Shown in pieces: positions 1-32,000 of a stretch of 32,000 nucleotides of DNA. The translations under genes and the position numbers were made by a program. Under the pieces are notes generated by a model. That model searched no databases. It worked only from the letters and a program-made list of their open reading frames with translations, and was not told the DNA's origin. The number at the start of each line of letters is the position of its first letter. Position 1 is the stretch's first letter. Origin of the DNA: Candidatus Arthromitus sp. SFB-rat-Yit. Its GTDB lineage: Bacteria > Bacillota > Clostridia > Clostridiales > Clostridiaceae. The stretch lies in assembly GCF_000283555.1 (NCBI RefSeq), contig NC_016012.1:330001-362000 (forward strand), in the 5' to 3' direction.

Positions 1-503
1 GGGTTTTGGTTGATATTTATGGGATTGGTATTTTGATTACGGGAGATAGCGGTATTGGTAAGAGTGAAACTGCTTTGGAACTTATAAAAAGAGGTCATAG
101 GATGATTTCTGATGATGCTGTTGATTTTCGGGAGATTGATAGGGAGATAATAGGGTATTGTCCTAGTATAACTTTTGGAATGCTTGAAGTTCGTGGGGTT
201 GGGATAATAGATATCACAGCTCTATATGGGTTATCTTCTGTTCTTGAAAGTAAGAAGCTTGATTTAATAATAGAACTTGAGCATTGGAAAGATGATGATT
301 CTTATGATAGACTTGGCATTGATAATTTATATAAAGAAATTTTAGGTGTTAAGGTAAAACTCGTACGTATACCAATACGTCCTGGAAGGAATGTATCTGT
401 TCTTGTTGAAGCTGCTGCTGCAAGTCATAGATATAAATTGACTGGTAGACTACCTGCAATAGATGTTATAGGCGAGAGAATGAAAAAAATTAGTCAAAAC
501 TAG
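1..503 (+). CDS. hprK: HPr kinase/phosphorylase, C-terminal part (5' end cut by window edge)
   Basis: Frame is open to the window edge (codons from nt 3). VLVDIYGIGILITGDSGIGKSETALELIKRGHRMISDDAVD carries the HprK/P Walker-A (GDSGIGKSE) and the adjacent signature. Stop TAG at 501-503. Confidence 0.9.
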   Translation, partial: VLVDIYGIGILITGDSGIGKSETALELIKRGHRMISDDAVDFREIDREIIGYCPSITFGMLEVRGVGIIDITALYGLSSVLESKKLDLIIELEHWKDDDSYDRLGIDNLYKEILGVKVKLVRIPIRPGRNVSVLVEAAAASHRYKLTGRLPAIDVIGERMKKISQN

Positions 504-570
504 ATTACGCATTTAATTTATTTAATAAGAGATACTAACTTATATAAATTATTTAAGTTGGTGATTTATT

Positions 571-1500
571 TTGATCGTATATAATATTTCAAAGCTTTTT
601 AAAGAAGAAGAAGAGTATGATCTTAATAAGTATTTATATTGGTTTATTTTAAGTGAGAATGAAATCTCATCAATACCTTTTGAACTTGATATGGAGTGTA
701 TATTTGATTCAAATTCAGCTAGGGGTTTTTCTCAAATTAATTTTTATAATGAATATACATTTATTGCTCTGGATGTGTTAGAATTTAACAATGATATATT
801 GAGTTTTGAGGATCTTAATATATTTTTCGGTAAAAATTATATTATAACAGTACATAAAAGTAAATTAGATGTTATAGATGAATTAATTCTTGATTTAAGG
901 GAAAATAAGAATTGTTTTGTTGTTAAAAATAATCCTAAAATATCAACACTTTTATATATGATAATAGACAGGGTAATACTTAAGAATTATTCAACAATAA
1001 GTTCTATAAGTTCGAAGTGTGATAAAATTGAGATAAGTATATTAAAAGAAGATTCTCGGAGGAATTTTGAGGAATTGGTTCGTCTTAGAGGTCAAGTATA
1101 TAGAGTTAAGAAATATTTATACCCTCTTAGATATATTGGTGATTCTTTAATATTAAATGAGAATGGTATTATAGATGGAAATGATATTATACTATTTGAG
1201 AGAATAAATGAAAAATTTCAAAAGCTTATGGGAGCAATTGAAAGTTTGAATCAACAATTATCACTTGTTAGAGAGGCGTATGAATCTGAGCTTTCAAATA
1301 AGACAAATCAACTTATGAAGGTTTTTACACTTGTTGCATCTATTTTTCTTCCTCTTGATTTACTTACAAGTTTTTTTGGGATGAGTTTTGAGATTATGCC
1401 ACTTAGGCATTCTTGTTATTCTATACATATAGTTATTTTTGTAATGATTATAATTGTATGTTTACTTATAATTTTGTTTAAAAAGAAAGATTGGTTATAA
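571..1500 (+). CDS. CorA-family divalent cation channel, variant GMS motif
   Basis: 309 aa with TTG start. Soluble N-domain plus two C-terminal TM helices. The loop FLPLDLLTSFFGMSFEIMP aligns with CorA FLPLTxIxGxYGMNFxxMP but has GMS instead of GMN. Confidence 0.75.
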   Translation: MIVYNISKLFKEEEEYDLNKYLYWFILSENEISSIPFELDMECIFDSNSARGFSQINFYNEYTFIALDVLEFNNDILSFEDLNIFFGKNYIITVHKSKLDVIDELILDLRENKNCFVVKNNPKISTLLYMIIDRVILKNYSTISSISSKCDKIEISILKEDSRRNFEELVRLRGQVYRVKKYLYPLRYIGDSLILNENGIIDGNDIILFERINEKFQKLMGAIESLNQQLSLVREAYESELSNKTNQLMKVFTLVASIFLPLDLLTSFFGMSFEIMPLRHSCYSIHIVIFVMIIIVCLLIILFKKKDWL

Positions 1501-1527
1501 AAATTTTTAAATATTAAGGGGTGTATT

Positions 1528-2925
1528 ATGACAGATAAAATTTCATCTAAGATTACATGGGAAAATTATAGTGGTGAAAACTTATTGGAACTTGAGGAAT
1601 TATGTAATGGATATAAGAGTTTTATAAGTTCAAATAAAACAGAGAGAGAATGTGTTAATTATTTTATTAATGAGTGTATTAAACATAATTTTAAGGATTT
1701 AAGAGAGGTAATAGAAAGAGGAGAAAAACTTAAAAAAGGAGATAGGGTTTATTATTCAAAAATGGATAAAACTCTTATTTTAGCTATAATTGGTGAGGAA
1801 AATTTAGAAAATGGTTTTAATATAATAGGTTCTCATATTGATGCTCCTAGAGTTGATATAAAACAATCTCCGGTATATGAAGTGGATGGATTATGTTATT
1901 TTGATACTCATTATTATGGAGGTATTAAAAAGTATCATTGGGTTGCACGTCCTATGTGTTTAAAAGGTGTAGTAATAAAGAGTAATGGAGATAAGGTTAC
2001 TATAGATATAGGTGATGGGGAAAATGATCCATATATTGGATTTTCTGACCTGTTACCGCATCTCTGGAAAGATCAAGCAATGAAAAAAGGTGTTGATGTT
2101 ATTGAAGGAGAGCAGTTGAATTTGCTTGTAGGTTCTAAGCCTTCAAATTCAGAAAAAAATAAGGTTAAGAATGCCATATTATCAATATTAAATGAAAAAT
2201 ATGGTATATATGAAGAGGATTTAATTTCTTCAGAATTAGAGGCTGTACCAGCTGGACCTGCTAAAGATTATGGTTTAGATAGAAGTATGATAATTGGATA
2301 TGGTCAAGATGATAGAGTTTGTGCATTTACTTCATTTATGGCCATGCTTAGAATAAATGAAATGCCAAAAAGAACAAGTGTATGTATACTAGTTGATAAG
2401 GAAGAAATTGGTAGTACTGGTGCAACTGGAATGGATTCAAAATTATTTGAAAATTTTTCAGCTGAAATTTTAAATTGTTGTTTAGATAATTATTCGGATT
2501 TAATTTTGAGGAGAGCTTTAGATAGATCATATATGTTGTCTGCTGATGTTACATGTGCATATGATGCAAACTTCCCAAATGAAACTCCTAAGCAGAGTAC
2601 TGCATTTTTTGGAAAAGGAGTTGCAATATCTAAGTATACAGGTTCAAGAGGGAAAAGTGGATGTAACGATGCGAATCCTGAGTTTTTAGGGAAATTAAGA
2701 AATATATTTAATAAGGAAGGGGTTTATTATCAAGTAGGTGAACTTGGTAAAGTTGATCAAGGAGGAGGCGGAACAATAGCATATTTCTTATCTAGATATG
2801 GTATGGAAGTTGTGGATATTGGAGTTCCACTACAAAATATGCATGCTCCTTTTGAAGTCGCATCAAAAGCTGATATTTATGAAGCATATAGAGCGTATAG
2901 AACATTTTATAGAGATTTGGTATAA
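1528..2925 (+). CDS. M18-family aminopeptidase (aspartyl-aminopeptidase-like)
   Basis: 465 aa with AAGGGG SD. Motifs IIGSHIDAPR, YGQDDRVCAF, VDKEEIGSTGATG and NMHAPFE are typical of M18 metalloaminopeptidases. Confidence 0.85.
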   Translation: MTDKISSKITWENYSGENLLELEELCNGYKSFISSNKTERECVNYFINECIKHNFKDLREVIERGEKLKKGDRVYYSKMDKTLILAIIGEENLENGFNIIGSHIDAPRVDIKQSPVYEVDGLCYFDTHYYGGIKKYHWVARPMCLKGVVIKSNGDKVTIDIGDGENDPYIGFSDLLPHLWKDQAMKKGVDVIEGEQLNLLVGSKPSNSEKNKVKNAILSILNEKYGIYEEDLISSELEAVPAGPAKDYGLDRSMIIGYGQDDRVCAFTSFMAMLRINEMPKRTSVCILVDKEEIGSTGATGMDSKLFENFSAEILNCCLDNYSDLILRRALDRSYMLSADVTCAYDANFPNETPKQSTAFFGKGVAISKYTGSRGKSGCNDANPEFLGKLRNIFNKEGVYYQVGELGKVDQGGGGTIAYFLSRYGMEVVDIGVPLQNMHAPFEVASKADIYEAYRAYRTFYRDLV

Positions 2926-2931
2926 ATTTTT

Positions 2932-2966
2932 AGAGGGTAATTTTAGGAATTACCCTCTATTTTTAT
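2932..2966 (+). terminator. Rho-independent terminator after the aminopeptidase gene
   Basis: Perfect 11-bp stem AGAGGGTAATT / AATTACCCTCT, 5-nt loop, then ATTTTTAT. Confidence 0.8.
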
Positions 2967-3094
2967 ATTTTATTACAAATTTGTAATAATTATTAAATTC
3001 TTGAAAACTATTAAAAAATATGCTAAAATGTTAATAATAATAAAACATATTTAAATTCATATTAATAAATTGAATAGATTTAGGAGGGGTGTAG

Positions 3095-5404
3095 TTGGCT
3101 AGCAATAAAAAATCTAAAAATCTAAGAAAAGGAATTGCAACTACTACAGCTGTAGCAAGCGCTGTTTTACAGGCAGGGGTAGTTGCAGGTGCTACTGTTT
3201 CGTCTGGCAATCAAGCTAATCAGAATCAATTGACTCAAGATCAAAACAACCAGAATCAAACAAATCAAAATCAAGTAAGTCAAGACCAAGTAGTTAATAA
3301 TCAATTGACTCAAAATCAAGTTAATAAAACAGATTCTAATTATCCTGAAGTACCTTATTTTTATTATTGGACTACTGGGGATAGAGTTTATATAAATTGG
3401 GATTATGGTCATATAGCCAATAGACCTAGTAAAATCGAGGCTGTAATAGATAAGGATAGTAATTTTTTAAATCCAGGATACATAGAGGTTAAACCTAAAG
3501 GAGCAGAATTTACACCTAATATTCAAGGTGATTTTTATTTAAGAGTAAGATTTTTTGACTCAAAAGGAAGTGTGACTCATGAGAGTATTAGAAAAGTTTC
3601 TAGAAATTCAACTGAAACAAGAGATATAAGAGGTTTAAAATATGAGTTCGTAGGAGCGGGTGTAAAATTAAGTTGGGCAAATTTTGTTGATGGTATTAAA
3701 TCTGTAAGAATATCTGTTGATGGAAAAGCTTATAAGGATTTAACAGCATCAGATGTAAGCTCGAACTCATATATTGTTGAAAATGTTAAAGATGGGTCAG
3801 AAATAAAGATCACTATTATAAACGGGAATGGGCTTGAGTATAACGGATCTGTTATTGTAAAAGAAGGTGCAATTCAACAATCTTCAGTTATGAAATTGGG
3901 ATTAAGCAGTGATTTAGTAGGTATAAATGTAGATTTATCTAATTCTAACTTTAAGAGCGGAAATGAGTTTTTAGTTGATGTAGTCGAAAAAAATGGGAAT
4001 ACACCTGTAGTTTCTCAGTATTCGGTTGTTTTAAGTGAAGATAGTGGTTCATTTAATATATATCCAGATACTGGAAAAACTTTATTTAGTGGTGAATATT
4101 CTGTTAAAATAAAAGACGTTAAGACAGGAAATGTTTATACATACGATTATACTCATAGATTACATAATCTTTCTAATTTTGTATATTCATCTAATAATGG
4201 AGAAGTAGTAGCCTCTTGGAATAAGTTAGAACCTATGGTATATAGTGATATTGTTTGGAGTACATCAGAAGATTTTTCAAACTACAATACTGTAGAAGTT
4301 TTGGAAGGTAGAAGTGGGGTTAAGTTTAATACGGATGTAAAAACTGGTAATATTTATTTGTTACTTACAACCTATGACAAGGATAAAAGAGTACTTTCTC
4401 AAAATTATGGTGTTTTAGATATGTCACAGGTAAGATCTCAAATTAATAATTTTAAAGCATATTATAAAACTAATAATACTGTAGAGTTTACTTGGGATAA
4501 GGTAAATGCAAATATACAAAAGGCTATGATAATGGTTAATGATAATGCATTTGTTTTATCTGGAGCAGAGATAGGGATTCTAAATAGTACAAATACGTTA
4601 ACAGTAGGAGGATTTGAGAAGGGTAATAAATATGATGTTACTTTGTATTTAATAGATGAAGAAGGAAAATCATATTCAGCATCTACTTCTTCTATAAGTG
4701 AATCTTCAGACTCTCAATCATCTAATGTAATTTTAGTTGCCCCAAATGGAATTAGTGGTAAGTATATATTAAATCCAGGAGTATTGTCTTTATTATTAGA
4801 TCAAAATATTTATGATATTTCACAAAATTCTGCAATTTCTATAACAATAGATGGAAAAGATATATCAAGTTTAATGCCAGTATTTGTTAAAGAAACAAAT
4901 GCAATCAATATAAGAGGATTAGTTCCAGGAAAGACTTATAATAATATTGTTATCGAGTATATGGATAGTAAAGGAGAAACCAAATCTATAAAGATAGATT
5001 CTCTTTTAATTAGTAAGGGAGGAAATCTAGATTCATTCCTTATCAATGCGTATAATAGAGCTTTAAGTCGTGAAACTCAAAATATTGATGAAGAAGGATA
5101 TAACTATTGGAAGAACGGACTTTTAAGTAAAAATATAAGCTTGAGTTATTTTATAAAGAATTTAGGATATGTACCTGAATTTATGGACTTAGTGAAATCA
5201 CCTCAAGAATTAGTTACAAGACTCTATAATGTATTAGTTTTGAGAGATCCAGAACCTCAAGGTCTTCAATTCTGGGTAAATGTATATAATGAGTTAATTG
5301 CAAATGGAGTTTCTCATACGGAATCAGTTACGAAGATACTCAGTGATATGACAACAAGCAATGAATTTGCAGATCTTGCTGCAAGGATTGGTGTAAATCC
5401 GTAA
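3095..5404 (+). CDS. Secreted/cell-surface protein: signal peptide, Q/N-rich linker, repeated FN3-like beta-sandwich modules, C-terminal tandem DUF4214-like domain
   Basis: 769 aa, TTG start after AGGAGGGG. The N-terminus KKSKNLRKGIATTTAVASAVLQAGVVAGA looks like a Sec signal. Recurring module-start signatures are VKLSWANF, VVASWNKL and VEFTWDKV. The C-terminus (nt 5024-5401) has two copies of the DUF4214-type pattern (INAYNRALSRE..GYNYW and RLYNVLVLRDPEPQGLQFW ... SNEF). Confidence 0.6.
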   Translation: MASNKKSKNLRKGIATTTAVASAVLQAGVVAGATVSSGNQANQNQLTQDQNNQNQTNQNQVSQDQVVNNQLTQNQVNKTDSNYPEVPYFYYWTTGDRVYINWDYGHIANRPSKIEAVIDKDSNFLNPGYIEVKPKGAEFTPNIQGDFYLRVRFFDSKGSVTHESIRKVSRNSTETRDIRGLKYEFVGAGVKLSWANFVDGIKSVRISVDGKAYKDLTASDVSSNSYIVENVKDGSEIKITIINGNGLEYNGSVIVKEGAIQQSSVMKLGLSSDLVGINVDLSNSNFKSGNEFLVDVVEKNGNTPVVSQYSVVLSEDSGSFNIYPDTGKTLFSGEYSVKIKDVKTGNVYTYDYTHRLHNLSNFVYSSNNGEVVASWNKLEPMVYSDIVWSTSEDFSNYNTVEVLEGRSGVKFNTDVKTGNIYLLLTTYDKDKRVLSQNYGVLDMSQVRSQINNFKAYYKTNNTVEFTWDKVNANIQKAMIMVNDNAFVLSGAEIGILNSTNTLTVGGFEKGNKYDVTLYLIDEEGKSYSASTSSISESSDSQSSNVILVAPNGISGKYILNPGVLSLLLDQNIYDISQNSAISITIDGKDISSLMPVFVKETNAINIRGLVPGKTYNNIVIEYMDSKGETKSIKIDSLLISKGGNLDSFLINAYNRALSRETQNIDEEGYNYWKNGLLSKNISLSYFIKNLGYVPEFMDLVKSPQELVTRLYNVLVLRDPEPQGLQFWVNVYNELIANGVSHTESVTKILSDMTTSNEFADLAARIGVNP
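3209..3325 (+). repeat. Low-complexity AAT/CAA-rich tract encoding an N/Q linker
   Basis: Encodes NQANQNQLTQDQNNQNQTNQNQVSQDQVVNNQLTQNQVN through degenerate aatcaa/caaaatcaa iterations. Confidence 0.8.
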
Positions 5405-5445
5405 AAAATTAACTTGTTGAATGAAATGGAATATTAATTTATTAT

Positions 5446-5480
5446 AAAGATAGAGAGTAATTCTCTATCTTTGTTTTTTT
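5446..5480 (+). terminator. Rho-independent terminator after the surface-protein gene
   Basis: 11-bp stem AAAGATAGAGA / TCTCTATCTTT, loop GTAAT, then GTTTTTTT. Confidence 0.8.
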
Positions 5481-5503
5481 AGAATTTTTTAGGAGTGTGA
5501 TGT

Positions 5504-6259
5504 ATGAAAAAAATATTAGCATCAGATTTAGATGGTACACTTGTGTTTGGAAGTAAAATTTATAATTTTGATAAAGAAAGTATATTAAAAATGAAAAAAC
5601 ATGGTTATTTATTTGGTATTTCAACAGGGAGACCTTATAATGGAGTTAAATTTATTTGTGATAATTATAATATAGAGCCAGATTTTTATGTTTTATTGAA
5701 TGGGGCATTAGTTATTAATAAGGGAAACTCAGTACTAAAGCATGAAGGTATACCTTATAAAATAGTGAAAGAGATTTACTCTAAATATAAAAATTATAAT
5801 TTTATTGGGATTGATAATGGATATGAGAGTATAACATTGAAGGGAGATAATACTTATTATTGGGATTTTGTGAGACATGGGACAATTGATGAATTAGAGG
5901 ATAATAAAAATTCTTTAATATCGATAAATTTTTCGAACATATCTGTTGAGGAAATTGATGAAATATGTAACAATGTAAATAGTGAGTTTGGGGATGAGAT
6001 CATAGCATTTAGAAATTTAAATTTTATAGATATTGTACCTAAGGGATGCTCTAAAGGAAATGGAGTTAAGTTGATTTTAGAAGAACTTGGGATGAATAAA
6101 GATAATTTATATGTTATTGGAGATTCTTACAATGATATTAGTATGTTTAATGAAACAAACAATTCATTTACATTTAATAGAGTTGAGAAGAATTTAAAAA
6201 GTTATGCAAATTTTTTAGTTGATTCAGTTAGTGAATGTATAGAACAGTATATTTTATAA
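5504..6259 (+). CDS. HAD-superfamily hydrolase, Cof-type (HAD-IIB) phosphatase
   Basis: 251 aa. Motif I is SDLDGTL, motif II STGRP, motif IV GDSYNDISMF. Confidence 0.85.
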   Translation: MKKILASDLDGTLVFGSKIYNFDKESILKMKKHGYLFGISTGRPYNGVKFICDNYNIEPDFYVLLNGALVINKGNSVLKHEGIPYKIVKEIYSKYKNYNFIGIDNGYESITLKGDNTYYWDFVRHGTIDELEDNKNSLISINFSNISVEEIDEICNNVNSEFGDEIIAFRNLNFIDIVPKGCSKGNGVKLILEELGMNKDNLYVIGDSYNDISMFNETNNSFTFNRVEKNLKSYANFLVDSVSECIEQYIL

Positions 6260-6442
6260 TTGTTATAAAAAGTAAAATTTATTATGTTAATGTAAATATA
6301 ATTTAAATATAAAAATTACATTTACCGAAAAAAATATTATTAGGATATTTATTGTGTATTTTGGGAATAAAAATATTATAAATATTTTAATTAATTTTTA
6401 AAAACAGTTTCACATTTTATTTTTAAAAATTTTGGATAAGTG

Positions 6443-6472
6443 TTGCTTGGAGAAAACGTTTTCTAGTATAAT
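6443..6472 (+). promoter_or_regulatory. Candidate sigma-A promoter of the PTS operon
   Basis: TTGCTT (6443-6448), 18-nt spacer, TATAAT (6467-6472), about 40 nt upstream of the TTG start. Confidence 0.5.
6451..6464. promoter_or_regulatory. cre-like palindrome (candidate CcpA operator) inside the promoter spacer
   Basis: AGAAAACGTTTTCT has a perfect 12-bp palindromic core GAAAACGTTTTC. It matches cre consensus TGNAANCGNWNNCA at G2, A4, A5, C7, G8, W10 and C13. Confidence 0.45.
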
Positions 6473-6509
6473 GTATGTAACGTTATGTAAAAATTAAGGG
6501 GGAATTAAC

Positions 6510-7481
6510 TTGGTAGGAATTATTCTTGCTAGTCATGGTAAATTCGCTGATGGTATTTTACAATCTGGATCAATGATTTTCGGAGATCAAGAAAATGTAG
6601 AATCTGTTATATTATTACCAAACGAAGGACCTGATGATATAAAGCTAAAGATGGAAAATGCTATTAGTAGAATGGATAATAAAGATGAAATATTATTTTT
6701 AGTCGATATGTGGGGAGGAACGCCATTTAATCAAGCAAATAAATTAGTTAGTGAAAATAAAGGTAAGTGGGCTATAGTTACAGGTTTAAACTTACCTATG
6801 TTAATTGAAGCATATGCTTCTCGATTATCGATGGAAACTGCTTATGATATTGCAAAACATATATTATCTGAATCAAAGGAAGGAATAAAAATTCTTCCAG
6901 AAGAGTTAGAAGAGAAAATTGGAAAGAAACAATCTATCAATAAGATGGTAAATGTAAATTTAGATACTGGTAAGAGGATAGAGTATGTTTTAGCTAGGAT
7001 AGATACTAGGTTATTACATGGACAAGTTGCTACATCTTGGACTAAATCAGTTAATCCAAACAGAATTATAGTTGTATCTGATAATGTTTCTAAAGATGAT
7101 TTAAGAAAAAAAATGATTGAACAAGCTGCTCCTCCAGGAGTTAAAGCTCATGTTGTTCCAATTGATAAAATGGTTCAAGTTGATAAAGATACCAGATTTG
7201 GAAATACCCGAGCTATGCTTCTATTTGAAAGTGCAATTGATGCATTAAAAGCAGTTGAAAGTGGAGTTAATATAAAAGAGATTAACTTAGGTTCAATTGC
7301 ACATTCAATAGGTAAGGTAGTTGTAAATAGAGCAATAGCTATGGGAAAAGACGATATTGAGGCAATCGAAAAACTAATTTCTCTTGGTATAAAATTTAAT
7401 GTAAAGAAGGTACCTAGTGATTCTAGTGAAAATATAAATAATCTTTTAAAGAAAGCAAAATCAGAATTATCAAATAATTAG
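6510..7481 (+). CDS. manX: PTS mannose-family EIIAB component
   Basis: 323 aa, TTG start after AAGGGGG. The EIIA-Man N-terminus is MVGIILASHGKFA (phospho-His). The EIIB-Man domain has RIDTRLLHGQV (phospho-His). Confidence 0.9.
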   Translation: MVGIILASHGKFADGILQSGSMIFGDQENVESVILLPNEGPDDIKLKMENAISRMDNKDEILFLVDMWGGTPFNQANKLVSENKGKWAIVTGLNLPMLIEAYASRLSMETAYDIAKHILSESKEGIKILPEELEEKIGKKQSINKMVNVNLDTGKRIEYVLARIDTRLLHGQVATSWTKSVNPNRIIVVSDNVSKDDLRKKMIEQAAPPGVKAHVVPIDKMVQVDKDTRFGNTRAMLLFESAIDALKAVESGVNIKEINLGSIAHSIGKVVVNRAIAMGKDDIEAIEKLISLGIKFNVKKVPSDSSENINNLLKKAKSELSNN

Positions 7482-7495
7482 AGGAGGAATGATTA

Positions 7496-8308
7496 ATGTC
7501 TGCCATTACTATAGTTTTAATTATTATAATAGCATTACTTGCTGGTATGGAGGGTATTCTTGATGAATTTCAGTTTCATCAACCACTAGTAGTTTGTACA
7601 TTAATAGGTTTAGTAAGTGGTCATTTGACAGAAGGTATTATCTTGGGAGGATCGCTTCAAATGATAGCACTTGGATGGGCAAATATTGGAGCCGCAGTAG
7701 CACCAGATGCTGCACTTGCATCAGTTGCATCATCTATACTAATGGTTTTAGGTCTTCAAAATAGAGCAGTAGATACTCAAACTGTAATCTCAACATCTAT
7801 TGCTGTTGCTATACCATTATCAGTTGCAGGATTATTCCTTACAATGCTTTGCAGAACGATAACAATCCCAATAGTTCACTTTATGGATAAAGCTGCCGAA
7901 AAAGGTAAAATAAGGGTAATAGAGGCTTGGCAAATTGTGAGTATATTTTTACAAGGTATACGTATAGCAATACCTGCAGCAGCACTTTGTATTATACCAG
8001 CATCAGTTGTAACAGATGCCTTGAGTGCGATGCCAAGTTGGTTATCAACAGGTATGGCAATTGGTGGAGGAATGGTAGCAGCAGTTGGTTATGCTATGGT
8101 AATTAATATGATGTCAACTAAAGAAACTTGGGCATTCTTTATATTAGGATTTGTTCTTGCAGCAATAGGACAATTAACATTAATTGCTTTAGGTGCTATC
8201 GGACTTGCATTAGCAATTATATATTTAACGCTAAAAGAGAATTCAGGAAATGGTAGAGGTGGAACTGGTTCAGGTGATCCACTTGGAGATATTTTAAATG
8301 ATTATTAA
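7496..8308 (+). CDS. manY: PTS mannose-family EIIC component
   Basis: 270 aa polytopic membrane protein directly after EIIAB, with the G/A-rich helices typical of ManY. Confidence 0.9.
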   Translation: MSAITIVLIIIIALLAGMEGILDEFQFHQPLVVCTLIGLVSGHLTEGIILGGSLQMIALGWANIGAAVAPDAALASVASSILMVLGLQNRAVDTQTVISTSIAVAIPLSVAGLFLTMLCRTITIPIVHFMDKAAEKGKIRVIEAWQIVSIFLQGIRIAIPAAALCIIPASVVTDALSAMPSWLSTGMAIGGGMVAAVGYAMVINMMSTKETWAFFILGFVLAAIGQLTLIALGAIGLALAIIYLTLKENSGNGRGGTGSGDPLGDILNDY

Positions 8309-8331
8309 AATTTTAATGGAGGATATAAGTA

Positions 8332-9249
8332 ATGCAAGAGAAAATTAAATTATCGAAAAAAGATCGTATAAGTGTTGCTTGGCGTCACCAGTTTCTTCAG
8401 GGTTCTTGGAACTATGAGCGTATGCAAAATGGAGGATGGTGTTATTCTATAATTCCTGCCATAAAGAAACTTTATAAAACTGATGAGGAGAGAGCAGCCG
8501 CATTAAAAAGACATTTAGAATTCTATAATACACATCCGTATGTATCTGCACCAGTTATGGGTGTAACTCTTGCTCTGGAAGAGGAGAGAGCAAATGGAGC
8601 GGATGTTAATGATCAGTCTATACAAGGTGTTAAAATCGGTATGATGGGACCACTTGCAGGCGTTGGTGATCCAATATTCTGGTTTACTTTACGTCCTATA
8701 CTTGGAGCTTTGGGAGCATCACTAGCATTAAGTGGGAATATTGTAGGTCCATTAATATTCTTCTTTGTTTGGAATATTATTCGTATGGGATTTTTGTGGT
8801 ATACTCAAGAGTTTGGATATAAGGTTGGAAACTCGATAGCAAAAGATTTATCAGGAGGACTTTTAAGAAATATTACTCAAGGTGCATCTATATTGGGTAT
8901 GTTTATTATTGGTGCTCTCGTACAAAGATGGGTTAGTATTTCGTTTACACCAGTAGTATCTAGAGTTACGCAGCAAGAAGGTGCGTATATTGACTGGAGT
9001 AAAATACAATCTGGTGCTGAAGGTATAAAGAGTGCATTAGAACAGTATAGTTCTTTGGGTGTAAATGGATTAAATATTGAGAAAGTTACAACTTTACAAC
9101 AAAACTTGGATCAATTAATACCAGGTCTTGCAGCATTATTGCTAACTCTCTTATGTTGCTTTTTACTTAAAAAGAAAGTTTCTCCTATAGTAATAATAGT
9201 TGCTTTATTTGTAGTGGGTATAGTTGCACATTTACTTAACATTATGTAG
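8332..9249 (+). CDS. manZ: PTS mannose-family EIID component
   Basis: 305 aa. The N-terminus RHQFLQGSWNYERMQNGGW and HLEFYNTHPY are hallmark ManZ motifs. Confidence 0.9.
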   Translation: MQEKIKLSKKDRISVAWRHQFLQGSWNYERMQNGGWCYSIIPAIKKLYKTDEERAAALKRHLEFYNTHPYVSAPVMGVTLALEEERANGADVNDQSIQGVKIGMMGPLAGVGDPIFWFTLRPILGALGASLALSGNIVGPLIFFFVWNIIRMGFLWYTQEFGYKVGNSIAKDLSGGLLRNITQGASILGMFIIGALVQRWVSISFTPVVSRVTQQEGAYIDWSKIQSGAEGIKSALEQYSSLGVNGLNIEKVTTLQQNLDQLIPGLAALLLTLLCCFLLKKKVSPIVIIVALFVVGIVAHLLNIM

Positions 9250-9281
9250 TAATGTAGTGCAATTTATTTAGGAGAGTATAT

Positions 9282-9656
9282 ATGATTACATCATTAAACA
9301 CAAAAGTAGATTTAACAATAAAAGGGGTATCTTACATTAACGTTCCTAGTTATGGGAATATTATGATTGGGAATAAATCGTTTGAATTTTATAATGAAAG
9401 GAACGTTAAGGATAATATACAGATTCCTTGGGGAGAGATAAGTCACATAGTTGCGTCTGTAAAATTTAATGGTAAATGGATACCGAGATTTATCATTGTA
9501 ACTCGTAAAAATGGTATGTTTACTTTTTCATCAAGGAACAATAGGTTGCTTTTGAGAGAAATCAGTAAGTATGTTGACAAAGATCATATGTTTAGATCTC
9601 TTGGATTTTTCAAATCTGTGATTAGTGGTTTTAAAAAAGTATTTAAAAAGAAATAG
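9282..9656 (+). CDS. manO: DUF956-family protein (ManO-like, last gene of Firmicute man operons)
   Basis: 124 aa. Its position immediately after EIID and its size match the DUF956/ManO family. Confidence 0.7.
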   Translation: MITSLNTKVDLTIKGVSYINVPSYGNIMIGNKSFEFYNERNVKDNIQIPWGEISHIVASVKFNGKWIPRFIIVTRKNGMFTFSSRNNRLLLREISKYVDKDHMFRSLGFFKSVISGFKKVFKKK

Positions 9657-9686
9657 GAACTGTGTATTAACACAGTTCCTATTTTA
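9655..9686. terminator. Bidirectional terminator between the man operon and the convergent lipoprotein gene
   Basis: 10-bp stem AGGAACTGTG / CACAGTTCCT, loop TATTAA, with an A-run upstream and a T-run downstream. Confidence 0.8.
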
Positions 9687-10187
9687 ATTATGGGTATATT
9701 TAATTAAATGATCTATAATATTAAATAAATTAACCCTGGTATGTAAATTGGATATATTTATTAAATCTGGTTCATACGATCCATCCCATGGATAAATGAT
9801 AATATATTTATCATTCAATATGTCTATAATAAAAGTGCTTTTTTCATTTGAATATACTGTGAGTCTATACTCTGGATTTTCTATGTTTATATCAGATGTT
9901 GAGTAATCTAAAAAGTAATCAGTTTTTAATGAGTTTAGGAATAAATTAATATTTTCCATATATTCTTTGGGAACTGTTTTATTTTTGCCAAGTTTAGAGT
10001 AGAAGATTGAAATTGTTAAATCATCAGAATTATTTATGGTTTTGATTAAGATATTAGTATAGTAATTTTTTGATGGTTTTATAATTTTTAAAGGAGATTT
10101 TAGAGTAGTTATAAAATTTGAGTTACAGCTTAGGGTGAATAGAGGAAACAATAAACATATTAATAAAAATTTAAAATATTTAATCAT
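9684..10187 (-). CDS. Lipoprotein of unknown function
   Basis: The ORF is open to 10250, but the ATG at 10187 is preceded by AGAGGT. That start gives MIKYFKFLLICLLFPLFTLSC, with lipobox LSC. I recognised no family. Confidence 0.6.
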   Translation of the reverse strand: MIKYFKFLLICLLFPLFTLSCNSNFITTLKSPLKIIKPSKNYYTNILIKTINNSDDLTISIFYSKLGKNKTVPKEYMENINLFLNSLKTDYFLDYSTSDINIENPEYRLTVYSNEKSTFIIDILNDKYIIIYPWDGSYEPDLINISNLHTRVNLFNIIDHLIKYTHN

Positions 10188-10281
10188 AATTTTACCTCTA
10201 ATATTTTTAATTATATTAAGTATTTCTTTTATTCTAAAGTTATGTTTCAAAAAAAATATTATGATAAAAATATATAAATTA

Positions 10282-10310
10282 TTGAAAAATAATAATTATT
10301 GTGATATAAT
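10282..10310 (+). promoter_or_regulatory. Near-consensus sigma-A promoter for tRNA-Leu
   Basis: TTGAAA (10282-10287), 17-nt spacer ending in TGA (extended -10), TATAAT (10305-10310), about 20 nt before the tRNA. Confidence 0.7.
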
Positions 10311-10329
10311 CAGTTGTGTTATTTAGTAT

Positions 10330-10412
10330 GCCGCTGTGGCGGAACTGGCAGACGCATACGACTCAAAATCGTACGGGAAACCATATGGGTTCGAGTCCCA
10401 TCAGCGGTACCA
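10330..10412 (+). tRNA. tRNA-Leu (anticodon CAA), type II with long variable arm, encoded CCA
   Basis: Acceptor GCCGCTG/CAGCGGT (G1-U72 wobble). Anticodon stem TACGA/TCGTA with loop CTCAAAA. T-arm ATGGG-TTCGAGT-CCCAT. 3' ACCA. Confidence 0.9.
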
Positions 10413-10420
10413 TAGTTAAA

Positions 10421-10457
10421 AGAGAAGACTACTTTGATAGGGTCTTCTCTTTTTTTA
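10421..10457 (+). terminator. Terminator after tRNA-Leu, overlapping the 3' end of the convergent TetR gene
   Basis: 9-bp stem AGAGAAGAC / GTCTTCTCT, 12-nt loop, then TTTTTTT. Confidence 0.7.
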
Positions 10458-11019
10458 TGTAATTATCTATTTTTGTAAATATATTGTTTGTTAACATGTC
10501 CTCCAGTAAATTAGCCATTTCTAACGAAGTCATTTCTGATTGATTTCTGATCCATCTACTTATAACTGAAATTATTGCAGATAAATAAAAATCCAGTATA
10601 TATTCAGCTCTAATATTATTTTTAGGAAGATTAAATGTATCCATGCATGAATTAAATAGTTCCTTTTTTAATCGATCTTTAAAATGAGCACTATTTTGGT
10701 TGCTGAGGAGAACTTTTATATATGATTCCCAATTTTCGTAAATATTTAAAAATGTATTTATAAATTGCTTGCTAGGGTTTTCTTTTTTTATATCTATTAT
10801 AATGTTTTGTTTAACATAGCGTATGCTCGAGTTTTCTATGTGATCTAAAACATCGTAGATGTCGCTGAAGTAATTATAAAATGTAGTTCTGTTATATCCA
10901 GCAGTATCTGTTAATTCACGTATTGAAATTTTCTCTATTGGTTTTTTCATATAGAGTTTACAAAAAGAAATTATAAATGAATTTTTTGTTTCGTTAGTTA
11001 CATCCTGTTGTTTTTTCAT
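10429..11019 (-). CDS. TetR/AcrR-family transcriptional regulator
   Basis: 196 aa. The N-terminal HTH is ISIRELTDTAGYNRTTFYNYFSDIYDVL. It is divergent from the oleate hydratase gene. Confidence 0.85.
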   Translation of the reverse strand: MKKQQDVTNETKNSFIISFCKLYMKKPIEKISIRELTDTAGYNRTTFYNYFSDIYDVLDHIENSSIRYVKQNIIIDIKKENPSKQFINTFLNIYENWESYIKVLLSNQNSAHFKDRLKKELFNSCMDTFNLPKNNIRAEYILDFYLSAIISVISRWIRNQSEMTSLEMANLLEDMLTNNIFTKIDNYIKKEKTLSK

Positions 11020-11047
11020 ATTATATTCCTCCTTAAGTTTTAAACAA

Positions 11048-11067
11048 AATGGACATGATTGTCCATT
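11048..11067. promoter_or_regulatory. Inverted repeat, candidate TetR operator
   Basis: AATGGACA-tgat-TGTCCATT has perfect 8-bp arms. The right arm overlaps a possible -35 (TTGTCC 11059-11064, 17 nt, GATAAT 11082-11087) facing the hydratase gene. Confidence 0.5.
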
Positions 11068-11137
11068 GATGAGATTAGGCTGATAATGTAATAATTATAT
11101 ATAATTAATTATGTAATTAACAGGAGGTTACAAAGTA

Positions 11138-12913
11138 ATGTATTATTCAAGTGGAAATTATGAGGCATTTGCAAGGCCTATTAAACCTGAGGGTGTTGAT
11201 AATAAATCTGCGTATCTTATTGGATCGGGTCTTGCATCTTTAGTAGCTGCATTTTATCTTGTTCGTGATGCTCAAATGAAAGGAGAAAATATCCATATAC
11301 TTGAAAAAGATCCAATTCCTGGAGGAGCGTGTGATGGATTCGATTATAAAGGTATTGGATATGTAATGAGAGGAGGACGTGAAATAGATAATCATTATGA
11401 AATACTTTGGGATGTATTTAGATCCGTACCTTCTATTGAGATTGAAGGAGCATCAGTTCTAGATGAGTTCTATTGGCTTGATAAGAAAGATCCAAATTAT
11501 TCTTTGAGACGTGCTACCGTAAATAGAGGTGAAGACGCAAAAATGGAGAATAAATTTGGATTATCAGATAAGGCATCATTACAAATAATGAAATTATTTT
11601 TTACTCCAGACGAAGACTTATACGATAAACCTATAACTGATTATTTTGATGATGAGGTTTTAAAATCTAATTTTTGGTTATATTGGAGAACTATGTTTGC
11701 ATTTCAAAACTGGCATAGTGCATTAGAGATGAAATTATATATAAAGAGATTTATACATCATATAGGAGGAATGCCAGATTTTAAAGCTGTAAGATTTACT
11801 AGGCGTAATCAATATGAATCAATGATTCTTCCTCTTATCAAATATTTGGAGTCTCATAATGTTGATTTTCAATATAATACTAAGGTAGTTGATGTTGAAT
11901 TTGATATTCAGCCGCACAAAAAGCAAGCAACTTCGATAAAAATATTGAGAGATGGTAATGAAGAAGAAATAAAATTAACTGAAAATGATTTATTGTTTAT
12001 AACAAACGGTGGATGTGTTGAAAATTCATCAATTGGTTCTCAAAATACTCCAGCAGTACTTAATTCTGAGATTAAAGAAGGTGGTGGCTGGGATATGTGG
12101 AGAAGAATCTCAGTTAAAGATCCATCATTTGGTAATCCTGATAAATTTTGTTATGATGCTGAAAAAAGTAACTGGATGAGTGCAACAGTTACAGTACTTG
12201 ATGATAAAATTGTTCCTTATATAAGAAATATTTGTCAACGTGATCCATTTTCAGGAAGAGTTGTAACAGGAGGAATTGTTACTGTAAAAGACTCTAAATG
12301 GTTACTTAGTTGGACATTTAATCGTCAACCTCAATTTAGAGAACAACCTAAGGGTCAATTAGTTGGGTGGATTTATGGACTATTTAGTGATGTAGCTGGA
12401 GATTATGTAAAGAAACCTATGAGAGATTGTACTGGTAAAGAAATTTGTATGGAGTGGTTATATCATTTAGGTGTTCCTGAAGATCAAATAGAGGATTTAG
12501 CTGAGAATCATGCTAATACTGTTCCTTGTATGATGCCTTATATTACTGCATTTTTCATGCCAAGATCTAAAGGAGATAGGCCTAATGTTGTACCAACGGG
12601 ATCTGTAAACTTTGCATTTATTGGACAATTTGCTGAAACTGAAAGAGATACAATTTTTACGATAGAGTATTCAGCAAGAACTGGTATGGAATCTGTATAT
12701 ACTTTATTAAATGTTGACCGTGGGGTTCCAGAAGTTTGGGGAAGTACCTTTGATATAAGAGATTTAGTAAATGCAACTTATTGTATGAGAGATGGTAAGA
12801 AGATTACAGATATGAAATTGGGATTTAAGGAAAATATCGCATTAAAGGAATTACTTAAGAAGATATCTGGAACTGATGTTGAGAAGTTGTTGAAAGAATA
12901 TAAATTAATATAG
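11138..12913 (+). CDS. ohyA: Oleate hydratase (MCRA / fatty-acid double-bond hydratase, FAD-dependent)
   Basis: 591 aa. MYYSSGNYEAFARP...KSAYLIGSGLASLVAAFYLVRDA (FAD fold) and the overall length are characteristic of the family. Confidence 0.9.
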   Translation: MYYSSGNYEAFARPIKPEGVDNKSAYLIGSGLASLVAAFYLVRDAQMKGENIHILEKDPIPGGACDGFDYKGIGYVMRGGREIDNHYEILWDVFRSVPSIEIEGASVLDEFYWLDKKDPNYSLRRATVNRGEDAKMENKFGLSDKASLQIMKLFFTPDEDLYDKPITDYFDDEVLKSNFWLYWRTMFAFQNWHSALEMKLYIKRFIHHIGGMPDFKAVRFTRRNQYESMILPLIKYLESHNVDFQYNTKVVDVEFDIQPHKKQATSIKILRDGNEEEIKLTENDLLFITNGGCVENSSIGSQNTPAVLNSEIKEGGGWDMWRRISVKDPSFGNPDKFCYDAEKSNWMSATVTVLDDKIVPYIRNICQRDPFSGRVVTGGIVTVKDSKWLLSWTFNRQPQFREQPKGQLVGWIYGLFSDVAGDYVKKPMRDCTGKEICMEWLYHLGVPEDQIEDLAENHANTVPCMMPYITAFFMPRSKGDRPNVVPTGSVNFAFIGQFAETERDTIFTIEYSARTGMESVYTLLNVDRGVPEVWGSTFDIRDLVNATYCMRDGKKITDMKLGFKENIALKELLKKISGTDVEKLLKEYKLI

Positions 12914-12926
12914 AACATATATTCTG

Positions 12927-12956
12927 GGTAGTACTTATGTGCTACCTTTTTTATTT
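12927..12956 (+). terminator. Terminator after the oleate hydratase gene
   Basis: Stem GGTAGTAC / GTGCTACC (one G-U pair), loop TTAT, then TTTTTTATTTT. Confidence 0.7.
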
Positions 12957-13054
12957 TAAGATTGGAAATATATTGAAAACTATTGATTTATGTTTAAAAA
13001 TAATTAAAGATATATGTAATATTAATTATAAAAATAAAGATTGAGGTATTTTGC

Positions 13055-14056
13055 ATGAAGAACATATTGGTTACAGGTGCTACTGGTTTTATTGGTAGTC
13101 ATACAAGTGTTGAACTTCTAGAAAATGGGTATAATGTAATAGGTATAGATAATTTATATAATTCATATAAAGATGTCTTATTAAAAATAGAGAAGATTAC
13201 GAAAAAAAGTATCAAGTTTTATGAAGGGGATATTTTAGATTATACTCTTTTAAAAAAAATATTTAAGGAAAATAGAATAGATTGTGTTATACATTTTGCA
13301 GCACTTAAGGCTGTAGGAGAGTCTGTTGAAAAACCTATGGAATATTATTATAATAATGTTTCGGGAACTTTAAACGTTTTAAATTGCATGAAAGAATTTG
13401 ATTGTAAGAATTTTATTTATTCATCTTCTGCAACTGTGTATGATAAGGATAATTCTATTCCTTATTTAGAGAATTATAAAAAATCTGCAACAAGTCCTTA
13501 TGGATATACAAAAATTATGATTGAACAAGTATTAAATGATATTTATGTAGCCGATAACGATTTTAGTTGTGTTATGCTTAGGTATTTTAATCCAATTGGA
13601 GCTCATAAGAGTGCTTTAATAGGAGAAAATCCAAAAGGTATACCAAATAATTTGATGCCTTATATATGCGATGTTGCGATGTCTAAGAGGAAATTTTTGA
13701 ATGTATTTGGAAATGATTATGATACTATAGATGGAACAGGTGTTCGTGATTATGTTCATGTTGTTGATGTAGCTAAGGGTCATGTGGAAGCTATGAAATA
13801 TGTTTTAGTATCGAGAGGGAACATAGGCATTAATTTGGGTACAGGAAAGGGAACAAGTGTTCTTGAGCTTGTTAAGTGTTTTGAAAAAGTTAGTGGTAAG
13901 AAAATAAATTTTAAAATATGCCCAAGGAGAGATGGTGATATTGGAGAATTTTATGCAGATACAAATAAGGCTAAGGAAATTTTAGGGTGGGAATCTAAAT
14001 TTGATATAGAGGATATGTGTTTAGATTCATGGAATTATATTAGATTTAATACTTAG
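13055..14056 (+). CDS. galE: UDP-glucose 4-epimerase
   Basis: 333 aa. Rossmann motif VTGATGFIGSH, catalytic YGYTK and RYFNPIGAH are typical of GalE. Confidence 0.9.
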   Translation: MKNILVTGATGFIGSHTSVELLENGYNVIGIDNLYNSYKDVLLKIEKITKKSIKFYEGDILDYTLLKKIFKENRIDCVIHFAALKAVGESVEKPMEYYYNNVSGTLNVLNCMKEFDCKNFIYSSSATVYDKDNSIPYLENYKKSATSPYGYTKIMIEQVLNDIYVADNDFSCVMLRYFNPIGAHKSALIGENPKGIPNNLMPYICDVAMSKRKFLNVFGNDYDTIDGTGVRDYVHVVDVAKGHVEAMKYVLVSRGNIGINLGTGKGTSVLELVKCFEKVSGKKINFKICPRRDGDIGEFYADTNKAKEILGWESKFDIEDMCLDSWNYIRFNT

Positions 14057-14107
14057 TTTAGATATGATTTTATAATTAAGTTAAAACTATTTTAGAGGAG
14101 GAAAAAA

Positions 14108-15166
14108 TTGGATAATATAAATAAAAAGAAGGAATTTATTATTAAATTTATATATTTTTTAATAATATTAGGTATTATATTTTTCATATTTAAATATGCT
14201 CTACCACTATTATCTCCATTTATTTTTGCATTTTTAATTTCTATGGCTCTAAAAAGGCCAGTTGATTATATATCAACTAAGTTTAAAATAAATAGGAAAA
14301 TTATCGGTGTCATAATGTTATTATTTGTATATATATTCATTTGTATAATATTAATATTTTTTGGAACTAAAATATTTCAGTATATTGGAGGTATTTTCCA
14401 AAAATTACCTGATATATATACGTTTAACGTAGAGCCTGCACTGAATATTATCATATATAAAATACAAGATATAATACCTGATATAGCTAATTTCATTAAT
14501 TTAGAGGATATAAATAAATATATAATGAATATTGTTAATTTAATCTCTTTATCAGCGGTTGATGCAATTACATCTATTGCAACCAAGATACCATCTTTTT
14601 TGGTAAAATTTATTTTTGCAATAATCTCATCGTTTTTATTTACTTTAGATTATTATAGATTTACTGGATTTGTAATGAGGCAATTCCCAGAGCGTATACA
14701 GCATATAATTTTAAATATAAAAAGAAATATTTTTGGTACTATATTTAGACTTATAAAGGCTTATTCTATATTATTGACGTTAACATTTATTGAGCTTAGT
14801 ATAGGGCTTATTATTTTTAATATACCAAATGCTATATTACTTGCAATTGTCATAGCGATTTTAGATATTTTACCGGCGATCGGAGTTGGAGGTATACTTA
14901 TACCTTGGGCTGTAATTGAATTGATGAAAGGAAATTATAATTTAGCAATAGGATTAATTGTTATTTATGCAATTATTACAATAATTAGATATATATTAGA
15001 GCCTAAAATTGTCGGCAACCAAATAGGACTTAATCCAATTGTTACTATTATAAGTATGTTTCTCGGAGCACAATTGCTTGGATTTTTAGGTATATTTATT
15101 CTTCCTATAATTGTAACGATTATAAAATATTTAAATGACACTGGAACAATTAAAGTATTTAAGTAA
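14108..15166 (+). CDS. ytvI: AI-2E/PerM-family membrane protein, YtvI-like (sporulation integral membrane protein type)
   Basis: 352 aa polytopic protein with TTG start after GAGGAGG. The C-terminal pattern ILDILPAIGVGGILIPWA...EPKIVGNQIGLNP is typical of this family. Confidence 0.7.
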   Translation: MDNINKKKEFIIKFIYFLIILGIIFFIFKYALPLLSPFIFAFLISMALKRPVDYISTKFKINRKIIGVIMLLFVYIFICIILIFFGTKIFQYIGGIFQKLPDIYTFNVEPALNIIIYKIQDIIPDIANFINLEDINKYIMNIVNLISLSAVDAITSIATKIPSFLVKFIFAIISSFLFTLDYYRFTGFVMRQFPERIQHIILNIKRNIFGTIFRLIKAYSILLTLTFIELSIGLIIFNIPNAILLAIVIAILDILPAIGVGGILIPWAVIELMKGNYNLAIGLIVIYAIITIIRYILEPKIVGNQIGLNPIVTIISMFLGAQLLGFLGIFILPIIVTIIKYLNDTGTIKVFK

Positions 15167-15203
15167 CTTTATTAATTTTAATTTTTATTAGGGGTGGTTA
15201 GTT

Positions 15204-15458
15204 TTGAATAAGGATGATTCTTTGCTATTTAAGATTTTCAATTTTAAAAAAACATGCACAAATGTTGATGGATTAATTGGGAAAACGGCATTAGTTACTA
15301 AAGACATTGATAATATTCAATCGACCGGAGAAGTACGTATTAATTATGATTATTGGGGAGCCATAAATTATGATGGAGATAAAATTATAACTAAAGGAAC
15401 TAAAGTTGAAATTTTAAATATAAAGGGAGTTAAACTTATAGTAAGAGAAATTAAATAA
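15204..15458 (+). CDS. NfeD-like OB-fold protein (C-terminal domain only)
   Basis: 84 aa, directly upstream of an SPFH gene, which is the classic NfeD-SPFH pairing. It has an OB-like GTKVEILNIKGVKLIV tail. Confidence 0.6.
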   Translation: MNKDDSLLFKIFNFKKTCTNVDGLIGKTALVTKDIDNIQSTGEVRINYDYWGAINYDGDKIITKGTKVEILNIKGVKLIVREIK

Positions 15459-15474
15459 GAAGGGGTTTTAAGAA

Positions 15475-16371
15475 GTGGCTTTAATGGTTACTATTTTATT
15501 ATTCATCGTTGTAGTAGCACTAATTTTTGGATGTGCGGTGGTAGTACCGCAGGCCTATATTTATGTAATTGAAAGATTTGGAGCATATTATAAAACTTTT
15601 GAGGTAGGTATACATTTTAGGATACCATTTATAGATAATATAGCTAAAAAAATATCAATTAAAGAGCAGGTAATAGATTTTGATCCTCAACCTGTGATAA
15701 CTAAAGATAATGTAACTATGATGATTGATACTGTGGTATTTTATCAAGTTACTGACCCTAAACTTTATGTATATGGAGTGGAGCATCCTATTTTAGCAAT
15801 AGAAAATTTATCTGTAACGACACTTAGGAATATAATAGGAGATCTCGAATTAGATGAAACTTTAACATCTAGAGATATTGTTAATGGTAAGATGAGATCT
15901 ATATTAGATCAAGCAACGGATTCTTGGGGAATAAAGATAAATAGAGTTGAGCTTAAAAATATAATACCACCACAAGAAATACAAGATTCTATGGAAAAAC
16001 AGATGAAGGCGGAACGTGAAAGAAGAGAGCTTATACTTAGAGCGGAAGGAGAAAAGAAGTCTGCAATACTAAGAGCGGAGGGAGAAAAGGATGCTGACAT
16101 TCTTAGGGCAGAGGGAAAAAAACAAGCTGCAATAAAGGAAGCAGAAGGTAAAGCAGAATCGATATTACGGATTCAAAAGTCACTTGCAGAGAGTATAAAA
16201 TATATGAATGAAGCAAATCCAAGCGATAAGGTATTATCACTTAAAGCATTAGAATCATTAGAAAAAGTTGCAGATGGAAAGGCAACAAAGATAATAATAC
16301 CTTCAGAGATTCAGAATATAGCTTCACTTACAACTTCTTTAGCAGAAATCTATAATTCGACAAAGGAATAA
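15475..16371 (+). CDS. SPFH/band-7 (stomatin/prohibitin-like) membrane protein
   Basis: 298 aa. N-terminal TM helix, an SPFH core (VIERFGAYYKT...TKDNV...) and a C-terminal ILRAEGEK coiled-coil repeat. Confidence 0.9.
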   Translation: MALMVTILLFIVVVALIFGCAVVVPQAYIYVIERFGAYYKTFEVGIHFRIPFIDNIAKKISIKEQVIDFDPQPVITKDNVTMMIDTVVFYQVTDPKLYVYGVEHPILAIENLSVTTLRNIIGDLELDETLTSRDIVNGKMRSILDQATDSWGIKINRVELKNIIPPQEIQDSMEKQMKAERERRELILRAEGEKKSAILRAEGEKDADILRAEGKKQAAIKEAEGKAESILRIQKSLAESIKYMNEANPSDKVLSLKALESLEKVADGKATKIIIPSEIQNIASLTTSLAEIYNSTKE

Positions 16372-16387
16372 TAAAGTGTATTAAGTG

Positions 16388-16422
16388 TCAGCCTATAATT
16401 TTTATAGGTTGATATTTTTTTT
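16388..16422 (+). terminator. Terminator after the SPFH gene
   Basis: 11-bp stem TCAGCCTATAA / TTATAGGTTGA (one G-U pair), 3-nt loop, then TATTTTTTTT. Confidence 0.75.
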
Positions 16423-16467
16423 GTAAAGTATTATATTTAGAGATATATTTGGAAATGAGGAATTATA

Positions 16468-17295
16468 TTGGACGATTTAAGAAATATTTTAAACGGAATA
16501 ATTTTAGGTATATCTAATATTATTCCTGGGGTTTCTGCGGGAACTATGTTAGTTATTTTAGGTATATATGATAAATTAATAAAATCTATATCGGGTATAT
16601 TTAAAAATTTTAAGAAGAACTTTAGGTTTTTGTTTTTCATAGGACTTGGAATGTTATTGGGTGTATTGCTTTTCAGTAATATTATATCTTATCTTTTAAG
16701 TAGATACCCTTGGCAGATGAATTATTTATTCATAGGACTTATTTTAGGCACGTTTGGTATTTTATTTAAGGCAGTCAAACAGTTTAATCCAAATAAATCA
16801 ACTTATATATTTTTTATAATAACTTTTTTGATTTTAGTGAGTATTAGGTTCGTTAAAGTACCTGAATATAGTCAAAATATTATAACTAATTTGAGCTTTG
16901 AAAATATCATTATAATTTTTATTAGCGGATTTATGGCATCGAGTGCAATGATAATTCCAGGATTAAGTGGATCGTTTATTTTAATAGTTTTTGGCATGTA
17001 TAATTCTGTTATAAAAGCTGTATCTGATCTTAATATTTTGATATTAATTCCATTTGGTATTGGAGTAGTATTAGGATTTTTATTTATGATTAGAGTAGTT
17101 GAGTATCTTTTGAGGGTTTTTGAAGTTCAAACATATATGGCTATACTTGGTTTTGTTGTGGGATCACTTATATTAATTTTTCCAGGATTCGAATTTTCGG
17201 TTGTAGGGTTAACGTGTATAGCATCTTTAATTGTTGGATTTTTAATATCTTATTTTATATGTAAGATTGATAAAGGTAAGGAGCATGCAAAATAA
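16468..17295 (+). CDS. DUF368-family membrane protein (family implicated in undecaprenyl-phosphate recycling)
   Basis: 275 aa with TTG start. It has duplicated IIPGVSAGTM / IIPGLSGSF motifs, characteristic of DUF368. Confidence 0.8.
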   Translation: MDDLRNILNGIILGISNIIPGVSAGTMLVILGIYDKLIKSISGIFKNFKKNFRFLFFIGLGMLLGVLLFSNIISYLLSRYPWQMNYLFIGLILGTFGILFKAVKQFNPNKSTYIFFIITFLILVSIRFVKVPEYSQNIITNLSFENIIIIFISGFMASSAMIIPGLSGSFILIVFGMYNSVIKAVSDLNILILIPFGIGVVLGFLFMIRVVEYLLRVFEVQTYMAILGFVVGSLILIFPGFEFSVVGLTCIASLIVGFLISYFICKIDKGKEHAK

Positions 17296-17324
17296 TTATA
17301 TAAATGAATTTATTTTAAAAATTT

Positions 17325-17360
17325 AAAAAGACTACGTCAATTAGAGGCGTAGTCTTTTTT
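17325..17360. terminator. Bidirectional terminator between the DUF368 and MFS genes
   Basis: AAAAAGACTACG ... CGTAGTCTTTTTT. The stem is GACTACG/CGTAGTC, flanked by an A-run and a T-run. It overlaps the MFS stop codon. Confidence 0.7.
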
Positions 17361-18516
17361 CTTTGAAGGATTTTAAAATTATAAATGATAATATTAGGCT
17401 TATCCCTACTAGTATAAAGGGCAGTTTAAACCATACGTTGAACAATAATCCGGAGAGAATTGAACCTAAAAATGATCCTATTGCTTTGAATCCATTTTGG
17501 AGTCCCAAGAGCTCGCTATGATTTTGATTTGAATTTTCGAGTAAAACTGATTGTATGGTAGGGGTTATTAGAGTTTGCGTTGCTATGAATATTAAAAGAA
17601 ATATGGAGGTTATATATTGATTTTTTGTAAGCATTGAGATTATTATGCTTGATCCACATAATAATATTGCAAACATATATATTGATTTTGAGTTAAATTT
17701 TTTTACAATAATAGGGATTATTAATAAATTTGTAATTATAGTAAATGCACCTGTTGATCCAAGTATAAGTCCGTTTATGCTTGTTGGTAGATTTAAAACA
17801 TCCTCAACGTAATAACTGATTGTAGATAAGTATCCTTGAATGGATAAGAAGGTTAAAATCATTATAATTAGTATTAAGTATGTGAATTTATTTGATTTTT
17901 TGATTTCTTTTAAGTATTTAAAGTTTAAGATTTTAAATTTAAATTTCAAATCATTATTTTTTATAGTATTGTCTTTAAAGAATATGATTATAAGAATTAT
18001 AGAGAATACACATATTATTATTTGAACAATGAAAGTTAATCTATAGTTGGTTACACCTAAATTTCCACCAATTAAGGATCCGATTATCATACCTAAACTA
18101 TTGGAAGCATTAAAGTAAGAAAACCTTTTTAACTTAAGATCATTTGGAGTTATGGATGATACATAGGACATACTTGATACAAAGTAACCTGCAATAAATA
18201 TTCCTGATATGATTCTTGCAATGAGTACATTTATGGAATTTGGGAAGAATCCAAATACTATTTGTCCTATAGTATATCCTATAAGAGATATTATCATAGG
18301 AATTTTTTTACCATATATGTTGCATATTACACCAAATGTTGGGGATGTGATAAATGTTGATAGATTAAAACATCCAGTGAGCAAACCAAAATAAAATGTA
18401 GGTAAATAATTTTCATTTATAAGTTTTGGAGTTACAGGGTGTGCCATGTTTAATGCTATGTATATAATCAAATTAAGTATAGAAATTTTTACAAACTGTT
18501 TGTTATATTTATCCAA
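17341..18516 (-). CDS. MFS transporter (12-TM type)
   Basis: 391 aa, TTG start 8 nt after AGGAGG. Hydrophobic throughout, with the MFS loop 2-3 style motif GVICNIYGKK. Confidence 0.8.
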   Translation of the reverse strand: MDKYNKQFVKISILNLIIYIALNMAHPVTPKLINENYLPTFYFGLLTGCFNLSTFITSPTFGVICNIYGKKIPMIISLIGYTIGQIVFGFFPNSINVLIARIISGIFIAGYFVSSMSYVSSITPNDLKLKRFSYFNASNSLGMIIGSLIGGNLGVTNYRLTFIVQIIICVFSIILIIIFFKDNTIKNNDLKFKFKILNFKYLKEIKKSNKFTYLILIIMILTFLSIQGYLSTISYYVEDVLNLPTSINGLILGSTGAFTIITNLLIIPIIVKKFNSKSIYMFAILLCGSSIIISMLTKNQYITSIFLLIFIATQTLITPTIQSVLLENSNQNHSELLGLQNGFKAIGSFLGSILSGLLFNVWFKLPFILVGISLILSFIILKSFKEKRLRL

Positions 18517-18775
18517 TCGTGATTCCTCCTAAAATAATTATGGAAGTTATTATATATTATCATAAAAAAATTGATAACTATATGATTTTAGGAGTAATAT
18601 ATTTTTAAAAAATTTTTTTAAAAAGTAAAACTAATTAGTGGTTATCCTTATTTAAATATAGGATATATGCATTTACAATATATGTATATATGATGTAATA
18701 TCATTGGAAGTAGAGGTTTTGATTAATATTTATAGAAATGCGAAAAATTATAGAAAAATATGGAGGTTAATTTAA

Positions 18776-19222
18776 ATGATAGTTTCGTATCCTGCAGTAT
18801 TTTATAAGCTTGAAGATGGGGCTTATAGTGTAGCATTTCCTGATTTTGGAGTTGCAACACATGGAGAAGATTTGGAAGATGCTACAAGAATGGCAATTGA
18901 ATGCTTAGCATCTCGAATAAAATGTCTTAAAGAATACGATGAAGAAATTCCAAAACCAACTTTAGATTTAAATTTAGTTGAGGTTGATGAGAAGGACGGA
19001 GAGGATGATTATATAGAAGCAACTAAGCAAATAATAACAGTTGATGTAGAAGAGTATGCTAGAAAGCATTTTGATAAATCAGTAAAGAAAAATTTAACTA
19101 TACCTAAGTGGATGAATGACTTAGCTTTAGAATTAAATATAAATTTTTCTAAGACGTTACAAGATGCTTTATTAGATGAGATTAATCGTAAAAGAAGAGA
19201 AATTGCGATTGATGAAGAATAG
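18776..19222 (+). CDS. HicB-like antitoxin-family protein (N-terminal HicB fold + C-terminal RHH-like segment), no HicA partner seen
   Basis: 148 aa. MIVSYPAVFYKLEDGAYSVAFPDFGVATHGEDLEDATRMAIECLA matches the HicB_lk pattern. The C-terminal NLTIPKWMNDLALELNINFSKTLQDALL resembles a ribbon-helix-helix. Confidence 0.65.
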   Translation: MIVSYPAVFYKLEDGAYSVAFPDFGVATHGEDLEDATRMAIECLASRIKCLKEYDEEIPKPTLDLNLVEVDEKDGEDDYIEATKQIITVDVEEYARKHFDKSVKKNLTIPKWMNDLALELNINFSKTLQDALLDEINRKRREIAIDEE

Positions 19223-19276
19223 TATGTTGTTAAAAATGATAATAGATAATTTAATGGAATAAAAAAATTTGGGTGA

Positions 19277-19822
19277 GTGTATTTGGAAATAGAAGTTAAA
19301 ATTTTAGATATAGATATTTGTGATATTAGAAAAAAAATTTTGGAAAATAATGGAGTTCTTGTTAAAAAGGAAAATCAAATTAATAAGTTATTTGATTTTC
19401 TAGATAATAGACTTTTAAAAAATAATGGGTATGCTAGAATTAGAATTATTGAAGATATGATTACGGGTAATGATTTTTATTATATGGCAACTAAAATAAA
19501 GTTATCGAAAGATGATGATGCATATAAGGTCATGGATGAGCAGGAAGTTGTGATTAATAGTTCAGAAATTGGAGAAAACATATTTAAGGTATTGGGATTA
19601 TCCCTTAAAAATGAAATTAAAAAGTATAGAGAGAGTTATAAAATAGATAATGTTTTAATTGAAATTGATATAAATGATAAGGATTTCTACCCTAATCCAT
19701 ATATAGAAATAGAGGGAGATAATATCTCAGAAATAGAAGAAGTTGTGAAGAACTTGGGTTATAGAATGGAGGATACGACTTCAAAGAGTATTTTTGAGAT
19801 TATTAGAGAATCTAAAAAATAA
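19277..19822 (+). CDS. CYTH-domain protein (CyaB-like class IV adenylyl cyclase / triphosphate tunnel metalloenzyme)
   Basis: 181 aa with a GTG (19277) or TTG (19283) start. The N-terminal EIEVK is the ExExK CYTH signature. Also YARIRI and later acidic strands. Confidence 0.75.
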   Translation: MYLEIEVKILDIDICDIRKKILENNGVLVKKENQINKLFDFLDNRLLKNNGYARIRIIEDMITGNDFYYMATKIKLSKDDDAYKVMDEQEVVINSSEIGENIFKVLGLSLKNEIKKYRESYKIDNVLIEIDINDKDFYPNPYIEIEGDNISEIEEVVKNLGYRMEDTTSKSIFEIIRESKK

Positions 19823-19823
19823 A

Positions 19824-19852
19824 ATTGATTAAGAAAAAATATTTTTATATAA
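19824..19852 (+). promoter_or_regulatory. Sigma-A promoter upstream of the riboswitch
   Basis: TTGATT (19824-19829), 17-nt spacer, TATAAT (19847-19852). Confidence 0.6.
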
Positions 19853-19875
19853 TTATTTTGAGTAGAATATTTATA

Positions 19876-20166
19876 TAGGTTAATCAAAAATTAGTTTTGA
19901 TTATTAAAAGGGAAATAGGTTAAATTCCTATACGGTCCCGCCGCCGTGATGTGTAGCGTTTATTTGTATACCACTGGATAATTTCTGGGAAGGTTAATAA
20001 ATGCGATGATACTAAGTCGGAATACCTGCCTATGTAATTGGCTTATAGCTTTACGGAGTATGAGGTTATTTGCGTAGATTCATTATAGATTATTTTTTAT
20101 AGTGTATGTTTGCGTTTAAATAATATTGCCTTGTGGAGATATGGCCATGAGGCGTTTTTATTTTTT
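19876..20166 (+). promoter_or_regulatory. Cobalamin (B12) riboswitch with terminator-type expression platform
   Basis: The aptamer core is AAAGGGAAATAGGTTAAATTCCTATACGGTCCCGCCGCCGTGATG. The B12-box-like AAGTCGGAATACCTGCC lies at about 20014-20030. A terminator hairpin follows. Confidence 0.85.
20128..20166 (+). terminator. Riboswitch attenuator terminator
   Basis: Stem GCCTTGTGG / CCATGAGGC (includes G-U pairs), 8-nt loop, then GTTTTTATTTTTT, immediately before the SD of the binding-protein gene. Confidence 0.7.
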
Positions 20167-20182
20167 AAAAGGGGAGGATATT

Positions 20183-21055
20183 ATGAGATTTTTAAAAAAG
20201 ATTTTGTTATTTACGAGTTTTATATTTATATTTTTTTTATTTGTTTCCTGCAAGGTAAATATGAATGCAGACTTAAAACAAAATTTAGACATTAGAATTG
20301 TTTCATTAGCACCTTCAAATACAGAAATTTTAGTTGGATTAAATTTAGGAAATAATATTATTGGAATTGATCAGTATTCTAAGGGGATTAATGGATTGAA
20401 TGAAAATATTCAGGTATTTGAAATTGGTGATCCTAATATTGAGGCTATACTAAAACTTAATCCTACGCATTTGATATTATCAGGATATACATCAGAATTA
20501 TCTAGATATGTAGAACTTGAAAAAAGTGGAGTTAATGTTATAAATATAGATACTCCAATAAGTGTTCAAGGAATATATGATTCTATCAAGTTGATTGGTA
20601 AGAGTTTTAATAAAGATGATGAAAGTTATGAGATGATTAAATCACTTAAGAGTGATATTGAGAGTATTACAAAAGATAATAAAAATGAAAAAGTAAGTGT
20701 TTATTTTGAAATTTCAAAGGCTCCTTATCTATATAGTTTTGGAAGAAATACATATTTAAATGAAATTATTGAATTATCTGGTGGAAAAAATATATTTAAG
20801 GATTTAGAAGGATGGATTTCTCCGAACGAAGAATCTGTTATAAAAAATAATCCGCAAATAATTTTTACAAATGTAAATGATGAAAGTAATATTTATGAGA
20901 TAAAAAATAGAGTTGGATGGGAAAATGTAGATGCAGTTAAAAACAATAGGATTTATTACATTGATAAGAATATGTCTTCTAGAGCATCCCAATTTTTTAT
21001 AGGTGCTTTAAGGGAAATTGCGAAGTATATAAGAGATTACAGTAATGAAAAGTAA
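20183..21055 (+). CDS. ABC transporter substrate-binding lipoprotein, BtuF/FepB-type (cobalamin or corrinoid inferred from the riboswitch)
   Basis: ATG at 20183 after GGGGAGG. MRFLKKILLFTSFIFIFFLFVSC carries the lipobox. RIVSLAPSNTEIL is typical of BtuF-like proteins. The track start at 20126 would run through the terminator. Confidence 0.8.
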   Translation: MRFLKKILLFTSFIFIFFLFVSCKVNMNADLKQNLDIRIVSLAPSNTEILVGLNLGNNIIGIDQYSKGINGLNENIQVFEIGDPNIEAILKLNPTHLILSGYTSELSRYVELEKSGVNVINIDTPISVQGIYDSIKLIGKSFNKDDESYEMIKSLKSDIESITKDNKNEKVSVYFEISKAPYLYSFGRNTYLNEIIELSGGKNIFKDLEGWISPNEESVIKNNPQIIFTNVNDESNIYEIKNRVGWENVDAVKNNRIYYIDKNMSSRASQFFIGALREIAKYIRDYSNEK

Positions 21056-22064
21056 TATTTTAATTAGATTTATATTTGTCATTGTGATTTCATTTATAGC
21101 TGTTACCTTAGGATTAATAATTGGAGGTGGAGCTGATAACTTAGAAAATATTTTTAGGATAATTTTACATAAATTGTTTGGTATGAATTTGAAAGAAAGT
21201 ATTTCACCAACAGAAGTTAGCATTATCTGGAATATAAGGTTTCCAAGAGTATTATTAGCTTTTATGGTTGGAGGAATGTTATCTGTTAGTGGAGTTATTA
21301 TTCAGTCTGTGCTTAGAAATCCATTAGCATCCTCCTATACTATGGGAATATCTTCAGGTGCTTCCCTAGGAATTGGAATTTTTACAGTAGGGAATATTTC
21401 ATTTTTAGGGTATGATACATCTCCGATAGTTGGGTTTGTTTTCTCGGTTTTAAGTATATTATTTGTTATAAGTTTATGTAGAAAATTTGATAAGAGTATG
21501 TCAAATAATACAATAGTACTTGTTGGTATGGTAATGTCTTTATTTTTAAACTCAATTTTTATTCTTATAACATCTATTAGGCATGAGAGTTTATCATCTA
21601 TAATTGTTTGGCAACTTGGATCATTTTCTTCAAGAGGATGGGAATATATTTTTTCAATTATTCCATGTTTAATTATAGGAGTAATTTTAGCGATATTTTA
21701 TAGTAAAGAGCTTGATATTATAACTTTTGGAGATGATATGAGTAAATCTGTTGGAGTAAACGTATCTAGAATAAAAATAGTCATGTTAATACTTGTTTCC
21801 ATATTAACTGGAGCGAGTATTGCAGCTAGTGGAGTTATAGGTTTTATTGATTTAATTGTTCCACATATATCGAGGAAATTATTTGGATCAAAGCATATTG
21901 TAGTTATATTATCTAGCTTATTTATTGGTGGGATTTTGATGGTGCTTTTTGATATTATATCTAGAACTATAATTTATCCGGCAGAAATTCCCATAGCTAC
22001 GATTAATGCACTAATAGGTACGCCTATATTTTGTTATATTTTCTTTAGGGAATATAGGAGGTAA
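21045..22064 (+). CDS. ABC transporter permease, FecCD/BtuC family
   Basis: 339 aa. It overlaps the upstream gene by 11 nt. Motifs RFPRVLLAFMVGGMLSVSG and LIVPHISRKL are typical of FecCD. Confidence 0.9.
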   Translation: MKSNILIRFIFVIVISFIAVTLGLIIGGGADNLENIFRIILHKLFGMNLKESISPTEVSIIWNIRFPRVLLAFMVGGMLSVSGVIIQSVLRNPLASSYTMGISSGASLGIGIFTVGNISFLGYDTSPIVGFVFSVLSILFVISLCRKFDKSMSNNTIVLVGMVMSLFLNSIFILITSIRHESLSSIIVWQLGSFSSRGWEYIFSIIPCLIIGVILAIFYSKELDIITFGDDMSKSVGVNVSRIKIVMLILVSILTGASIAASGVIGFIDLIVPHISRKLFGSKHIVVILSSLFIGGILMVLFDIISRTIIYPAEIPIATINALIGTPIFCYIFFREYRR

Positions 22065-22069
22065 TAAAA

Positions 22070-22825
22070 ATTTTAGAAGTTTCAAATTTAAGTTATTCTT
22101 ATGATAAAGATTTTAAAATATTAGATAATATTAGTTTTTCTCTTAAAAGTGGAGAACATTTGAGCATAATAGGATTAAATGGATGTGGTAAATCGACATT
22201 ATTAAAATGCATATGTAATTTTTTGAATTATGAAGGAAGTATAAAAATTAATGAGTTAGAAGTTAAAAAATTTAAAAATAGAGAGCTTTCAAAAAATGTT
22301 ACTATTTTATTCCAACAAACCGATATGTATTTTGATTATAAAGTTTTGGATGTTGTAAAGTTCGGGAGATATAGTAATTATAAAAAATGGAAATTTGTGC
22401 GAGAATATGATGAAGATTTAGACATCATATTAAAAAATATGGGAATATATCATTTGAAAAATAGATTTATGAGCGAGCTATCCGGCGGAGAGAAGCAGAG
22501 AGTTTTTATATCTAGGATTTTATACCAAGACCCATACATAATTTTATTAGATGAATTTAATAACAATATGGATTTGAAAACTCAAATTTATATTATAGAA
22601 AATTTTAAAGAAATTTTTAAAGACAAGATAATTTTATCAGTTTTTCATGATTTAAACATAGTAAGGAATTTAAATACTTTGGTAATGGTACTTAAAGATT
22701 GTAAAGTTTATAAATATGGAGATGTTGATAACATATTTAATAAAAATGTATTAAAGAGTGTATATGGAGTAGATGTTGAAAAATTTATGATAGACTCCCT
22801 TAATAAATGGAATAAAAATATATAG
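22070..22825 (+). CDS. ABC transporter ATP-binding protein (BtuD/FecE-like), probable non-canonical ATT start
   Basis: Walker A GLNGCGKST, Q-loop FQQTD, signature LSGGEKQRV, Walker B IILLDEF, H-loop FHDLN. The frame is open from 22058 and encodes the conserved ILEVSNLSYSY strand, but has no ATG/GTG/TTG before 22160. Confidence 0.75.
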   Translation: MLEVSNLSYSYDKDFKILDNISFSLKSGEHLSIIGLNGCGKSTLLKCICNFLNYEGSIKINELEVKKFKNRELSKNVTILFQQTDMYFDYKVLDVVKFGRYSNYKKWKFVREYDEDLDIILKNMGIYHLKNRFMSELSGGEKQRVFISRILYQDPYIILLDEFNNNMDLKTQIYIIENFKEIFKDKIILSVFHDLNIVRNLNTLVMVLKDCKVYKYGDVDNIFNKNVLKSVYGVDVEKFMIDSLNKWNKNI

Positions 22826-22850
22826 TTTTAATTAACGAAGGAGGTAATTA

Positions 22851-23495
22851 ATGGTGATAGTTGTTGGTGGTATGATTGGTCTTGGTAAGACAAGCGTTTC
22901 AGAAATCATAGCAAAAGAATTAAATTCTAAGGTATTTTATGAAAGCGTGGATGATAATCCTATTTTACCACTTTTTTATAGTTCAACAGATGAGGAGATA
23001 AAATTAAATAGATATCCATTTTTGTTACAATTATTTTTTTTAAATAAGAGGTTTAAATCTATAAAAGAAGCACTTATTGGTGAAAATAATGTATTAGATA
23101 GAAGTATATATGAAGATTGGTATTTTTGTAAGAAAAATATGGAACTTGGAAGAATTTCAGAACTTGAAATGAGTGTGTATGAATCTTTATTAAATAATAT
23201 GATGGAGGAACTTAAAGAACTTCCAAAGAAGAGTCCAGATTTATTTATATATTTAAAGGGAGGTTTTGATACAGTTATAAACAGGATAAACAAAAGAGGT
23301 AGAACTTATGAGCTTGATGAAAAACTTGTAGATTATTATAGATATATTTGGGAAGGGTACGATGATTGGATGTATAATATATATAAAAGTTCTCCAGTTT
23401 TAACTATTGATATGGACAAACTAGATGTTGTAAGTAGTGTTGAAGATAGAAATTATTTAATAAGTGCCGTTAAAGAAAAATTAGAATTAGTTTAG
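22851..23495 (+). CDS. Deoxynucleoside kinase (dAK/dGK/dCK family)
   Basis: 214 aa. P-loop GGMIGLGKTS, DRSIYED (the ERS/DRS motif) and the lid INKRGRTYE. Confidence 0.85.
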   Translation: MVIVVGGMIGLGKTSVSEIIAKELNSKVFYESVDDNPILPLFYSSTDEEIKLNRYPFLLQLFFLNKRFKSIKEALIGENNVLDRSIYEDWYFCKKNMELGRISELEMSVYESLLNNMMEELKELPKKSPDLFIYLKGGFDTVINRINKRGRTYELDEKLVDYYRYIWEGYDDWMYNIYKSSPVLTIDMDKLDVVSSVEDRNYLISAVKEKLELV

Positions 23496-23542
23496 TATTT
23501 TTTTATATATTATCAAAATGATGATGAAATTGTTTTTGTATA

Positions 23543-23571
23543 TGGACGTTTTAGATAAGATATTTTATAAT
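23543..23571 (+). promoter_or_regulatory. Possible promoter of deoD
   Basis: TGGACG, 17-nt spacer, TATAAT (23566-23571). The -35 is weak. Confidence 0.35.
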
Positions 23572-23615
23572 GTTGTAACAACACTTATATATTTTGATTT
23601 TAGGAGGGAATTATA

Positions 23616-24317
23616 ATGAATACTCCTCATATTAACACTGGTGGGAATAAGATTGCAGAGAGTATATTATTACCTGGAGATCCGCTTAGATGTAAGTTTA
23701 TTGCAGAAAATTATTTGACTGATGTAGTACAATTTAATTCTGTAAGAAACATGCTTGGTTTTACAGGGAAGTATAAAGGTAAGGAAGTTTCAGTAATGGG
23801 GACAGGAATGGGAATGCCTAGTATAGGTATATATTCCTATGAACTTATAACTAAATTTGAAGTAAAGAATTTAATTAGAATTGGTAGTTGTGGAGCGATA
23901 CAAGAGAACTTAAAATTATATGATATAGTTATAGGGCAAGGAGCATCAACTAATTCAAATTTTGCATCTCAATATGGACTTCCAGGAACATTTGCACCTA
24001 TAGCATCTTATGAATTGTTATTTAAGGCTGTTGAATCTGCAAATAAGCTAGGTATCCATGTAAATATAGGGAATATACTTTCATCAGATATTTTTTATGA
24101 TGATAATAAAGATTCATATTTATTATGGAAAAAGATGGGAGTATTAGCTATTGAGATGGAAGCAGCAGCATTATATATGAATGCGGCAAGACTTGGAGCC
24201 AAAGCACTTTGTATATTAACAGTAAGTGATAGTATAGTAAATCATGAGGAAACTACAGCTGAAGAAAGGCAAACTGCATTTCATAAAATGATGGAGATTT
24301 CTTTAGATATGATATAG
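23616..24317 (+). CDS. deoD: Purine nucleoside phosphorylase, DeoD type
   Basis: 233 aa. Motifs TPHINTGGNKIAESILLPGDPLR, GTGMGMPS and LAIEMEAAALY. Confidence 0.92.
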   Translation: MNTPHINTGGNKIAESILLPGDPLRCKFIAENYLTDVVQFNSVRNMLGFTGKYKGKEVSVMGTGMGMPSIGIYSYELITKFEVKNLIRIGSCGAIQENLKLYDIVIGQGASTNSNFASQYGLPGTFAPIASYELLFKAVESANKLGIHVNIGNILSSDIFYDDNKDSYLLWKKMGVLAIEMEAAALYMNAARLGAKALCILTVSDSIVNHEETTAEERQTAFHKMMEISLDMI

Positions 24318-24356
24318 CATTTTGTTATCAATATTAAAATACATAAATATTTTTAT

Positions 24357-24390
24357 AGATCCCTATTTTTTAATAGAGGATCTGTTTTTT
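24357..24390 (+). terminator. Terminator after deoD
   Basis: Stem AGATCCCTATT / AATAG(A)GGATCT with a one-nt bulge, loop TTTT, then GTTTTTT. Confidence 0.7.
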
Positions 24391-24606
24391 ATATTTGTTA
24401 TAGCTAATATAAAATATAGTGTAATAACTGGTATGACAAAATATATTAAGGAAATGAGTAATCTGATTTTATCAATAACTTTATTTTTCAAATTATATAG
24501 ATGGTAATGAAATATATCATATTTTTAATTATATCTCAATAATAATTGATGTGTGCATTTTTATATAAAGAGAATATATAAGCAATAAATAGGAGCTAAA
24601 TAGTTA

Positions 24607-26967
24607 GTGTTATATTTATGTAGTTTAATAATTGCTAATATATATATATATATATTCTTATATATTTTTAGATTTAAAGTATTGGATTTTATAAAAAAGT
24701 TTATATTTAGATTAGTACCAGAATTATTTGTAGTAATTTATATAAGTTTTTTTATGATAAGTATAATTAATTCTAAAATAATTAATTCTTTAAGTAAAAC
24801 CCAAATATATAATGTTGCTAATCAAATAAATAATATATTCTTTCATAAATTTTATGATTTAACATTGTTTGATTTTATCGTAATATTATTATGTATTTAT
24901 TTAATTTTTATTATTATTATGACTTGTTTTAAAAAGGGTTATATAAATAAGCTTAGGTATTTGAAATGTACAATAGTGTATAAATATTTTACTGAAATAA
25001 AGGTTGTAGTTATAATATTCTATATTGTTTATCTTGTGCTATTATATATATCAAGAGAATATTTTATATATGATTTTAGTCATTATATGGGAATATTTAC
25101 GATATTTAATATATACTTTACTTTGGATTTATTTCTAATGATGATTGAGCTTGAGTTTTTGTTATTACCAGATTTATTTGAAAATAAAGTAAGCAAATTC
25201 AGTAAGAAAAGTTTTATTAAAGATGATAATTATATTATATATGATTTTAATATGATGTTTGACGAGAAGAAACATTTATTTGTAGAATTGTGTAATTATT
25301 TAAAATATTATCATAAAGAGCCATTAACTATATGTATAGATGGTGAATCAGGGGTTGGTAAAAGTACTTTTTCATGTGTATTGCAGAAAGAATTAAATAG
25401 GAATTATTACGTATTTAATATTAATAGTCTTATATTTACAGAGAATAATAAATTAAACGATTATTTTAATTATGTAATAGAAAATTTATTTAAGGCATAT
25501 GGGATATATAATTCTAAATCTCTGAAAAATTATATGAATATAATAAATTATGTCATGAATGATAAAGTGTCAAATTTGGTTAATTATTTTATGAACGATA
25601 AAATTCAAAAAAATTATTTTGAAATCAAAGATGAAATAAATAGCTGTATAGTTAAGATATTTGGAAATAAATCTAAATCAAAGATGAAAAAAGGAATTAT
25701 ATTTATAATAGATGATTTAGAGAGGATTTATAACGATTCTCAAATAGTAAATATATTAATTTTTTCCCAATATATATTGGGATTTGATTATATAAAATTT
25801 ATTTTAGTAACAAACTTAGAAATATTGAAAAATAAGATAGATAACCAGTATTTGGATATGTTTATACACAAAATATTTAAGATAGATAGTACAAGTACCA
25901 ATGATATATTATCCAAATATTTTGGAGAATTAAATAAAATTAAGATACATGATAATGATAATTTAGATATATCTGTTTGGTTAACACATTTATTTGATAT
26001 AGAATTTGATAAATATATTAAAGAGTTCGGAGTATATCTTTATAATAATGTGAATTTAGAATATTATATATTGAAAAAGAAATGGATAGAGTATAAGCGA
26101 ATATTATTAGAAGATTTGAAAAATAGAGGATTATTAGATAGTAATAATAACATTACATTTAATTTTAAGAATTCTGGATATGAAATGATAAGTGAATATT
26201 ATAATTATATATATATTAAAAAGTATTTTTTAGGTGATAATAGAGAGATAATTTTAGATAATATATATAATTTAATAAAAGATGAATGTATTAATATGAA
26301 TTTATACGATGACGAACAAGTTATAGCCATATGGATATATATGGAAAAAAATAATCAATTATCGAGTTTTCTTAAATTCAATATAAATCATTATCGAGTT
26401 TATAAAAATTTAACTTTATATAAAAATAATATGAATAAAGTAAATTATTTAATAGATTTGAAATTAGATAATAGTCCTAGAAATTTGAAAAGGCAAGTTT
26501 CATTTTTCTTATATAGTTTTGAAAAATTAGATAAGTATTTATGTGAATTTAAAGATAATAAAAATTTTTGTTATATTTTAGATATAGTTAACCAAAGAGA
26601 TTTTATATTATTTTTTATGGTAATATGTTTTTTTAGGGTATCGAATTTTATAGTTTATGATTCTTATGATAATAGCCGTAAATCTGATACTATAAATATT
26701 TTGAGTATATATAGATTTATTATATCAAATTATGAAATTCTTAAGGGGTATTCTGTAAAAGGTATTACATCATTTGTATATGATAATATAGATAAAATAG
26801 ATATAGATAAGTATATAAATTTAAAGGGGTTTGATAAAGATATAAATTATATATATTTATGTTTTTATATACAAACCTATATATATAAGAAATTAATATT
26901 AGAAGATGTTAATGAAGAGTGTTTTGAAATATTAGTTAAGTTTATATGTAATTTAATAAGTGTTTAA
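24607..26967 (+). CDS. Membrane-anchored KAP-like P-loop NTPase (about 5 N-terminal TM helices + NTPase + ~400-aa unknown C-terminal region)
   Basis: 786 aa, GTG start 12 nt after AGGAG. Hydrophobic helices span residues 1-190. Walker A is LTICIDGESGVGKSTF. Walker B with the KAP-type DDLxR motif is GIIFIIDDLERIY, followed by FILVTN. The protein is extremely I/N/K/Y/F rich. Confidence 0.6.
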   Translation: MLYLCSLIIANIYIYIFLYIFRFKVLDFIKKFIFRLVPELFVVIYISFFMISIINSKIINSLSKTQIYNVANQINNIFFHKFYDLTLFDFIVILLCIYLIFIIIMTCFKKGYINKLRYLKCTIVYKYFTEIKVVVIIFYIVYLVLLYISREYFIYDFSHYMGIFTIFNIYFTLDLFLMMIELEFLLLPDLFENKVSKFSKKSFIKDDNYIIYDFNMMFDEKKHLFVELCNYLKYYHKEPLTICIDGESGVGKSTFSCVLQKELNRNYYVFNINSLIFTENNKLNDYFNYVIENLFKAYGIYNSKSLKNYMNIINYVMNDKVSNLVNYFMNDKIQKNYFEIKDEINSCIVKIFGNKSKSKMKKGIIFIIDDLERIYNDSQIVNILIFSQYILGFDYIKFILVTNLEILKNKIDNQYLDMFIHKIFKIDSTSTNDILSKYFGELNKIKIHDNDNLDISVWLTHLFDIEFDKYIKEFGVYLYNNVNLEYYILKKKWIEYKRILLEDLKNRGLLDSNNNITFNFKNSGYEMISEYYNYIYIKKYFLGDNREIILDNIYNLIKDECINMNLYDDEQVIAIWIYMEKNNQLSSFLKFNINHYRVYKNLTLYKNNMNKVNYLIDLKLDNSPRNLKRQVSFFLYSFEKLDKYLCEFKDNKNFCYILDIVNQRDFILFFMVICFFRVSNFIVYDSYDNSRKSDTINILSIYRFIISNYEILKGYSVKGITSFVYDNIDKIDIDKYINLKGFDKDINYIYLCFYIQTYIYKKLILEDVNEECFEILVKFICNLISV
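24638..24655 (+). repeat. (AT)9 dinucleotide microsatellite inside codons 11-17 of the KAP-like gene
   Basis: Counted directly: atatatatatatatatat at 24638-24655. Confidence 0.95.
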
Positions 26968-26969
26968 AA

Positions 26970-27004
26970 ATAAGGTAACTATATAAATTAGTTACCTTAT
27001 TTAT
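26970..27004. terminator. Hairpin terminator after the KAP-like gene
   Basis: Perfect 11-bp stem ATAAGGTAACT / AGTTACCTTAT with a 9-nt loop. The downstream T-tract is weak (TTATATAT). An A-run lies upstream, so it could also act on the opposite strand. Confidence 0.6.
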
Positions 27005-27126
27005 ATATAATTTAAATTTTGTATTAAATTGTTAAATTATTTTTTTAAAAATTAATAAGTAGTGATGTTAAATTAGTATATAAATTCATTGATTTTCACA
27101 AAATATGTTATGAGCTTTTTAATTTT

Positions 27127-27717
27127 GTGGGAGAAGTATTGATTATTATGGGACTTAATATTTTAGATAGGTTAATAGAATATGCTATAATAGATATTTT
27201 TGAGGATACTAAGCTTAAAATTTTGGGGTTTCCATATAAATGTAAGTTCGTGAAGAGAAGAGAGCAAGATAATTTTTACATAAAAGATGCAGTGCTTAAT
27301 TTTACTATGATGACTCAAAAAAATAAGATCATACATTTTGAATTTAAAAAAGAATATTTTTATAATGATATATATAAGTTTCTAGTATATTCATCATTTC
27401 TCATATATGAAAATAAGTATGATTATGAATTAGTTTTAGTTTACCCACAGAGATCTCGTAAAATAGTAAAAAATATGGCATTTACATCTCTAAGATTTTT
27501 TTATACAGATATGTATTTAGATTGTTTTAATGGAGATAAGATTTTAATGAAATTATCAGCTAAGGCGGCTAAAAAGAAGAAGTTTACTGATGAAGAGTAT
27601 TTGATACTTTCTCTTACTCCATATATGTATTCAAAGAGAGAGAAGATAACATTGATACTTGAAGGGCTAAGGTTAGCAAATGATTTGAATACAAAAAAAA
27701 ACATAGTGTTATTATAA
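27127..27717 (+). CDS. Rpn/YhgA-like PD-(D/E)XK nuclease, N-terminal (catalytic) portion
   Basis: 196 aa from GTG 27127 (or 189 aa from ATG 27148). KDAVLNF...(17 aa)...IIHFEFKKEY gives a D...ExK arrangement, like the xDxv...hiEfQ core of Rpn/putative-transposase nucleases. The gene ends just after an A9 run. Confidence 0.55.
   Translation: MGEVLIIMGLNILDRLIEYAIIDIFEDTKLKILGFPYKCKFVKRREQDNFYIKDAVLNFTMMTQKNKIIHFEFKKEYFYNDIYKFLVYSSFLIYENKYDYELVLVYPQRSRKIVKNMAFTSLRFFYTDMYLDCFNGDKILMKLSAKAAKKKKFTDEEYLILSLTPYMYSKREKITLILEGLRLANDLNTKKNIVLL
27693..27701 (+). repeat. A9 homopolymer at the junction of the two Rpn-like ORFs
   Basis: Counted directly. One extra A would fuse frame 1 (27127-) to the frame open from 27684 through 28007. 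Confidence 0.95.
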
Positions 27718-27758
27718 TAATTTTAATTTTAGCAGAAAGTTTTTTAGATGAGTCTGAT

Positions 27759-28007
27759 ATGTATAAGGTGAAGAAGGAGATAAAGATGTATAAGATTGGG
27801 AAGATGATATTTGAAGAGGGAATGAAGAGTGCATCTAATGATGTTGAGAGGGAAATTTCTGGTAGAATGATACGAAAAGGTAAGAATCAAGCTAAGGTAG
27901 AACTTGCTGTTGAAATGATGAAAAATAAAGAAGAATTGAATAAAATTATTAAATATACTGGATTTACTAAGAAAGAACTTGAAAAAATTTACTATACATT
28001 TAAATAA
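27759..28007 (+). CDS. Rpn-like C-terminal domain as a separate small ORF (82 aa; 73 aa if started at ATG 27786)
   Basis: IFEEGMKSASNDVERE...KGKNQAKVELAVEMMKNKEELNKIIKYTGFTKKELEKI resembles the EEG..G....iA..ll..g.s.e.Ia..tGLs.eEie tail of Rpn-family proteins. AAGGAG (27774-27779) lies 6 nt before ATG 27786. Confidence 0.55.
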   Translation: MYKVKKEIKMYKIGKMIFEEGMKSASNDVEREISGRMIRKGKNQAKVELAVEMMKNKEELNKIIKYTGFTKKELEKIYYTFK

Positions 28008-28040
28008 TAACTTGGAATGCTTATTCCAAGTTATTTTTTA
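28007..28040 (+). terminator. Terminator after the Rpn-like locus
   Basis: Perfect 12-bp stem ATAACTTGGAAT / ATTCCAAGTTAT, loop GCTT, then TTTTT. Confidence 0.85.
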
Positions 28041-28100
28041 TGTAAATTTAAGGTTTAAGTTATATAATTATATATATAATTTTAAAAAGGATGTTTGTTT

Positions 28101-28781
28101 ATGAAAATATTATTGGCTGAAGATGAGAAAGAGCTTTCTAATGCTATTGTAGCTATTTTAAAACATAATTATTATTCAGTTGATTGTGTTTATAATGGGG
28201 AAGATGCTTTAGACTGGATACTTAATGACGAATATGATTTGATAATTTTAGATATTATGATGCCTAAGATTGATGGGTTGAATGTATTAAAAATTTTGAG
28301 AGAAAAAAATGTGGATGTACCTGTGTTAATATTAACAGCTAAAGGAGAAATAGATGATAGGGTTATAGGTCTTGATCTTGGTGCAGATGATTACATGTGT
28401 AAGCCTTTTGATATTAAGGAGTTTTTAGCTAGAGTTAGAGCCGTTATTAGGAGAAAGCATGGAGTTACATCAAACAATTTGGAATTTAATAATATGTTTT
28501 TAAATAAACAAAGCTTTGAATTATCATATGAGGATAAAGTTGTTAGACTTGGTAATAAAGAGTATCAAATGATTGAGATGTTTATGAGTAATCCAAATGT
28601 TATAATATCTAGTGAAAAATTTATGAATAAAATATGGGGATATGATTCTGAAGCTGAAATTAATGGGGTTTGGGTTTATATTTCTTATTTGAGGAAAAAA
28701 CTTATTTCAATTGGTTCTCCTGTAGAAATTAAAGCTTTTAGAGGCATTGGATATAAACTTGAGAGTAAGAGTGATAGTTAA
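28101..28781 (+). CDS. OmpR-family response regulator
   Basis: ATG 28101 lies 9 nt after AAGGA; the track start TTG 28095 is less likely. The receiver is MKILLAEDE...DLIILDIMMP. The winged-helix C-terminus ends RGIGYKL. Confidence 0.9.
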   Translation: MKILLAEDEKELSNAIVAILKHNYYSVDCVYNGEDALDWILNDEYDLIILDIMMPKIDGLNVLKILREKNVDVPVLILTAKGEIDDRVIGLDLGADDYMCKPFDIKEFLARVRAVIRRKHGVTSNNLEFNNMFLNKQSFELSYEDKVVRLGNKEYQMIEMFMSNPNVIISSEKFMNKIWGYDSEAEINGVWVYISYLRKKLISIGSPVEIKAFRGIGYKLESKSDS

Positions 28782-30019
28782 TGGTTGATAGATTGCAACG
28801 TAAATTTATGATAATTACATCAACAACACTATTCTTTGTGTTATTTATCTTTATAATTACTGTAAATTTAATCAATATTATAAATGTTAATACTAAATCA
28901 AATACTTTGTTAGAGTTGATTACAGAATATGATGGTAATTTACCTAAGGGATTTAGGGGGGTTAATCCTTCAAATCCATATGATTTTAATGGATTTTATA
29001 AAAATGATTTTAATGGAATTGTTCCTCATAATACATATTTTTCTGCGAAAATTTTTAATGATGGACGTATTTTTGTAAACATTAAAAATACGGATTCTAT
29101 AGATTTGTTAGATGTGAAGAGTTTGGCTGAAGATGTAATTAATCTAAATAAGTATAAGGGATATAAGGGGATTTATAAATTTCAGGTGTTAGATGCTTAT
29201 GAATATAAGCTTGTGTCTTTTTTAGATTTAAGTAGTGATATATCTAAACTGATTGATTTTGGTATTATTTCGGTGTTTGTAGTTATTTTATTTGTTTGTA
29301 TATTTGGTATTATTTTGAATTTTGTATCTAAATATGCAATTAAACCATTTGTAGATAATATGGAAAAACAAAAAATATTTATAACTAATGCGGGACATGA
29401 AATTAAAACACCTCTTGCCATAATTTTGGCTAATACTGAAGTTATGGAAATGTTTAATGGTGAAAATGAGTGGACAAAAAGTACCATAAATCAAGTTAAA
29501 CGTTTAGATGGTTTAGTGAAGAGATTATTATCTTTATCAAAAATGGATGAAAATAATTTTCATATTAATAGGAAGGAAGTTCAATTTGGGAAAATTGTTT
29601 TAGAAATAATAAATGATTTTGAGGTATTCTCTAACAGTAAAAATTTGAGAATTGTCACAAATGTTAATGAAGGTTTAATTTTTAATTGTAGTGAGGAAGA
29701 TATACGTGATTTAGTTTCTATTTTGATGGATAATGCTATTAAATATAGCGATGAATTTGGGGAGATTGAGGTTTTTTTGAATTATAAAAGCGGAAAGATA
29801 GAATTTTGTGTTTCTAATACTTTTAATAATAATGTAAATGGAAATATGAATTATTTATTTGATAGATTTTACAGAATGGATAATTCGAGATCACGTGAAA
29901 CAGGAGGGTATGGACTTGGTTTATCTATTGCTGATTCTATAGTTAGAAATCATAAAGGAAAGATAAATGCTTTTTCAAAAGATGGAAAGATAAATTTTAA
30001 AATATTGTTTAATAAATAA
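28781..30019 (+). CDS. Sensor histidine kinase (2 TM, ~130-aa extracytoplasmic loop, HisKA + HATPase_c)
   Basis: The ATG overlaps the RR stop (TAATG). H-box FITNAGHEIKTPLA, N-box MDNAIKYS, G-boxes DRFYRMD and GGYGLGLSIA. Confidence 0.9.
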   Translation: MVDRLQRKFMIITSTTLFFVLFIFIITVNLINIINVNTKSNTLLELITEYDGNLPKGFRGVNPSNPYDFNGFYKNDFNGIVPHNTYFSAKIFNDGRIFVNIKNTDSIDLLDVKSLAEDVINLNKYKGYKGIYKFQVLDAYEYKLVSFLDLSSDISKLIDFGIISVFVVILFVCIFGIILNFVSKYAIKPFVDNMEKQKIFITNAGHEIKTPLAIILANTEVMEMFNGENEWTKSTINQVKRLDGLVKRLLSLSKMDENNFHINRKEVQFGKIVLEIINDFEVFSNSKNLRIVTNVNEGLIFNCSEEDIRDLVSILMDNAIKYSDEFGEIEVFLNYKSGKIEFCVSNTFNNNVNGNMNYLFDRFYRMDNSRSRETGGYGLGLSIADSIVRNHKGKINAFSKDGKINFKILFNK

Positions 30020-30057
30020 GATCCACTTTATTATGAGTGGATCTTATATTATTTTTT
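30018..30057 (+). terminator. Terminator after the histidine kinase gene
   Basis: 10-bp stem AAGATCCACT / AGTGGATCTT, 8-nt loop, then ATATTATTTTTT. Confidence 0.75.
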
Positions 30058-30128
30058 AAATTATTTATATGTTTAAAGCTGTTTTAAGGTTTATTTTGTA
30101 AACTGTTTTATGTAAAGGAGAGGACATT

Positions 30129-30863
30129 ATGAAAACTTTTATGAGATATGAGAAGAAGTATATGTTAACTGAAGAAAAATATTTGAGGTTAATGGATGTT
30201 TTTAAGGATAAGATGGAAGATGATATTTTCCCAAGATCTAGTATATGTAATATATATTTTGATACTTCAAATTTTCAACTTATAAGGAATTCTTTAGATA
30301 AACCTGTATATAAAGAAAAATTGAGAATGAGAAGTTATGGAGTTCCAAATAAAAATTCGTTTGTGTTTGTAGAACTTAAGAAAAAATATGATGGTGTTGT
30401 TTATAAAAGACGTGAAAAAATGCACATATGTGATGCGGAAAATTATCTTTATTTTAATAATTATCCGAAAAATGACACTCAGGTAATTAGAGAAATAGAT
30501 TGGATGATGAATCATTATAAAAATGTAATACCTAGTATGTATATTTCTTATGATAGAATTGCCATGCGTGGGATTTATGATAACGATTTAAGGATAACTT
30601 TTGATAAAAATATTTTGTATAGAGATTATAATCTTGACCTTAAGAGTGGTATATGGGGAGACAGAGTTATTAGAGAAGATGAATATTTAATGGAGATAAA
30701 GATTAGTGGAGGAATGCCTTTTTGGCTTTGTAGGATTTTAACGGATTTGAGTATTTATCCTACATCTTTTTCTAAGTATGGAGTTGCTTATCAAATTAAT
30801 AAAGGATATAGAGAATGTATTTGTAAAGATCTTTCATGTGGTAGTAGAGAATTTGCTTGTTAA
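30129..30863 (+). CDS. VTC-domain protein (polyphosphate-polymerase-like triphosphate tunnel enzyme)
   Basis: 244 aa. RYEKKY, NIYFDT, KEKLRMRSYG and VFVELKKKYDGVVYKRR match the bacterial VTC (Vtc4 catalytic-domain-like) pattern. The C-terminal tail is Cys-rich (CICKDLSCGSREFAC). Confidence 0.8.
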   Translation: MKTFMRYEKKYMLTEEKYLRLMDVFKDKMEDDIFPRSSICNIYFDTSNFQLIRNSLDKPVYKEKLRMRSYGVPNKNSFVFVELKKKYDGVVYKRREKMHICDAENYLYFNNYPKNDTQVIREIDWMMNHYKNVIPSMYISYDRIAMRGIYDNDLRITFDKNILYRDYNLDLKSGIWGDRVIREDEYLMEIKISGGMPFWLCRILTDLSIYPTSFSKYGVAYQINKGYRECICKDLSCGSREFAC

Positions 30864-30892
30864 AAAATTTAGTTTGGGGGAGTGTGTTTAAA

Positions 30893-31582
30893 ATGTTTAA
30901 TTGGGTTTTTGATTCTATTTTAATTGAAAATGCATCGTCTAATATTTTGGGTAAAAATATTTTAATTTGTATGAGTGTATCGATTATTCTTGGATTTTGT
31001 ATTGCTTATATATATATGTTTAGGAATGTTTATTCAAAAGGTTTTATAGTTACACTTACGCTTATGCCAGCGGTTGTTCAATTAGTTATTATGCTTGTTA
31101 ATGGTAATTTGGGTGCTGGTGTTGCTGTTACTGGAGCATTTTCACTGGTAAGATTTAGATCAGCACCTGGGAGTGCAAAGGAAATAATTAGTATATTTAT
31201 AGCAATGGCAGTTGGGCTTTCAACCGGTATGGGATATATTGGGATAGCAGTTTTATTTGTTATTATTATGGGGGCTTTAAATATTTTATTAAATGCTACA
31301 AAATTTGGTGAGGGTCCCCCACGCCAAAAGACACTTAAGATAACTATACCAGAGTCATTTGATTATACAAATGTATTTAATGATATATTTGATAAATATT
31401 TAAAGAGTTGGGAAATTTATCAGGTTAGAAGTATGAACATGGGTAGTTTATTTAAGATAGAGTATAAGATAGTTATAAAAAATTCTATAAATGAAAAAGA
31501 AATGATTGATGATATTAGATGTAGAAATGGAAATTTAGAAATTATAATTGGTAAAAATTTACCTTCTAGAGAGGAGCTGTAA
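30893..31582 (+). CDS. DUF4956-family membrane protein
   Basis: ATG 30893 is preferred, though the frame is open from TTG 30857, which overlaps the VTC stop. It has 4 TM helices. GAFSLVRFRSAPGSAKEIISIFIAMAVGLSTGMGY is the DUF4956 core. A soluble C-terminal domain follows. Confidence 0.8.
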   Translation: MFNWVFDSILIENASSNILGKNILICMSVSIILGFCIAYIYMFRNVYSKGFIVTLTLMPAVVQLVIMLVNGNLGAGVAVTGAFSLVRFRSAPGSAKEIISIFIAMAVGLSTGMGYIGIAVLFVIIMGALNILLNATKFGEGPPRQKTLKITIPESFDYTNVFNDIFDKYLKSWEIYQVRSMNMGSLFKIEYKIVIKNSINEKEMIDDIRCRNGNLEIIIGKNLPSREEL

Positions 31583-31586
31583 TATT

Positions 31587-32000
31587 ATGAAAAAATCTAA
31601 GTTATTACAGGCTGTTATTTCTGGTATTATATTATTTTCATTTAGTGGATGTGGTACAACCAATACTAGTGCAAGTCTCAATGCATCTCAAAATGTATCG
31701 AATGAAAATAATAATTCATCAGTAAATTTGAGTACGAGTTCAAATTCATCGACAGGACTTACTCAATCTGTAATAAAAAAGGAACTTAATGTTAAAGATT
31801 ATGAAGTTGATTATGATGAAAATTTATCAACTAAAATTAATCTATCGGATGGTCAAATAAATTATAGTGGTACAGGGGTATTGGTTAACGATAAAACTGT
31901 TACTATTAATAAGGCTGGTACTTATGTTTTAAGTGGGAATATGGAAAATGCTCAGATAATTGTTGACGTTAATAAAACAGATGATGTTAGAATTATTTTA
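31587..32000 (+). CDS. Lipoprotein, Cthe_2159-like carbohydrate/polymer-binding beta-helix family (3' end cut by window)
   Basis: Not in the ORF track because no stop falls within the window. My translation is MKKSKLLQAVISGIILFSFSGCG... (lipobox), an S/N-rich linker, then YEVDYDENLSTKINLSDGQINYSGTGVLVNDKTVTINKAGTYVLSG. The ATG lies 4 nt after the DUF4956 stop. Confidence 0.65.
   Translation, partial: MKKSKLLQAVISGIILFSFSGCGTTNTSASLNASQNVSNENNNSSVNLSTSSNSSTGLTQSVIKKELNVKDYEVDYDENLSTKINLSDGQINYSGTGVLVNDKTVTINKAGTYVLSGNMENAQIIVDVNKTDDVRIIL

Follow-up and report, generated by a model that had tools for sequence, protein, structure and literature searches.

A KAP-family NTPase of SFB with five predicted N-terminal membrane helices, possibly a membrane-coupled switch of the defense type

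Introduction

The KAP family of P-loop NTPases was reportedly described by Aravind, Iyer, Leipe and Koonin (Genome Biol 2004), with two or four transmembrane (TM) helices said to interrupt the NTPase domain in the eukaryotic and in a subset of the bacterial members. Among the closest described systems, EF_KAP and three gut-metagenome KAP NTPases were identified as antiphage (PLoS Biol 2026, PMC13552941). In EF_KAP, TM helices and a KAP domain are combined with 322 aa of unknown function; the model of the protein places one of two TM helices at the N-terminus and the other within the KAP domain, and the gene neighbors a small serine recombinase on mobile DNA (PMC13552941). Its defense needs Walker B and the C-terminal region, deletion of which abolishes defense, and the protection is not abortive and holds at high MOI (PMC13552941). 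PifA of the F plasmid, involved in T7 exclusion, has no TM helices and causes membrane depolarization and nucleotide leakage (PMC13001434). Tmn, a P-loop NTPase with TM helices, belongs to another family, YobI, and exports Mg2+ on sensing a phage protein; it forms a decameric membrane hub coupling ATP turnover to Mg2+ export, with two helices inserted after Walker A (PMC13001434).

We analyzed a window of 32,000 nucleotides (the whole stretch of DNA under study) from Candidatus Arthromitus sp. SFB-rat-Yit, in which one gene encodes a KAP-family NTPase with its predicted membrane helices ahead of the enzyme domain. Compared by description only, the SFB protein resembles EF_KAP in combining TM helices, a KAP domain, and an uncharacterized C-terminal region (about 320 residues follow the Pfam match) and differs from it in that its five predicted TM helices are all N-terminal. 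It shares with PifA the KAP-family NTPase, and PifA is tied to a membrane-level outcome, but the PADLOC PifA model PDLC02361 was not matched by the SFB protein at E up to 10, an observation that weighs against a defense reading; PADLOC defense models returned nothing for it beyond a P-loop-only match. In Tmn, too, a single polypeptide carries membrane helices, a P-loop NTPase, and a tail of helices that serves as the sensor, and Tmn offers a working model for an NTPase-driven membrane effect. Membership of the SFB protein in the YobI/Tmn group was rejected, as no TM helix follows Walker A and no YobI-type family was among the Pfam and PADLOC matches.

Results

Gene, start, and expression signals

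The open reading frame was recovered at exactly the coordinates given by an earlier, sequence-only reading of this DNA, and its 786-aa product is 100% identical to the NCBI "P-loop NTPase fold protein" of Candidatus Arthromitus sp. SFB-rat-Yit.

24607..26967, + strand: KAP gene, whole CDS; 786 aa, KAP-family P-loop NTPase with an N-terminal membrane module
24591..24595, + strand: AGGAG, ribosome-binding-site-like, read from the sequence; 11 nt upstream of the GTG
24355..24393, + strand: hairpin plus U-run 3' of the upstream PNP gene

The start codon is GTG, directly 3' of an in-frame TAG at 24601-24603. With the local base composition (A 41%, T 41%, G 13%, C 5%), stops are expected at 11% of codons, and the odds of 786 open codons by chance are ~1e-41, those of the first 190 codons alone ~1e-10. 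The hairpin has an RNA fold of -18.5 kcal/mol (z -4.6), equaled in 0 of 200 shuffles, and is likely a terminator that would make the KAP gene a new transcription unit. A promoter scan was uninformative in the AT-rich DNA here (52 sites vs 55.7 expected), and no mention of the SFB locus tags was found in the literature.

A KAP-type NTPase core

As the refutation test set beforehand, the P-loop domain was compared with other clades. It passed Pfam KAP_NTPase, and AAA_18, AAA, NACHT, AAA_16, and other P-loop families each remained below their own Pfam cut-offs. Membership among the STAND NTPases was rejected (NACHT at 13.6 bits vs a cut-off of 26.7, AAA_16 at 12.0 vs 32.6), as was membership in AAA+ proper on Pfam and PADLOC scans. 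A profile-profile comparison (hhalign) of the SFB sequences with distant relatives, nearly all of which separately pass KAP_NTPase at 1e-14 to 1e-38, gave 99.7% probability and E 1e-25 across aa 210-446.

25288..26004, + strand: Pfam KAP_NTPase (PF07693) match, aa 228-466; E 4.9e-11, 42.9 bits vs a cut-off of 20; profile positions 8-269 of 293
25342..25368, + strand: Walker A, GESGVGKST (aa 246-254); G249, G251, and K252 invariant (25 sequences)
25696..25725, + strand: Walker B, IIFIIDDLER (aa 364-373); D369 and R373 invariant, D370 at least 90% conserved (25 sequences)
25792..25815, + strand: post-Walker B strand, IKFILVTN (aa 396-403); sensor-1-like polar end, AF2 strand at 396-402, aligns with xIFLxDY of distant KAPs
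25849..25872, + strand: YLDMFIHK (aa 415-422), counterpart of KAP YLEKFIxK; columns 601-620 of alignment A2

Walker B lies exactly where the sequence-only reading had put it; its Walker A motif is present as well, two residues away from the aa 248-256 first given. Between Walker A and Walker B lie 109 residues that are hydrophilic, as had been claimed (top 19-residue Kyte-Doolittle mean 0.19; soluble helices only in AF2). The succession of DDLER and FILVTN (aa 398-403), read earlier as KAP-type, does line up with VDDxDR and IFLxDY in KAP_NTPase-positive relatives.

The SFB core shares with the KAP family Walker A, the Walker B pattern hhhhDDxER, and the polar-ended strand; a counterpart of YLxxFI aligns, and the NxRxxKR helix is probably present. 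Unlike the KAP members with inserted helices, it has none between Walker A and Walker B and five ahead of the domain. The SFB clade further differs from the family by about 100 extra residues between the core and the NPR-like helix and by two replaced residues: the Trp of the usual Walker A, GxWGxGKTS, is absent in all SFB orthologs, and where 19/19 distant relatives have the Lys of YLEKF, the SFB sequences shown carry Met418. With the Walker motifs intact, nucleotide binding and hydrolysis are predicted, but because the Trp and the Lys are lost, the SFB nucleotide cycle may differ, a point that also counts against the defense reading.

An AF2 model built on 13 sequences proved too weak, with a pLDDT of 55.9. 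One built on 25 sequences can be trusted in two stretches only, the NTPase core (pLDDT 80-90 for aa 210-440) and aa 480-610 of the middle region (pLDDT ~80). Foldseek with the AF2 model retrieved ORC/Cdc6, RdrA (the RADAR ATPase), and DnaA at E 3e-4 to 1e-3. PDB sequence searches with the SFB profile and the distant-relative profile returned nothing useful.

Five predicted helices ahead of the core

The claim of about five hydrophobic helices ahead of the NTPase is borne out: at a threshold of 1.6 for the 19-residue Kyte-Doolittle (KD) mean, five windows in aa 1-187 exceed it. Shuffles of the whole protein (n = 2000) never placed five TM-like segments in the first 190 residues (mean 0.9, maximum 4), so AT-driven composition alone is insufficient to produce them. 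TM helices were assigned from hydropathy, AF2 helices at the same places, and the positive-inside rule.

24610..24669, + strand: TM1 (aa 2-21), predicted out-to-in; KD19 peak 2.09, AF2 helix 2-20, K/R absent in every ortholog
24670..24711, + strand: loop 1 (aa 22-35), predicted cytoplasmic; per 14 residues a mean of 4.8 K/R and 0.4 D/E (13 orthologs)
24712..24774, + strand: TM2 (aa 36-56); KD19 peak 2.37, cytoplasmic end with invariant P38-E39
24775..24873, + strand: loop 2 (aa 57-89), predicted extracytoplasmic; 3.2 K/R per 33 residues, 30% invariant columns, AF2 short helix 64-79
24874..24930, + strand: TM3 (aa 90-108), most hydrophobic and least conserved helix; KD19 peak 3.18, 11% invariant columns
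24931..25002, + strand: loop 3 (aa 109-132), predicted cytoplasmic; per 24 residues a mean of 5.8 K/R and 1.3 D/E
25003..25053, + strand: TM4 (aa 133-149); KD19 peak 2.58
25054..25086, + strand: loop 4 (aa 150-160, REYFIYDFSHY), predicted extracytoplasmic; 55% invariant columns, the maximum of the membrane module
25087..25167, + strand: TM5 (aa 161-187); KD19 peak 1.86, AF2 helix 157-197, invariant E181-L182-E183 at the cytoplasmic interface
25168..25287, + strand: juxtamembrane linker (aa 188-227), to the first KAP-domain helix; 50% invariant columns

In 13/13 orthologs the K/R-rich loops come in the alternation expected for an N-out/C-in topology, and the N-terminus behaves as five predicted TM helices whose charge pattern fits that orientation. 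The second refutation test of the sequence-only reading, a hydrophobic N-terminus not predicted as TM helices, thus came out in favor of that reading, as did the test on the P-loop clade. The N-terminus is conserved in all SFB orthologs and under purifying selection, with TM-region pN/pS of 0.37-0.46, like the rest of the gene. The linker equals the NTPase core in conservation, and alignment pairs its MMF(D/E)EKK with LFxSRK, a motif of distant KAPs. No homolog of the TM region was detectable outside SFB, either by hhalign against the distant relatives (E 0.18) or by Pfam on the isolated N-terminus.

Sequence beyond the core

The sequence-only reading had some 400 residues without a motif following the core. 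Pfam on the isolated C-terminus gave no match, in keeping with that claim, but the KAP match itself reaches aa 466, and a conserved NSPRNLKRQ lies further on.

25945..26466, + strand: middle region (aa 447-620), fastest-evolving, exceeds the corresponding part of distant KAPs by ~100 aa; candidate sensor
26470..26496, + strand: NSPRNLKRQ (aa 622-630), within aa 621-646; resembles the KAP NxRxxK[KR] motif
26545..26964, + strand: C-terminal helical region (aa 647-786), mostly helices in AF2 models; no homolog detectable outside SFB

Amino acid identity in the middle region is 45-52% and pN/pS is 0.42-0.56, the highest among four regions in 4 of 5 genome comparisons. It is followed by the most conserved segment of the protein, aa 621-646, with 62% invariant columns. 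Judged by sequence, NSPRNLKRQ is likely the equivalent of the KAP NxRxxK[KR] helix; hhalign pairs it weakly with the relatives' NxRKLKR (E 0.007, probability 5.6%), and the NPR-like segment alone had no match in Pfam. The C-terminal region alone matched nothing in Pfam or among 1.84 billion representatives, and no enzymatic motif was recognized in the C-terminus by Pfam.

Distant relatives with the same layout

Among the 1.84 billion representatives, the proteins found closest to the SFB core were Bacillota KAPs with N-terminal TM segments, and a second word-index search with mixed alignment A2 added few extra KAPs. In approximately 25 distant Bacillota KAPs, 2-6 hydrophobic segments (3-5 in most) precede the KAP core, and a long helical tail follows it. 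The segments occupy the opening 140-230 aa; Walker A is located at aa 177-270 and Walker B ~110-120 aa further on, with TM-free sequence between. Examples include WP_179886620.1 (Bacillus sp. es.034, P0017), the "KAP family NTPase" of Paenibacillus sp. MER TA 81-3 (P0060), WP_301863050.1 (Priestia aryabhattai plasmid p1), and gut-metagenome proteins P0015-P0042. The distinct architectural variant seen by the sequence-only reading is real as a layout but, being common to these proteins, not unique. Its premise that canonical KAPs carry inserted TM helices applies to eukaryotic and some bacterial members and does not define the family, since many bacterial KAPs, PifA included, are TM-free.

Most of the relatives measure 900-1050 aa. 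They retain the canonical KAP residues, and their genes are accessory, whereas the SFB gene is a syntenic core gene. Core identity to the SFB protein is 13-19% overall. Homology of the TM and C-terminal parts to these defense-island relatives was not demonstrable, a point that weighs against the defense reading of the SFB protein. Relocation of one and the same membrane module, as first proposed, was not borne out, because only the NTPase core is detectably homologous between the SFB protein and the relatives; a separate fusion event at the N-terminus is no less likely.

The surroundings of several relatives are those of defense or mobile regions. The Bacillus sp. es.034 gene has PglZ, SNF2, HNH, and PLD-DEAD-DUF3427 genes on one side and T5orf172 and IS21 copies on the other. 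A relative on a gut-metagenome contig is accompanied by paired AAA_15 and AAA_21 genes, a reverse transcriptase, HipA, and part of an integrase; the Paenibacillus relative adjoins Imm63/SUKH immunity genes, and the Priestia relative is on a mobilizable plasmid. Against the PADLOC PifA model, the distant KAPs with N-terminal TM segments give matches at 1e-8 to 1e-39. A scan of viral contigs turned up no relative, an absence that also weighs against a defense reading.

The SFB locus

We identified the same gene order in every SFB-lineage genome examined: PNP, KAP, the 286-aa gene, response regulator, histidine kinase, VTC, and DUF4956. The KAP gene is present in rat, mouse, and bird SFB lineages, and an SFB-only alignment scan of the genome collection added 3 further SFB-lineage loci. 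At all SFB loci examined, it was not found in mobile DNA or a defense island but in synteny between PNP and the two-component system.

27127..28007, + strand: downstream neighbor, SFB-specific 286-aa gene, here split into 196-aa and 82-aa ORFs at the A9 run 27693-27701
28006..28035, + strand: terminator-like hairpin 3' of the split gene; 13-pair stem, then a T-run

The 286-aa gene was found only in SFB, is intact and adjacent to the KAP gene in 5 other SFB-lineage loci, and at 76-84% identity is more conserved than the KAP gene. No terminator-like site was found between the two, and it is possibly a partner or co-transcribed gene of KAP. One ortholog of the 286-aa protein had a weak, below-cut-off match to the C-terminus of the Rpn model TIGR01784 (E 4e-4), the other ortholog scanned had none, and a Pfam nuclease match was identified in 0 of 5 orthologs.

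The KAP gene diverges no faster than its neighbors (55-63% identity vs 47-78%), and purifying selection acts on every part of the protein, with pN/pS <0.6 throughout. A fast-evolving arms-race gene was rejected on these two counts. The gene is syntenic, core, and flanked by housekeeping genes, and these features together with its unremarkable divergence weigh against a defense reading.

Discussion

Our leading reading, held tentatively, is that the SFB protein is an integral-membrane KAP NTPase acting as a membrane-coupled, single-protein phage-defense module of the PifA/Tmn type. The five N-terminal helices would hold the cytoplasmic KAP core against the inner face of the membrane, and the variable cytoplasmic region (aa 447-620 plus the C-terminus) would recognize a trigger. 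Nucleotide binding or hydrolysis at Walker A/B may then make the protein switch or oligomerize, and the change would pass via the conserved juxtamembrane linker to the five-helix bundle, which would alter membrane integrity or ion balance or control a membrane partner. The protein belongs to the KAP family, its parts follow one another in a fixed order with an alternating topology pattern, every part is under purifying selection, and several relatives with the same layout occur in defense or mobile contexts; we infer the sensing part, the TM bundle as an effector rather than just an anchor, and the defense role. The defense reading draws on the gene surroundings and PifA-model matches of those relatives and on the described activities of EF_KAP, PifA, and Tmn.

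A domesticated housekeeping role is a serious rival to the defense switch, although we consider it rather unlikely. An ancestral KAP would have been domesticated and fixed in SFB, where it would sit in the membrane and, depending on NTP, serve as a scaffold or regulator of something particular to SFB: segmentation of the filament, formation of intracellular offspring or of the holdfast, or assembly of the envelope, for example. It may work with the SFB-specific 286-aa protein or downstream of the neighboring two-component system. Retention as a core syntenic gene in a ~1.5 Mb genome across rat, mouse, and bird SFB, with all parts under purifying selection, points in this direction, as do the constant adjacency, with no terminator-like site found between, to a more conserved SFB-only gene and the well-conserved predicted extracytoplasmic loops, loop 4 above all. 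The replacement of family-typical residues suggests a changed function. Conservation inside one genus is, however, compatible with defense, the same-layout relatives are accessory genes in defense or mobile regions, and the frameshift of the 286-aa neighbor in SFB-rat-Yit means that the pair is not strictly required, unless it is a sequencing error. We know of no bacterial KAP with a housekeeping role, which we also counted against domestication. Counted in its favor was the animal KAP protein Kidins220, which PMC11408833 presents as a membrane scaffold and not a defense protein.

The requirement for the EF_KAP C-terminal region and its protection at high MOI (PMC13552941) would also suit a TM bundle that is an anchor only. 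The protein would then be a membrane-tethered sensor NTPase with the C-terminal region or the 286-aa protein, possibly very divergent and Rpn-like, as its effector. TM3 is poorly conserved, as for a simple anchor helix, and one neighbor ortholog shows the weak TIGR01784 match. We regard this as distinctly unlikely: five helices, conserved loops, and the conserved acidic and polar interface residues (P38-E39, E181-L-E183, and SREYFIY) exceed the needs of a tether, the Rpn-like match of one neighbor ortholog is below cut-off, the other ortholog scanned has none, Pfam nuclease matches are lacking in all 5, and the C-terminus has no recognizable enzymatic motif.

Similarly improbable in our view, a defense-type KAP may have been captured and fixed early in SFB with its 286-aa neighbor and rewired into an NTP-gated five-helix membrane device, either an ion-conducting or permeabilizing effector evolved independently of Tmn or an outside-in signaling unit for the multicellular life cycle of the filament. 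In the course of such rewiring the Walker A Trp and the YLEK Lys would have disappeared, the ~100-aa middle insert would have been acquired, and the extracytoplasmic loops would have been conserved.

An internal Met as the true start, with the "TM module" as an open AT-rich leader outside the protein, is very improbable and effectively refuted: database models of the SFB-mouse ortholog do vary (787, 738, 627, and 615 aa) and AT-rich DNA is rich in Ile, Phe, Leu, and Tyr codons, but the frame is open from the stop at 24601-24603 with AGGAG just upstream, 190 open codons are hardly a chance event, the frame is open and the MLY start conserved in all orthologs, the N-terminal pN/pS is like that of the remaining gene, and the alternating charge pattern is conserved. 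The RefSeq models of the mouse ortholog that start at an internal Met (615-738 aa) drop the membrane module and need correction.

The layout of this integral-membrane KAP NTPase, for which we favor the defense-type switch, is real and not unique, with N-terminal helices in place of helices inserted in the enzyme domain. Experimental proof of KAP NTPases as phage-defense proteins is very recent, and a multi-helix bundle fused before an uninterrupted NTPase core makes a clean system in which a switch driving a membrane effector, as in Tmn and PifA, can be set against a tether only. For the organism, the SFB KAP is one of few large, lineage-specific, universally retained membrane proteins in the reduced genome of an immunologically important gut symbiont.

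Reading frame and start of the KAP gene

We identified the KAP gene as a single open reading frame of 786 codons (window 24607-26967, + strand) with a GTG start, an in-frame TAG directly before it, and AGGAG 11 nt upstream. Its product is 100% identical to a Candidatus Arthromitus sp. SFB-rat-Yit protein that NCBI names "P-loop NTPase fold protein," which places the origin of the window in a segmented filamentous bacterium (SFB) of the rat. Since stops are expected in 11% of codons at the local composition, neither the 786 open codons (P ~1e-41) nor even the first 190 (P ~1e-10) are attributable to chance. The frame was open in all 13 SFB orthologues, with an MLY start common to those having a complete N-terminus. 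Five genome comparisons gave pN/pS of 0.37-0.46 across aa 2-190, close to the values for the remainder of the gene. On this sequence evidence, the predicted membrane module belongs to the KAP protein. Public gene models of the mouse-SFB orthologue (P0061-P0066) are 787, 738, 627, and 615 aa long, the short ones beginning at an internal Met and missing most of the module. An untranslated N-terminus, with the true start at an internal Met, is effectively excluded by the open frame, the MLY start, pN/pS, and the conserved charge pattern. Partial mouse-SFB entries are labelled "PAS sensor protein" or "transcriptional regulator," labels without support from any result here.

G+C content was 18-21% over window 24001-27000, which covers the KAP gene, versus 25-30% in flanking housekeeping genes; this could reflect an old foreign origin or just a protein rich in Asn, Lys, Ile, and Tyr.

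NTPase core and family assignment

The Pfam KAP_NTPase model matched aa 228-466 (E 4.9e-11; 42.9 bits, gathering score 20), and every other P-loop family in Pfam scored under its own cut-off, placing the P-loop domain in the KAP family, as the sequence-only reading had proposed. Walker A (GESGVGKST) is present as read but lies at aa 246-254, 2 residues before the position first assigned, and Walker B (IIFIIDDLER, aa 364-373) and the FILVTN strand (aa 398-403) were recovered. Among 1.84 billion representative proteins, a profile search returned only 33 matches at E <= 1e-3, and all 10 of the non-SFB matches tested passed KAP_NTPase (1e-14 to 1e-38). When the SFB profile was compared with that of 14 distant relatives, 9 of which were among those 10, the probability was 99.7% (E 1e-25) over aa 210-446.

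With a deeper alignment, the AlphaFold2 core reached pLDDT 80-90. Its closest solved folds were ORC/Cdc6, DnaA, clamp-loader subunits, and the RADAR ATPase RdrA (E 3e-4 to 1e-3), matches that, for a modelled structure, are as expected for a KAP/AAA+-like ASCE core. Of the two outcomes named beforehand as refuting the sequence-only reading, a P-loop domain from another clade and an N-terminus lacking predicted TM helices, neither was obtained. Some family-typical residues differ in the SFB clade: the Trp of GxWGxGKTS is absent, and the Lys of YLEK, found in 19 of 19 distant relatives, is lost. An 87% identical orthologue (P0003, from an NCBI assembly) has an in-frame deletion of ~60 aa right after Walker B (columns 404-464 of the SFB orthologue alignment), so that both the sensor-like strand and the YLxMFI motif are missing. 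Either the allele is inactivated or the deletion is an artefact of assembly.

N-terminal membrane module

Hydrophobic helices had been read ahead of the NTPase, and 5 windows within aa 1-187 indeed exceeded a 19-residue Kyte-Doolittle mean of 1.6 (peaks 2.09, 2.37, 3.18, 2.58, and 1.86). Because this genome is biased in composition towards Ile, Phe, Leu, and Tyr, the whole protein was shuffled 2000 times; five segments in the first 190 residues occurred in 0 of 2000 shuffles (mean 0.9, maximum 4). Long helices in both AlphaFold2 models coincide with the hydrophobic segments. In the 13 orthologues, two loops are rich in K/R (aa 22-35, mean 4.8 K/R per 14 residues; aa 109-132, 5.8 per 24), and they alternate with loops poor in K/R (aa 57-89 and aa 150-160). 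From this alternation, the positive-inside rule gives a predicted topology of five transmembrane (TM) helices with the N-terminus outside and the NTPase cytoplasmic. With 50% invariant columns, the linker between helices and core is as well conserved as the core. Nothing membrane-spanning was found between the Walker motifs, where the 109 residues are hydrophilic (maximum 19-residue mean 0.19), in agreement with the initial reading.

Region following the core

Some 400 residues after the core had been described as lacking any motif; for part of this stretch the description does not hold, as it is still KAP domain, with YLDMFIHK (aa 415-422) aligned to the KAP-family YLEKFIxK. The highest conservation in the whole protein was found at aa 621-646 (62% invariant columns). 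This segment contains NSPRNLKRQ, a sequence similar to the NxRxxK[KR] helix known from other KAPs; since hhalign paired the two weakly (E 0.007, probability 5.6%), their equivalence is suggestive at the sequence level. Between the core and this helix-like segment, SFB proteins carry ~100 extra residues compared with distant relatives. This middle region (aa 447-620) is the most variable part, with identity of 45-52% and pN/pS of 0.42-0.56, the highest of the four regions in 4 of 5 genome comparisons.

Layout and genomic context of distant relatives

Approximately 20 of the 33 representatives had 2-6 hydrophobic segments (mostly 3-5) within the first 140-230 residues, Walker A at aa 177-270, Walker B ~110-120 residues further on with nothing hydrophobic between, and a long helical tail. 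A second, word-index search added five more with the same layout, including a Paenibacillus "KAP family NTPase." The architecture of N-terminal helices and an uninterrupted core is thus real, but it is shared by ~25 distant KAPs rather than unique to this protein. The proposal that the TM module was relocated was not borne out: homology between SFB proteins and distant relatives was detectable only in the NTPase core, and the N-terminal modules showed none (hhalign E 0.18). A separate fusion at the N-terminus is no less plausible, because PifA, the F-plasmid KAP-family NTPase, has no TM helices at all (PMC13001434).

We found no description of this N-terminal-TM subgroup in the published literature. 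Antiphage activity was demonstrated in 2026 for KAP proteins that have TM helices and uncharacterised C-termini (PMC13552941); the nearest published case, EF_KAP, differs in that its model has a single helix at the N-terminus and a second within the domain, after which come 322 residues of unknown function (PMC13552941).

Several distant relatives were found in defence-like or mobile contexts. The Bacillus sp. es.034 relative has PglZ, SNF2, HNH, and PLD-DEAD-DUF3427 genes to one side and T5orf172 with three IS21 copies to the other. A gut-metagenome relative has a pair of AAA_15/AAA_21 genes, a reverse transcriptase, HipA, and an integrase fragment as neighbours; a Paenibacillus relative adjoins Imm63 and SUKH immunity genes; and a mobilizable Priestia plasmid carries a full-length relative. 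Neighbours of two others were uninformative, and one further relative was on too short a contig. Matches of these relatives to the PifA model in PADLOC ranged from 1e-8 to 1e-39. The es.034 locus (L012, 1-22778) is a dense defence island that also holds NUDIX and MUG113 (T5orf172/MUG113) genes.

SFB locus and neighbouring genes

KAP orthologues were present in rat, mouse, and bird SFB lineages, with identity of 55-63%, inside the range of their neighbours (47-78%). The order PNP, KAP, 286-aa gene, response regulator, histidine kinase, VTC, and DUF4956 was the same in the window and in two SFB loci with called genes, and three more SFB-lineage genomes likewise have the 286-aa gene directly after KAP. 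The 286-aa protein is restricted to SFB and had no Pfam match; one orthologue matched the C-terminal end of the Rpn family model, though below threshold. In the window (27127-28007) this gene is split into two ORFs of 196 and 82 aa because a homopolymer A-run (27693-27701) differs in length by 1 nt; five other SFB-lineage genomes carry it intact. A sequencing error, a pseudogene, or phase variation could account for the break. Two terminator-like hairpins were identified:

24355-24393, terminator-like hairpin with U-run, after the PNP gene; folds at -18.5 kcal/mol (z -4.6)
28006-28035, terminator-like hairpin with T-run, after the split 286-aa gene

They bracket the KAP gene and the split gene; the first carries a bulge and was hence missed by the consensus scan. 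Since no such hairpin was found between the KAP gene and the 286-aa gene, the two may be co-transcribed.

Upstream, the ABC-transporter ATPase gene (window 22040-22825) has a conserved N-terminal stretch of ~30 residues (EVIKILEVSNLSYSY...) ahead of the first ATG/GTG/TTG and right after a stop, and the listed ORF (22160-22825, TTG) begins just ahead of Walker A. Its start may be lost or non-canonical; the orthologue in the SFB locus L002 is likewise truncated (130 aa). After the two-component system lie conserved genes for a VTC-domain protein and a DUF4956 membrane protein (window 30129-31582), with a Cthe_2159-family gene added in the other SFB loci (L001/L002); this cluster may be a polyphosphate-related module.

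Possible mode of action

The KAP core is placed at the cytoplasmic face by five predicted helices and a conserved linker and is followed by a lineage-specific helical region. In the working mode that we tentatively favour, at slightly under even chances, the variable cytoplasmic region would sense a trigger, the nucleotide state would then switch or oligomerise the protein, and the five-helix bundle would act on the membrane. We infer this from same-layout relatives in defence contexts and from three precedents: PifA causes depolarisation and nucleotide leakage, Tmn, a TM P-loop NTPase of the separate YobI family, is a decameric hub exporting Mg2+ (PMC13001434), and EF_KAP needs both its Walker B motif and its C-terminal region (PMC13552941). 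The main rival, a domesticated housekeeping role in SFB, appears rather unlikely; the core-gene behaviour of the KAP gene, its conserved 286-aa partner, the conserved outside loops, and the altered family-typical residues speak for it. A third reading, likewise with a defence or sensing role but with the helices as a mere tether, is improbable.

The KAP family is already known, as is this protein, which is in databases under a generic name. New are the layout, in which five helices at the N-terminus are combined with an uninterrupted core and a lineage-specific insert, and its fixation as an SFB core gene.
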